This document shows positions 1-32,000 of a stretch of 32,000 nucleotides of DNA, in pieces (positions within the stretch are counted from its first letter, which is position 1; every line of letters starts with the position of its first letter). The DNA comes from Candidatus Electrothrix yaqonensis. GTDB lineage: Bacteria; Desulfobacterota; Desulfobulbia; Desulfobulbales; Desulfobulbaceae. The notes beneath the pieces are model-generated. The model saw only the letters and a program-made list of their open reading frames with translations. It was not told where the DNA came from and did no database searches. Location: assembly GCA_047651235.1 (NCBI GenBank), contig CP178758.1, positions 1,800,001 to 1,832,000 of the forward strand, read 5' to 3'. A program made the position numbers and the translations under genes.

Positions 1-94
1 CTCCGATATCAGCTCCCTTGCCGTGCTGCAACAGCACAATGGCGATCAGAAACAGAGAGACCAGAATATGTGTTATAATTAGCAGGGTTTCCAT
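1..94 (-). CDS. secG: Preprotein translocase subunit SecG, first 31 codons only (gene runs off the left edge)
   Basis: Absent from the ORF track because no stop lies in the window. The reverse-strand ATG at 94-92 reads METLLIITHILVSLFLIAIVLLQHGKGADIG, a hydrophobic helix followed by the LLQxGKG motif typical of SecG. The start overlaps the tpiA stop by 16 nt, and tpiA-secG adjacency is common in bacteria. Confidence 0.75.
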   Translation of the reverse strand, partial: METLLIITHILVSLFLIAIVLLQHGKGADIG

Positions 95-846
95 GTAAAA
101 TTAATTATCCTGTCAAATGACTCGGCCTGCAGAGATGCGCCGCCCACCAAGGCGCCATCAACATCCGGCTGCGCCATGAGTCTGTCAATATTCTCAGGTT
201 TAACCGAGCCACCATACAATATCCTGACCGTATCGGCAAGAGTTTTTTCGTACAAATCATCAAGCATCCGCCGGACAAAGGCATGGGCCTCCTGAGCCTG
301 CTCCGTGGTGGCGGTTTTGCCGGTGCCGATAGCCCAGACCGGCTCGTAGGCTACCACCACCCGGCTCATTTCATCCGGGTTGACGCCTCTCAGACCCTGG
401 GTCAGCTGGTCTTCAAGAACTCTGAAGGTACGGCCTTGGTCCCGTTCCTCCAGGGTCTCGCCGATACAGAGGACGGGATCCAGATCAAAACGCAGGGCAC
501 CCAGCATACGCCGGTTAACCATCGCGTTATCTTCACCGAAATCGTGCCTCCGCTCCGAATGCCCTAAAATAACCATATCTGCTCCGGCATCATGGAGCAT
601 GGGCGGTGAGATTTCACCGGTATAAGCGCCCTCTTTGTCCCAGCAGACGTTCTGAGCCGCCACTCTGACCGGACTGTCGGCAACGGCCTGCCGGACATCG
701 GACAGAGAGATAAAGGAAGGGGCGATCATCACCTCCCGGTCGGTCAGCCCCCTGCTTGATGCGGCCACTGCCGAGGCAAGCTCTGCAGCCTCTGCTCTGG
801 TCAGGTGCATCTTCCAGTTTCCCGCAATCAACGGTTTTCGTGCCAT
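79..846 (-). CDS. tpiA: Triosephosphate isomerase
   Basis: 255-aa ORF. MARKPLIAGNWKMH at the N-terminus, plus ILGHSERR and AYEPVWAIGTGKTAT, are hallmark TIM motifs. It lies directly downstream of pgk. Confidence 0.97.
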   Translation of the reverse strand: MARKPLIAGNWKMHLTRAEAAELASAVAASSRGLTDREVMIAPSFISLSDVRQAVADSPVRVAAQNVCWDKEGAYTGEISPPMLHDAGADMVILGHSERRHDFGEDNAMVNRRMLGALRFDLDPVLCIGETLEERDQGRTFRVLEDQLTQGLRGVNPDEMSRVVVAYEPVWAIGTGKTATTEQAQEAHAFVRRMLDDLYEKTLADTVRILYGGSVKPENIDRLMAQPDVDGALVGGASLQAESFDRIINFTWKPC

Positions 847-908
847 ATTTTATCCTCCCAAGAAGATGGTATCGTTGTAAGAACCCTATTTTCGGTGCGG
901 AGTTGCAG

Positions 909-928
909 GGGCACGGCGCGCCGTGCCC
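909..928 (-). other. Perfect 20-nt GC-rich palindrome (stem-loop) in the pgk-tpiA spacer
   Basis: gggcacggcg|cgccgtgccc (909-928) is self-complementary. It is flanked by a second pair of arms, ttgcag (903-908) and ctgcaa (939-944). No U-tract follows on the transcribed (-) strand, so it looks like an intercistronic processing/stability element or a leaky terminator. The structure is certain; the function is not. Confidence 0.5.
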
Positions 929-950
929 TTACGGCATTCTGCAAAAAACG

Positions 951-2129
951 TTACCCTTCCAAAGCCGTCACACCGGGCAGTTCCTTGCCCTCCATGAGCA
1001 TGAGAAAGGCCCCGCCGCCGGTGGACATATAGGAAATATTATCCGCCTCTCCGGACAGCCGCACTGCGGCATTGGAATCTCCGCCGCCGGTGATGCTCAG
1101 GGCATGGGCTGAAGCCACGGTATGGGCCAGGGCCATCGTGCCTCTGGCAAAGGCGTCCATTTCAAAGGCGCCCATAGGGCCGTTCCAGACAATGGTCCGT
1201 GCGTCGGCCAGGACCTCAGAAAAACAGAGCACCGAGGCCGGGCCGATATCCAGAGCCATCCAGTTCTCCGGGATATCCTGGATCGTGACCTGTTTGCAGA
1301 CCGCATCCGGGGCAAAACGGTCAGCTACGATGACATCCACGGGCAGGTAGACCTTGACGCCTTTTTCCGCCGCATCGGCCAGCAGCTGACGGGCATTGTC
1401 CAGCAGGTCATCCTCCACCCTGGAAGCCCCCACCGAATATCCCTGACTTTTCAGAAAGGTATTGGCCATTGCTCCACCGATAAGCATCCGGTCCACCTTG
1501 CTCAGCATATTAGTCAGGGCCTCCAGTTTGCCGGAGACCTTGGCTCCGCCGACAATGGCGACCAGCGGTCGCTGCGGATCATCCACGGAACGATGGAAAC
1601 AGGTCATTTCTTTGTCCAACAGCAACCCGGCGCCTTTTTCCGAGCACAGGGCAGCGACTCCGACTGTTGAGGCATGGGCCCGATGGGAGACGGCAAAGGC
1701 ATCGTTAATATAGACATCAGCCAGCGCGGCCAGCTGTTTGGCGAATTCCGGCTCGTTGGCCTGCTCTTCGGCATGAAAACGCAGGTTTTCCAGCAGGATG
1801 ATTTCACCGTCGTTCATGGCGGCTACCGCGCTTTCCGCTTCCGGCCCGACGCAGTCCCGGGCCATGCGGACCGGCTTCTCCAGGATGCCGGACAGGTAGT
1901 GCGCAACCGGTGCGAGCGAATATTTTTGCACCCGCTGCCCCTTGGGGCGTCCCATGTGCGAGCAGAGGATCACCTTGGCCCCCTGCTCCAGAGCATACCC
2001 GATGGTCGGCAGGACAGTACGGATACGCAGGTCATCGGTGATTTCACCCTGGTCATTCATGGGCACGTTGAAATCCACCCGGATCAGAACCTGCTTGCCG
2101 TTGATATCAAGATCGCGAATTGTTTTCAT
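951..2129 (-). CDS. pgk: Phosphoglycerate kinase
   Basis: 392-aa ORF. It contains VLIRVDFNVP near the N-terminus and the STGGGAFLMLMEGKELPGV C-terminal motif. Length and overall pattern match PGK, and it sits between gap and tpiA. Confidence 0.97.
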   Translation of the reverse strand: MKTIRDLDINGKQVLIRVDFNVPMNDQGEITDDLRIRTVLPTIGYALEQGAKVILCSHMGRPKGQRVQKYSLAPVAHYLSGILEKPVRMARDCVGPEAESAVAAMNDGEIILLENLRFHAEEQANEPEFAKQLAALADVYINDAFAVSHRAHASTVGVAALCSEKGAGLLLDKEMTCFHRSVDDPQRPLVAIVGGAKVSGKLEALTNMLSKVDRMLIGGAMANTFLKSQGYSVGASRVEDDLLDNARQLLADAAEKGVKVYLPVDVIVADRFAPDAVCKQVTIQDIPENWMALDIGPASVLCFSEVLADARTIVWNGPMGAFEMDAFARGTMALAHTVASAHALSITGGGDSNAAVRLSGEADNISYMSTGGGAFLMLMEGKELPGVTALEG

Positions 2130-2168
2130 TGTTCATTCTTCTTTTTGTCAGGAAATTCCAATCCGTAG

Positions 2169-2238
2169 GGGCGAATCTTGTATTCGCCCTGTACTGTACA
2201 ACATGCCGCAATCAGGGGCGATCGCAAGGATCGCCCCT
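2169..2238 (-). other. Two adjacent GC-rich stem-loops in the gap-pgk spacer
   Basis: Hairpin 1 is gggcgaat (2169-2176) / attcgccc (2182-2189) with loop cttgt. Hairpin 2 is aggggcgatc (2214-2223) / gatcgcccct (2229-2238) with loop gcaag. The arms share a GGGGCGA core, and neither hairpin is followed by a U-tract on the (-) strand. Confidence 0.5.
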
Positions 2239-2245
2239 ACACCAC

Positions 2246-3466
2246 CTACACCATCCGCTCAGCCACAGAAACCGTCAAGTCACCGAGCATATTGGTATAG
2301 CTGCCCAGCTCGTTGTCGTACCAGCCATAGATGACAGCTTGGGTTACGGGAACCTCAAGAACATGAGGCCCTTGACCCGGATCAATGTTACAGCTTTTCA
2401 GATGATCAAGATTGACCTTGAGCGAAGCGGTGCGGGTATGGGTTTCTGTGGCTTCAATGACCGCTGCCGCCTCCGGAGTGCCGATAATGTCGGAAGAGAC
2501 ATTCTGTCCTTCGGAATATTTCAGGTACGGGTTGGTCTCAGCATATTCCTTGTAGATGGAATTGATCAGGTTGCGTTTCACCGGATTTTCCAGCTCGTCC
2601 TGCAGATTGAGCACCAGGACGATCAGGGAGCCGGTGGAAGTGGGCACCCGGACTGATTCGGCAATAAAGCCGATGCCTTTCATCTCCGGGATAACCAGAC
2701 CCAGAGCCTTGGCTGCACCGGTGGTGGTCAGGATGATATTATTGAGGATAGACCGATTTTTGCGCAGGTCAGTGGCTCCGGCAGCCGGAACAGCATCCAA
2801 CACCTTCTGACTGCCTGTGGCGGCATGGACTGTAACCATGGAGGCGGTCAACATCCGTCCGGCGCCGAAATGATCCATGAGCGGCTTGATCATATAGGAC
2901 AGGCAGGTGGTGGTACAGGAGGCAGCCGAGATAATGGAATGCCGGTCCGGGTTGTAATCGTCATCATTGATACCCATGACCGTGGTCACTGCATCATCCG
3001 GCATATCCAGGCCCTTGGATTTGATTTTGAACGGGGCCGAAACCATGACCTTTTCTGCACCGGCCTGGAGATGGCCGCGCACCGAGCCTCTCTGGGCGTC
3101 AGCATCAGCGGTCGGGTCTTTGAACACTCCGGTGGTATCCACCACCATGCGGATATTATTTTCCTGCCACTTGATATCCTTGGGATTGCGGGCCTCCCGC
3201 AGCACGGTGACCGGAACACCGTTCACGGTCATGGTGCCTGCAGCCTCGTTCAGGTTCTCAATCACCCGGCCTCCCTTATGACCATGCAGGTAGGTGGAAA
3301 GCCTGCCGTAGCTGGAATCTTTTTCAATGGTTGCGGCGATATCTTCTAGTCCGCTGCCGACCTGGCGGCCCAGATTGACTACAATTTCTGAAAAAAACTG
3401 ACGCGAAACATGGTGCCAGAGTGAGAGCTTTCCAATTCTGCCGAGACCGTTGATTCCCAGTTTCAT
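2246..3466 (-). CDS. gap: Glyceraldehyde-3-phosphate dehydrogenase (long, about 400-aa form)
   Basis: 406-aa ORF with the N-terminal Rossmann motif INGLGRIGK and the catalytic SAASCTTTCL (S-C-T-T) motif. Insertions make it longer than the canonical ~335-aa enzyme. It heads the gap-pgk-tpiA-secG string. Confidence 0.95.
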   Translation of the reverse strand: MKLGINGLGRIGKLSLWHHVSRQFFSEIVVNLGRQVGSGLEDIAATIEKDSSYGRLSTYLHGHKGGRVIENLNEAAGTMTVNGVPVTVLREARNPKDIKWQENNIRMVVDTTGVFKDPTADADAQRGSVRGHLQAGAEKVMVSAPFKIKSKGLDMPDDAVTTVMGINDDDYNPDRHSIISAASCTTTCLSYMIKPLMDHFGAGRMLTASMVTVHAATGSQKVLDAVPAAGATDLRKNRSILNNIILTTTGAAKALGLVIPEMKGIGFIAESVRVPTSTGSLIVLVLNLQDELENPVKRNLINSIYKEYAETNPYLKYSEGQNVSSDIIGTPEAAAVIEATETHTRTASLKVNLDHLKSCNIDPGQGPHVLEVPVTQAVIYGWYDNELGSYTNMLGDLTVSVAERMV

Positions 3467-3780
3467 AGTCGAGTTTCTCCTTTTTTCTCGTTTAATCTAA
3501 AAAATATAATCCGTATTCTATATTCTCCGAGGCTGAAGCTGCCGCAGTGAAATGTTCACAAGTAGAAGTATGACGGGACAAATCAGGATGTACTATATAT
3601 GGTATAAATCCATTTATTACAATGAAAAATCTTTTTATGGAAAATTTTTAACCGTCATTGAACAATATCCCTGCAGTGGTATTGCGTACTTGCAACGGGG
3701 GATACTTTATTGGAAACGGTCAGCTTTCAGGGGGAAATATTGGGCAGAAAACTGGATCGGAAGGGGTGGAAGGATTTTGT

Positions 3781-3816
3781 AAAAAAAGCCCCTGCCAAAA
3801 AATGACAGGGGCTTTT
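3781..3816 (-). terminator. Rho-independent terminator downstream of the DUF3800 gene (possibly bidirectional)
   Basis: The stem is agcccctg (3787-3794) / caggggct (3806-3813), 8 bp with an 11-nt loop. On the minus strand the stem is followed by T7 (the complement of the A-run 3781-3787), about 60 nt after the stop at 3874. A T4 run also follows on the plus side. Confidence 0.7.
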
Positions 3817-3873
3817 AAACTTAAATACGAAAACCGGAATGTCCGATCTCCAAAAGGTTACCAAAAGGCTATC

Positions 3874-4710
3874 TTACGGAGTTCTGAACTTGGTCCACTG
3901 GCTCTCGCCAGCATCAGTTTTACTACCGCTGTCCTGCTGTCTCCATTCGTCTATGCTTTGGTAGTGGTTAGAACCAACTGTAAAGTCTAACTGTATAGTC
4001 CCAGGAATGTAAGGATCCAGAACATCTTGAGCGATATCAGTCGTCCTTACAGTAACAAAACAGTTCTCCTTCTGGTTGCAATGACAATGAACATCCGCAG
4101 CCGCATGGTCATCAGTATTAAATATTATTCCATTGTCCACTGCCGTCAGTGTAAGGTTGAAGTCGTCAGTACACACGCCATAGGGCACACCTTCCGCATG
4201 ATGCAGCACCCGGAACCGGCAGCCTGAAGGCAGCATTCTTTTCAACACGGTCTTGACCGCCTTTTCTACAGCTGCCCGTTTCTTCTTTATCGGTATACTG
4301 TCAGTAATCACGATCAGCTCTTTCATGCTGTCCAGCTCTTCCCGCTCTTGTTCCGCAACGTGCCGGATCAGGTGCCCCAACATCCGGGGATAAAACTCTT
4401 CCGAAGCCTGCAAGGCCGGAACGATTTTGCTTTTCTCCACTATGAGCGAATCCACCCGCAAGTCTGCAATATTCTCTTTGATGATCCCGAATACCCGCTG
4501 CCGAACATGCCGGTTGTCTTGGGTGCAGTGGAAATATGAAAAGTCAAACCCGTATTCAATCAGGTCGAACTTGTATTTTCCTAATTCGTGGCAGACAGTG
4601 AAGGGGCGTTTGGTACAAACACTTGTCAGGGTGAAATACTTTGTCCCGGATGCAGCAAAATCCAGGTTCCCCCCTTCATCAAGAAAGATGTATAAACAGC
4701 CGTTGCTCAT
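3874..4710 (-). CDS. DUF3800-like protein (function unknown)
   Basis: The ORF-track entry 3874..4737 begins at a TTG. The ATG at 4710 preceded by aaggactcc is a better start and gives 278 aa. MSNGCLYIFLDEGGNLDF matches the xIDESG-type opening motif of DUF3800 proteins. I recognise no family for the C-terminal half. GC is visibly lower than in the neighbours. Confidence 0.6.
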   Translation of the reverse strand: MSNGCLYIFLDEGGNLDFAASGTKYFTLTSVCTKRPFTVCHELGKYKFDLIEYGFDFSYFHCTQDNRHVRQRVFGIIKENIADLRVDSLIVEKSKIVPALQASEEFYPRMLGHLIRHVAEQEREELDSMKELIVITDSIPIKKKRAAVEKAVKTVLKRMLPSGCRFRVLHHAEGVPYGVCTDDFNLTLTAVDNGIIFNTDDHAAADVHCHCNQKENCFVTVRTTDIAQDVLDPYIPGTIQLDFTVGSNHYQSIDEWRQQDSGSKTDAGESQWTKFRTP

Positions 4711-4992
4711 GGAGTCCTTGCAGTGTTCAGAAAACAAGAAGCCTCGTTATTATTGCCGGGAAAATTTGAAAGAGGTCTCCGGCAACGCATAGAGGATATT
4801 TTTTCAGGGGAGGATAAACAGGAGCGGGTGGGGTGTCAATGGTTCTTCAGTGGGTGAAAAAATATTCCGCCTGTATCTTTTCAGGGTAGAAAATTTGCCC
4901 CCATAACCGAAAAAGTGGGGGCAGTGTAGGGGCTGGAAGATCAAAAAAGAAAAAGGGACTCAGCTTAAAACAAGCTAATTCCCTATATATAT

Positions 4993-5068
4993 TGGTGGGC
5001 CGTGAAGGATTCGAACCTTCGACCAATTGATTAAGAGTCAACTGCTCTGCCAGCTGAGCTAACGGCCC
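4993..5068 (-). tRNA. tRNA-Lys (anticodon CTT), CCA encoded
   Basis: The reverse complement is GGGCCGTTAGCTCAGCTGGCAGAGCAGTTGACTCTTAATCAATTGGTCGAAGGTTCGAATCCTTCACGGCCCACCA. It folds as a cloverleaf: 7-bp acceptor, GCTC/GAGC D-stem, GTTGA/TCAAT anticodon stem with loop CTCTTAA (anticodon CTT), GAAGG/CCTTC T-stem with a TTCGAAT loop, and a 3' CCA. Confidence 0.93.
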
Positions 5069-5156
5069 TTATTATTGAAAGTTGAAAGGATAGCGGTTTG
5101 TTTACCACAGCATGAGCGCGACGTCAAGATTGACCTGCCGTTTTCAGGCAAAAAAA

Positions 5157-7436
5157 TTACCGATAATACAGACTCGGACTGCCCATGGTCTGCATAACCT
5201 GATACAGATGGCGGCGGAAATCCCGCCGGTCGGTGATACCCTGGATATGGCCCCGTTTCAGAGCATTTCTGGAGTCATGATAATCAGGCGGAATATCAAT
5301 ACCTGTGGTTTCTCGGATAACTCTGGGGCCGGCAAAACCGATGCGGCTGGAACGGATGGCGAACTGATACGGAGAGCATCCCAGAAAAGAGGCCACCGGC
5401 CCGGCATAGGAGTTGTTGTCATAAACCACGATATAGAGTCCGCCGGCATCGATGTATTCCCGCACCGCCATTGTACATTTGGGCATCTGAGCTACCCCCA
5501 AGGTGCCTTCCTGGATACGGATGCCGCCGGTGGTATGGATATAGGCCAGCAGGGGCCGCTTTTTACGCCGGGCTCTGTCACAGGCCCGGACAAATTTTTC
5601 CCCTTCCGCAGAACCGACCGTTCCGTTCCGGAAATCAGAAAACAACATGGTGACTACCAGGTTGATATCCTTGACCCGGGCATCAAAGGTGAGGTTGGCG
5701 CAGCCCATGCCGGTTCTTGAACGCGCTGCTTTCAGGCGCTCGTCAAATCCCTCGTAATTCAACGGGTTACGGGAAAATATCTCGTTATTGAAAATCCGGA
5801 CAGAACCTGGATCAAAAATATTCTTCAGATACCACTGATATTCAAGGGGAAAATGATAACCGCAGTTTTCGCAGACCCCGCAGAATTCACCGTACAGATC
5901 AGGGATCCAGAGGTCCTGACAGCCGTACTTTTCCGTATTAGGACAGGTGACAGTACGGTCTTCATTGGCCAGCGGACTGGTGTAGGTATCTGTCAGTTCC
6001 AGAGGATCCTGGATGAGACAGTAGTCGCCGGAGGTCTGGGGTGCACCGGGCAGCGGTCTGACAGCAGGGTGTTGTTTTTTGGCTGTTTGTCCGAACAGCG
6101 CGCTGTAGGCTGAGGTAAAGGGTGCAGTAAGCCGGTTGACCAGAGCTGTTCCTTCGCCGGAGACCTCCTTGATGGTCTTCTGCATCTGCTTCTGCCGATT
6201 TTTCAGGACATCATAGCGGAAGGTGTACCAGAGTTTTTCTGTTGCCGAATAAATGGACTTGAACAGATTCTCTGCCGGAATATTGATGACCCCGAAACTG
6301 TGCAGGCTCATAGCTCTGTATTTTTTGGAGCGTTCTTTGAGCAGCCGTTCGGTTTCCTTGTCATCCAGGTCCCAGGGGATATCAATCTGCGGCGCTTCAT
6401 CCGGGTTTTCCGCCTTTTTCCGTTTGACCTCATAGGAACGGAAGCTGTGCATACTTTTAGTCTTCAGTACTATCTCATCCGTAGCCCGGATGATTTCGGA
6501 ACGAATTCTGGCGAAAAAATTAAAATCATCGCTTTGTGCTCCCAGGAGTGGTTCATGGATGATCCGGTCAACAGTGCCGAGACGGAGGTTATCCGCTGCT
6601 GTGATATTGAGCTGCCGGGCACAGCGTTCAATCAGTTCAGGAGGAACTTTTTCCCCCTCCCCGGCTCTGCCTTCGATGGCAGCAGCACCTTCCGGCGAAA
6701 TGACCGAGTAGTAGCCGTGGGAAAACATGAGGCGGAAGTCGCTCATTCCCACAGCCTCGGCTCCGCCGGAACCGCCTTCGGAAATGACGGAAATCATGGG
6801 TACCCGCAGTTTGGCCATAGTATAGAGGTTGCGGGCGATCTGCTGGGCTGCTCCGGGATATTCCTCCACCGGATAGGAACCGGGCGTGAAAATATAAAAA
6901 TGAATAGGAATGCCTTCGGTTTCCGCCACCTTCATGTAGCGCATGGCCTTTTCATTACCCCAAGGTTTGCAGGAACCGCCGTTGCGGAACTCCTCGCCGT
7001 GGCCGACTTCCTGACCGATGATCATCACCGGTGAGGTGTAGGGTTTTCTTTTAATCCGCCGGACAATATTGGCCTTTGCCACTACCAAGGCCGGATCAAT
7101 ATTGGCTTCTCCTTCGCCACCAAGTTCGGTATGTTCCTCATAGACGTTTTCCAGAATATCCTTGAGGGAGAACCGGAGCGGCGAGCGGACAATCCGGACC
7201 CGCTCCATCGGAGTCAGCCCCTCTTCGCAGCGTTCTTCCAAAAAACGGACAGCATCTTCCAGCCTGTCAAGACGTGCACTGAGCTTTTCCTCATCCAGGT
7301 CAAAGACAGTATTTTTCAGCTGTTCGGCTTTATCCCGGAACTCATGGAGATTTCCCCATTTGTCGTTGTCCTTGATATGAATCAGATAACCGATGCGCCG
7401 GTCAATCTCCTGGAGTTGTTTGATAAGGTCGTTCAT
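5157..7436 (-). CDS. Acetyl-CoA carboxylase carboxyltransferase, single polypeptide with an AccA-like N-terminal half and an AccD-like C-terminal half
   Basis: 759-aa ORF. Residues ~100-330 align by eye with AccA (PVMIIGQE..., FIFTPGSYP, ARNL, VISEGGSGGA, YSVISPEGAAAI, IIHEPLLGA). Residues ~470-759 align with AccD: a Cys-rich zinc-ribbon region CPNTEKYGC...FCGVCENCGYHF, then GTVGSAEGEKF and RIGFAGPRVIRETTG. A linker of about 130 aa joins the two halves. Confidence 0.9.
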   Translation of the reverse strand: MNDLIKQLQEIDRRIGYLIHIKDNDKWGNLHEFRDKAEQLKNTVFDLDEEKLSARLDRLEDAVRFLEERCEEGLTPMERVRIVRSPLRFSLKDILENVYEEHTELGGEGEANIDPALVVAKANIVRRIKRKPYTSPVMIIGQEVGHGEEFRNGGSCKPWGNEKAMRYMKVAETEGIPIHFYIFTPGSYPVEEYPGAAQQIARNLYTMAKLRVPMISVISEGGSGGAEAVGMSDFRLMFSHGYYSVISPEGAAAIEGRAGEGEKVPPELIERCARQLNITAADNLRLGTVDRIIHEPLLGAQSDDFNFFARIRSEIIRATDEIVLKTKSMHSFRSYEVKRKKAENPDEAPQIDIPWDLDDKETERLLKERSKKYRAMSLHSFGVINIPAENLFKSIYSATEKLWYTFRYDVLKNRQKQMQKTIKEVSGEGTALVNRLTAPFTSAYSALFGQTAKKQHPAVRPLPGAPQTSGDYCLIQDPLELTDTYTSPLANEDRTVTCPNTEKYGCQDLWIPDLYGEFCGVCENCGYHFPLEYQWYLKNIFDPGSVRIFNNEIFSRNPLNYEGFDERLKAARSRTGMGCANLTFDARVKDINLVVTMLFSDFRNGTVGSAEGEKFVRACDRARRKKRPLLAYIHTTGGIRIQEGTLGVAQMPKCTMAVREYIDAGGLYIVVYDNNSYAGPVASFLGCSPYQFAIRSSRIGFAGPRVIRETTGIDIPPDYHDSRNALKRGHIQGITDRRDFRRHLYQVMQTMGSPSLYYR

Positions 7437-7509
7437 TATACGATAAAAATGGAAAGGAAAGAAAGAGCAACGTCAGCAGCCAGCTGAGGAAACAAAGAAG
7501 GTGGTTGTA

Positions 7510-8913
7510 TCAGAAAGTCAGCAGGCGATCAAGATTTTCCCGCAGATACTCCAGATTGGTCAGAATGGATTCGCCGGAGCTGTTGATCCCTTCAATCCGG
7601 CAGGCATCGATAAACTGCCGGGCTCGGTCTTTGGCCTGGTCCATACTGTCTCCCCAGACCAGGGCCAGGGCAAGATTGGGATCATATTCACTGGGAATGG
7701 GATAGGGACGGTCAGCCGGTACATGACTGTACATGGCCGACCATTTGTACTGCGGCATGTCAAAACGGGTGATGGTGCCGATCCAGGGAGCAAAATCCCG
7801 CCGGGTGTTTTCCGCCACGATCCGCAGTTCAATGCTTGCCCCCTGAAAAACCACCTCGCTCTGCCGATAGCCCATAGGTTCTTCCAGAGCAAGACGGATC
7901 TGTTCCCGCAGCAGGTTGGGATGCTTGCCGTTCAGATAGCTAATCCGGGCCGAGACATCGTTTTCCACCTGAATACGGGTGTTAACCTCCAGCAGATATG
8001 GTCTGCCGCTCCGGCTGACAATCCATTCCCAGGTCCCGACATTATCGTATTTGACATAATCGGCCAGTTTCAGAGAATATTCGACAACGCTGTCCAGCAC
8101 CTTTTCAGCATCAAAATCATACTTAAAACAGGAAGTATGGAAACCGGGAGCGGCCTCCACCCGTTTCTGCCGCCCGGTAGACTGGATCGTGCAGTTACGG
8201 GTCCCGAAATGAATCCGTTCGTCATGCCGGGAGCAGACCAGCTGCACTTCAAGATGATTAAAATCGCAGAGCCGCTGTTCGATAAGTACGCCGCCGTCGC
8301 CGAACTGCCGCTTGGCATAGTTCTGCACCTGCCGGTAGACCCGGCGGAACTGCCCGATCCGGTTGACTTCCTCGATCCCCATGCCGCCGCCCCCGGCTGC
8401 GGCTTTGATCAGCACGGCCGGGTTTGGCTCGTTTTCCTCTTTCTGGACATCAAAGATATGCTGGGCAATTTCTTCAGCTTCCATCTCATTGTAGATAGGC
8501 GCTGAAGTGCCGGGGATGGTCGGTATACCCAGCTTATTGGCAACGCGTTTGGTGTTGATTTTATCCCCGAGATCCCGGATGACCTCCCAGCTCGGCCCGA
8601 TAAAGACAAGAGGCCGGTCACGGATGGTCACCCGGCGGGCAAAGCGGTAATCTTCGGAAAAGAAGCCGTATCCGGGATGGACTGCTGTACAGCCAGTGTG
8701 ATCGGCAATAGCCAGCAGATCATTGGGATCAGTGTAGCTGGCCACCCGCCAGGCATTCTGCGCCGGTCCGTTGAGCCGGTTGCGCTGCACATGTTCGGAG
8801 TCCCGGTCTGCATCCGTGTAGATAACTGTATATTCAAGCCCGATATCCTCACAGGCCTCCATAATGCGGATGGCGATTTCCCCGCGGTTCGCAATCAGTA
8901 CTTTGCCGTGCAC
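7510..8913 (-). CDS. accC: Biotin carboxylase
   Basis: 467-aa ORF. It shows MHGKVLIANRGEIAIRIMEA, an ATP-grasp core (IKAAAGGGGMGI) and LEVNTRIQVE. Length is typical for AccC, and it lies immediately upstream of the carboxyltransferase gene on the same strand. Confidence 0.93.
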   Translation of the reverse strand: MHGKVLIANRGEIAIRIMEACEDIGLEYTVIYTDADRDSEHVQRNRLNGPAQNAWRVASYTDPNDLLAIADHTGCTAVHPGYGFFSEDYRFARRVTIRDRPLVFIGPSWEVIRDLGDKINTKRVANKLGIPTIPGTSAPIYNEMEAEEIAQHIFDVQKEENEPNPAVLIKAAAGGGGMGIEEVNRIGQFRRVYRQVQNYAKRQFGDGGVLIEQRLCDFNHLEVQLVCSRHDERIHFGTRNCTIQSTGRQKRVEAAPGFHTSCFKYDFDAEKVLDSVVEYSLKLADYVKYDNVGTWEWIVSRSGRPYLLEVNTRIQVENDVSARISYLNGKHPNLLREQIRLALEEPMGYRQSEVVFQGASIELRIVAENTRRDFAPWIGTITRFDMPQYKWSAMYSHVPADRPYPIPSEYDPNLALALVWGDSMDQAKDRARQFIDACRIEGINSSGESILTNLEYLRENLDRLLTF

Positions 8914-9292
8914 AAATACCCTCTTTGAGCTGTTTCCGTTTGTATTCTTTTGTGTTTTCTGCAGTTATACGGTAAAGTCGGACTTTGCAGCGGGTTTATG
9001 ATTTTCGATTCTCAGCTGTTGAGCTGTTTGAGCTGCTGCTGCGATAAAAAAAATAAAGAAAAGTCCGAACAGATGATGACTGCAAGTTACATGGCGTCTA
9101 TGATGATCAAAAATCGTCCTATTCTACTCCACCTTTGCCAAGTTTGCAAAGTTGTAAATAGGAAATCAAGGGAAACACTCCGGCGGAAAAGCGGGGGAAG
9201 GGAAGTATGATGAACGGTGATGATCGGGTTTCCCGCAGATTTCTTGACTTGCTTCGTCTATTTTCTGCTGTTAGAATACCGGAGATTATCCA

Positions 9293-10192
9293 GTGAGTTT
9301 CCTTCCACCAAAGATGCGGACTGAAAGGATGGCGGGCAGAGAAGAGGAACGCGGGGGATGGCTGTTTCGGCGGTGCTGTCTGAACATTCTGGCAGGATTC
9401 AGATTCAGAGGAATGCCGGAAACCACCCAAGCCCTTGAACATGAGATCCAGGAGCTGCTGGAGGACGGTGAGGAACAGGGCCTGATCAGCAGCCATGAAG
9501 AGCAGCTTATTACGGCTATCTTTCATTTCCGCGCCACAGTCGCGTCCGAGATCATGACACCCACAGCTGAAATAATTCGGGCCGGTGTAGACAGTTCTGT
9601 GCAGGAGATGGCGCGCCTGATCAGTGAGGAAGGATATACCAGAATACCGGTTTTCAGCGGCAGCCAGGATAATATTATCGGTATCCTCCATGCAAAAGAC
9701 CTGCTCAGGATTTTTGATCAGGATCAAAATCAGGAAACACCGGCCCGGCTGGAGGACTGTCTGAATCTGCCCATGGTGATTCCGGAGTCCAAACCGGTTA
9801 TCGAACTGCTCCGTGAGTTTCAGGCGAAAAAGAATCATCTGGCTATTGTCAAGGATGAATTCGGCGGTGTGCGCGGCCTGATTACTCTTGAAGATGTCAT
9901 TGAAGAAATCGTCGGCGAGATTGATGATGAGCATGATCAGGTGGAACGGGAAATTATGGAGGTTGATCAGCAGACCATCCTGGCGGACGCTAAAATTGAT
10001 ATTGAAATTGTAGAAAGGCATTTCCAATGCCGGCTGCCTGACGGCCCTTATGAATCTGTGGGCGGTCTGATTATTCATCGTCTGGGCAGGATGCCGCAGA
10101 ACGGGGATACCGTGAAGGCAGGCCCCCTGACTTTAACCGTGCTGGTGACAGGCCCGCGCCGGGTCCGTACCGTGAGAATCCGCAAATTATGA
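9293..10192 (+). CDS. corC: CorC/HlyC-family protein (CBS-pair plus CorC_HlyC transporter-associated domain)
   Basis: 299-aa ORF that is collinear by eye with E. coli CorC: EEQLITAIFHFRATVASEIMTP, HLAIVKDEFGGVRGLITLEDVIEEIVGEIDDEHD, and the C-terminal GGLIIHRLGRMPQNGD. A GTG at 9293 lies 8 nt after GGAG (9281-9284). ATGs at 9314 and 9329 are alternative starts. The stop overlaps the lnt start (ATGA). Confidence 0.88.
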   Translation: MSFLPPKMRTERMAGREEERGGWLFRRCCLNILAGFRFRGMPETTQALEHEIQELLEDGEEQGLISSHEEQLITAIFHFRATVASEIMTPTAEIIRAGVDSSVQEMARLISEEGYTRIPVFSGSQDNIIGILHAKDLLRIFDQDQNQETPARLEDCLNLPMVIPESKPVIELLREFQAKKNHLAIVKDEFGGVRGLITLEDVIEEIVGEIDDEHDQVEREIMEVDQQTILADAKIDIEIVERHFQCRLPDGPYESVGGLIIHRLGRMPQNGDTVKAGPLTLTVLVTGPRRVRTVRIRKL

Positions 10193-11832
10193 CAGGCCCC
10201 TCATCTGATACCGATGCTCTCCCGTTGAGCGGTCCTGCTTCTGCAGGCTGCGCCGCATTCACTGCTGCGCTGCTGCTCCTGGCTATGCCGGGACCGGCAG
10301 GAGGATACACAGGCTGGTGGCCCTTGGTTTTTATTGCCCTTGTGCCGCTGCTTTCAGCACTGGCCCGTCTCCGGCCGAGCCGAGGCTTATGTACGGGGCT
10401 GTTGTGCGGCCTGCTGTACAATCTCGGCCTGCTCTACTGGGTTGCCCCGGTTCTGCAGCGCTACGGTGGAATACATATGGTGGTGGCTGTTGCGGCCCTG
10501 TTCGTTCTTGCCCTATATATGGCTCTGTATTTCGGCCTATTCAGCCTTCTAATTACCTGGCTGATTGCCAGAGGGGAGAAAAAGGAAGCAGCTTCCGCTA
10601 TCCTGCTCACCGCGCCGGTGGTCTGGGTGGGCCTTGATGTCCTGCGGGGATATTTACTGACCGGTTTTCCTTGGATGGATCTCGGCTATGCCCTGTACCG
10701 GCAGCCGTTGCTGATTCAGGCGGCTGATCTCGGCGGGCAGCATCTGCTCACCTTCTGTATTGTGCTGGCCAACGGGCTGATCTACTGGCTGTTCGGCAGA
10801 CTCTGTTTTCCTTTTTTCTCTGTTCCTGCCGAAAAACGGTACGGAGCTGCTGCGGCAGGGCTGGTGCTGCTGTGCGGTGCGGGCGGGTATTCCGTGCTCC
10901 GTTATCGACAGGTTCAGCAGGTAGTCTCCGGAGAGGGAACTGCCGTCATGCTTTCCGTGGCAGCGGTTCAGGGTAATATTGAGCAGGGTGAAAAATGGGC
11001 CCCTCCGCTTAAGGAAGAGACCGTGAACCGCTATCTCGCCCTGTCCGGTCAAGTTCTTGCGCAGGAGAAGAAACCGGAGCTGCTGGTCTGGCCGGAAACA
11101 GCGCTGCCCTTTTATCCGCCCAGAGAACCACTCATGGCCAGGGTCCGTGAATTTATCCAAAAGGAGAAGGTTTACCTGCTCACTGGTGCGCCGTATTTCA
11201 CAGTGGCTCCAGAGGAAGAAAAAAAAATCGCCTATTATAACAGCGCCCTGCTCCTTAATCATTCCGGTAAACTGGAAGCACGGTATAATAAACAACATCT
11301 GGTGCCTTTCGGAGAATATGTTCCTCTGCGGGACTATCTCTGGTTTGTGCGGCCGCTGGTTGAACTGATCGGGGATTTTACTCCCGGCGAATCTGTTGAG
11401 CCTTTGGAGGCCGGAAACCTCCGGGCCGGGGTGCTGATCTGCTTTGAATCCGCTTTTCCCGATATTGCCCGGCGGGAAACTGCTGCCGGAGCCAACCTGC
11501 TGGTGAATATGACCAATGACGCTTGGTACGGCGAATCCAGCGCACCGCACCATTCCTGGGCAATGACTGTGCTGCGGGCTGTAGAGAACCGGCGCGGACT
11601 GGTGCGGGCAGCCAATACCGGCATCAGCGGTGTTGTGGAACCGACAGGAAAAATCCGTCAGCAGACCCCGCTGTTTACCGATGAAGTCATCCATGATCAA
11701 CTTCCTCTGCTGAATAGGCAGACCGTGTTTGTCCGGGGCGGTTACAGATTCGGCTCCCTGTGCCTGGCTCTGATTCCGGTGCTGCTGATTCTGTCGGCGG
11801 TAAGGCGCAGCGACAGACGGAAAAGCGGTTGA
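10189..11832 (+). CDS. lnt: Apolipoprotein N-acyltransferase
   Basis: 547-aa ORF with a multi-TM N-terminal half followed by a CN-hydrolase domain. The catalytic context is LLVWPETALP (Glu), YNKQHLVPFGEY (Lys) and VLICFESAFP (Cys). The corC-lnt order is conserved in many proteobacteria. Confidence 0.93.
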   Translation: MTGPSSDTDALPLSGPASAGCAAFTAALLLLAMPGPAGGYTGWWPLVFIALVPLLSALARLRPSRGLCTGLLCGLLYNLGLLYWVAPVLQRYGGIHMVVAVAALFVLALYMALYFGLFSLLITWLIARGEKKEAASAILLTAPVVWVGLDVLRGYLLTGFPWMDLGYALYRQPLLIQAADLGGQHLLTFCIVLANGLIYWLFGRLCFPFFSVPAEKRYGAAAAGLVLLCGAGGYSVLRYRQVQQVVSGEGTAVMLSVAAVQGNIEQGEKWAPPLKEETVNRYLALSGQVLAQEKKPELLVWPETALPFYPPREPLMARVREFIQKEKVYLLTGAPYFTVAPEEEKKIAYYNSALLLNHSGKLEARYNKQHLVPFGEYVPLRDYLWFVRPLVELIGDFTPGESVEPLEAGNLRAGVLICFESAFPDIARRETAAGANLLVNMTNDAWYGESSAPHHSWAMTVLRAVENRRGLVRAANTGISGVVEPTGKIRQQTPLFTDEVIHDQLPLLNRQTVFVRGGYRFGSLCLALIPVLLILSAVRRSDRRKSG

Positions 11833-11837
11833 TACTT

Positions 11838-12131
11838 ATGAAGTATATAAGAATCTTAGCAGCAACAACAGAAGGATGGTACAAGGTGACCAAAGAAAAA
11901 AATTATATCGGCGTCAGCCGGGATGGGGACGGAACTTGGCAGTTTACTGTCCGCAAGGCGAACGGCAAGATGAAAGTCGGGACCGGCTACAGCACGGCCA
12001 AGGTGGCGGCCCTGATGCGGGATGAATATATTCTCCGCCACGGACTGGATGAAAAAAGTAATTTTCCGGTCAAACGGATAGCGAAAATGCGCAATGAAGC
12101 CTATGAACAGATGTTCGGCAAAGCAGATTAA
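11838..12131 (+). CDS. Small stand-alone AP2-domain (DNA-binding) protein
   Basis: The ATG at 11838 gives 97 aa; the track ORF from 11760 would overlap lnt. YIGVSRDGDGTWQFTVRKANGKMKVGTGYSTAKVAALMRDEYILRHGLDEKSNFP follows the AP2 pattern YxGV...W.a.i...gk...lG.f.t...AA.a.D.......G.....NFP. Confidence 0.6.
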   Translation: MKYIRILAATTEGWYKVTKEKNYIGVSRDGDGTWQFTVRKANGKMKVGTGYSTAKVAALMRDEYILRHGLDEKSNFPVKRIAKMRNEAYEQMFGKAD

Positions 12132-12227
12132 TATCGTGCCTATGCAATGAATCGCCCCGTTTCAGCGGGGTGGGCTCCATCCCTTTACATTCATTCCATT
12201 CACCATAAAATAAAGAACTAAGAGACA

Positions 12228-13338
12228 ATGGCAGAACTGACAGAAACCGCAGAAGCGAAACAGAAGCTCCAGGAACTGAAAGAGAAAATGCTCGCCCTGA
12301 AGGAGCATCTTTGACTTGGACGGCAAGAAACTCGATATTGAACGTCTGGAGTCCGAGTCGCTTGCCCCTGATTTCTGGAATGATCAGGCCAGGGCAAAGA
12401 GAGTTCAGAAGCAGTTGGGCCAGCTGCAGGATCTGATCGGCAACTGGGAGCGGCATTTTCAGGACCTAGAAGAAGCGGAAATGCTGCTGGATATGGCAGT
12501 GGAGGAGCAGGACCGGGAAACGCAGCAGGAGGTCGAAGCGTCTCTGGATCAGCTGCGGGACCGGGTGAACATGGTCGAGCTGGAGTGCATGTTCGACGGT
12601 GAGCATGACGACAGCAATGCCCTGCTGACCATTCATGCCGGTGCAGGCGGCACCGAGGCCCAGGACTGGGTTTCCATCCTTCTGCGTATGTATCTGCGCT
12701 GGGCCGAGGCGCATAATTTTCCCGCTGATATTCTTGATTACCTGCCCGGTGACGAGGCAGGAGTCAAGTCGGTGACCGTGCGCATCAAAGGCAAAAACGC
12801 CTACGGCTATACCCGGTCCGAGGTCGGGATTCATCGGCTGGTGCGGATCTCACCCTTTGATTCCTCCGGCCGCCGGCATACCTCCTTTGCTTCGGTCATG
12901 GTCCTGCCGGAACTGGATGATACCATTGAGGTGGATATCAACGAGAAAGATCTGCGGATCGATACCTATCGGGCCAGCGGCGCAGGCGGGCAGCATGTCA
13001 ACAAGACCGACTCGGCCATCCGGATCACCCATCTGCCCACAGGCATTGTGGTGCAGTGTCAGAACGAGCGTTCTCAGCACCGTAACAAGGACATGGCCAT
13101 GAAAATGCTGATGGCCCGGCTCTATGAAAAACAGCAGGAGGAACAGGCTCAGGCCCAGGAAAATCTCCACGGCGACAAGAAGGAGATCGCCTGGGGCAGC
13201 CAGATCCGCTCCTATGTACTTCAGCCGTACCGGCTGATCAAGGATCATCGCACCGAGCTTGAGGAGGGCAATGTGGATGCCGTTCTGGACGGTCGGCTGG
13301 ACCCGTTTATCCGGGCATTTCTGCTGTGGCGGCCGTGA
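12228..13338 (+). CDS. prfB: Peptide chain release factor 2, requires a +1 programmed frameshift at 12312
   Basis: Frame 0 starts at ATG 12228 (MAELTETAEAKQKLQELKEKMLALKEHL) and ends at CTT TGA C (12309-12315). The +1 frame continues GAC TTG GAC... and contains the SPF motif (RISPFDSSGRRHTSFASV) and the GGQ motif (ASGAGGQHVNKTDSAIRITH). The ORF track shows only the 12316..13338 part. Confidence 0.93.
12301..12315 (+). promoter_or_regulatory. RF2 autoregulatory +1 frameshift site (internal SD, then CTT TGA C)
   Basis: The sequence is aggag-cat-CTT-TGA-C. The SD-like AGGAG (12301-12305) lies 3 nt before the slippery CTT (12309-12311), followed by the in-frame TGA (12312-12314) and a C. This is the same architecture as the E. 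coli prfB site. Confidence 0.9.
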
Positions 13339-13393
13339 GTCAGCAGAATATCCCAGGCTGAAGCCGTTGTAATGTTCGTCATGCGGATGTGAT

Positions 13394-14638
13394 GTGACCA
13401 GCAGTCGGAGACAACTGCAGGAAGCTCTGCAGTGTGCAAAATGCGGGGCCTGTGCTGCGGTCTGCCCGGTATTCCGGGTGGACGGCAGGGAGGCAATGAC
13501 AGCCAGGGGCAGGATGCATCTGCTGGCAACGGAATTTGCCGCGCATCCTTCAGCAATTTTCGAGGATGTATTTTCCCGCTGTCTGCTCTGCGGCACCTGT
13601 GAACAGGTCTGTCCCCGACAGCTGCCGGTCAAGGGGCTTGTCTCCCGCGCCCGCAGTCGTTTTTCCCGTTTTTACGGGCCGAACGGCCTGAAAAAAGCAG
13701 CAGCCTGCTCGGCCCTGAATTCTCCGCTTCTTCTGGAAGGCCTGGTCAAGACCGGAATCAGTCTGCGGCGCATCGGCAGGCTGCCAATGCATTCCGGCCT
13801 GCGTCTCAAGCTCGGTCTGCCGGAAGAACGGACCGGAGCAGGCTCACAGCTCCCATATCCGCAATTCCCTCAATCATTTCATCTGCCTCAAGAGCAGGAC
13901 AGCAGCGGAGTCAGCTATTTCAGCGGCTGTTTTTCCCGGCATCTCCAACCTTCCATCGTCCCTGCCACCCATGCGCTCCTGAACAGATGCGCTCTGCCCA
14001 CTGTTCATATCCCAAAGGAACAGCACTGCTGCGGTCTGGCTGCCTGGAGCGCGGGAAGACGGGACCAAGCACGGGTGCTTGCCCGAAAAAACATTCAGGC
14101 ATTTTCCGGATCGGACAGCCCGATCATTACCTCCTGCGCCTCCTGTTCCTCCCACCTGCTTTCCTATCCGAATCTGTTCGCCGAGCATGATCCCTGGTAT
14201 AAGCGGGCCTGTGCTTTTGCCGACCGGGTCCAGGAGTTCACCGCTTTTTTTCACGATAATCTGCCGTCCGTACCGTCTGCCAAACACCGCCCGGAACGGA
14301 TTTTTTATCATGATCCCTGTCATCTTCGGTTCACGGACAACGGCATGAGCGCACCGCGCTCCCTGCTAGACAGGATGGGGTTCTGCCGGGTAGAACCAGA
14401 AGACGGTCCGCATTGCTGCGGCCAAGGCGGCCTCTTCCAGCTCGCCTGTCCGGAACATGCAGAGAGGATTTTCCAGAAAAGCAGCCGCCGGGTTCTTGCC
14501 CTCCGGCCCGACTGCATCACGACGACCTGCTCCGGCTGTCTCATGCAGTACCAAGAGGGGATTGCCCGGCAAAAGCTGAATATCCGGGTAAAGCATATGG
14601 CAGTCCTGCTGGCTGATCTGCTCCGGGAGCAGACCTGA
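13394..14638 (+). CDS. (Fe-S)-binding oxidoreductase subunit, GlcF/HdrD-like (2 x 4Fe-4S ferredoxin motifs plus 2 CCG domains)
   Basis: 414-aa ORF with a GTG start. It has two CxxCxxCxxxCP motifs (CAKCGACAAVCP, CLLCGTCEQVCP). These are followed by two Cys-rich CCG-type modules (YFSGCF...HCCGLAAW and YHDPCHL...HCCGQGG). Confidence 0.8.
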   Translation: MTSSRRQLQEALQCAKCGACAAVCPVFRVDGREAMTARGRMHLLATEFAAHPSAIFEDVFSRCLLCGTCEQVCPRQLPVKGLVSRARSRFSRFYGPNGLKKAAACSALNSPLLLEGLVKTGISLRRIGRLPMHSGLRLKLGLPEERTGAGSQLPYPQFPQSFHLPQEQDSSGVSYFSGCFSRHLQPSIVPATHALLNRCALPTVHIPKEQHCCGLAAWSAGRRDQARVLARKNIQAFSGSDSPIITSCASCSSHLLSYPNLFAEHDPWYKRACAFADRVQEFTAFFHDNLPSVPSAKHRPERIFYHDPCHLRFTDNGMSAPRSLLDRMGFCRVEPEDGPHCCGQGGLFQLACPEHAERIFQKSSRRVLALRPDCITTTCSGCLMQYQEGIARQKLNIRVKHMAVLLADLLREQT

Positions 14639-14682
14639 TTCCGGCAGGACATCTGCTGTAACGAATTTCTGCTGCTGTCGCC

Positions 14683-15471
14683 TTATTTTTTGGCAGAGGC
14701 TATTTTCACATACAGACCGGTGACCTGATGGGCCAAGTTAGTGACCTCGTCCGTATTGGTCAGCACCATGAGGGGCAGACCGCCTTTGCGCACACTGAGA
14801 AAATAGGGAGAGATCTGTTCCCACCGCTGCTTCATTTTGTCGAGAAGCATGTTGATCTGATCGGTATTCCGTTCTTCTTTGCGCAGCCGGTCAAGTGCTG
14901 TTTCAAATTCCGAAACAGCGGTCTTCAGTTTCTGCACAGTATCGTTGTCCTGGAACCCGGCCTGATAGGCTATATACAATTTGGAGACCCGCTGTGACAG
15001 CATGCGTTGCCTGCCGGATATATTAATGATATCGTCAAGATGTTTACCGGAGAGTCCTTCGATCAGCAGAACTACTTCATGACAGGAACTCAGTAAAGTT
15101 TCGCTCAACTCCAGAACCAGGGCGGCATCCTTTTTGTTATAAGGTTTGGTGACCAGCTCCTTATAATCTGCAAAGGCCAGCGCGATAAAGGACAGTGTCT
15201 CCTGTACCTCACTGTCCTCCACTTTTTTCAACTTTTCGAGACTGTTTTCAAAGCGTGTGAGAGCCTGCTCCATCTGAATACGGGTCTCTTTCTGCGAAAT
15301 TCCCAGGCCATAATAAAAATAGGCTTTGGCAATCCGCTGTGACAGCATACGCTGTCTGCCGGATATATTGACCATTTCAGAAAGATTATCAGCAGCATGC
15401 AGGGGTTCTGCCAGAAAAGCGGCAAAGAGAACCATAAGCAGGGTGACCATTCGGAATTTTTTACTGTACAT
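14683..15471 (-). CDS. Periplasmic protein made of two PilJ/NarX-type (P-box) sensor-like domains
   Basis: The start is taken at ATG 15471 (MYSKKF...), which is preceded by GGAGGAGG; the track start at 15486 is 5 codons upstream. The signal peptide is MVTLLMVLFAAFLAEPLHA. The motif ISGRQRMLSQR(I/V) occurs twice (INISGRQRMLSQRIAKAY and INISGRQRMLSQRVSKLY), as in the N-terminal domain of PilJ chemoreceptors and NarX/NarQ P-boxes. There is no transmitter domain. Confidence 0.7.
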   Translation of the reverse strand: MYSKKFRMVTLLMVLFAAFLAEPLHAADNLSEMVNISGRQRMLSQRIAKAYFYYGLGISQKETRIQMEQALTRFENSLEKLKKVEDSEVQETLSFIALAFADYKELVTKPYNKKDAALVLELSETLLSSCHEVVLLIEGLSGKHLDDIINISGRQRMLSQRVSKLYIAYQAGFQDNDTVQKLKTAVSEFETALDRLRKEERNTDQINMLLDKMKQRWEQISPYFLSVRKGGLPLMVLTNTDEVTNLAHQVTGLYVKIASAKK

Positions 15472-15767
15472 AAGAGCCTCCTCCATATTGCAGCAGTTAC
15501 ACGGTTACGGCAGAAAAACAGAACAGCACTTTACGGTTTCTGATCCGGCTCTGCCTGAAATGGGCCTATTTTTATTAAATCACACGTAAAAATATCTTTC
15601 AACAGAAGGTACACTGTGTTCGGCAGAAAAAATGGCCGTCCTGTCTTGAGATGATGAAGACCACTTCAGTCTCAGTTCCGTCGGTGAGCAGCAGACAGGC
15701 GCAACCGGACCATATCAGTGGTCTCTTTTCGGGTAGAATCCTATAACAACCCGATGTTTCCTGATTA

Positions 15768-16550
15768 CTATCGGACAAGGATAACAGCAGTGCCGCCGTC
15801 AGCGGCTTTCAACGTCAATGTATTCCCGTTGATATGATAGCTGTTCACTGTCTGCAAGGCCGCGATGAAGTCCTGTTCCTGCTGCATTATATTCCCGTCC
15901 GTACAGAGCATCGCGCTTCTCAGCAGCCGTCCGAGTTGAAGCGTCTGATCGGCAGTGTTGTATGTATAGTCGCCGGAATAACTGTTACACCCGGATGAGC
16001 CTGAAATCCTGCCGTTGGTGTCGAAATTCGCTGTCAGTTTCCGGCCGCTGTTGTTTATTCTCATGATTGTACCCTGACCATTATCGTAGCCGCTCACGTT
16101 CCAGAATGTCCCGGGCAATTCCTGATTCTGCGGCAGAAAAACTGCTGAAACCGTGCCGTCAGCAGTCAGCAGGGTCAGATGACCGTTCTCTGTCCGGTAG
16201 GCGACTGCCTGCTTCAGGGCTGTGGTGAATGCTGCGGCCTGCTGCATAATCGGTACAGGACATGCCTTTTCCGTCGAGGCCATTTCCTCGCTGATATTGA
16301 TTACACTGTTTCCGGCTGTATAGGTACTCCAATACTGATTGCAGCCGTCACTGCCATCAACCTTACCCTTGTCGGAAAAATTCAGGGTCATCGCCGGGGA
16401 TGATGCAACCGGGTTGCCGCCCAGCTCTGTCAGCAGCCAGCTGGTGCCGCTCAACAGGTCAGTCCCCCCGTCCGGCGGATTGAAAATACATCCTGCCAGC
16501 ATCAGTCCGACAAATATTGTCAGAATTACCGTAATTTTTTTTGATGTCAT
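15768..16550 (-). CDS. Lipoprotein with two tandem META (HslJ-like) domains
   Basis: 260-aa ORF with the lipobox LMLAGC after a signal sequence. It has two repeats of the META pattern: LxGTxWxL...L.F...G.vsGs.GCN.Y.g.Y...... (GTSWLLTEL...VDGSDGCNQYWSTY and GTFWNVSGY...ISGSSGCNSYSGDY). Confidence 0.8.
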   Translation of the reverse strand: MTSKKITVILTIFVGLMLAGCIFNPPDGGTDLLSGTSWLLTELGGNPVASSPAMTLNFSDKGKVDGSDGCNQYWSTYTAGNSVINISEEMASTEKACPVPIMQQAAAFTTALKQAVAYRTENGHLTLLTADGTVSAVFLPQNQELPGTFWNVSGYDNGQGTIMRINNSGRKLTANFDTNGRISGSSGCNSYSGDYTYNTADQTLQLGRLLRSAMLCTDGNIMQQEQDFIAALQTVNSYHINGNTLTLKAADGGTAVILVR

Positions 16551-16648
16551 GATAAATCTCCTGTGTTTTTTGTTGAGCAGTTTTTAACTTTGTTTTTCTT
16601 TCAATATCCTGGTGATAACAGACTTATTCCTTTTTAAAAATCGGGTAA

Positions 16649-16885
16649 ATGCGTCCAAAAGACGATGCCGCGCAACGCGAACATTACAGCGGTAAAAAAA
16701 AGACATGCCGTCAGAAACACCGTAATGTCGATCCTTGACAAAGCGATATTTTTTCTCGGCGGAACTTTCTCCGGTCACACGCATGACTATACGATGCTCA
16801 AAGAGGAATTTCCACCCGAAAAGGGATGGTTTCAGTTTCTTCATGTCCTTGTCGATTCCGGGTATCAGGGAATCGTCTCCGATTA
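16649..16885 (+). pseudogene. Remnant of an IS4/IS5-superfamily DDE transposase (frameshifted and truncated)
   Basis: One frame reads RPKDDAAQREHYSGKKK up to an A8 run (16694-16701). The next frame continues RHAVRNTVMSILDKAIFFLGGTFSGHTHDYTMLKEEF...LVDSGYQGI. Joined, they give the YSGKKKRH...G..HD....K....D.GYQG core of DDE_Tnp_4/IS5-like transposases. A stop lies just upstream (16646-16648), similarity is lost after ~16885, and I found no terminal inverted repeats. Confidence 0.6.
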
Positions 16886-17268
16886 TAGGGCCCTGAAATC
16901 GTCAAGACAGAACGCCGCATCTCGGCGGACCTGGAAAAATACGGCGCTCTGCTCGCACCCCCGCCGTCCAGTCAAAGCAAATTCGACCAGATGCTGGAAT
17001 GGGCGCAAAAGCAGCAGGGGAAATAGAAGCGTTTCGCGAAATACCCTGAGAATAATCGAATCCTCCCTGAACATATCCTCAACATGGGAACACGGGTTGA
17101 CGGGACGTATCGGCTGTGGTAATGACCTGTAATCTGTTTCTGTTCCAGATAGATTTATCGAACCGGGGGCAGCTGGCGTATACTGCGCCCGCATAAATAT
17201 TTTTATACTTTAATATTTTTATACTTTCCATCTGATGTTCCGGTTCAGCCGGTAAAAGGAGCTTCTCC

Positions 17269-18579
17269 ATGCGAACGGATATTCTGCATATAGGTGCAGG
17301 TGAACTGACCTATGAAATTCGCAATATCGTCAATGTCGGCAATCAGCTGCAGGCACTCGGCCTGCATGTGAACTGGGAAAATATCGGCGATCCCGTAGCC
17401 AAGGGCGAAAAGATTCCCTCCTGGATGAAGGACATAGTGGCAGCAGCAGCGCAGGACGACAAGACCTACGGGTATTCACCGACCAGAGGAATGCCGGCAA
17501 CTTGCCAGTTTATTGCGGACGAGACCAATGCCCTGGGCGGTGTGCAGATCAGCCCGGACGACATCATTTTCTTTAACGGACTCGGAGATGCTATTTCCAA
17601 AATTTTCGGATTTCTCCGGCGGACGGCCAGGGTGATTGTGCCCACGCCCAGCTACACCACTCATTCCGCCTCCGAGGCTGCTCATGCCGGTGACCGCCCC
17701 CTGACCTATATCCTTGATCCGAATAACAGTTGGTACCCTGATCTGGAGGATCTGGAAAATAATGTCAAGTACAACCCCTGCATTACCGGTATTCTGATCA
17801 TCAATCCGGACAATCCCACCGGTGCGGTCTATCCAGAAGAGATCCTGCGCGGTATCGTGGACATCGCTGACCGCTACGATCTGTTCATTGTCTGTGACGA
17901 AGTGTACCAGAACATGGTCTATAACGGCACCACAGCTGTTCCGTTGGCCACGGTGATCGGCGACCGGGTCCCGGCCATCTGTATGCGTGGTGTTTCCAAG
18001 GAAATGCCGTGGCCGGGCAGCCGTTGCGGCTGGATCGAGGTCTACAACGGGCATCATGACCCGATGTTTGAAAAGTACGTCAGCTCCATCCTTAATGCCA
18101 AGATGATGGAGGTTTGTTCCACCACCCTGCCGCAGGTAGTGCTGCCGAAAATCATAAAGCACCCAGAATATCAGAACTATCTGAACGAACGGGTCAGACG
18201 TTATGAACGGTACGCGAATATCGCCTATGATATCCTGCAGGAGGTTGACGGCATCCTGGTGAACCGGACCAACGGGGCCTTTTATATGAGCGTAGCCTTT
18301 GAAGAGGGCCTGCTCACGGATCAACAAACTCTGCCCATAGAAAATGACCAGGTGCAGAAAACAGTCGAAAGGCTGGTCAGCGGGCCGGATGTTTCAGCGG
18401 ACAAACGGTTTGTTTATTACCTGCTCGCTTCTACCGGGGTCTGTGTGGTGCCGCTCTCCTCGTTCGCCACCAGCATCCAGGGGTTCCGTATTACCCTGCT
18501 GGAACGGGACGAAGAGGTCTTCACCGGCATCTTCCGCACCATTGCCGCAGCAATCCGGCAGTATACCGCTTCGGCCTGA
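17269..18579 (+). CDS. PLP-dependent class I/II aminotransferase (alanine/aspartate aminotransferase-like)
   Basis: 436-aa ORF preceded by AAGGAG 8 nt upstream. It has the fold-type I pattern: INPDNPTGAVY, DEVYQNMVY, and the PLP-lysine motif VSKEMPWPGSRCGW (SK....G.R.GW). Confidence 0.9.
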   Translation: MRTDILHIGAGELTYEIRNIVNVGNQLQALGLHVNWENIGDPVAKGEKIPSWMKDIVAAAAQDDKTYGYSPTRGMPATCQFIADETNALGGVQISPDDIIFFNGLGDAISKIFGFLRRTARVIVPTPSYTTHSASEAAHAGDRPLTYILDPNNSWYPDLEDLENNVKYNPCITGILIINPDNPTGAVYPEEILRGIVDIADRYDLFIVCDEVYQNMVYNGTTAVPLATVIGDRVPAICMRGVSKEMPWPGSRCGWIEVYNGHHDPMFEKYVSSILNAKMMEVCSTTLPQVVLPKIIKHPEYQNYLNERVRRYERYANIAYDILQEVDGILVNRTNGAFYMSVAFEEGLLTDQQTLPIENDQVQKTVERLVSGPDVSADKRFVYYLLASTGVCVVPLSSFATSIQGFRITLLERDEEVFTGIFRTIAAAIRQYTASA

Positions 18580-18606
18580 AAAGAAGAAAATATACATCCC
18601 CCCTCC

Positions 18607-18656
18607 CCTGCCGGACCGGTCCTTCCGCTTCGGCAGGTTTCTGCACTCTGCAGAAA
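18607..18656 (+). terminator. Two consecutive hairpins between the convergent aminotransferase and nadD genes (putative terminator region)
   Basis: The first hairpin is cctgccg (18607-18613) / cggcagg (18631-18637). It is followed immediately by tttctgca (18638-18645) ctc tgcagaaa (18649-18656), an 8-bp perfect stem whose T/A-rich arms could serve either strand. Confidence 0.4.
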
Positions 18657-18753
18657 GACAGAAAGCTCACTCTCCCTCTTCACCTTCAAAACGATCTCTT
18701 CTTTTTTCCTGTGTAGAAGTAGGTCATTGTGACCGTACATTGACAGCCTAAGT

Positions 18754-19431
18754 TTATCCCCGTGCCGGATATAACCCCTGGGCTGCAATATACTCCCGCA
18801 CCCTTTCAGGCATCCCCTCCGGCTGCCTGCCCTGCTGCAGCTGTCTGCGGATTCCGGAAGAGGAAATATCCTCTGTCAGCCTGTTGTGCAGCAGCATAAG
18901 TTCAGTTCCGTCTGTGCCGGTCCACAGCCGTCCGGACGAATCAGGCAGAAAGGGGCCAGGCAGTGCTGCAATGGCCTGCCGCATATCGGCAAAGGGGATA
19001 CCGGGTCGGGAAATAACGATAAAATTGGTGAGCCGAAGCAGTTTCTGATACTGATACCAGAGGTGCAGTTCCAGCAGAGAATCCGCACCGATGAGAAAAT
19101 AGAACGAACAGCCTGACGGGGTGGTAACGCGCCGTTGCAGCTCGACCAGCGTATCCACGGTATACGAAGGGACAGACAGTTCCGCCTCCAACAGCGAGAC
19201 CGCAAAACGATCAGCTTCCGCTGCAGGCAAACCGGCAAGAGCGGCCTCCAGCATGGCCACTCGATGCCTGTAGGCGGCAGCGGGCTTTTTTTTATGAGGA
19301 GGATCGACAGCCGGAAAAAAGATCACCTGATCCAGCTGCACTTCCAGAGCAGCCTGGCAGGATATGGTCAGATGTCCTGCATGGACAGGGTCAAAGGTCC
19401 CGCCGAACAGACCGATCCGCCTATTTTTCAT
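18754..19431 (-). CDS. nadD: Nicotinate-nucleotide adenylyltransferase
   Basis: 225-aa ORF. IGLFGGTFDPVHAGHL is the (T/H)xGH nucleotidyltransferase signature in the NadD context. The C-terminal ISSSGIRR matches the NadD ISST-type motif. Confidence 0.93.
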   Translation of the reverse strand: MKNRRIGLFGGTFDPVHAGHLTISCQAALEVQLDQVIFFPAVDPPHKKKPAAAYRHRVAMLEAALAGLPAAEADRFAVSLLEAELSVPSYTVDTLVELQRRVTTPSGCSFYFLIGADSLLELHLWYQYQKLLRLTNFIVISRPGIPFADMRQAIAALPGPFLPDSSGRLWTGTDGTELMLLHNRLTEDISSSGIRRQLQQGRQPEGMPERVREYIAAQGLYPARG

Positions 19432-19557
19432 ACTTACCTCCCCCCTCCGTTTTTTTTCCCCTCCTCTCAGCAGAGTTGTCTTTCATATCCGAAAATAAGC
19501 ATTCAGAAGACAACATTCAAGAGGGAGACCATCAAGGATGAGGCAGGAAGAAAAGGA

Positions 19558-19594
19558 GAGAAAAGAAAACCTGCCCGGCCAGGAGAAAGGGCAG
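19558..19594 (-). terminator. Candidate intrinsic terminator after the HTH/two-CW gene
   Basis: On the minus strand, CTGCCC (complement of 19589-19594) pairs with GGGCAG (complement of 19571-19576) around a 12-nt loop. The stem is followed by GTTTTCTTTTCTC (complement of 19558-19570). It lies 55 nt after the stop at 19649. Confidence 0.4.
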
Positions 19595-19648
19595 TATGGG
19601 CGGGTCCTGACCAAACCGCCCGATGAAAGGAAAAGACTGAGAAAAATA

Positions 19649-20020
19649 TTACAGCTGGGAAATGAGGACTTCACATTCCCTGCATATCTCCATTTTTTCC
19701 TTTCCCTCATGCCCGGCTGTACAGCTGCACAATGTACCGTTAATAAACCAGCAGAGATGTCCGGCCTGAAATTCCCAGGCAGGGCATTCTTTTTTACATT
19801 CACATTTTTTTAAATTCCAGCAGTCTTTTCTTCTGCCGGAGTTATTTGCTCTCCGGTTGACCAGCAGAAAGTACAGTTTCCGCTCAATATGGAGAGGTAC
19901 ACTGCGCCAGCCCTGCTCATAGCTCTGCACAGCCTTGACAGACACGCCGAGCAGACCGGCCAGCGACTTCTGCGTTTTACCGAGCTTTTTGCGATAGTAG
20001 GAAAATTCCTTGGGAGTCAT
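19649..20020 (-). CDS. XRE-family HTH regulator with a C-terminal Cys-rich 'two-CW' type domain
   Basis: The real gene is the last 123 codons of track ORF 19649..20512, starting at ATG 20020. The upstream part overlaps dgkA antisense and has no homology. The N-terminal part is FSYYRKKLGKTQKSLAGLLGVSVKAVQSYEQGWRSVP (XRE HTH). The C-terminal part is CWNLKKCECKKECPAWEFQAGHLCWFINGTLCSCTAGHEGKEKMEICRECEV, with nine Cys and two Cys-Trp pairs. Confidence 0.75.
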   Translation of the reverse strand: MTPKEFSYYRKKLGKTQKSLAGLLGVSVKAVQSYEQGWRSVPLHIERKLYFLLVNRRANNSGRRKDCWNLKKCECKKECPAWEFQAGHLCWFINGTLCSCTAGHEGKEKMEICRECEVLISQL

Positions 20021-20242
20021 GAAACCCTGACAGATTAAATTAACGGAATAAATAGTCGGGCCAGCATACCACGATGTACCTGCTTCGGCAACGTATTTTT
20101 CAGCAGCGGATAAAAAGTTGCAGAAACAGATTCTGCTGCATGGCGGCTCCCGGCATGATCGGCTATAGTGGCTGACAGGCACTGGAAGAACAGATAACAG
20201 CCGGACATCAGAGATATACTTGGGATTACGGGGATTAGAATT

Positions 20243-20608
20243 ATGAACGAAAAACCAAACGGAGCAGGAATACAAAGGATTTTCAGGGCGTTTTCCTGCT
20301 CTCTGCAGGGATTGCAGGCAGCTCTGCGCTCTGAGCAGGCCTTTGTCCAGGAACTGCTTTTTGTCGCTGTTCTGCTGCCGGTCGGTCTGCTGCTCGGTCA
20401 GAACGGAGCGGAACGGGCCGTTCTGACAGGCTGTCTTTTTCTGATCCTGATCACCGAACTGCTCAACTCCGCCATTGAAGCGGTTGTTGACCGAATCGGG
20501 ACTGAGCATCACGAGCTGTCAGGCCGGGCAAAGGATCTGGGATCAGCCGCTGTGCTGCTTTCCTTTCTTAACTGGGCGGCAGTCTGGCTCCTGATCCTGT
20601 GCGGGTAG
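20243..20608 (+). CDS. dgkA: Diacylglycerol kinase (prokaryotic DgkA type)
   Basis: 121-aa ORF. ITELLNSAIEAVVDRIGTEHHELSGRAKDLGSAAVLL is nearly identical to the E. coli DgkA core (VEILNSAIEAVVDRIGSEYHELSGRAKDMGSAAVL). Confidence 0.93.
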   Translation: MNEKPNGAGIQRIFRAFSCSLQGLQAALRSEQAFVQELLFVAVLLPVGLLLGQNGAERAVLTGCLFLILITELLNSAIEAVVDRIGTEHHELSGRAKDLGSAAVLLSFLNWAAVWLLILCG

Positions 20609-20675
20609 CACTTGCCCCCGCACCCTGACCGGTTCTGCCGATCCGCTCCACCCCGCAGACTGGCTGCTGCAGCGA

Positions 20676-20972
20676 CTATACCGTAACCACTGAATTGCTT
20701 TCTCCGTATTCGTTGGTTGCATAGCTGTCCGCTTCCGGATCATTCACCCAGTTCAGATCATCAAGCACATAGCGGAAACTGTAGGACCGCTCCGTATCCA
20801 AGGAGAGAGTTACGGAAAAGCTGCCGTCTTTCAGCTGCTTCATCGGTGTCTCAGTGATTGACCAGTCGTTGAAGTCTCCGGCAAGGACTGCTGTAGCTGA
20901 GTTTTCCGGATTCGCATATTTAAAGGTTACCCTGCATTTTGTTCTCGTTTTGGTGTAATTTTTTTTCAGCAT
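20676..20972 (-). CDS. Small CBM48/AMPK-beta-like glycogen-binding (early-set) domain protein
   Basis: The start is taken at ATG 20972 after GGGGGAG; the track start at 20987 is a TTG. VTFKYANPENSATAVLAGDFNDWSITETPMKQLKDGSFSVTLSLDTERSYSFRYVLDDLNWVNDPEA follows the isoamylase-N/AMPK1_CBM pattern (V.L.GdFN.W....m....dG.f...l.L..g.Y.frY.vDg..w.nDP.a). Confidence 0.7.
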   Translation of the reverse strand: MLKKNYTKTRTKCRVTFKYANPENSATAVLAGDFNDWSITETPMKQLKDGSFSVTLSLDTERSYSFRYVLDDLNWVNDPEADSYATNEYGESNSVVTV

Positions 20973-21238
20973 CTGCTCCCCCTTCAACAGATCAGATCAT
21001 ACAGCATATATTGACAGGCACCAAGCATGAACAGGTATGCTGCCGGAACCTTTCAACCCCTTTTCTGCGTAGCATCACATTACGTGCATTACGCATATTA
21101 TATAGTATAAAATGCCTTATTCTTTCCCGGTTGACAATAAAAAAACCGGCATCGGAAGTCTTATCAGAGCAGTTTGCTGCACCCCGTCTCTGTCCCGTCA
21201 AACTTTATCCGTCAAACGCACACTGAACAACAACGTCC

Positions 21239-22525
21239 ATGAAAACAAGCAATACTGAACATACTGAAACAACACTGAAGCTCCCGGAGCTGCTTGCTCC
21301 GGCAGGCAATATGGAAAAACTCATGACCGCAGTCCATTACGGGGCAGATGCGGTTTATCTCGGCGGAGCTGGCTACAGCCTGCGGGCTGCTGCGGACAAT
21401 TTTGACCGGCAGGGACTGAATAGAGCGGTTGCCTATGCCCATGACCACGGGGTCAGAGTATATGTCACTGTGAATATTTTTGCCCATAACCGCGATTTGA
21501 TCGGCCTGGAAGAATATCTGCGTAGCCTGCAGGATGCCGGGGCCGACGGCCTGATTGTCGCTGATCCGGGCATTTTGCAGATCTGCAGACAGACAGTGCC
21601 GGAGATGCCGGTCCACCTCTCTACCCAGGCTAATGTGACCAACAGCAGCAGTGCCTGTTTCTGGGCTTCCCAGGGGGTGCACCGAATCAACCTCGCCCGC
21701 GAACTGGGGCTGCAGGAAATCCGGGAAATCAGACAGGCAACAAACATCGGACTGGAGGTCTTTGTCCACGGGGCCCTCTGTATTTCGTATTCCGGCCGCT
21801 GTATGCTGTCCAATTATCTGACCGGGCGCAATGCTAACAAGGGGACCTGCGCCCATCCCTGCCGGTATTCCTATGCCCTGGTGGAAGAAAAACGGCCCGG
21901 GGTCTACTTTCCGGTGGAAGAGGATGCACGGGGAACCTATATCTTCAACGCCCGCGACCTCTGCCTGCTGGGCCGCCTCCCGGAACTGATTGCCGCAGGA
22001 GTGAATGCGGTCAAGATCGAGGGAAGGATGAAATCGACCGGCTATGTTGCCGCAGCGGTCAGAGTCTACCGGGCCGCGCTGGATTATATTCAGGAACAGA
22101 GCGCCCAGGCAGAAGAGCCTGAGCAGATGCAGCTGCCGCAGTCCTTCCGCGATGAAATCAGTAAAGTCGGAACACGGGGACAAACGGAGAATTTTTTTAC
22201 AGAACCGCCTTCATCTGACGCCATGCTTTATGATACAATACGAATAAATCAGCCGCACCACCCGGTCGGTATTGTCCGTGAACAGGCCCCGCTCCTGGTT
22301 GAAGCGAGAAATGTGCTGCTTGTCGGGGACCGGATAGAATATCTGGGACGCGGACTGCAGCCGATTATCTGCAGGGTAGTCGCTATGCGGACCGCTGACG
22401 GTCAGGTGAAAGAACGGGCAAATCCGGGTGACAGAATAATCCTGACAACCCATCCTGTTTTGCAGCAGCCGGAAAAACATGCTGTTCTCCGCAAAAAATC
22501 GGACCGGAACAACAAAAAAACATAA
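21239..22525 (+). CDS. Peptidase U32-family protein (long form with C-terminal domain, YegQ/TrhP-like)
   Basis: 428-aa ORF. It has LELLAPAGNMEKLMTAVHYGADAVYLGG at the N-terminus and the family Cys cluster VFVHGALCISYSGRCMLSNYLTGRNANKGTCAHPCRY. Confidence 0.9.
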   Translation: MKTSNTEHTETTLKLPELLAPAGNMEKLMTAVHYGADAVYLGGAGYSLRAAADNFDRQGLNRAVAYAHDHGVRVYVTVNIFAHNRDLIGLEEYLRSLQDAGADGLIVADPGILQICRQTVPEMPVHLSTQANVTNSSSACFWASQGVHRINLARELGLQEIREIRQATNIGLEVFVHGALCISYSGRCMLSNYLTGRNANKGTCAHPCRYSYALVEEKRPGVYFPVEEDARGTYIFNARDLCLLGRLPELIAAGVNAVKIEGRMKSTGYVAAAVRVYRAALDYIQEQSAQAEEPEQMQLPQSFRDEISKVGTRGQTENFFTEPPSSDAMLYDTIRINQPHHPVGIVREQAPLLVEARNVLLVGDRIEYLGRGLQPIICRVVAMRTADGQVKERANPGDRIILTTHPVLQQPEKHAVLRKKSDRNNKKT

Positions 22526-22539
22526 AGGACACGGCAGCC

Positions 22540-23628
22540 ATGACACCTTTTCTTGATGTGCCTTTTCTTCCGGAAGAAACGTATGTAGAATTTCTCAACA
22601 GCAACAGCGCGTATATCGATACGGTACATTTCAGTCTTATGGGGGTGAAACGGCTGGACAACCAGACTGACCCGCAGGCCATCGACAACCTTGACACGAT
22701 TATCCGGCTGCTGGCGCAACTCTCAGTAAACAATAAATATGTCCTGCTCAACAACCTGTTTTACGGCCCTGCCCTGCTCACGGAAAGCGGGCACCTTTCT
22801 GCTCTGATCAACTGCCTTGATCAATGTGCAAATGCAGGCGTACTGAAAGGAATTATTTATCGTGATCAGTACCTGCTCCAGGCCCTGTCTGAACAGGCTC
22901 CGGGCCTGACTGCCGCTCTGGAAGCTGTTCCCGGCATCAACACCAAACTTGATGCCCAGGCAAAAATCAGCTCGCATCTTGACTACATCGGCGAAACCAA
23001 CTTCCGGCTGCCGGGCAGACTGACGCTTGACCGCGCGCTCAATCGGAACCTTGAGAAACTTATCGAGGTTGTCCATTGGTGCCGTCAGGGATATCCGAAC
23101 ATCAGGCTGGAATTGCTGGCCAACGAAGGCTGTCTGCCCTTCTGCCCCTACAGGAACTCCCATGACGCCTATATCGCGCTAGACAATCACGAAGGTGACG
23201 ACAGCAGTCCGTATATCAATCAGAAGTTAGGGTGCAGGCACCTGCTGAAAAAACAGTCGTACCGGCTCCTTCAGTCTCCTTTTATCCGACCGGAAGATGT
23301 CGGATCCTATCTGGTTCACGCCGATCTCATCCTGCTCTGTGGCCGCAGACACGGCACAGATTTTTTCCGGAAAGTCATCAGTGCCTACATCGCCCGGAGC
23401 TATGACGGCAATCTTCTGGAACTTCTTGACTCCATGCACTGGCTGAGTGAGCATCTGTATATTGAAAACACCGCGCTCTCCTTTGATTTTGCCAACATGC
23501 TTTCCGTGTGCAACAACCGCTGCAGCTCCTGCGGGTTCTGCCCTGAACTGTTTCAGGCCATTTCCCGTCCTGTCACTCCGGAAGGGACCGAGCCTGAAGT
23601 GCTTCATCCGCACGTTCCAGGAACCTGA
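22540..23628 (+). CDS. Divergent U32-like protein with Cys-rich C-terminus (function unknown)
   Basis: 362-aa ORF starting 15 nt after the U32 gene. The segment GVLKGIIYRDQYLLQALSEQAPGL...RLTLDRALNRNLEKLIEVV...IRLELLANEGCLPFCPYRNSHDAY is collinear with the U32 core (G.d.viv.D.g.l.......p.l....REL..........e.fvhG.lC...sg.C) but much degraded. An extra CNNRCSSCGFCPELF lies near the C-terminus. The assignment is by eye only. Confidence 0.5.
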   Translation: MTPFLDVPFLPEETYVEFLNSNSAYIDTVHFSLMGVKRLDNQTDPQAIDNLDTIIRLLAQLSVNNKYVLLNNLFYGPALLTESGHLSALINCLDQCANAGVLKGIIYRDQYLLQALSEQAPGLTAALEAVPGINTKLDAQAKISSHLDYIGETNFRLPGRLTLDRALNRNLEKLIEVVHWCRQGYPNIRLELLANEGCLPFCPYRNSHDAYIALDNHEGDDSSPYINQKLGCRHLLKKQSYRLLQSPFIRPEDVGSYLVHADLILLCGRRHGTDFFRKVISAYIARSYDGNLLELLDSMHWLSEHLYIENTALSFDFANMLSVCNNRCSSCGFCPELFQAISRPVTPEGTEPEVLHPHVPGT

Positions 23629-23856
23629 ATTTCCTTTTCGTCTGCCGGCTGATGCTTATTCTGCATCATCAGCATGTCCTCAAGCCCGGTACAGATAAGT
23701 GCTGTCTGCTGAAAAAAAGTGCAACGCATGGACAACCGAACAGGAATAGTGTACCGTTGGACTGCTGTATCAAAAAACGGCAGCAAGCTGCCTCCTCTGC
23801 CTGTTGCTGAAAATTGTTCAGTTTTCGTGTTATATCGTGTTATACACCTGTTCTTC

Positions 23857-23874
23857 AAAGCCCGGCGGGTTTTT
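23857..23874 (+). terminator. Small terminator-like hairpin with a U-tail upstream of the DUF4390 operon
   Basis: aaagccc (23857-23863) ggc gggtttt (23867-23873) forms 3 G-C pairs plus G-U and A-U pairs, and ends in T5 (23870-23874). It lies ~245 nt after the stop of the U32-like gene. The stem is weak. Confidence 0.3.
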
Positions 23875-23925
23875 GTATCCTGCAGCCTGCAGTGTACTTG
23901 AACAGAACTCCACTTATTCTCTTTT

Positions 23926-24570
23926 TTGAGCGGGGAGTTTATTTTCCTCGGTTTATTTTTTTTCATGGCCAAAGATATTTTGTCCATTTTGTCCGTATGT
24001 CAGGGACGATATCGGGTCCGATGTCTTTCCGTTCTGCTGCTGTCTGCAGTCCTGCTATTTTCTTCCTCTGCCGCAGCTGAAGACGAACCGGTTATTGACG
24101 ACATAGTCATCACTCCCTTTGGCGGTAAACTGCTGCTTTTTGCTGAAGTCAAAAATTGTTTTACCGAAGAAATGCTTGAAGGGGTGCGCAATGGTATTCC
24201 GATTACCTTCCGGTTCGATATCCGGTTGGACCGGGTCCGGGATAACTGGTTTGATGCCGGGCTTGCCAAGCATAAAATCAATCATACGTTGAGTTACGAC
24301 CCGATTAAAGAAGAATACCAGGTCGCCTTTGCGGAAAAAGACAGACCGGAAGTCACCAGATCGCTGCAGGAGGCCAAGCAGATGATGGCAGAACTCAATG
24401 GGATTGAACTCTGTCCGCTTGAAAAAATGGCTGCCGGTTCGCTGTATTCATTTTCCATGAAGGCGACTTTGGTTGAAACGACCTTTCCCCTGGGAATTCA
24501 TTCTCTTATCCCGTTCACTGCGCTCTGGAATTTTGAAACCGATTGGCGGGTGATTGAATTCAGCTATTAA
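23926..24570 (+). CDS. DUF4390-like exported protein preceding the NtrY/NtrX pair
   Basis: 214-aa ORF. The true start may be the ATG at 23965 (MAKDIL...). The signal-like segment is LSVLLLSAVLLFSSSAAA. ITFRFDIRLDRVRDNWFDAGLAKHKINHTLSYDPIKEEYQV resembles the DUF4390 family, which typically sits just upstream of ntrY-like kinases. Recognised from memory of the family pattern. Confidence 0.65.
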   Translation: MSGEFIFLGLFFFMAKDILSILSVCQGRYRVRCLSVLLLSAVLLFSSSAAAEDEPVIDDIVITPFGGKLLLFAEVKNCFTEEMLEGVRNGIPITFRFDIRLDRVRDNWFDAGLAKHKINHTLSYDPIKEEYQVAFAEKDRPEVTRSLQEAKQMMAELNGIELCPLEKMAAGSLYSFSMKATLVETTFPLGIHSLIPFTALWNFETDWRVIEFSY

Positions 24571-24652
24571 ACCAGACAAACGCATCAGACCGGACCGGCA
24601 GGCCATCCTCCACCTTGCCTGACCGACCGTACTTTCTCCGAGACCACGCTCA

Positions 24653-26860
24653 ATGCTCACTCCTGAACAGCGCAGACAGAAAAAACGGTTCATCCGTTAT
24701 GTTATTGTCTTCTGTATGCTGCTCATTCCGCTGCTGGCCTATACCCAGCACAGTCTGCTGCAGGGGAAACTTAACCTGCCTGTGTCCAGCACGGTCCTGA
24801 TTTTCGCGCTGATCAATATTAACGGTCTGCTGCTGCTGCTCATGCTGTACCTAATTCTGCGGAATCTGGTGGAGCTTGTTTTTGAGCGCCGGAACAAAAT
24901 TCTCGGCTCCCAACTGCGGGTACGGCTGGTTATCGCCTTTGTTTCTCTGACCATGGTACCTACGGTCATTTTGTTTCTTGTTGCCTTGGGGTCTGTTTCC
25001 ACAGCAATGGAATACTGGTTCAACAGTAATGTGGAAGATTCCCTGCAGTCCTCGCTGAAGCTGGCCCAGAATTTGTTCCATGAAGTGGAGAACCGGGCTG
25101 CCAATATGGGCAGCCATCTCGGTCTGCTGCTGGAAAAGGCGGACCTGAGTATGGAAGATCACAGCGGATTGCAGCAGCTGTTCGATAAAACGCTTGCCAT
25201 TGTCCCGCTCGGCGCACCGGATGCCCTGACTTTGGTCAGTCCTCATCTGAATGTCGCAGTTTCCGCAAAAGGAGAACGTCTGACAGCAATATCCCTGCCT
25301 GAAGTTCCTACGGAAGCGCTGCGCAAGGCCGGGAACAGCAATGAGCCGGAAATTATCACCCGCCAAGTGCAGGCAGGGGAACTGGTGCAGGCTATTGTAC
25401 CGGTGCGTTCGAAAAAACAGAGTGATCTTTTTCTGGTGACCACGCTGCTGATCCCTGCAGACAAACTGGCGCTTATGCAGTCAGTTTCTAAGGGAATTAC
25501 AGGGTATAAACAGCTTGTTATGCTCAAGGCGCCGATCAAGTTGAGTATGATCATCATGCTGCTGATCATTACGCTGCTGATTCTCTTCGGTGCCATCTGG
25601 TTTGCCTTTGTTATTGCCCGGTCCATGACCGGCTCTATTAATAAACTGGCCGAGGGAACCCAGCGGGTTGCCGACGGCGAGCTGGATTTTACCATTGAAA
25701 AAGAATCAGAGGACGAAATGGGGTTGCTGGTTGATTCATTCAACTCCATGACCGCCGACCTGCTGGCAAGCAACCGGCAGCTTGCCGAGGCCCATGAAGC
25801 CCTGCAGCAGTCCAACCTGCTCTCGGAGCAGCGGCGGCGGTATCTGGAAACCATCCTCAAAAATGTTGCAGCCGGGGTTATCGCCATTAACGAGCATAAC
25901 GAGGTTACCACTATTAATCCTTTTGCGGAGAATCTGCTGAAAATAGATAGACAAAAGTTTCTCCATCATGATTTTCATACCGTGCTGCCAAAGGCGCATG
26001 TGACTGTCATGGAAGACTTTTTTAATGACCTGGTCAGTTCCGGTAAGCGTTCCATTGAACGGCATTTCAACCTGACGGTACGGAAAGGAGAAGCCTATTC
26101 CCTGCTGGTGAATATCACCCGACTGATCGATGACCGGCAGCGTTCCATCGGCTATGTTATCGTATTTGATAATCTCACCAAGCTGGAAAAGGCGCAGCGT
26201 CTGGCAGCTTGGCAGGAGGTGGCCCGCAGGATTGCCCATGAAATCAAGAATCCGCTGACCCCGATCCAGCTCTCCGCCCAGCGGCTCCGTAAACGGTATC
26301 TGGCAACTATAGAAAATGATCGTGAGATTTTTGAACAGTGCACCGGCACGATCATCAGTCAGGTGGATGAAATCAAGCGGCTGGTCACTGAATTTTCCGA
26401 TTTTGCCCGGATGCCCAGGGTGAAAAAACAACAGGCGGATATTGTTGCTATTGCCGCAGACACCCTGGTGCTGTATCGTGAAGGGCATAAGCATATCATC
26501 TTTCTGCTGGAATATGACGAAATTCCGCTGTTCTCCTTTGATCCGGTGCAGATCAAACGGGTACTGATCAACCTGCTGGACAATGCGGTCACCGTGCTTG
26601 CCGACGGAGGAACAATACACATTGAACTGCGTCTGAACCGCAAAGAGCAGATTGTCCGACTGCTGGTCAGCGATAACGGACCGGGTATGTCTGAGCAGGT
26701 CAGACGACGCCTGTTTGAGCCGTATTTTTCAACCCGCAAATCCGGGACAGGCCTTGGTCTTGCTATTGCCCATACCATTGTAACCGAGCATAACGGGATG
26801 ATTGAGGTGCATGACAAGAACCCTTCAGGAACTGTTTTTGCTGTGGAACTGCCTCTGTAG
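24653..26860 (+). CDS. ntrY: NtrY-like sensor histidine kinase (multi-TM, HAMP, PAS, HisKA, HATPase_c)
   Basis: 735-aa ORF. It has N-terminal TM helices and a HAMP region (ARSMTGSINKLAEGTQRVADGELDF). The H-box is AHEIKNPLTPIQLSAQRL, the typical NtrY form. The N/G boxes are DNAVTV, DNGPGM and GTGLGLAI. Confidence 0.88.
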   Translation: MLTPEQRRQKKRFIRYVIVFCMLLIPLLAYTQHSLLQGKLNLPVSSTVLIFALININGLLLLLMLYLILRNLVELVFERRNKILGSQLRVRLVIAFVSLTMVPTVILFLVALGSVSTAMEYWFNSNVEDSLQSSLKLAQNLFHEVENRAANMGSHLGLLLEKADLSMEDHSGLQQLFDKTLAIVPLGAPDALTLVSPHLNVAVSAKGERLTAISLPEVPTEALRKAGNSNEPEIITRQVQAGELVQAIVPVRSKKQSDLFLVTTLLIPADKLALMQSVSKGITGYKQLVMLKAPIKLSMIIMLLIITLLILFGAIWFAFVIARSMTGSINKLAEGTQRVADGELDFTIEKESEDEMGLLVDSFNSMTADLLASNRQLAEAHEALQQSNLLSEQRRRYLETILKNVAAGVIAINEHNEVTTINPFAENLLKIDRQKFLHHDFHTVLPKAHVTVMEDFFNDLVSSGKRSIERHFNLTVRKGEAYSLLVNITRLIDDRQRSIGYVIVFDNLTKLEKAQRLAAWQEVARRIAHEIKNPLTPIQLSAQRLRKRYLATIENDREIFEQCTGTIISQVDEIKRLVTEFSDFARMPRVKKQQADIVAIAADTLVLYREGHKHIIFLLEYDEIPLFSFDPVQIKRVLINLLDNAVTVLADGGTIHIELRLNRKEQIVRLLVSDNGPGMSEQVRRRLFEPYFSTRKSGTGLGLAIAHTIVTEHNGMIEVHDKNPSGTVFAVELPL

Positions 26861-26920
26861 GTACGAAGACGAAAGAGCTGCAATGACAAAAATCGTGAAC
26901 CGTAACAGATAAATGCCCCT

Positions 26921-28282
26921 ATGCCTGCGACCATTCTGATTATTGACGACGAAGCTCCTATCCGTGAAGTCCTGTCCGGCATTTTGAGTGATGAGGGTTT
27001 TCAGCCCCTTGCTGCTGCGTCTGCGGAAGAAGGGCTTGTCATCCTGGCGGAGCAGAAAGTGCATCTGGTCCTGCTCGATATCTGGCTGCCGGGCATGGAC
27101 GGCATTGCAGCCCTGGAAAAAATCAAGCAGGATGGCAACGAGGTGCCGGTCATCATGATTTCCGGGCACGGCACCATTGAAACAGCAGTGCAGGCAACCC
27201 GGATCGGCGCCTTTGATTTTATCGAAAAACCGCTGTCCTACGACAAGGTAATCCTTGCCATTAATCAGGGCCTGCATGTTGCCCGCCTTGAGCAGGAGAA
27301 TAGGCTGCTGCGGGAGTCAACACCCGGAGATTCCGAAATCATCGGCGACTCCGCCCTGATCCGGCAGATGCGCTTGCAGATCGAACGGGTCGCCCCCACA
27401 GATGCCTCGGTCCTGATTCTCGGTGGGCACGGGACCGGCAAGGAGCTGGTTGCCCAGTCCATCCACCGCCAGTCCGACCGTGCAAAACGGCCCATGATTG
27501 CCATCAACTGCGCAGCCATTCCGGAAGAGCTGATTGAGTCAGAACTGTTCGGCTATGAAAAAGGCGCTTTTACTGGGGCGGACAGAGCCAAAAAGGGCAG
27601 GTTTGATCAGGCGGACGGCTCAACCCTGTTTCTTGATGAAATCGGTGACATGAGCTTGAAGAGTCAGGCCAAAGTGCTGCGTATCCTGCAGGAAAGAAAA
27701 TTCGAGCGGGTCGGGGGCAACCAGACCATTGAGGTGGACGTCCGGATTCTGGCTGCTACCAACAAGGACCTGGAGAAGGAGATCGAGGCGGGTAATTTTC
27801 GGGCCGATCTCTTTTACCGGCTTAATGTGGTGCCGATCCGGCTTCCTGATCTGAAAGAACGTCTGGAAGACATCCCGCCGTTGGTGGCCTCCTTTCTGGA
27901 GCGGTTCCGGGGTAAGGGGCTGGGGGAAAAACGGTTTGCCGGAGATGCCCTGAGTATGCTCATGCAGCATCCTTGGCCCGGCAATATCCGGGAACTGCGC
28001 AATATGGTAGAGCGGCTGATGATTATGGTGCCGGGGCAGGTCATCACGGCGGATGATGTTGCAGTGTTCCTCAATCCCGGTGCATTTCAGCCAGTTGCCA
28101 TCCATTTTGAAGCAGGGTACCGCCATCTTGCCTTCAAAGATGCCCGTAGGCAGTTTGAACATGATTACCTCAAGGCCAAACTTGAGGAAAACGAGGGCAA
28201 TGTTTCCAGAACCGCTGAGCTGATCGGTATGGAACGGAGCCATCTGCATAAAAAAGTGAAGGCACTCGGTATCAAGGTCTGA
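26921..28282 (+). CDS. ntrX: NtrX-like sigma-54-dependent response regulator (REC, AAA+, Fis HTH)
   Basis: 453-aa ORF. The receiver domain shows ILIIDDE...LLDIWLPGMDG. The AAA+ sigma-54 interaction module shows GGHGTGKE, ESELFGYEKGAFTGA, TLFLDEIGDM and RADLFYRLNV. The C-terminal HTH is GNVSRTAELIGMERSHLHKKVKALGI. Confidence 0.9.
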   Translation: MPATILIIDDEAPIREVLSGILSDEGFQPLAAASAEEGLVILAEQKVHLVLLDIWLPGMDGIAALEKIKQDGNEVPVIMISGHGTIETAVQATRIGAFDFIEKPLSYDKVILAINQGLHVARLEQENRLLRESTPGDSEIIGDSALIRQMRLQIERVAPTDASVLILGGHGTGKELVAQSIHRQSDRAKRPMIAINCAAIPEELIESELFGYEKGAFTGADRAKKGRFDQADGSTLFLDEIGDMSLKSQAKVLRILQERKFERVGGNQTIEVDVRILAATNKDLEKEIEAGNFRADLFYRLNVVPIRLPDLKERLEDIPPLVASFLERFRGKGLGEKRFAGDALSMLMQHPWPGNIRELRNMVERLMIMVPGQVITADDVAVFLNPGAFQPVAIHFEAGYRHLAFKDARRQFEHDYLKAKLEENEGNVSRTAELIGMERSHLHKKVKALGIKV

Positions 28283-28331
28283 ATGCCGTGAATATTTTTA
28301 GGAAATAGTCTACAGAATACAGGAGAAAAAT

Positions 28332-29306
28332 ATGGTCTTTCCCGAATACCGTCCCCGCCGTATGCGGCGGAATGAAAATCTGCGTGCCATGATCCGTGAA
28401 ACCCGGCTGGCACCCGAGCAGCTGGTTTATCCGCTCTTTGTCATGCCGGGCAAGGGCAAACGGGAGGAAGTATCCTCCATGCCCGGGGTGTTCCGAATCT
28501 CAGTAGATCAGCTCCAAAAAGAGGCGCAATCCTGCCTGGAAGTCGGTGTTCGTTCGGTAATCCTGTTCGGCCTGCCGGAAAAAAAAGACCCTATGGGCTC
28601 CGGTGCTCATGCCAAGAACGGCATCGTCCAGCAGGCCATTCAGGAGCTGAAAAACACGGCACCGGATCTGACCGTGATCACCGATGTCTGCCTCTGCGAG
28701 TACACGGATCACGGCCATTGCGGCTGCCTGGTCGGGCAGGAGGTGGACAACGATACCACCCTGGAGCTGCTGGCCCGGACAGCTCTCTCACATGCCAAGG
28801 CCGGTGCGGATATGGTTGCGCCGTCAGACATGATGGACGGACGGGTGAGCGAAATCCGCAGTGCCTTGGACGAGAACGATTTTCACAACGTGCCCATCAT
28901 GTCCTATGCGGTCAAATATGCTTCTTCCTTTTACGGGCCGTTCCGGGATGCTGCCGATTGTGCGCCCCAGTTCGGCGACCGGCGCAGCTATCAGATGGAC
29001 CCGGCCAACAGCCGCGAGGCCCTGCGTGAGGCTACCCTGGATGCGGAGGAAGGCGCTGATATCCTGATGATCAAACCGGCAGTGGCCTATCTGGATATCA
29101 TCAGCCGCCTGCGGGATGAGTTCGACCTGCCCATTGCGGCCTATCATGTCAGCGGCGAATATGCCATGATCAAGGCGGCAGCAGCCAAGGGCTGGATAGA
29201 TGGAGATAAGGTTATGGCCGAAACCCTGCTTTCCATCCGCCGGGCCGGGGCAGATATCATTCTGACCTATTTTGCCAAGGATATGGCGAGAATGCTGCAG
29301 GAGTAA
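28332..29306 (+). CDS. hemB: Porphobilinogen synthase (delta-aminolevulinate dehydratase)
   Basis: 324-aa ORF. It has [18 protein letters not shown] at the N-terminus, the metal-site Cys cluster [14 protein letters not shown], the active-site region [11 protein letters not shown] and [17 protein letters not shown], and the second lysine context DILMIKPA. Confidence 0.96.
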
Positions 29307-29676
29307 TTTTAGGGGGTGTGATTAAAAGTGCGGTTTTCGGTAGTAGGCCCGAACGACTTCAAGCGTGCGTTGTGAGATCCTGAGGTTCGTTTTTCGTCCG
29401 CAGGATGGCCTTTAGAAACTTGTTTTTCAAATAGCTTCTGAAACGGATGAATCCATTTAAAATCGACAGTTTGCAGGAATACCCGCCAAGAGACATCCCG
29501 CGAGGGGCCGCAGTTCCGGCGAGGTTTTAAAACAGCTTCTTATCTCTGCAGCATCAGTATGTCCTCATGATCTGACGGAGCACACAATACGCCCATTGCG
29601 ACAGCAATACCCCCTCAACAGGGCAAAAACGGTCCGAAACTGATCCTGCTTTTCTACACACCCTGTTTTGAACGAA

Positions 29677-29900
29677 TTAACAGGATGATCCGCCCGACTT
29701 GAAAAAGACCTCCTCCAAGGTGGAGGCGGTCAGAATCCGCTCCGACCAGGTCTCCAGCATTGCGCAGGATGCCTGATGCAGCCGCTCCTCGGCCCAGCCG
29801 GACAGAACGCTGAAACGCGTTTGCGCAGCATCCACAGCAGCAGACGAACCTTTCCTTCCTGCCGTCCCTGGTTGACATATCTGCGTACGTACTGCGCTGC
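29677..29900 (-). pseudogene. Frameshifted C-terminal remnant of a DUF4351 / Rpn-family (PD-(D/E)XK nuclease, putative transposase) gene
   Basis: One minus frame reads YVNQGRQEGKVRLLLWMLRK (about 29820-29880). The adjacent frame continues RFSVLSGWAEERLHQASCAMLETWSERILTASTLEEVF to the stop at 29677. Together they match the DUF4351 pattern G.QEG.....LL..L..RFG.L.......L...S...LE.W..R.L.A.sLeEVF. A 1-2 nt frame break lies near 29815-29822, and no nuclease domain is found upstream. Confidence 0.5.
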
Positions 29901-30337
29901 GATGTTGCTGTTTAGACAGGTCAAGTATCAAGGCAACTGTCCGGCTGTGTACAGTTTTTTATGTAAAAATAATTAATATTTTTTTGACTATACTTGGAAA
30001 AAAAATATTTTTTTAAGCAAACAAGCAGATATTGAGGAAGCTTTTTTGTAAATGCTTTCTTTTTGATCCTGCTTTCCTTTGTATATTACTATAAAAACAG
30101 CATGTTATGTCGAATTCAAGAGTGATAATTTCTTCTATGTATCTTTTTGAAATAAATATATTTTTTTCTTGACTTGGCGTTTAAAGTTTTATACTCTTGT
30201 ATAAGAAAGTTGATTACTGCTGTTTCCTTCTGAATTGCAAGAGAAAGAGAGGAGAAAATTTGCGGTGCGGCTTTCGTAAAAAGTTTGTCAGTCGTATACA
30301 GAAACAACATTCATAATTATGGCAGCGCTTATTCAGT

Positions 30338-30452
30338 AAGCAGGTGCTGTGCTTTCCGGTCGGAAACGGAAAGCTGATAAAGCCACAACCGCCGCGAGGC
30401 GGTGTCGGAAAACTTCGGGTCTCCGGAAAGGAGACGGCCGGGTTGCCTGCTT
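30338..30452 (+). ncRNA. Candidate structured RNA core, unit copy 1 (unassigned family; leader or riboregulator)
   Basis: The closing helix is aagcaggtg (30338-30346) / tgcctgctt (30444-30452). It encloses three hairpins: 30351-30374 (gctttccg/cggaaagc), 30388-30403 (accgcc-GCGA-ggcggt) and 30419-30435 (gtctcc-ggaaa-ggagac). See the findings for covariation between copies. Confidence 0.45.
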
Positions 30453-30479
30453 TTAGTCAGATGTACCGGGAGGTAAGTT

Positions 30480-30617
30480 ATGAAGTCGAAGCTCCTTAAA
30501 ACGGTCTGTAACCATACAGTCCTTTTACCTTTCACAAACACGAACATTCATAATTATGGCAGTGCTTATTATTCAGTAAGCAGGTGCTGTGCTTTCCGGT
30601 CGGAAACGGAAAGCTGA
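30480..30617 (+). CDS. Hypothetical 45-aa sORF opened by the unit-1 SD/ATG
   Basis: GGGAGG (30468-30473), then 6 nt, then ATG. It reads MKSKLLKTVCNHTVLLPFTNTNIHNYGSAYYSVSRCCAFRSETES and stops at TGA TAA inside unit 2. It is below the 60-aa cutoff of the ORF track. Coding status is unproven. Confidence 0.3.
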   Translation: MKSKLLKTVCNHTVLLPFTNTNIHNYGSAYYSVSRCCAFRSETES

Positions 30618-30692
30618 TAAAGCCACAATCGTCGCGAGGCGATGTCGGAAAACTTCGGGTCTCCGGAAAGGAGACGGCCGGGTTGCCTGCTT
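30578..30692 (+). ncRNA. Candidate structured RNA core, unit copy 2
   Basis: Same fold as copy 1. The middle hairpin is atcgtc-GCGA-ggcgat, with C-G to U-A at pair 2 and C to U (giving G-U) at pair 5. Confidence 0.45.
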
Positions 30693-30719
30693 TTAGTCAA
30701 ATGTACCGGGAGGTAAGTT

Positions 30720-30854
30720 ATGAAGTCGAAGCTCCTTAAAACGGTCTGTAACCATACAGTCCTTTTACCTTTCACAAACACGAACATTCATAATTATGGC
30801 AGCGCTTATTCAGTAAGCAGGTGCTGTGCTTTCCGGTCAGAAACGGAAAGTTGA
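30720..30854 (+). CDS. Hypothetical 44-aa sORF opened by the unit-2 SD/ATG
   Basis: Same SD spacing. It reads MKSKLLKTVCNHTVLLPFTNTNIHNYGSAYSVSRCCAFRSETES. It differs from the first sORF by two synonymous changes and one in-frame codon. Confidence 0.3.
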   Translation: MKSKLLKTVCNHTVLLPFTNTNIHNYGSAYSVSRCCAFRSETES

Positions 30855-30929
30855 TAAAGCCACAACCGCTGCGAGGCGGTGTCGGAAAACTTCGGGTCTC
30901 CGGAAAGGAGACGGCCGGGTTGCCTGCTT
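30815..30929 (+). ncRNA. Candidate structured RNA core, unit copy 3
   Basis: Same fold. The first hairpin closes with G-U (cggaaagt) and its loop reads gtcagaaa. The middle hairpin is accgct-GCGA-ggcggt, with a G-U at the loop-closing pair. Confidence 0.45.
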
Positions 30930-30956
30930 TTAGTCAGATGTACCGGGAGGTAAGTT

Positions 30957-31091
30957 ATGAAGTCGAAGCTCCTTAAAACGGTCTGTAACTATACAGTCCT
31001 TTTACCTTTCACAAACACGAACATTCATAATTATGGCAGCGCTTATTCAGTAAGCAGGTGCTGTGCTTTCCGGTCGGACACGGAAAGCTGA
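30957..31091 (+). CDS. Hypothetical 44-aa sORF opened by the unit-3 SD/ATG
   Basis: Same SD spacing. It reads MKSKLLKTVCNYTVLLPFTNTNIHNYGSAYSVSRCCAFRSDTES, with H12Y and E41D relative to the other copies. Confidence 0.3.
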   Translation: MKSKLLKTVCNYTVLLPFTNTNIHNYGSAYSVSRCCAFRSDTES

Positions 31092-31165
31092 TAAAGCCAC
31101 AATCGTCGTGAGGCGATGTCGGAAAACTTCGGGTCTCCCAAAGGAGACGGCCGGGTTGCCTGCTT
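31052..31165 (+). ncRNA. Candidate structured RNA core, unit copy 4
   Basis: Same fold. The middle hairpin is atcgtc-GUGA-ggcgat, so the tetraloop is still GNRA. The third hairpin keeps gtctcc/ggagac while its loop is shortened from ggaaa to caaa. Confidence 0.45.
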
Positions 31166-31194
31166 TTAGTCAAATCTGTACCGGGAGGTAAGTT

Positions 31195-31422
31195 ATGAAA
31201 TCGAAGTTCCCCAGAAGCGGCTTGCAGCTGTCTGTTTTCTTCAGCTGCGCCAGCAGTTCAGCTGGTCGCCGCCACTCTTCTCCTTCTGTTCGGAAAAAAC
31301 ACAAAATATTTACGGATAGTATCGGCTCCAAGTGTCATCGATCAGGTGCAGTTTTAGCTCTGTCTCCAGATTTCAAAGAGGGACAGTTCGACGATACTGA
31401 AAAACATCATTCAACCTGCTAA
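31195..31422 (+). CDS. Hypothetical 75-aa ORF opened by the unit-4 SD/ATG (Ser/Lys/Arg-rich, no recognisable family)
   Basis: It has the same GGGAGG-N6-ATG and the first four residues MKSK as the sORFs, then reads unique sequence (FPRSGLQLSVFFSCASSSAGRRHSS...). The composition is not typical of a globular protein, and AT-rich DNA follows. Confidence 0.3.
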   Translation: MKSKFPRSGLQLSVFFSCASSSAGRRHSSPSVRKKHKIFTDSIGSKCHRSGAVLALSPDFKEGQFDDTEKHHSTC

Positions 31423-31664
31423 AAAGATATTTTTGACACTTTATTTCTCTAATGGGCAACATTTGTAGATTTTTATCCTATATTTTACGTTTTATATTTT
31501 ATATTTTTGGCAAACAATGACATAATATAAAAAAAGTAGCTTAAAAACAATTTTTCTCTTGACACAAGAAGCAATACGATTTACGCTTATCAAGCAATAC
31601 TCGAAAGCAAAAAATAGATATCACGCTTCTTAAGAATATTTTGCTTCGACTGGAGGTTTTGAGA

Positions 31665-32000
31665 ATGGATAGATATTTTACAATAATACTACTGATGTTA
31701 TTTCTTTGTACTGCGTCTGTGGCTATTGGAAAAGAAAATAAACAATTTTCCGGTGCTTTTTTGATTGACCAAACTGTAAAAGCAAACGATTTTACCGGGA
31801 AATCTGTTAGTGATGCCGGTGTTGCCCAAGGCGGAAATGTTGTTACAGGAATGGCGATTGCAGGAGTAGGTCAGAACGCAATTCTTGACGGTGACCTTGA
31901 ATTGAAAATGAAAAAAGGCGAGCGCAACACCCAGGGCCTGAACGTTGTTTCCGGCAAAGTAACGGCGCTTGTCGGTCAGATCGGCGTGGTTGATGAGGAT
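31665..32000 (+). CDS. Secreted Gly/Val/Gln/Asn-rich protein, N-terminal 112 codons (runs off the right edge)
   Basis: Absent from the ORF track because there is no stop in the window. GGAGG (31652-31656) lies 8 nt before ATG 31665. The signal peptide is MDRYFTIILLMLFLCTASVAIG. The frame then stays open to 32000 (...GVAQGGNVVTGMAIAGVGQNAILDGDLELKMKKGERNTQGLNVVSGKVTALVGQIGVVDED). I recognise no family. Confidence 0.6.
   Translation, partial: MDRYFTIILLMLFLCTASVAIGKENKQFSGAFLIDQTVKANDFTGKSVSDAGVAQGGNVVTGMAIAGVGQNAILDGDLELKMKKGERNTQGLNVVSGKVTALVGQIGVVDED

Follow-up and report, generated by a model that had tools for sequence, protein, structure and literature searches.

Four c-di-GMP-I riboswitch units in tandem, upstream of the gene for a predicted secreted beta-solenoid protein, in a cable bacterium

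One stretch of the Candidatus Electrothrix yaqonensis YB6 genome carries an array of repeats that are almost certainly four complete c-di-GMP-I (GEMM-I, RF01051) riboswitch units in tandem. The overall explanation that we favour, and consider probable, is a four-unit tandem riboswitch array with a predicted secreted beta-solenoid protein encoded downstream of it. The stretch, called the window below, is 32,000 nucleotides long, and the features that we describe in it are collected in Table 1. A preliminary description of the window had held that no standard feature type explains the repeat. This was wrong: every unit hosts a complete c-di-GMP-I aptamer that scores above the Rfam gathering score, and a seemingly unexplained repeat becomes an ordinary, annotatable feature.

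The aptamers and their array

In a covariance-model search (cmscan, gathering score 35 bits) all four matches to RF01051 span the full model, positions 1-87 of 87. P1 closes two neighbouring hairpins, P2 and P3, and an outer P1 helix (AAGCAGGU/GCCUGCUU) is present in each unit. For the 37 pairs that we assessed, standard pairs fill 99-100% of 222-259 pair cells; sliding the partner lowers this share to 32-50%. The comparison has low statistical power, being made on seven closely related sequences. Two pairs are compensatory, both of them in P2, while the other variable helix positions change on one side only. The variant sets that had been picked out beforehand (accgcc..ggcggt and atcgtc..ggcgat) are indeed real: they mark the facing strands of stem P2, where a change on one side is compensated on the other. 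About 16 positions vary in the aptamer domain, each of them in a loop or in a way that preserves a pair. P2 is capped by GCGA, GUGA or GCAA, all of them GNRA tetraloops in which the N and R positions alone vary; in type-1 representatives this tetraloop docks onto P3.

The predicted ligand is c-di-GMP, from the pocket nucleotides, which are canonical in 4/4 units. In the cmscan alignments model position 11 is G, position 38 is an A that sits after the P1b pair, and position 83 is a C within UGCC; we take these to be G20, A47 and C92 in Vc2 numbering. The relatives of the same clan, RF03167, RF03168 and the Geobacter cGAMP GEMM-Ib, have G-G-C, U-A-U or A20 where the window has G, A and C, and none of them was retained. 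For the c-di-GMP-I-GGC variant (RF03167) the A47 position is A, not G, and the window units reach 54.4-58.4 bits in a permissive search, below the gathering score of 59. The cGAMP-sensing GEMM-Ib would need A at G20, where all units have G, and the specificity of the UAU variant (RF03168) was rejected on the canonical pocket nucleotides.

Tandem Repeats Finder reports one array with a period of 237 and 3.8 copies (94% matches, 1% indels, score 1632), and the sequence and alignment place the unit starts 237, 240 and 237 nt apart, which bears out the tandem arrangement and the starts described earlier. The copies had been said to differ by 4-9 changes. This is nearly right: over the 214 columns common to all four copies we count 3-11 substitutions and 0-6 indel columns, the most distant pair lying slightly above the claimed range, and the copies are 93-99% identical. 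Alignment columns 105, 108, 118 and 181 sort the copies into two pairs, 1 with 3 and 2 with 4, in agreement with the earlier view that a 477-nt dimer was duplicated; by this duplication the YB6 array grew from two units into four. The similarity of copy 4 fades a few codons past the ATG at 31195, as had been noticed, and this ATG is the start codon behind a ribosome-binding site (RBS) that is present in every unit. The array is essentially non-coding and adjoins AT-rich, promoter-like DNA, both as first described. A 21-nt stretch from the core of the unit has four occurrences in the window and none in 100 shuffles. The CRISPR and transposon readings had already been set aside, and they stay so, the units abutting without spacers and there being no transposase; a protein repeat is rejected likewise, with no Pfam match for the local ORFs and a frame that evolves neutrally.

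Table 1. Features of the array and its surroundings (window positions)
Feature	Position	Strand	Basis or remark
Whole array, four head-to-tail units	30306-31210	+	TRF, alignment, pairwise differences
Unit spans	30306-30542, 30543-30782, 30783-31019, 31020-about 31210	+	
Aptamer core, unit 1	30372-30450	+	RF01051, 55.8 bits; structured domain with outer P1 and extra hairpin 30338-30452
Aptamer core, unit 2	30612-30690	+	RF01051, 54.0 bits; domain 30578-30692
Aptamer core, unit 3	30849-30927	+	RF01051, 54.2 bits; domain 30815-30929
Aptamer core, unit 4	31086-31163	+	RF01051, 55.3 bits; domain 31052-31165
Extra 8-bp hairpin GCUUUCCG-GUCGGAAA-CGGAAAGC, unit 1	30351-30374	+	Between P1 5' strand and aptamer junction
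Extra hairpin, units 2-4	30591-30614, 30828-30851, 31065-31088	+	
Proposed switching strand and RBS, ACCGGGAGGU-AAGUU-AUG, unit 1	30465-30482	+	
Proposed switching strand and RBS, units 2-4	30705-30722, 30942-30959, 31180-31197	+	
Leader ORF, unit 1	30480-30617	+	45 codons; ORF list
Leader ORFs, units 2-4	30720-30854, 30957-31091, 31195-31422	+	44, 44 and 75 codons
Weak terminator-like hairpin GGUCUGUA-ACCA-UACAGUCC, then UUUUACCUUUC, unit 1	30503-30533	+	Folds
Terminator-like hairpin copies, units 2 and 3	30743-30773, 30980-31010	+	Folds
Different terminator-like hairpin, unit 4	31217-31241	+	Consensus scan match 31217-31231
Candidate array promoter TTGACT, 15 nt to TATACT or 17 nt to TACTCT	30169-30197	+	Weak, by eye
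Second candidate array promoter	29984-30011	+	Scan match
Putative promoter-like TTGACA-17-TACGCT, 78 nt ahead of downstream gene	31559-31587	+	By eye
Downstream gene, 5' part, hypothetical protein ACL93V_08665 (137 aa)	31665-32000	+	Translation, 100% match to P0001

Relatives and the downstream gene

A second cable-bacterium metagenome contig (L082) hosts two units, 235 nt apart and ahead of the orthologous gene, and its left and right flanks are homologous to those of the window. The presence of this two-unit version, with the same flanks and ahead of the orthologue, argues that the array is conserved and under selection. Between the window and L082 identity is 89% in the aptamer block, 67% between the aptamers, 70% in the gene and 40% in the spacer, which is effectively unalignable. 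In a single-copy relative (L096) the extra hairpin, switching strand and AUG are all present, together with a frame of 46 codons, and this relative scores 67.5 bits on RF03168 in a permissive search. Copy number varies among relatives, with four units in YB6, two in L082 and one in L096, where the riboswitch precedes different genes. The L096 relative surfaced via a protein search with a spurious 72-aa antisense ORF.

An exact scan for the 21-nt core found no match in the genome contig collection and none in the metagenome contigs, a collection that evidently lacks L082, whose contig has the 21-mer. A synteny search with HemB gave 80 loci. Among the eight closest Desulfobulbaceae hemB loci, none has a c-di-GMP riboswitch or resembles window positions 29530-32000; therefore the array is not a conserved hemB neighbour.

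The product of ACL93V_08665 is, by a family alignment and an AlphaFold model, a predicted secreted three-repeat beta-solenoid protein. Its family consists of secreted proteins of about 143 aa with a C-terminal CxxC, mostly in cable-bacterium sequences. A Pfam search of the family gave no match and a PDB sequence profile search nothing significant, while a protein-pattern scan of metagenomes for it returned one short locus. The minus-strand ORFs at 29.7-29.9 kb gave no Pfam match either.

The array and the gene lie on the same strand with no predicted protein gene between them, across an AT-rich gap of 455 nt that has a promoter-like site of its own. We lean towards the downstream gene cluster as the putative regulatory target. 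If the promoter-like site is active, the gene would not be solely reliant on read-through from the array. Eleven other loci with the protein cluster (L083-L095) have no riboswitch in the sequence covered, which for most of them starts just 90-440 nt upstream of the first gene.

A putative switch and other readings

The extra hairpin is absent from the Rfam model. Its stem is kept in 7/7 units from three lineages and is 100% paired, the sole change being a C-to-U in two units that keeps a G-U pair. We propose that the 5' arm of this hairpin, with the next two bases (GCUUUCCGGU), would serve as an anti-Shine-Dalgarno strand. The RBS is a strong one, GGGAGG with an AUG, in a segment that is identical in 6/6 units of the window and L082, and the RBS spacing and the AUG are kept in 7/7 units. 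Between the hairpin 5' arm and the RBS 10/10 pairs are possible in 7/7 sequences, including two one-sided, pair-preserving changes in L096, and in 5/6 units the RBS segment forms its most stable duplex with this arm, at -18.7 to -23.2 kcal/mol.

Each unit has its own RBS, AUG, anti-Shine-Dalgarno complement and weak terminator-like hairpin. The leader ORF of unit 1 crosses the P1 strand and the hairpin of the next unit and stops, with UGA-UAA, at the 5' edge of the next aptamer. Coupling between units seems plausible, because each leader ORF overlaps the P1 strand and hairpin that follow it. The open frames after the AUG run for 45, 75, 44, 32 and 46 codons, with a shuffle P of 0.014-0.12 each. 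The leader peptide itself is not conserved, with about 14 non-synonymous against 5 synonymous changes outside the aptamer (by hand count) and terminal leader ORFs of 75 codons in the window and 32 in L082; a Pfam search of the 75-aa ORF gave no match.

We tentatively suggest, at somewhat under an even chance, that these parts form a translational ON switch that works through the leader ORFs. When no ligand is bound, the extra hairpin would pair through its 5' arm with the RBS (10 bp) and through its 3' arm with the 3' strand of P1. With c-di-GMP bound, P1 and the hairpin would be locked, the RBS exposed and the leader ORF translated, and this translation would cover the C-rich, G-poor stretch in each inter-aptamer spacer, where C/G is about 2.1-2.3 over 60-90 nt. 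It may in this way shield the leader of about 1.4 kb from premature termination or decay, and the downstream gene cluster would thereby respond steeply to c-di-GMP. The termination is possibly Rho-dependent, a suggestion drawn from base composition alone.

The anti-Shine-Dalgarno helix and P1 are mutually exclusive in a nested fold, and the alternative (OFF) state costs 1.4-12.5 kcal/mol more than the minimum-free-energy fold. Against the switch model, ViennaRNA gives the proposed OFF fold a higher energy than the aptamer-competent one even without ligand, and no pair of the anti-Shine-Dalgarno helix has changed on both sides in a compensatory way. Which way the switch would work is uncertain, because the RBS of full-length internal units can also pair with a downstream U-rich or CCUCC segment. 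The U-rich tail of the terminator-like hairpin in units 1-3 is likewise complementary to the RBS segment.

A bolder version, which we regard as very doubtful, is that the array is a translationally coupled relay of non-independent switches, with the copy number tuning c-di-GMP control of a beta-solenoid operon. Each leader ORF runs precisely up to the 3' end of the anti-Shine-Dalgarno hairpin in the unit that follows. A ribosome coming from unit n would open unit n+1 and release the RBS there, and the copy number, two in one species and four in YB6, would set the threshold and gain of the response to c-di-GMP. If true, the output would be an operon of amyloid-like beta-solenoid envelope proteins, so far mainly from cable bacteria, that could belong to the sheath or to the fibre scaffold.

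It is unlikely that the array is instead transcriptional, each unit joining an aptamer to its own intrinsic terminator (GGUCUGUA...UACAGUCC with UUUUACCUUU, or in unit 4 the different hairpin). RNA polymerase would then pass four c-di-GMP-dependent checkpoints, and GGGAGG would be an anti-terminator strand, not an RBS. In the window a hairpin and then a U-rich tail do follow 20-40 nt past each AUG, ACCG-GGAG can pair with CUCC...CGGU, including the base of the hairpin (at fold lengths of 55-65), and the known c-di-GMP-I tandems, including the Bacillus thuringiensis triple, use terminators (PMC9481103). However, the hairpin of units 1-3 is weak, at about -7.7 kcal/mol and with a U-U mismatch, and the anti-terminator, at -7.1 kcal/mol, is not stronger than it. 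The U-tract is missing from unit 1 of L082, and no intrinsic terminator is predicted in L082 1-1000 or between its array and the gene, a stretch for which the window has only weak predicted terminators. An RBS spacing and AUG kept throughout would be needless under the transcriptional model. The P1 helix with a UUUU was rejected as a terminator as well, its stem enclosing a 100-nt domain with just four U residues after it.

We think it quite unlikely that the array makes a product of its own and is not the leader of the downstream gene, which would be driven from the promoter-like site ahead of it. The units would then be four c-di-GMP-regulated small-ORF genes or riboswitch-containing small RNAs with their own start and stop signals, or the RNA would buffer c-di-GMP or act in trans. 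The promoter-like site and the AT-rich spacer would fit such a product, as would the RBS, AUG, open frame and terminator-like hairpin of each unit and a CATAAT -10-like hexamer at every unit head; in L096 the riboswitch is followed by its 46-codon ORF, an A/U-rich hairpin and an AT-rich gap. The leader peptides are unconserved, however, the internal -10-like hexamers lack a -35 element, a promoter scan found none inside the units, and the adjacency of array and gene is kept in two species despite a spacer diverged beyond alignment. Highly improbable, finally, is that a functional riboswitch of one or two units was brought to four copies by recent, selectively neutral amplification or by assembly expansion, the added units being without regulatory effect. 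The high identity of the copies and the two units of the related species would suit this, and a Logan short-read contig with an identical HemB, apparently from the same strain, stops about 220 nt past hemB and does not reach the array. Yet all four aptamers are intact, with every variable position in a loop or pair-preserving. An assembly artefact is further disfavoured by the private substitutions in each copy, which assembly expansion does not create, by the closed YB6 genome (Nanopore and Illumina reads, PMC12093952) and by the independent two-unit metagenome contig.

Comparison with known riboswitches

Tandem c-di-GMP-I riboswitches are already known. A survey of them contains 347 doublets, 12 triplets and no quadruplet, and reports a more digital response from tandems (PMC9481103); the Bacillus thuringiensis triple tandem, Bc3-Bc5, is credited there to Zhou et al. 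2016. The four units of the window go beyond the doublets and triplets that are catalogued, and they form a tandem riboswitch in that four aptamers lie 237-240 nt apart with only non-conserved frames of 44-75 codons between them. As in the known systems, the gene of a secreted or surface protein is preceded by several complete riboswitches of one class, all on the same strand, and a steeper, switch-like response to c-di-GMP would be expected. The window differs in having four units, in the near-identity of whole-unit repeats, in its cable-bacterium host, and in a platform that looks translational (RBS, AUG, leader ORF) with no strong intrinsic terminator.

The Vc2 riboswitch of Vibrio cholerae, a reported ON switch, has a two-hairpin aptamer with a GNRA P2 loop and a G20/A47/C92 pocket, and its ligand stabilises P1. 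The window units share this fold, loop and pocket; unlike Vc2, they add an invariant 8-bp hairpin between the P1 5' strand and the junction and come in four copies. Translational riboswitches or leader ORFs are coupled to Rho-dependent termination in ribB, thiM and lysC of E. coli and in mgtA, with mgtL, of Salmonella. As in these, ligand-gated access to the RBS would here decide the exposure of an untranslated C-rich leader, but the case for Rho is, unlike theirs, one of base composition. We know of no c-di-GMP-I riboswitch that couples translation to Rho-dependent termination, and four leader ORFs in series would to our knowledge be unprecedented.

In the literature searched we found no paper linking cable bacteria with riboswitches, or Electrothrix with c-di-GMP control of cable bacteria. 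The locus is a concrete candidate for a c-di-GMP output in an organism not yet grown in pure culture, and c-di-GMP control of the beta-solenoid family would fit an envelope or matrix role. Two units in one cable bacterium and four in a related one amount to a natural experiment on how copy number shapes the response to a second messenger.

A tandem array of riboswitch aptamers

The repeat of four copies reported in the preliminary description is real. In the window Tandem Repeats Finder detects one long array, which spans 30306-31210 (period 237, 3.8 copies, 94% matches, score 1632), and the sequence together with a MAFFT alignment places the unit starts at 30306, 30543, 30783 and 31020. Over the part common to all four, substitutions between copies number 3-11 and indel columns 0-6. 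The proposed grouping of copy 1 with copy 3 and of copy 2 with copy 4 is upheld at four variable sites, and the similarity of copy 4 ends in the alignment soon past the ATG at 31195. The further statement that no standard feature type explains the array does not stand: each unit contains a full-length match to the Rfam model RF01051, a type that is not recognisable by eye. When the whole window was searched at gathering thresholds these matches scored 54-56 bits (threshold 35); in a second, more permissive search the units fell just under the threshold of the c-di-GMP-I-GGC model (54.4-58.4 bits vs 59).

Coordinates of the aptamers, the single-copy relative and the loci of the downstream gene family
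Feature	Position	Strand	Remarks
c-di-GMP-I aptamer, unit 1	30372-30450	+	RF01051 (GEMM-I), full-length match
c-di-GMP-I aptamer, unit 2	30612-30690	+	RF01051, full-length match
c-di-GMP-I aptamer, unit 3	30849-30927	+	RF01051, full-length match
c-di-GMP-I aptamer, unit 4	31086-31163	+	RF01051, full-length match
Single-copy unit relative	L096 10117-10268	-	same element in L097, L098
Family/cluster loci	window 31665-32000 and beyond; L082 878-2919; L085, L086, L089, L090		

The ligand pocket is canonical in the alignments, with G, A and C at what we take to be the equivalents of G20, A47 and C92 in Vc2 numbering, which makes c-di-GMP the predicted ligand, rather than cGAMP or a variant ligand. 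Between copies that read accgcc..ggcggt and those that read atcgtc..ggcgat both strands of P2 co-vary, and the P2 loop (GCGA, GUGA or GCAA) is a GNRA loop in every case. In an explicit 37-pair structure, standard pairs fill 100% of cells in the six units of the window and of L082, a second cable-bacterium contig, and 99% once a third lineage is included, compared with 32-50% when the partners are slid. Variable positions in the aptamer domain all lie in loops or preserve pairing, and by this pattern all four copies look functional.

The array is one more tandem c-di-GMP-I riboswitch, and thus of a known kind. This is the commonest tandem riboswitch class, with 347 doublets and 12 triplets in a systematic survey that contains no quadruplet (PMC9481103). 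The response of a Bacillus thuringiensis triplet has been shown to be more digital (PMC9481103). The window array is distinguished by having four units, by their near-identity as repeats over the whole unit length, by a conserved extra hairpin, and by a platform that appears translational, with predicted leader ORFs. In the literature searched no paper links cable bacteria with riboswitches, and the three that name both Electrothrix and c-di-GMP concern multicellular magnetotactic bacteria rather than cable bacteria. We consider the array of moderate interest for its record copy number, the natural variation between two and four units, and its tie to an uncharacterised cable-bacterium protein family.

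Leader reading frames and the proposed switch

Two parts of the unit lie beyond the Rfam model. These are an outer P1 helix, in which AAGCAGGU pairs with GCCUGCUU, and an extra 8-bp hairpin, GCUUUCCG-GUCGGAAA-CGGAAAGC, between the 5′ strand of P1 and the ligand-binding junction. The hairpin stem is kept in all seven units (four in the window, two in L082 and the single-copy relative on contig L096), bar one C-to-U change that retains a G-U pair. Past P1, ACCGGGAGGU starts after 14-16 nt, with an AUG 5-6 nt further on; it reads as a strong, well-spaced ribosome-binding site that does not vary among the six units found in the window and in L082. From the AUGs of units 1-4, frames of 45, 44, 44 and 75 codons are open, the first three crossing the P1 strand and hairpin of the next unit and ending at UGA-UAA, at the 5′ boundary of that unit's aptamer. 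In every context examined the frame past the AUG is open for 32-75 codons (P = 0.014-0.12 each, from shuffles). The leader peptides are unconserved, with about 14 non-synonymous vs 5 synonymous changes outside the aptamer in a hand count, as would fit regulatory leader ORFs.

In five of six units the ribosome-binding-site segment has its top duplex partner in the extra hairpin's 5′ arm (-18.7 to -23.2 kcal/mol). The 10-bp helix between the two is pairable in 7/7 sequences, and both substitutions that L096 carries in it keep pairing; no double compensatory change was found in this helix among the seven sequences. Because the 10-bp helix crosses P1, the two are alternatives, and in the predicted alternative fold the 3′ arm of the hairpin pairs with the 3′ strand of P1 and the U residues that follow it. 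With c-di-GMP bound, P1 and the extra hairpin would be closed and the ribosome-binding site accessible; with c-di-GMP absent, the site would be sequestered. Through these mutually exclusive helices each unit would be a two-state switch, in our preferred model a translational ON switch for its own leader ORF. Against this model, the aptamer fold is predicted to be thermodynamically preferred even without ligand, and in full-length internal units the ribosome-binding site can also pair with a downstream segment. At 585-600, L082 carries GCCUCCCGGACA, about 125 nt past the ribosome-binding site of its last unit and a near-perfect complement of that site (-23.9 kcal/mol), at the distance expected for the hairpin of a next unit. 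The window has no counterpart, CUCCC being missing at the aligned position.

The gene from 31665 is the likely target of the array. Every inter-aptamer spacer has a C-rich, G-poor stretch (C/G about 2.1-2.3), and the intrinsic terminators predicted for the window are weak, with none found in L082. On this base composition alone, we favour a link in which leader translation would be coupled to transcript survival, possibly via Rho. The gene is preceded, however, by 455 nt of AT-rich spacer that includes a TTGACA-17-TACGCT site, which weakens the case for a link between array and gene.

Relatives and evolution of the array

The genome of Candidatus Electrothrix sp. YB6 was closed with Nanopore and polished with Illumina reads (PMC12093952). 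HemB, encoded just 5′ of the array, shares 82-85% identity with proteins from Desulfobulbus and Desulfocapsa; in these relatives no riboswitch follows hemB, and nothing similar to window 29530-32000 was found. The downstream protein has its closest homologue on L082, a JGI metagenome contig, where two tandem units 235 nt apart precede the gene (aptamers 131-209 and 366-444). Both array flanks, left and right, are common to L082 and the window, as is the difference between ‘internal’ and ‘terminal’ unit tails. By these features an array with two or more units existed before YB6 and the L082 organism split, and YB6 doubled it. Between the two, the aptamer block is 89% identical, the inter-aptamer block 67%, the downstream gene 70% and the spacer from array to gene 40% (unalignable); the values for aptamer block and gene imply stronger constraint on the RNA domain than on the protein. 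Aptamer blocks from one species are 96.5-97% identical to one another and have species-specific variants in common, a pattern that suggests either gene conversion or repeated duplication.

Both array flanks in both species carry the short motif TTCYTTCTG with an A-rich run after it (window 30219-30260 and 31278-31306; L082 1-30 and 553-581), and its right-flank copy is the sole alignable piece of the array-gene spacer (about 90% over 29 nt).

The single-copy relative was found through a protein search with a spurious 72-aa antisense ORF. It retains the extra hairpin, the switching strand (the ribosome-binding-site segment), the AUG and a 46-codon frame, and has different genes downstream. On L096 these are a duplicated pair, for a 304-aa secreted protein (weak PilJ N-terminal match) and a 266-aa protein; the score of the element exceeds the threshold of the c-di-GMP-I-UAU model despite its canonical pocket nucleotides. 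Short-read contigs that bear the downstream gene cluster (L085, L088-L094) start just 90-440 nt before its first gene, and one with an identical HemB stops about 220 nt past hemB. Assemblies may break at repeats like this array, hiding further examples.

Neighbouring genes and the downstream protein family

Just 5′ of hemB, window 24653-28282 encodes a sensor histidine kinase (HAMP, PAS, HisKA, HATPase) and a sigma-54-dependent response regulator. No GGDEF, EAL or HD-GYP domain was found among the genes checked (Pfam on eight larger ORFs; precomputed annotations for window 18.3-29.3 kb). Small minus-strand ORFs of 64-84 aa at 29654-29931 are divergent from the array across an AT-rich region and end near a terminator-like hairpin (29727-29708). 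The one tested, 29677-29931, has no Pfam match and no similarity in relatives; these ORFs may represent a small gene, the remains of one, or no gene at all.

The N-terminal 112 residues encoded from 31665 are 100% identical to ACL93V_08665, a 137-aa hypothetical protein on the 3.74-Mb contig of YB6. Its family comprises about 41 clustered sequences of 123-147 aa (mostly 141-147; about 143), the named sources being Ca. Electrothrix YB6, Ca. Electronema TJ and two Neisseria, and has no Pfam match. Members have a signal peptide and three repeats of about 35 aa in which the motif Q-G-x-N-V is almost fixed, N being invariant and Q, G and V present at 90-100%; most also have a CxxC at the C terminus. 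The fold predicted by AlphaFold is a beta-solenoid of three rungs (mean pLDDT 75, core blocks mostly 82-97). The best PDB matches have weak scores and comprise the functional amyloids FapC and CsgA together with other beta-solenoids. The gene belongs to a conserved four-gene cluster of two paralogues, a protein of about 110 aa and one of 370-510 aa (weak peptidoglycan-binding match). By analogy, a secreted, possibly fibre-forming protein under c-di-GMP control would fit the general role of this messenger.

The cluster adjoins a class-I tRNA synthetase gene. The two YB6 paralogues, ACL93V_08665 and ACL93V_08695 (the latter outside the window), are identical over their last ~50 residues and differ in their N-terminal halves, which suggests recent recombination or partial duplication. 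They lie five genes apart in YB6, and their L082 orthologues are adjacent.

Follow-up and report, generated by a model that had tools for sequence, protein, structure and literature searches.

The window analysed here is a stretch of 32,000 nucleotides from Candidatus Electrothrix yaqonensis (contig CP178758.1, forward-strand positions 1,800,001 to 1,832,000). Towards its 3' end lies a tandem array of four riboswitch units, each with a short leader ORF (all from the ORF list), and after them the start of a gene for a secreted protein:

30306 to 31210, + strand: tandem array of four riboswitch units (TRF: period 237, 3.8 copies, 94% matches)
30372 to 30450, + strand: c-di-GMP-I aptamer of unit 1 (RF01051, 55.8 bits)
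30612 to 30690, + strand: c-di-GMP-I aptamer of unit 2 (RF01051, 54.0 bits)
30849 to 30927, + strand: c-di-GMP-I aptamer of unit 3 (RF01051, 54.2 bits)
31086 to 31163, + strand: c-di-GMP-I aptamer of unit 4 (RF01051, 55.3 bits)
30480 to 30617, + strand: leader ORF of unit 1, 45 aa, its UGA stop inside the junction of aptamer 2
30720 to 30854 and 30957 to 31091, + strand: leader ORFs of units 2 and 3, 44 aa each
31195 to 31422, + strand: leader ORF of unit 4, 75 aa
31665 to 32000, + strand: 5' part of the downstream gene, which runs on beyond the window; its product is a 137-aa secreted protein, the first of a paralog cluster

Each of the four units measures 237-240 nt, and the spacing from ATG to ATG is 240, 237 and 238 nt. 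All four aptamers are followed by the element ACCGGGAGG, a 6-nt spacer and an AUG, which places a strong ribosome-binding site and a start codon 15-30 nt 3' of each aptamer, and each has its own masking block on the 5' side. Judged from this layout, the array is a tandem riboswitch of complete units, each with its own predicted expression platform.

An alignment of the four copies bears out what had been read from the letters alone about the changes between them. Pair 2 of the middle hairpin goes from C-G to U-A on both arms in copies 2 and 4, the other stem changes are C-to-U substitutions that leave G-U pairs, the tetraloop turns from GCGA to GUGA in copy 4, and the remaining differences fall in loops; the stems are indeed kept by compensatory and G-U-forming changes. 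The 3-nt insertion of copy 2 is also there, but the small gctta/taagc hairpin in whose loop it was placed spans 30327-30341, not 30328-30342. Two further derived states, at pair 5 of the middle hairpin and an A at 30462/31177, are common to copies 2 and 4, so the double change at pair 2 was probably a single event rather than two.

A cmscan search of Rfam identifies the repeated RNA. The c-di-GMP-I family (RF01051, GEMM-I) is matched in all four units, on the + strand only, at 54-56 bits and thus 19-21 bits above the gathering score of 35. The sequence-only reading had looked for the c-di-GMP-I signature and reported it absent, which was wrong; with an aptamer of this class in every copy, the structure that it had described stays but the novelty that it implied goes. 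These matches also confirm its proposal of a plus-sense RNA, and its reading of a structured and functional one is supported. What it had called hairpins 2 and 3 are the aptamer stems P2, with its GNRA loop, and P3. In unit 1, P2 occupies 30388-30403 and P3 30411-30443; the P2 tetraloop is GCGA in three copies and GUGA in one, unit 4, whose P3 loop is also 1 nt shorter. Across 11 units the P2 stem is 100% paired, with C-G to U-A changes, and the P3 helix 98.5% paired, the internal-loop positions of the tetraloop receptor in the RF01051 model being deleted.

The ligand-contact nucleotides of the c-di-GMP-I riboswitch are G20, A47 and C92 (Vc2 numbering). Their equivalents in unit 1 are G30382, A30409 and C30446, and the same G/A/C set is present in copies 2-4 and invariant across all 12 related units. 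This pattern is canonical for c-di-GMP, which, on these nucleotides, is the ligand expected here rather than cGAMP. Three neighbouring classes were considered and rejected. The GEMM-Ib riboswitches for cGAMP carry A at the G20 position, and all four copies and all related units have G there. The c-di-GMP-I-GGC model (RF03167) scores the window copies at 54.4-58.4 bits against a gathering threshold of 59, which none of them reaches, and A30409 stands against the model's G, the A47G change being absent. The c-di-GMP-I-UAU model (RF03168) needs U20 and U92 (consensus aaU-gC ... UGUC) in place of G30382 and C30446. For both variants, whose models score high from the shape of P3, the defining positions were taken from the Rfam consensus lines. 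For the contact set G20, A47 and C92 see also PMC7288161.

The closed three-hairpin fold proposed for the repeat is real. In unit 1 the closing helix aagcaggtg/tgcctgctt (30338-46/30444-52), hairpin 1 (30351-58/30367-74), the GCGA hairpin (30388-403) and the third hairpin (30419-35) are all present as described, and together they form the exact minimum-energy structure of the isolated segment 30336-30455 (-54.7 kcal/mol against -40.7 +/- 3.4 in shuffles, z = -4.16). The minus strand folds about equally well (z = -4.5), so the strand is not given by folding energy alone; whole-unit minimum-energy folding is no guide by itself, and there too both strands fold well. The fold is conserved, since RNAalifold on 12 units from 8 loci returns it again, and 96.3% of cells are paired against 35-49% in slid controls. 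As the ligand-binding fold, however, it probably does not serve, because its closing helix pairs G30344 with C30446, the C92 equivalent that must be free for the ligand, and because hairpin 1 occupies the canonical local closing-stem strand. The closed fold is best read as a ligand-free alternative conformer of the riboswitch.

Around the aptamer lie the accessory helices, given here for unit 1 with units 2-4 in brackets:

30338 to 30346 (30578-86, 30815-23, 31052-60), + strand: 5' strand of the long-range closing helix P1long, pairing with 30444-30452 (30684-92, 30921-29, 31157-65); 92% of cells paired in 11 units
30351 to 30374 (30591-30614, 30828-51, 31065-88), + strand: hairpin 1 (gctttccg, loop, cggaaagc), outside the Rfam model; 94% of cells paired
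30371 to 30376 (30611-16, 30848-53, 31085-90), + strand: 5' strand AAGCUG of the local closing stem P1loc, pairing with CUGCUU at 30447-52, with an invariant U.U mismatch
30465 to 30473 (30705-13, 30942-50, 31180-88), + strand: ACCGGGAGG, ribosome-binding site (GGGAGG) and anti-Shine-Dalgarno target, partner of the anti-SD arm at 30352-60
30310 to 30318 (30547-55, 30787-95, 31024-32), + strand: 5' strand of the anti-start helix P0, UUCAUAAUU, complementary to AGUUAUGAA at 30476-84 across the start codon

The 3' end of the aptamer thus has two closing stems that compete for it, P1loc flanking the junction and its long-range rival P1long. P1loc stands directly 5' of the AUAAAG junction, the canonical closing-stem position in the c-di-GMP-I class. 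Five of its six pairs are standard in 11 of 11 units, including a C-G to U-A change in L005, and in L012 an extra A turns the U.U mismatch into an A-U pair with a bulged U; alone the stem is weak, at about -1 kcal/mol. Its register was taken from the ligand contacts listed for 4YAZ (G8; A11-C15; A41, A42; G74-C76; PMC7288161), by which G8 maps to the invariant G30376 and C76 to C30447. P1long is part of the RNAalifold consensus; its pairs 8-9 change from U.G/G.U to U-A/A-U in L014 and to G-C in L012, and it is degraded in L030.

The 5' arm of hairpin 1 (30352-60, CUUUCCGGU) is the complement of the ribosome-binding region, and the 3' arm shares nucleotides with the local closing stem. In L005 and L014 the hairpin has exchanged pairs, C-G for U-A and G-C for A-U. 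The alternative helix between anti-SD arm and ribosome-binding site has nine pairs, two of them G-U, with 93% of cells paired in 11 units, and L012 is the unit that lacks good anti-SD pairing. In L005 the positions C30357, G30368 and G30468 are replaced by U, A and A, and C30341, G30351, C30374 and G30449 are all changed as well; L014 has U for C30357 and A for G30468, leaving a U.G in hairpin 1. The anti-start helix P0 appears in constrained minimum-energy folds. Immediately 3' of its strand, AUGGCA (30319-24) pairs with UGCUGU (30345-50), and the small hairpin (30327-31/30337-41) follows. P0 is retained in L028a/b, L012 and L020, where U.G has become C-G and U-A has become A-U, and is absent in L005, L014 and L027. 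Taken together, the fold made of the anti-start helix, small hairpin, anti-SD:SD helix and P1loc has 91.4% of cells paired, against 35-52% in slid controls.

The upstream block, comprising the anti-start stretch, the small hairpin, the long-range strand AAGCAGGUG and hairpin 1, is common to other Electrothrix riboswitches, and hairpin 1 and the long closing helix recur in single-copy units of other Candidatus Electrothrix genomes. About eight independent lineages stand behind the comparison of accessory helices, with few pairs changing on both sides, and these helices would not pass an R-scape-type test on the present alignment. A pattern scan of metagenomes gave three loci, L027 being the only one of cable type, so deep covariation statistics are not possible. 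Another search for units, made with a spurious antisense ORF that crosses the aptamer, returned one cluster (L030-32).

We propose that these helices form a two-state switch in which the 3' strand CUGCUU would choose between two partners, the local AAGCUG and the distant AAGCAGGUG. Without ligand, hairpin 1 would form and lock its own 5' arm, the anti-Shine-Dalgarno, and CUGCUU together with the C92 equivalent would be captured by the distant strand, giving the closed three-hairpin fold. P1long would thus act in the ligand-free state as a decoy for the 3' strand of the closing stem; the ribosome-binding site would be free and the short leader ORF translated (ON). Binding of c-di-GMP would stabilise the canonical stem AAGCUG/CUGCUU, which takes the base of hairpin 1, and the released CUUUCCGGU could then pair with ACCGGGAGG, the resulting helix stacking beside the anti-start helix over the AUG and turning translation OFF. 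That the locus holds four complete c-di-GMP-I units upstream of a secreted-protein cluster, in which c-di-GMP turns leader-ORF translation OFF, is in our judgement probable. We infer the direction of the switch from closing-stem homology and modelled nearest-neighbour energies. Forcing P1loc leaves the ribosome-binding site with a mean unpaired probability of 0.01-0.21, and forcing hairpin 1 gives 0.22-0.49; the site is the more unpaired with hairpin 1 in 11 of 12 units, the exception being L012. The hairpin-1 ensemble is the more stable in 10 of 12 units, by up to about 9 kcal/mol, and the local-stem ensemble is slightly more stable in L028b (0.4 kcal/mol) and L020 (1.4 kcal/mol). Ligand binding at nanomolar affinity could bridge a gap of up to about 9 kcal/mol.

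The same riboswitch could also work with the opposite logic, an alternative that we consider unlikely. Here the closed fold would be the ligand-bound state, P1long closing a four-way junction to which hairpin 1 adds the extra branch; the ligand would hold the anti-SD arm in hairpin 1, and c-di-GMP would turn leader-ORF translation ON. In its favour, RNAalifold and energy minimisation of the isolated element both arrive at the closed fold, the 6-bp core AAGCAG/CUGCUU of that fold makes a better helix than P1loc with its mismatch, and the long-range helix is conserved with wobble-to-Watson-Crick changes. However, pairs 7-9 of P1long, which are conserved and covary, sequester the equivalents of C92 and G74 that are needed for the ligand. 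Hairpin 1 (-13.6 kcal/mol), moreover, already outcompetes the anti-SD:SD helix (-11.2 kcal/mol) without ligand, so a switch of this kind would stay ON whether or not ligand is bound. Against the opposite logic there also stand the invariant U30375-G30376-A30377 at the canonical closing-stem position and the L012 insertion, which improves P1loc only.

How an OFF signal on a leader ORF might reach the genes downstream is a weaker point. Leader-ORF translation may set read-through into them, an untranslated C-rich spacer perhaps allowing Rho-dependent or hairpin-dependent termination, and four units in series may sharpen the response. The spacer contains one recurrent feature:

30503 to 30522 (again at 30743-62 and 30980-99), + strand: spacer hairpin ggtctgta-acca-tacagtcc within the leader ORF

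A C-rich, G-poor stretch lies 3' of this hairpin, and the 78 nt that follow each ATG hold C and G at 20:10. The idea that every unit has an intrinsic terminator was not upheld: in the window the hairpin is followed by UUUUACCUUU, but in L028a, where the hairpin is kept, there is no U run. A terminator scan flagged nothing after aptamers 1-3, and the only terminator-like site is at 31217-31231, inside the unit 4 leader ORF. The leader ORFs are, by their codon changes, unlikely to be conserved small proteins. L028a has a 44-aa ORF in the same frame and with the same stop as that of unit 1, and the two differ by 6 synonymous and 18 non-synonymous codons (10/8/17 differences by codon position); the unit 4 ORF is not kept, the ORF at the same place in L028 having 32 aa, and its 75-aa product has no Pfam match and is not on record as a called gene.

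A more speculative version, which we put forward as doubtful, would chain the units. Each leader ORF stops at an invariant UGA within the binding junction of the next aptamer, and its translation might unfold the next sensor and its masking elements; together with an upstream platform in which two 5' strands compete for one 3' strand, this would make an ultrasensitive c-di-GMP gate on secreted, cysteine-tailed proteins specific to cable bacteria. If true, cable bacteria would have an architecture of their own for the c-di-GMP-I riboswitch, and the four chained units of the present array would make the gate ribosome-coupled and multi-step.

The protein encoded downstream has three QGxNVV repeats and the C-terminus NACEGCQ, and is 100% identical to P0001, ACL93V_08665 of Ca. 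Electrothrix sp. YB6 (Ca. E. yaqonensis). It belongs to no Pfam or NCBIfam family, its AlphaFold model is uninformative (mean pLDDT 30), and its own family has so far been met only in cable-bacterial or unassigned metagenome sequences. An exact-protein look-up for the 75-aa ORF, the 44-aa ORF and P0001 returned no record. On the related metagenome contig L028, two tandem units stand upstream of a 67%-identical ortholog; the HemB contig (L001) ends before the array. Since the gene possesses a separate AT-rich promoter-like region at 470 nt past the last AUG, co-transcription of array and gene is only putative. Homology between this region and the AT-rich one that precedes the array was not upheld, the two giving no convincing alignment. 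Candidate 5' ends of an array transcript lie near 30018 and near 30203.

These promoter-like regions, upstream of the array and between array and gene, would also suit a stand-alone transcript that acts in trans or buffers c-di-GMP with four high-affinity sites per RNA and exerts no cis control, as would the roughly 470 nt between last AUG and gene, the terminator-like site at 31217-31231 and leader ORFs that are not conserved as proteins. Such a role nevertheless appears quite improbable to us, given that the two-unit array of L028 sits at the same place upstream of an orthologous gene, that all units preserve a strong ribosome-binding site, a start codon and complementary masking sequences, for which a sponge or trans-acting RNA has no obvious need, and that single-copy relatives lie directly upstream of real genes (L014, L030). 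That the repeat is a new orphan RNA or riboswitch class with another ligand, as the sequence-only reading implied, is hardly credible: it is true that no Rfam model covers the upstream block, hairpin 1 or the long closing helix, but relatives without these accessory helices are ordinary GEMM-I riboswitches with terminators, and for the aptamer core the idea is already refuted by four RF01051 matches so far above the gathering score and by conserved junction nucleotides that are all present.

This clears away a false lead: the RNA does not form an orphan class, and the ligand can be given with good confidence. The repeated RNA belongs to a known class, and it is the four-copy layout and the upstream switching elements that are unusual, with a platform on the 5' side and a putative decoy closing helix. 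We know of no earlier indication of c-di-GMP riboswitches being at work in cable bacteria, and our literature searches found no paper linking the two. The array would also be a natural tandem c-di-GMP riboswitch of four units, the largest that we found described having three (PMC4759541, PMC12452182). Because YB6 makes conspicuous extracellular sheaths (PMC12093952), a secreted family gated by c-di-GMP would be a concrete lead for envelope and sheath biology, the link being putative.

Compared with RF01051 riboswitches such as Vibrio cholerae Vc2, the units share the three-helix junction with a GNRA-capped P2 and a P3, the AAAG / GG-AA / GCC junction nucleotides, G/A/C at 20, 47 and 92, a 5' leader location and a score well above the gathering threshold. 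They differ in that P3 seems to lack the 11-nt tetraloop receptor, whose model positions are deleted, CC/GG replaces GC/GC as the paired dinucleotide beside G20, the switching elements are placed 5' of the aptamer, and the 3' strand of the closing stem has a second, distant partner. A short P3, apparently without receptor, is also what they have in common with RF03167 and RF03168. In Salmonella mgtA/mgtL and in E. coli ribB, thiM and lysC, translational riboswitches or leader ORFs set Rho-dependent termination. The present units resemble them in that the ligand is predicted to act on the ribosome-binding site of a short or early coding region, with a C-rich, G-poor stretch behind it; this likeness to Rho-controlled leaders serves as a working analogy only.

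With the GEMM-Ib 3',3'-cGAMP riboswitches of Geobacter (4YAZ), in which tandem copies are common, the units share the fold and the broad lineage (Thermodesulfobacteriota/Desulfobacterota); they depart from them by a G at the G20 position in all units, where GEMM-Ib (4YAZ) carries A (PMC7288161). In layout the array resembles the Bc3-5 triple-tandem c-di-GMP-I riboswitch of Bacillus thuringiensis, which gives a more stringent and more digital response (PMC4759541) and likewise strings several complete c-di-GMP-I riboswitches together within one leader. Our array comes from a different phylum and has no match to a terminator consensus after its first three aptamers; it consists of four units rather than three, which are near-identical recent duplicates (94%), and each of them carries its own ribosome-binding site, AUG and leader ORF.

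All four copies of the repeat carry an aptamer of the c-di-GMP-I class (GEMM-I, RF01051), detected on the plus strand only when Rfam 15 was searched with cmscan. The sequence-only reading had reported the c-di-GMP-I signature as absent; this was wrong, as the four matches lie far above the gathering score of 35:

30372-30450, plus strand, aptamer of unit 1, 55.8 bits
30612-30690, plus strand, aptamer of unit 2, 54.0 bits
30849-30927, plus strand, aptamer of unit 3, 54.2 bits
31086-31163, plus strand, aptamer of unit 4, 55.3 bits

The sole other Rfam match in the window is a tRNA gene (RF00005, 73 bits; 4996-5068, minus strand). P2, the GNRA-capped aptamer stem, is the second of the three hairpins described earlier, and P3 is the third. 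The RF01051 features present are the score, P2 with its GNRA loop, P3, the contact nucleotides and the flanking closing stem, whereas the window units lack the tetraloop receptor or have a different one. The interpretation of the element as a new RNA fails: the riboswitch class is known, and the novelty lies in its arrangement.

The variant classes GGC and UAU are named after the nucleotides at positions 20, 47 and 92 (Vc2 numbering), and the consensus lines of both models were read. The Geobacter cGAMP-sensing subclass, marked by A20, is ruled out by G30382, and the UAU variant by the absence of U20 and U92 (G30382, C30446). At permissive thresholds c-di-GMP-I-GGC (RF03167) reaches 54-58 bits, slightly below its gathering score of 59; its defining A47G is absent (A30409). 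The high scores of the variant models are explained by a short, receptor-less P3 common to both, and by nothing else. Since the contact nucleotides in the window copies are the canonical G/A/C (G30382, A30409, C30446), with no variant nucleotides, c-di-GMP is the expected ligand. Elsewhere, RF03167 and RF03168 (UAU) exceed their gathering thresholds on canonical G/A/C aptamers, at 556-637, 2196-2277 and 3876-3957 of locus L011 (MAG PL23a_bin.76) and at 6154-6232 of metagenome locus L030; such a match alone is thus no sign of altered ligand specificity.

The units form a single long array (30306-31210; Tandem Repeats Finder period 237, 3.8 copies, 94% matches). Reading the sequence and aligning the four copies recovered all the helices and copy-to-copy differences previously described. 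Pair 2 of P2 is U-A in copies 2 and 4 and C-G in copies 1 and 3, the remaining stem changes are C-to-U substitutions that leave G-U pairs behind, the tetraloop is GUGA in copy 4 and GCGA in the other three, and all other differences fall at loop positions. The 3-nt loop insertion of copy 2 is also there, but the small hairpin that holds it lies at 30327-30341, one base away from where it had been placed. Three derived states are common to copies 2 and 4, and only 4 positions separate copy 1 from copy 3, which argues for a single event behind the double change in P2; most simply, it arose once and then spread, either as AB to ABAB or through gene conversion, instead of arising twice independently.

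The minimum-energy fold of 30336-30455 is exactly the closed three-hairpin structure proposed from the sequence, at -54.7 kcal/mol versus -40.7 +/- 3.4 for shuffles (z = -4.16). Folding of the reverse strand is just as good, and energy is therefore no guide to the strand; the plus sense is given by the earlier G-U argument and by the Rfam matches, all on that strand.

Scanning the genome collection for the pattern showed this aptamer subtype to occur in several Thermodesulfobacteriota as well as in other bacteria. Many non-cable relatives have a classical terminator 3' of the aptamer and nothing resembling hairpin 1. Cable-bacterial loci resemble the window unit over about 175 nt, with identities of up to 88%: Ca. 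E. gigas L005, L012 and L020, Ca. E. aarhusensis L014, and, from metagenomes, L027 and L030-32. Hairpin 1 and the long closing helix fall within this stretch, as do GCCUGCUUUUA, a strong ribosome-binding site and a start codon. After this start codon, L014 has, directly adjoining, a real gene for a 182-aa secreted protein, and L005, L012 and L020 have short, unconvincing ORFs only; L030 has a 48-aa ORF, then a 304-aa gene about 260 nt past the riboswitch AUG with a faint PilJ-domain match. A single cable-type unit in L030 precedes two successive gene pairs (2321-5842, locus minus strand); in either pair the first protein has about 305 aa and a faint match to the PilJ domain, and the second has about 266 aa and no family. 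L011 carries three c-di-GMP-I-type aptamers about 1.65 kb apart on one strand (556-3957), each preceded by a near-identical stretch beginning GACGAAAUGGAGGAGG, and looks like a tandemly duplicated gene-plus-riboswitch cassette. Other RNAs were also seen: L005 has a cobalamin riboswitch (RF00174, 129 bits; 2906-3090, minus strand) about 2 kb from its c-di-GMP riboswitch, and L006, a Thermodesulfobacteriota MAG contig that also has a GEMM-I aptamer, carries group II intron domains (RF02005, RF00029; 2381-3305, minus strand).

Structure conservation was assessed on alignments A2 and A4, which comprise 11-12 units of 8 loci; RNAalifold returned the closed three-hairpin fold from them unprompted. 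An alternative fold, mutually exclusive with it, is similarly well conserved.

Conservation of the two folds (alignment cells paired)
Closed three-hairpin fold, whole: 96.3%
Slid controls for that fold: 35-49%
Long closing helix: 92%
Hairpin 1: 94%
P2: 100%
P3: 98.5%
Alternative fold, whole: 91.4%
Anti-SD helix, CUUUCCGGU 30352-30360 with ACCGGGAGG 30465-30473: 93%
Anti-start helix, UUCAUAAUU 30310-30318 with AGUUAUGAA 30476-30484: 84.5%, good only in the four closest lineages
Local closing stem, AAGCUG 30371-30376 with CUGCUU 30447-30452: in each unit, 5 of the 6 pairs are standard and the other is an invariant U.U

L005 carries U in place of C30357 and A in place of both partners of that base, G30368 in hairpin 1 and G30468 adjoining the ribosome-binding site; C30374 is likewise replaced by U, with matching changes at G30351 (hairpin 1), G30449 (3' strand) and C30341 (long-range strand). 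Where the local stem otherwise has its U.U, L012 has an A-U pair with a bulged U, owing to an inserted A that plays no part in hairpin 1. These informative changes, linked across both folds, are suggestive, the few lineages falling short of a statistical decision.

The ligand contacts in the GEMM-I structure 4YAZ (G8, A11-C15, A41, A42 and G74-C76; PMC7288161) fix the register of the closing stem. Its top is a G six nt 5' of the G20-equivalent, paired with the C just 3' of the C92-equivalent; in the window this is the invariant G30376 with C30447, which belongs to the local stem and not to the long-range helix. The conserved form of the latter, 8-9 bp long, pairs G30344 with C30446 (C92-equivalent) and U30345 with G30445 (G74-equivalent), and would thereby block the binding site. 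At these pairs, U.G/G.U becomes U-A/A-U in L014 and G-C in L012. A30371-C30374 serve both in the local stem and as the base of hairpin 1; formation of the local stem would open hairpin 1 and free a 5' arm complementary to the ribosome-binding site. In constrained partition functions, the mean unpaired probability of this site was 0.01-0.21 with the local stem forced and 0.22-0.49 with hairpin 1 forced, the latter being higher in 11 of 12 units (the exception is L012). The hairpin-1 ensemble is favoured in 10/12 units, by up to about 9 kcal/mol, a gap that a nanomolar ligand could cover; in L020 and the second unit of metagenome contig L028 (L028b) the local-stem ensemble is slightly favoured, by 1.4 and 0.4 kcal/mol, respectively. 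The opposite logic, in which the ligand stabilises the closed fold, would give ON in both states, because hairpin 1 on its own, at -13.6 kcal/mol, already beats the anti-SD helix at -11.2. We propose, with moderate confidence, that the closed three-hairpin fold is the ligand-free, translation-ON conformer and that c-di-GMP would switch the unit OFF. With similar, moderate confidence, the decoy strand (30338-30346), when idle, would be held by the small hairpin 30327-30341 and an AUGGCA/UGCUGU helix.

Downstream of the array lies a truncated gene (31665-32000) whose product matches, with 100% identity, a hypothetical protein (137 aa) from Candidatus Electrothrix sp. YB6. This cable bacterium, whose genome is closed, has been described under the name Ca. 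Electrothrix yaqonensis, and the description mentions neither riboswitches nor c-di-GMP (PMC12093952). The protein has a signal peptide, three QGxNVV repeats and a C-terminal NACEGC(Q/R), no family in Pfam or NCBIfam, and an uninformative AlphaFold model (pLDDT 30). On L028, a JGI metagenome contig, the gene for an ortholog with 67% identity is followed by three further genes, of which two or more encode paralogs with the same repeats. Two tandem units (RF01051 at 130-208 and 365-443) lie about 440 nt upstream of this ortholog; thus array and position are conserved between species and copy number alone differs (2 versus 4). The paralogous secreted proteins P0001-P0005 (window 31665-32000; L028 878-2919) have about 126-163 aa, three QGxNVV repeats and an invariant C-terminal NACEGC(Q/R); the family matches nothing in Pfam or NCBIfam and so far comprises only cable-bacterial or unassigned metagenome sequences. 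The gene at 31665 is preceded by its own promoter-like AT-rich region, so co-transcription with the array is putative. Upstream of the array there are two candidate sigma-70-type promoters, within 29984-30011 and 30169-30195; TTGACT-N16-TATTTT was flagged by the scan, and TTGACT-N15-TATACT, whose spacer is below the scan's range, was found by eye.

The AUGs at 30480, 30720 and 30957 each open a 44-45-aa leader ORF that stops at an invariant UGA in the junction of the next aptamer. This UGA (30375-30377, 30615-30617, 30852-30854 and 31089-31091) includes the G topping the canonical closing stem. A ribosome terminating there would sit on the next sensor and cover the masking elements and junction of that unit; it is tempting to speculate that the units may be coupled to each other. 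The first unit of L028 keeps the same 44-aa frame without indels. The peptide is poorly conserved between the window and L028 (6 synonymous versus 18 non-synonymous codon differences; codon positions 10/8/17), and the last-unit ORFs are wholly different (75 aa versus 32 aa). This pattern suggests that the output is likely the act of translation, not the peptide. The 78 nt 3' of each AUG have a C:G ratio of 20:10 and a conserved hairpin; when untranslated, this C-rich spacer could plausibly act as a Rho entry site or weak terminator. A conserved intrinsic terminator in the spacer is ruled out, as the first L028 unit (L028a) has no U run.

Our literature search found no paper linking cable bacteria with riboswitches or c-di-GMP regulation. 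The worth of this locus lies in how its switch is built and in the uncharacterised family of secreted proteins that it appears to control in a cable bacterium. What is new is the four-unit copy number, the 5'-side platform with its decoy closing helix, and the chaining of units via leader ORFs. Tandem complete c-di-GMP-I riboswitches, in contrast, are already known, with an enrichment of tandem c-di-GMP riboswitches reported for Thermodesulfobacteriota (PMC12452182). In the triple tandem Bc3-5 riboswitch the response is more stringent and digital (PMC4759541); by analogy, the four units of the window, compared with three in Bc3-5, would extend this logic.

Follow-up and report, generated by a model that had tools for sequence, protein, structure and literature searches.

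Four c-di-GMP-I riboswitch aptamers in series, each followed by its own start site, in a putative leader RNA of the cable bacterium Candidatus Electrothrix yaqonensis

Near the end of the 32,000-nt stretch of DNA from the cable bacterium Candidatus Electrothrix yaqonensis YB6 that was analysed here (hereafter the window) lies a tandem repeat in which every unit closes on what looks like a translation start, and the question it raises is whether small-protein genes or regulatory RNAs are being repeated. TRF describes the repeat as 3.8 copies of a 237-nt period with 94% matches, spanning 30306-31210, and a repeat search places the copies 240, 237 and 237 nt apart, giving units of 237-240 nt; this is far above chance expectation. 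(A short-read contig of the same strain ends at about 29528, short of the array.) The motif GGGAGG at 30468, 30708, 30945 and 31183 is followed 6 nt later by ATG at 30480, 30720, 30957 and 31195, as a sequence-only reading of the window had pointed out, and an ORF search recovers the ORFs which that reading placed there, namely three short ORFs (sORFs) of 44/45 codons ending in TGA-TAA and one of 75 codons behind the last unit. Two explanations had been offered: tandem small-protein genes, each with a structured leader, of the kind known for RiPP precursors and type I toxins, or an ancestral leader and 75-codon ORF of which the leader and first codons were amplified. The features are collected in Table 1.

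Table 1. Features of the array and its surroundings, in window positions
Feature	Position	Strand	Remarks
Candidate promoter of the leader	30169..30195	+	TTGACT, 15 nt, TATACT; weak, by eye
5' leader ahead of unit 1	30200..30305	+	Purine-rich (GAGAAAGAGAGGAGAA); complementary to the trailer
Riboswitch unit 1	30306..30479	+	RF01051, 55.8 bits (threshold 35)
Elements of unit 1			TTCATAA box 30310-16; hairpin H2 30327-41; hairpin P0 30351-74; aptamer 30372-30450; SD 30468-73
sORF 1, 45 codons	30480..30617	+	Begins 6 nt past the SD of unit 1
Contents of sORF 1			Hairpin H1 (30503-22); C-rich, G-poor tract; box, H2 and P0 of unit 2
Riboswitch unit 2	30543..30719	+	Box 30547-53; P0 30591-30614; aptamer 30612-30690; SD 30708-13; RF01051, 54 bits
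sORF 2, 44 codons	30720..30854	+	Codon-wise comparison with L009 236-370
Riboswitch unit 3	30783..30956	+	Box 30787-93; P0 30828-51; aptamer 30849-30927; SD 30945-50; RF01051, 54.2 bits
sORF 3, 44 codons	30957..31091	+	ORF search
Riboswitch unit 4	31020..31194	+	Box 31024-30; P0 31065-88; aptamer 31086-31163; SD 31183-88; RF01051, 55.3 bits
ORF past the last unit, 75 codons	31195..31422	+	ORF search; not conserved as a protein
AT-rich spacer	31423..31664	+	Promoter-like sites, e.g. TTGACA 31559-64, 17 nt, TACGCT 31582-87
Presumed regulated gene, start	31665..32000	+	ACL93V_08665; orphan secreted protein, 137 aa; cut by the window end

The structured RNA that had been suspected ahead of each SD-ATG is present in every unit and matches RF01051 (c-di-GMP-I, GEMM-I) at 54-56 bits, against a gathering threshold of 35 and with full model coverage each time; two more aptamers are found in the orthologous locus of a related metagenome contig, L009 (best clan member 50-52 bits). 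Judged by sequence, then, a complete c-di-GMP-I riboswitch aptamer makes up the structured leader in each of the units. Across the six units, four in the window and two in L009, 100% of the cells in P2 and P3 are paired, and no change is seen in the P3 stem, the junctions or the core, whereas the P3 loop varies. The changes in P2 all retain pairing, being three wobble changes and one C-G to U-A double change, which sits in unit 2 relative to units 1 and 3, and the P2 loop always fits GNRA (GCGA, GUGA or GCAA). Such structure-preserving variation is seen in all four aptamers of the window, which argues for selection on each.

The presumed ligand contacts, located with both clan consensus alignments as the G before the first pair, the A-A in J2/3 and the G-C in J3/1, read G, A and C and so match canonical c-di-GMP binders; we take them to be the equivalents of G20, A47 and C92 of Vc2. 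Two deviations from the consensus are specific to the lineage, GGCAAAC to GCCACAAC and GACGC to GUCGG. By E-value the best clan member is RF03167, the c-di-GMP-I-GGC variant, but its 54.4-58.4 bits fall under the gathering threshold of 59, and where the variant consensus has a junction G the units have the canonical A (AA, not GA), so that GGC-variant specificity was rejected. According to a survey of these riboswitches, the c-AMP-GMP class (GEMM-Ib) replaces the G of the specificity position by A (PMC9481103); all six units have G there, on which ground cGAMP (c-AMP-GMP) specificity was rejected, and c-di-GMP is the expected ligand of all four aptamers.

Units 1 and 3 are about 98% identical and unit 4 has four diagnostic sites in common with unit 2, an ABAB pattern which shows that a doublet was duplicated; with the 98% identity of alternate units it also suggests that the expansion is recent. 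The copies differ as had been listed (AGC/AGT twice, TCG/TCA, H to Y, E to D and one in-frame TAT insertion, with the 1-nt and 2-nt indels falling outside the ORFs), save that in the fourth ORF the AAG to AAA change affects codon 2 rather than codon 3. The amplification of leader and start that had been considered is thus borne out by the ABAB pattern, but the 75-codon ORF from which it was thought to have started is not a conserved gene: it has no Pfam or NCBIfam match, and in L009 a DNA alignment finds homologous DNA in a shifted frame, encoding 32 aa. A 29-nt block inside it (31278-31306, TTCTCCTTCTGTTCGGAAAAAACACAAAA) is kept in L009.

The two units of L009 lie 235 nt apart, upstream of the orthologue of the gene that follows the array in the window, and the beginning of L009 aligns with the 5' part of the window leader (UUUCCUUCUGAA...). 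The product of the window gene is 100% identical to a protein of Ca. Electrothrix sp. YB6 (P0001), and its orthologue (P0002), which comes after the two-unit array, heads a cluster of small secreted orphan proteins; beside the L009 array lie a transposase gene and four paralogous genes for small secreted proteins. The synteny of array and cluster is common to two species. No Pfam, NCBIfam or PDB match was found for the downstream protein and its AlphaFold model has a pLDDT of 30, on which grounds a curli-like or other known fold was rejected. The gene starts about 500 nt beyond the last aptamer, and promoter-like sites are no commoner than in shuffled sequence (5 vs 3.3 +/- 1.9); in view of this gap, and of such sites in the spacer, which might give the cluster a promoter of its own, control of the cluster in cis is something we infer. 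An aptamer-pattern scan of a set of genome contigs that does not include the source genome gave seven single matches and no riboswitch, DNA scans of metagenome contigs and of viral contigs gave no match, and a protein-based scan of metagenome contigs returned one 1-kb contig that holds no upstream DNA.

What the aptamers act upon is suggested by the invariance of the SD and AUG in the six units, next to a linker that has indels. The SD begins 17-19 nt past each aptamer and, there being an aptamer in every unit, the SD-ATG is most simply its expression platform. A terminator scan detected no terminator-like site inside the units; an intrinsic terminator per unit, made of hairpin H1 and a U-tract, was rejected since that scan was empty and the U-tract is missing in L009. 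Directly after the ATG, the window units have a hairpin and then UUUUACCUUU, and a GC skew of -0.18 to -0.37 is limited to the 80-100 nt at the start of each sORF (a rut-like tract).

In each unit the 5' flank has complementarity to the entire RBS, which would be gated by sequestration: the invariant UUCAUAA box would pair with UUAUGAA, and UGCUGUGCUUUCCGGU with ACCGGGAGGUAAGU. The predicted duplex has -18.4 kcal/mol (shuffles -10.6 +/- 2.3, 6 of 1000 as good). One compensatory U-A to C-G change is seen in this anti-SD helix, in L009 unit 1, and L009 unit 2 has a mismatch at the same place; with one orthologous array for comparison, covariation support for the platform helix is thin. Hairpin P0 would hold the second segment of the flank; since the 3' side of P0 overlaps the 5' side of P1, a P1 stabilised by ligand would release the anti-SD and shut the RBS. 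These pairings tip the balance slightly towards c-di-GMP as an OFF signal. When the aptamer core is forced in folding predictions, the probability that the SD is unpaired falls in four of the six units and is unchanged in the other two, and the start codon is paired in both predicted states. Two rival pairings have the opposite logic, one, in the RNAalifold consensus, between the aptamer 3' tail UUGCCUGCU and GGGAGGUAA, and the other a distal P1' (AAGCAG/CUGCUU) of comparable energy; the three candidate partners therefore imply conflicting switch directions.

The explanation which we consider probable is a single leader RNA in which four complete c-di-GMP-I riboswitches follow one another, each gating its own RBS, upstream of the orphan small secreted protein cluster. 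(The candidate promoter was missed by the promoter consensus scan because its spacer is 15 nt.) The sORFs would be simply what each gated AUG reads until it meets the UGA-UAA bordering the following aptamer, and the four gates may reach the downstream genes by translation-dependent read-through. In E. coli, sequestration of the RBS by translational riboswitches can also trigger termination by Rho within the leader or the ORF; the array resembles such systems in the C-rich, G-poor tract 3' of its start codons, which, speculatively, might lie open to Rho when the leader ORF is untranslated. Known translational riboswitches gate the regulated gene itself, whereas in the array sORFs 1-3 run only as far as the following aptamer, and the ORF gated by the last unit is a leader ORF that is not conserved. 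Four serial gates could give a response that is steeper or more sensitive than that of one.

A good deal less probable is that the internal SD-ATGs have no function and were carried along when a translational riboswitch was duplicated with the opening codons of its ORF. Only the aptamers, or only the last unit, would then matter, it would make no difference whether the sORFs are translated, and control might run through RNA stability, weak termination at H1 and the U-tract, or long-range refolding. The recent ABAB expansion fits this well, as do the hairpin and following tract right behind the ATG in the window units, the start codon predicted to be paired in all states, and the ease with which such ORFs stay open by chance (28-57% of simulated trials). 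It accounts poorly for an SD, spacing and AUG that are invariant in six units and two species despite the linker indels, or for structure-preserving variation in all four aptamers, and termination would have to do without a U-tract in L009 and without any terminator-like site within the units. The last unit, moreover, reads into a non-conserved ORF, so that some coupling to the distant gene would be needed anyway.

It is unlikely that the sORFs are real 44-aa proteins switched by c-di-GMP, which would make the array three riboswitch-controlled small-protein genes, though the strong SD, ideal spacing and invariant ATG would suit them and the orthologous sORF of L009 has exactly 44 codons with zero net indel. 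A coding-like signal, which the sequence-only reading had rightly judged weak from the copies, exists between the window and L009: the Nei-Gojobori dN/dS is 0.24, compared with about 1 (0.9-1.1) in control frames, there are 15 synonymous differences where 9.6 +/- 2.2 are expected (p=0.011), and 16 of 33 differences fall in third positions (p=0.05). The peptide nevertheless shares 27 of 44 residues (61%) with its only orthologue, which is not higher than the neutral expectation of 24.7 +/- 2.1 (p=0.18); the replacements include radical ones (L to S, L to P, V to G, F to S, C to R), the Cys pattern changes (Y30C, C36R), and codons 5-9, as the aligned sequences read, resemble homologous DNA that is locally frame-shifted. 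The 22 C-terminal codons coincide with the box, H2 and P0 RNA elements, and the TGA-TAA doublet ending sORFs 1-3 is part of the aptamer too (GCUGAUAAAG, the 5' edge of the next one; for sORF 1, J1/2 of aptamer 2). Ahead of the first aptamer, where it has no SD-ATG, the same frame is open for 47 codons in the window and for at least 44 in L009; this, with the survival of the ORF under simulated neutral divergence, makes its openness alone weak evidence.

Homologue searches with the peptide gave no credible match in sets of 5.8 G and 1.84 G proteins. Four HMMER matches among the 1.84 G representatives were dismissed as compositional, all of them matching in several stretches; the matched proteins of 907, 444 and 594 aa have internal repeats, and the remaining one has 5365 aa. 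An exact look-up of the 44-aa and 75-aa products found no record, a word-indexed protein search with the sORF and a six-frame bait from the unit, for spurious ORF calls over related arrays, found no match, the peptide matches nothing in Pfam or NCBIfam and has no hydrophobic or signal segment, and the gene annotation of L009 does not call it. The suggestion of RiPP precursors is not supported, given the low identity, the unconserved Cys, the missing family match and the finding of no maturation enzyme or transporter beside the L009 array, and neither is that of type I toxins, given a peptide (MKSKLLKTVCNHTVLLPFTNTNIHNYGSAYSVSRCCAFRSETES) whose hydrophobic stretches are too short to cross a membrane. 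The 44-residue peptides are thus probably not functional products, and the short ORFs are best read as gated leader ORFs or by-products rather than as RiPP precursors or toxins.

There is a small chance that the locus is not, or not only, a cis-regulator and that it forms, from promoter to trailer, an RNA of four aptamers closed by a duplex of leader and trailer, which in this multicellular and electrically conducting bacterium would be a c-di-GMP buffer or sponge or a processed responsive RNA; in a milder version, a translation relay, ribosomes ending sORF n at the UGA-UAA in aptamer n+1 would open up that aptamer and its anti-SD hairpin, with the result that the four switches would be read sequentially, not independently. 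Smaller still is the chance of a stand-alone non-coding RNA of four aptamers, closed by leader and trailer, that buffers or reports c-di-GMP or is processed from a precursor: the lack of a conserved protein gene straight after the last unit, the downstream gene some 500 nt off behind promoter-like sites, the conserved 29-nt trailer block and a leader-trailer duplex of -57.8 kcal/mol (-44.0 +/- 4.9 in shuffles, 3/500 as good) would fit it, but in L009 leader and trailer show weak complementarity (equalled by 21-57/500 shuffles), the array-cluster synteny holds in two species, and a conserved RBS per unit has no role in a sponge. We know of no precedent for a four-aptamer c-di-GMP sponge RNA.

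Serial gating, the reading preferred here, has relatives among known systems. In Geobacter, c-AMP-GMP (GEMM-Ib) riboswitches control exoelectrogenesis genes; the array has the same aptamer fold, in a related electroactive lineage and with genes for extracytoplasmic proteins downstream, but G, not A, at the specificity position. Tandem homotypic riboswitches are two or more of one class, with their own platforms, on one strand and in one leader, and the four aptamers with their SD-AUGs are arranged in this way. As a rule each member of such a tandem acts by itself on read-through into a single gene further down, usually by way of a terminator; in the present array such control would have to work through translation or Rho. 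The closest parallel is Bc3-5 of Bacillus thuringiensis, a triple-tandem c-di-GMP-I riboswitch that acts as a transcriptional ON switch with an intrinsic terminator in each unit, the series being proposed to yield a more digital response (Zhou et al. 2016, PMC4759541). Both have several complete, near-identical c-di-GMP-I riboswitches with their own platforms, serially in one 5' leader, but where Bc3-5 has three units with terminators, the present array has four units, no terminator-like site, and an SD-AUG and 44-codon ORF in each; phylum and regulated genes also differ. Tandems of this class are common, with 347 doublets and 12 triplets given in the main text of one survey (Sherlock et al. 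2022, PMC9481103), and are enriched in Thermodesulfobacteriota according to that of another (PMC12452182); the array shares its aptamer class and head-to-tail order with the pseudo-cooperative tandems described there. The main texts of both surveys mention neither a c-di-GMP-I quadruplet nor short ORFs or leader peptides between units, and our literature search found no report of such a quadruplet or of a start codon and short ORF in every unit.

Tandem riboswitches are natural examples of steep, "digital" control by RNA, and a four-unit c-di-GMP-I array would widen the reported range of doublets and triplets. That each unit has an RBS and short ORF instead of a terminator is a second unusual feature, and it means that serial translational switches would need a link to one distant gene; so compact and repetitive an array is a substrate on which gated leader translation and read-through coupling are directly testable. 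It also counsels caution in annotation, as sORFs led by an SD-ATG within riboswitch arrays mimic small-protein genes and probably are none. Cable bacteria have envelope structures (conductive fibres, sheaths) that are of high interest and largely uncharacterised; no literature was found that ties these organisms to riboswitches or c-di-GMP control, and against that background the array and its cluster point to a lineage-restricted family of small secreted proteins regulated by c-di-GMP.

The repeated region near the 3' end of the window is best read as four c-di-GMP-I riboswitches in tandem; the start codons that they gate give rise to gene-like short ORFs (sORFs). Comparing the whole window with Rfam gave four matches to the c-di-GMP-I riboswitch aptamer (RF01051; gathering score 35), which reach 54-56 bits, and the aptamers are filed as predicted members of that class. 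The tandem repeat containing them (30306-31210) has a period of 237 nt, 3.8 copies and 94% matches by TRF, with copies spaced 240, 237 and 237 nt apart by ungapped repeat finding. These results, with the positions of the SD and ATG in each copy, bear out the tandem GGGAGG-N6-ATG units recognized in the sequence-only reading. The ORF list agrees as well with its three sORFs (45, 44 and 44 codons) and fourth ORF of 75 codons, each of the three ending at a TGA-TAA doublet, GCUGAUAAAG, that lies at the 5' edge of the following aptamer. Its catalogue of differences between copies is correct overall, except that the AAG to AAA change of the fourth ORF sits in codon 2, not 3.

Coordinates of the riboswitch array and of neighboring genes, in the window unless L009 is named
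Feature	Location	Strand	Remark
c-di-GMP-I aptamers, units 1-4	30372-30450, 30612-30690, 30849-30927, 31086-31163	+	RF01051
GGGAGG (SD)	30468, 30708, 30945, 31183	+	one per unit
ATG	30480, 30720, 30957, 31195	+	six bases 3' of each GGGAGG
Secreted-family members	31665-32000 (partial); L009 878-2919		tandem paralogues
DUF4390 protein, HAMP/PAS histidine kinase, NtrX-like sigma-54 response regulator	23926-28282		directly 5' of hemB
DDE transposase gene	L009 3036-3470	-	3' of four-gene paralogue cluster

Under permissive thresholds the c-di-GMP-I-GGC model (RF03167) scores slightly above RF01051, at 54.4-58.4 bits, but under its own threshold of 59; in the alignments the window units have A at the junction position, as in the canonical family, instead of the G of the RF03167 consensus, and this variant was ruled out. 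So was c-AMP-GMP specificity: an A preceding the first pair marks c-AMP-GMP binders, according to PMC9481103, and because this base is G in the window aptamers, c-di-GMP is the ligand expected from their sequence.

An orthologous locus was found on L009, a 3.7-kb JGI metagenome contig. On it, three further paralogues and a transposase come after P0002, a 67%-identical orthologue of the window's secreted protein. Upstream of P0002 is a pair of aptamers spaced 235 nt apart, and the unit anatomy is common to L009 and the window. No further related arrays were found beyond L009 in contig scans of genomes, metagenomes and viruses or with protein-based bait. When the four window units and the two of L009 are aligned, the P3 stem, junctions and core are invariant and the P3 loop differs between copies. 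Pairing in P2 is retained at all variable positions (100% of cells paired), including a double change from C-G to U-A that separates neighboring copies within one array, and variation in the P2 loop stays inside GNRA. This pattern is counted as evidence of probable selection on the aptamers. The internal loop adjoining the ligand site departs from consensus (GGCAAAC to GCCACAAC and GACGC to GUCGG; window 30388-30403 and equivalents); the deviating positions are able to form an almost continuous helix, and the deviation is conserved in both species. At four diagnostic sites unit 1 equals unit 3 and unit 2 equals unit 4, and alternate units are ~98% identical; the quadruplet therefore arose through duplication of an L009-like doublet.

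Several properties of the sORFs count for their being genes. Their SD-AUG is strong and never varies, L009 has an sORF of 44 codons as well, and differences between window and L009 fall 9/8/16 by codon position (third-position enrichment, p=0.05). By the Nei-Gojobori method dN/dS is 0.24, vs 0.9-1.1 in the two other frames, and 15 synonymous differences are observed vs 9.6 +/- 2.2 simulated with transition bias (p=0.011). Against this, neutral change would be expected to leave 24.7 +/- 2.1 of the 44 amino acids identical, and the 27 observed do not exceed that (p=0.18). Amino-acid replacements are radical, and conservation does not extend to the cysteines (Y30C, C36R). Codons 5-9 resemble the same DNA displaced by compensating indels, and the last 22 codons consist of conserved RNA elements, which in both species also precede the first aptamer, without a start codon; there the sORF frame is open for 47 codons in the window and at least 44 in L009. 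Chance retention of an open sORF was 28-57% in simulations. Two protein searches gave no credible homologue; the four matches of the second were rejected as compositional, all matching in several stretches and three of them, as inspected, being repetitive sequences. The peptide has no family match, and no gene is called at the L009 sORF. Past the last unit, the ORF has 75 aa in the window vs 32 aa in L009, and a conserved DNA block there is read in different frames in the two. Most likely, to judge from these comparisons, the peptide sequence is not the selected product, and it is distinctly improbable that the sORF is a real small protein. The earlier interpretation stands in part; its RiPP precursor and type I toxin readings both fail on defining features.

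Because no terminator-like site was detected inside the units in a scan of the window, and the U-tract 3' of hairpin H1 is absent in L009, the conserved SD-AUG is likely the expression platform. Over its full length, the RBS of each unit has its complement in the unit's 5' flank: UGCUGUGCUUUCCGGU and ACCGGGAGGUAAGU form a duplex of -17.8 kcal/mol, the whole-RBS duplex reaches -18.4 kcal/mol vs -10.6 +/- 2.3 in shuffles (6/1000 as good), and the invariant UUCAUAA box is predicted to pair with the complementary UUAUGAA. In hairpin P0 (GCUUUCCG/CGGAAAGC), the anti-SD makes up the 5' strand, and the 3' strand overlaps the 5' strand of a proximal P1 (AAAGCUG/CUGCUUU). As a classical three-part switch, P0 would keep the anti-SD and leave the SD free without ligand; with c-di-GMP, P1 would form, the anti-SD would be released, and the RBS would be closed in a stack coaxial with P1. 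When the aptamer core is forced in ViennaRNA, P(SD unpaired) falls in four of the six units and is unchanged in two. The anti-SD helix has one U-A to C-G compensatory change, with a mismatch at that pair in the second L009 unit. Rival pairings give ON logic instead of OFF: the RNAalifold consensus has the SD paired with the 3' tail of the aptamer, and a distal P1' is energetically comparable. For this reason the modeled switching of the RBS to OFF by c-di-GMP, though slightly favored, is a lean and not a result.

Of the four gated ORFs, three run only as far as the next aptamer, and the last is a leader ORF that is not conserved. About 500 nt separate the last aptamer from the start of the secreted-protein gene, including an AT-rich spacer in which promoter-like sites are no more frequent than by chance; array-to-cluster synteny in two species supports a putative cis link. 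Each sORF opens with an 80-100 nt tract richer in C than G (GC skew -0.18 to -0.37), a composition confined within the array to the sORF starts. The behavior of translational riboswitches is established in other bacteria and is the basis for reading these tracts in terms of Rho: leader-ORF translation would shield the transcript from it, and the four switches would act as serial read-through gates.

The partial ORF closing the window is 100% identical to hypothetical protein ACL93V_08665 of Ca. Electrothrix sp. YB6. This cable bacterium, whose 3.7-Mb genome is closed, has been described under the name Ca. Electrothrix yaqonensis (PMC12093952). The protein's family is a very small orphan one (five matches in 5.8 billion proteins), and all relatives bearing organism names are from YB6. 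The members are secreted proteins of ~140 aa (~113-145) that share three QGxNVV motifs and, at the C terminus, an invariant C-E-x-C (C-E-G-C). No Pfam, NCBIfam or PDB relative was found, and the AlphaFold model is unusable (pLDDT 30); an envelope or sheath role is speculation. Upstream of the array lie hemB and an NtrY/NtrX-like two-component pair. In the ~650 nt from hemB to an AT-rich promoter region (29307-29960), none of the ORFs is convincing or matches Pfam, and Rfam gave nothing at E<=1; a decayed gene or an RNA of unknown kind may lie there. The sole public contig found with an identical hemB product, a 24.5-kb short-read contig (L001, Logan SRR31704081), ends ~220 nt past hemB (~window 29528), upstream of the array, so arrays of this kind may go missing or be collapsed in short-read assemblies. 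The leader 5' of the array (30207-30296) is complementary to the trailer 3' of it (31216-31328) at -57.8 kcal/mol vs -44 +/- 4.9 shuffled (3-4/500 as good), a duplex that could be a closing or processing stem; the signal is weak in L009 (21-57/500 as good), where the contig end truncates the leader. Amid an otherwise poorly conserved region 3' of the last unit, conservation is seen in a 29-nt block of pyrimidines followed by A-rich sequence, TTCTCCTTCTGTTCGGAAAAAACACAAAA, at 31278-31306 and about 538-568 of L009, and a related CTTCTG motif occurs in the 5' leader of both species. The window also has a tRNA gene at 4996-5068 (-), scoring 73 bits.

According to the survey PMC9481103, c-di-GMP-I is the most common tandem class (347 doublets, 12 triplets), and the survey PMC12452182 describes its tandems as enriched in Thermodesulfobacteriota. 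In B. thuringiensis, the characterized triplet Bc3-5 works through terminators and with ON logic (PMC4759541), whereas the present array has four units with no terminator-like site detected inside. Quadruplets of c-di-GMP-I are absent from the main texts of both surveys, which do not take up short ORFs, leader peptides or Rho for tandem arrays either, and no report tying cable bacteria to riboswitches or c-di-GMP control was found in the literature searched. On these grounds the array is classed as a variant form of the known tandem-riboswitch arrangement, here with four units each having its own RBS and short ORF. The kind of element is already known; what is new is the number of copies, the provision of an RBS in every unit, and the organism. 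The mechanism put forward for serial coupling may be taken as a testable proposal.
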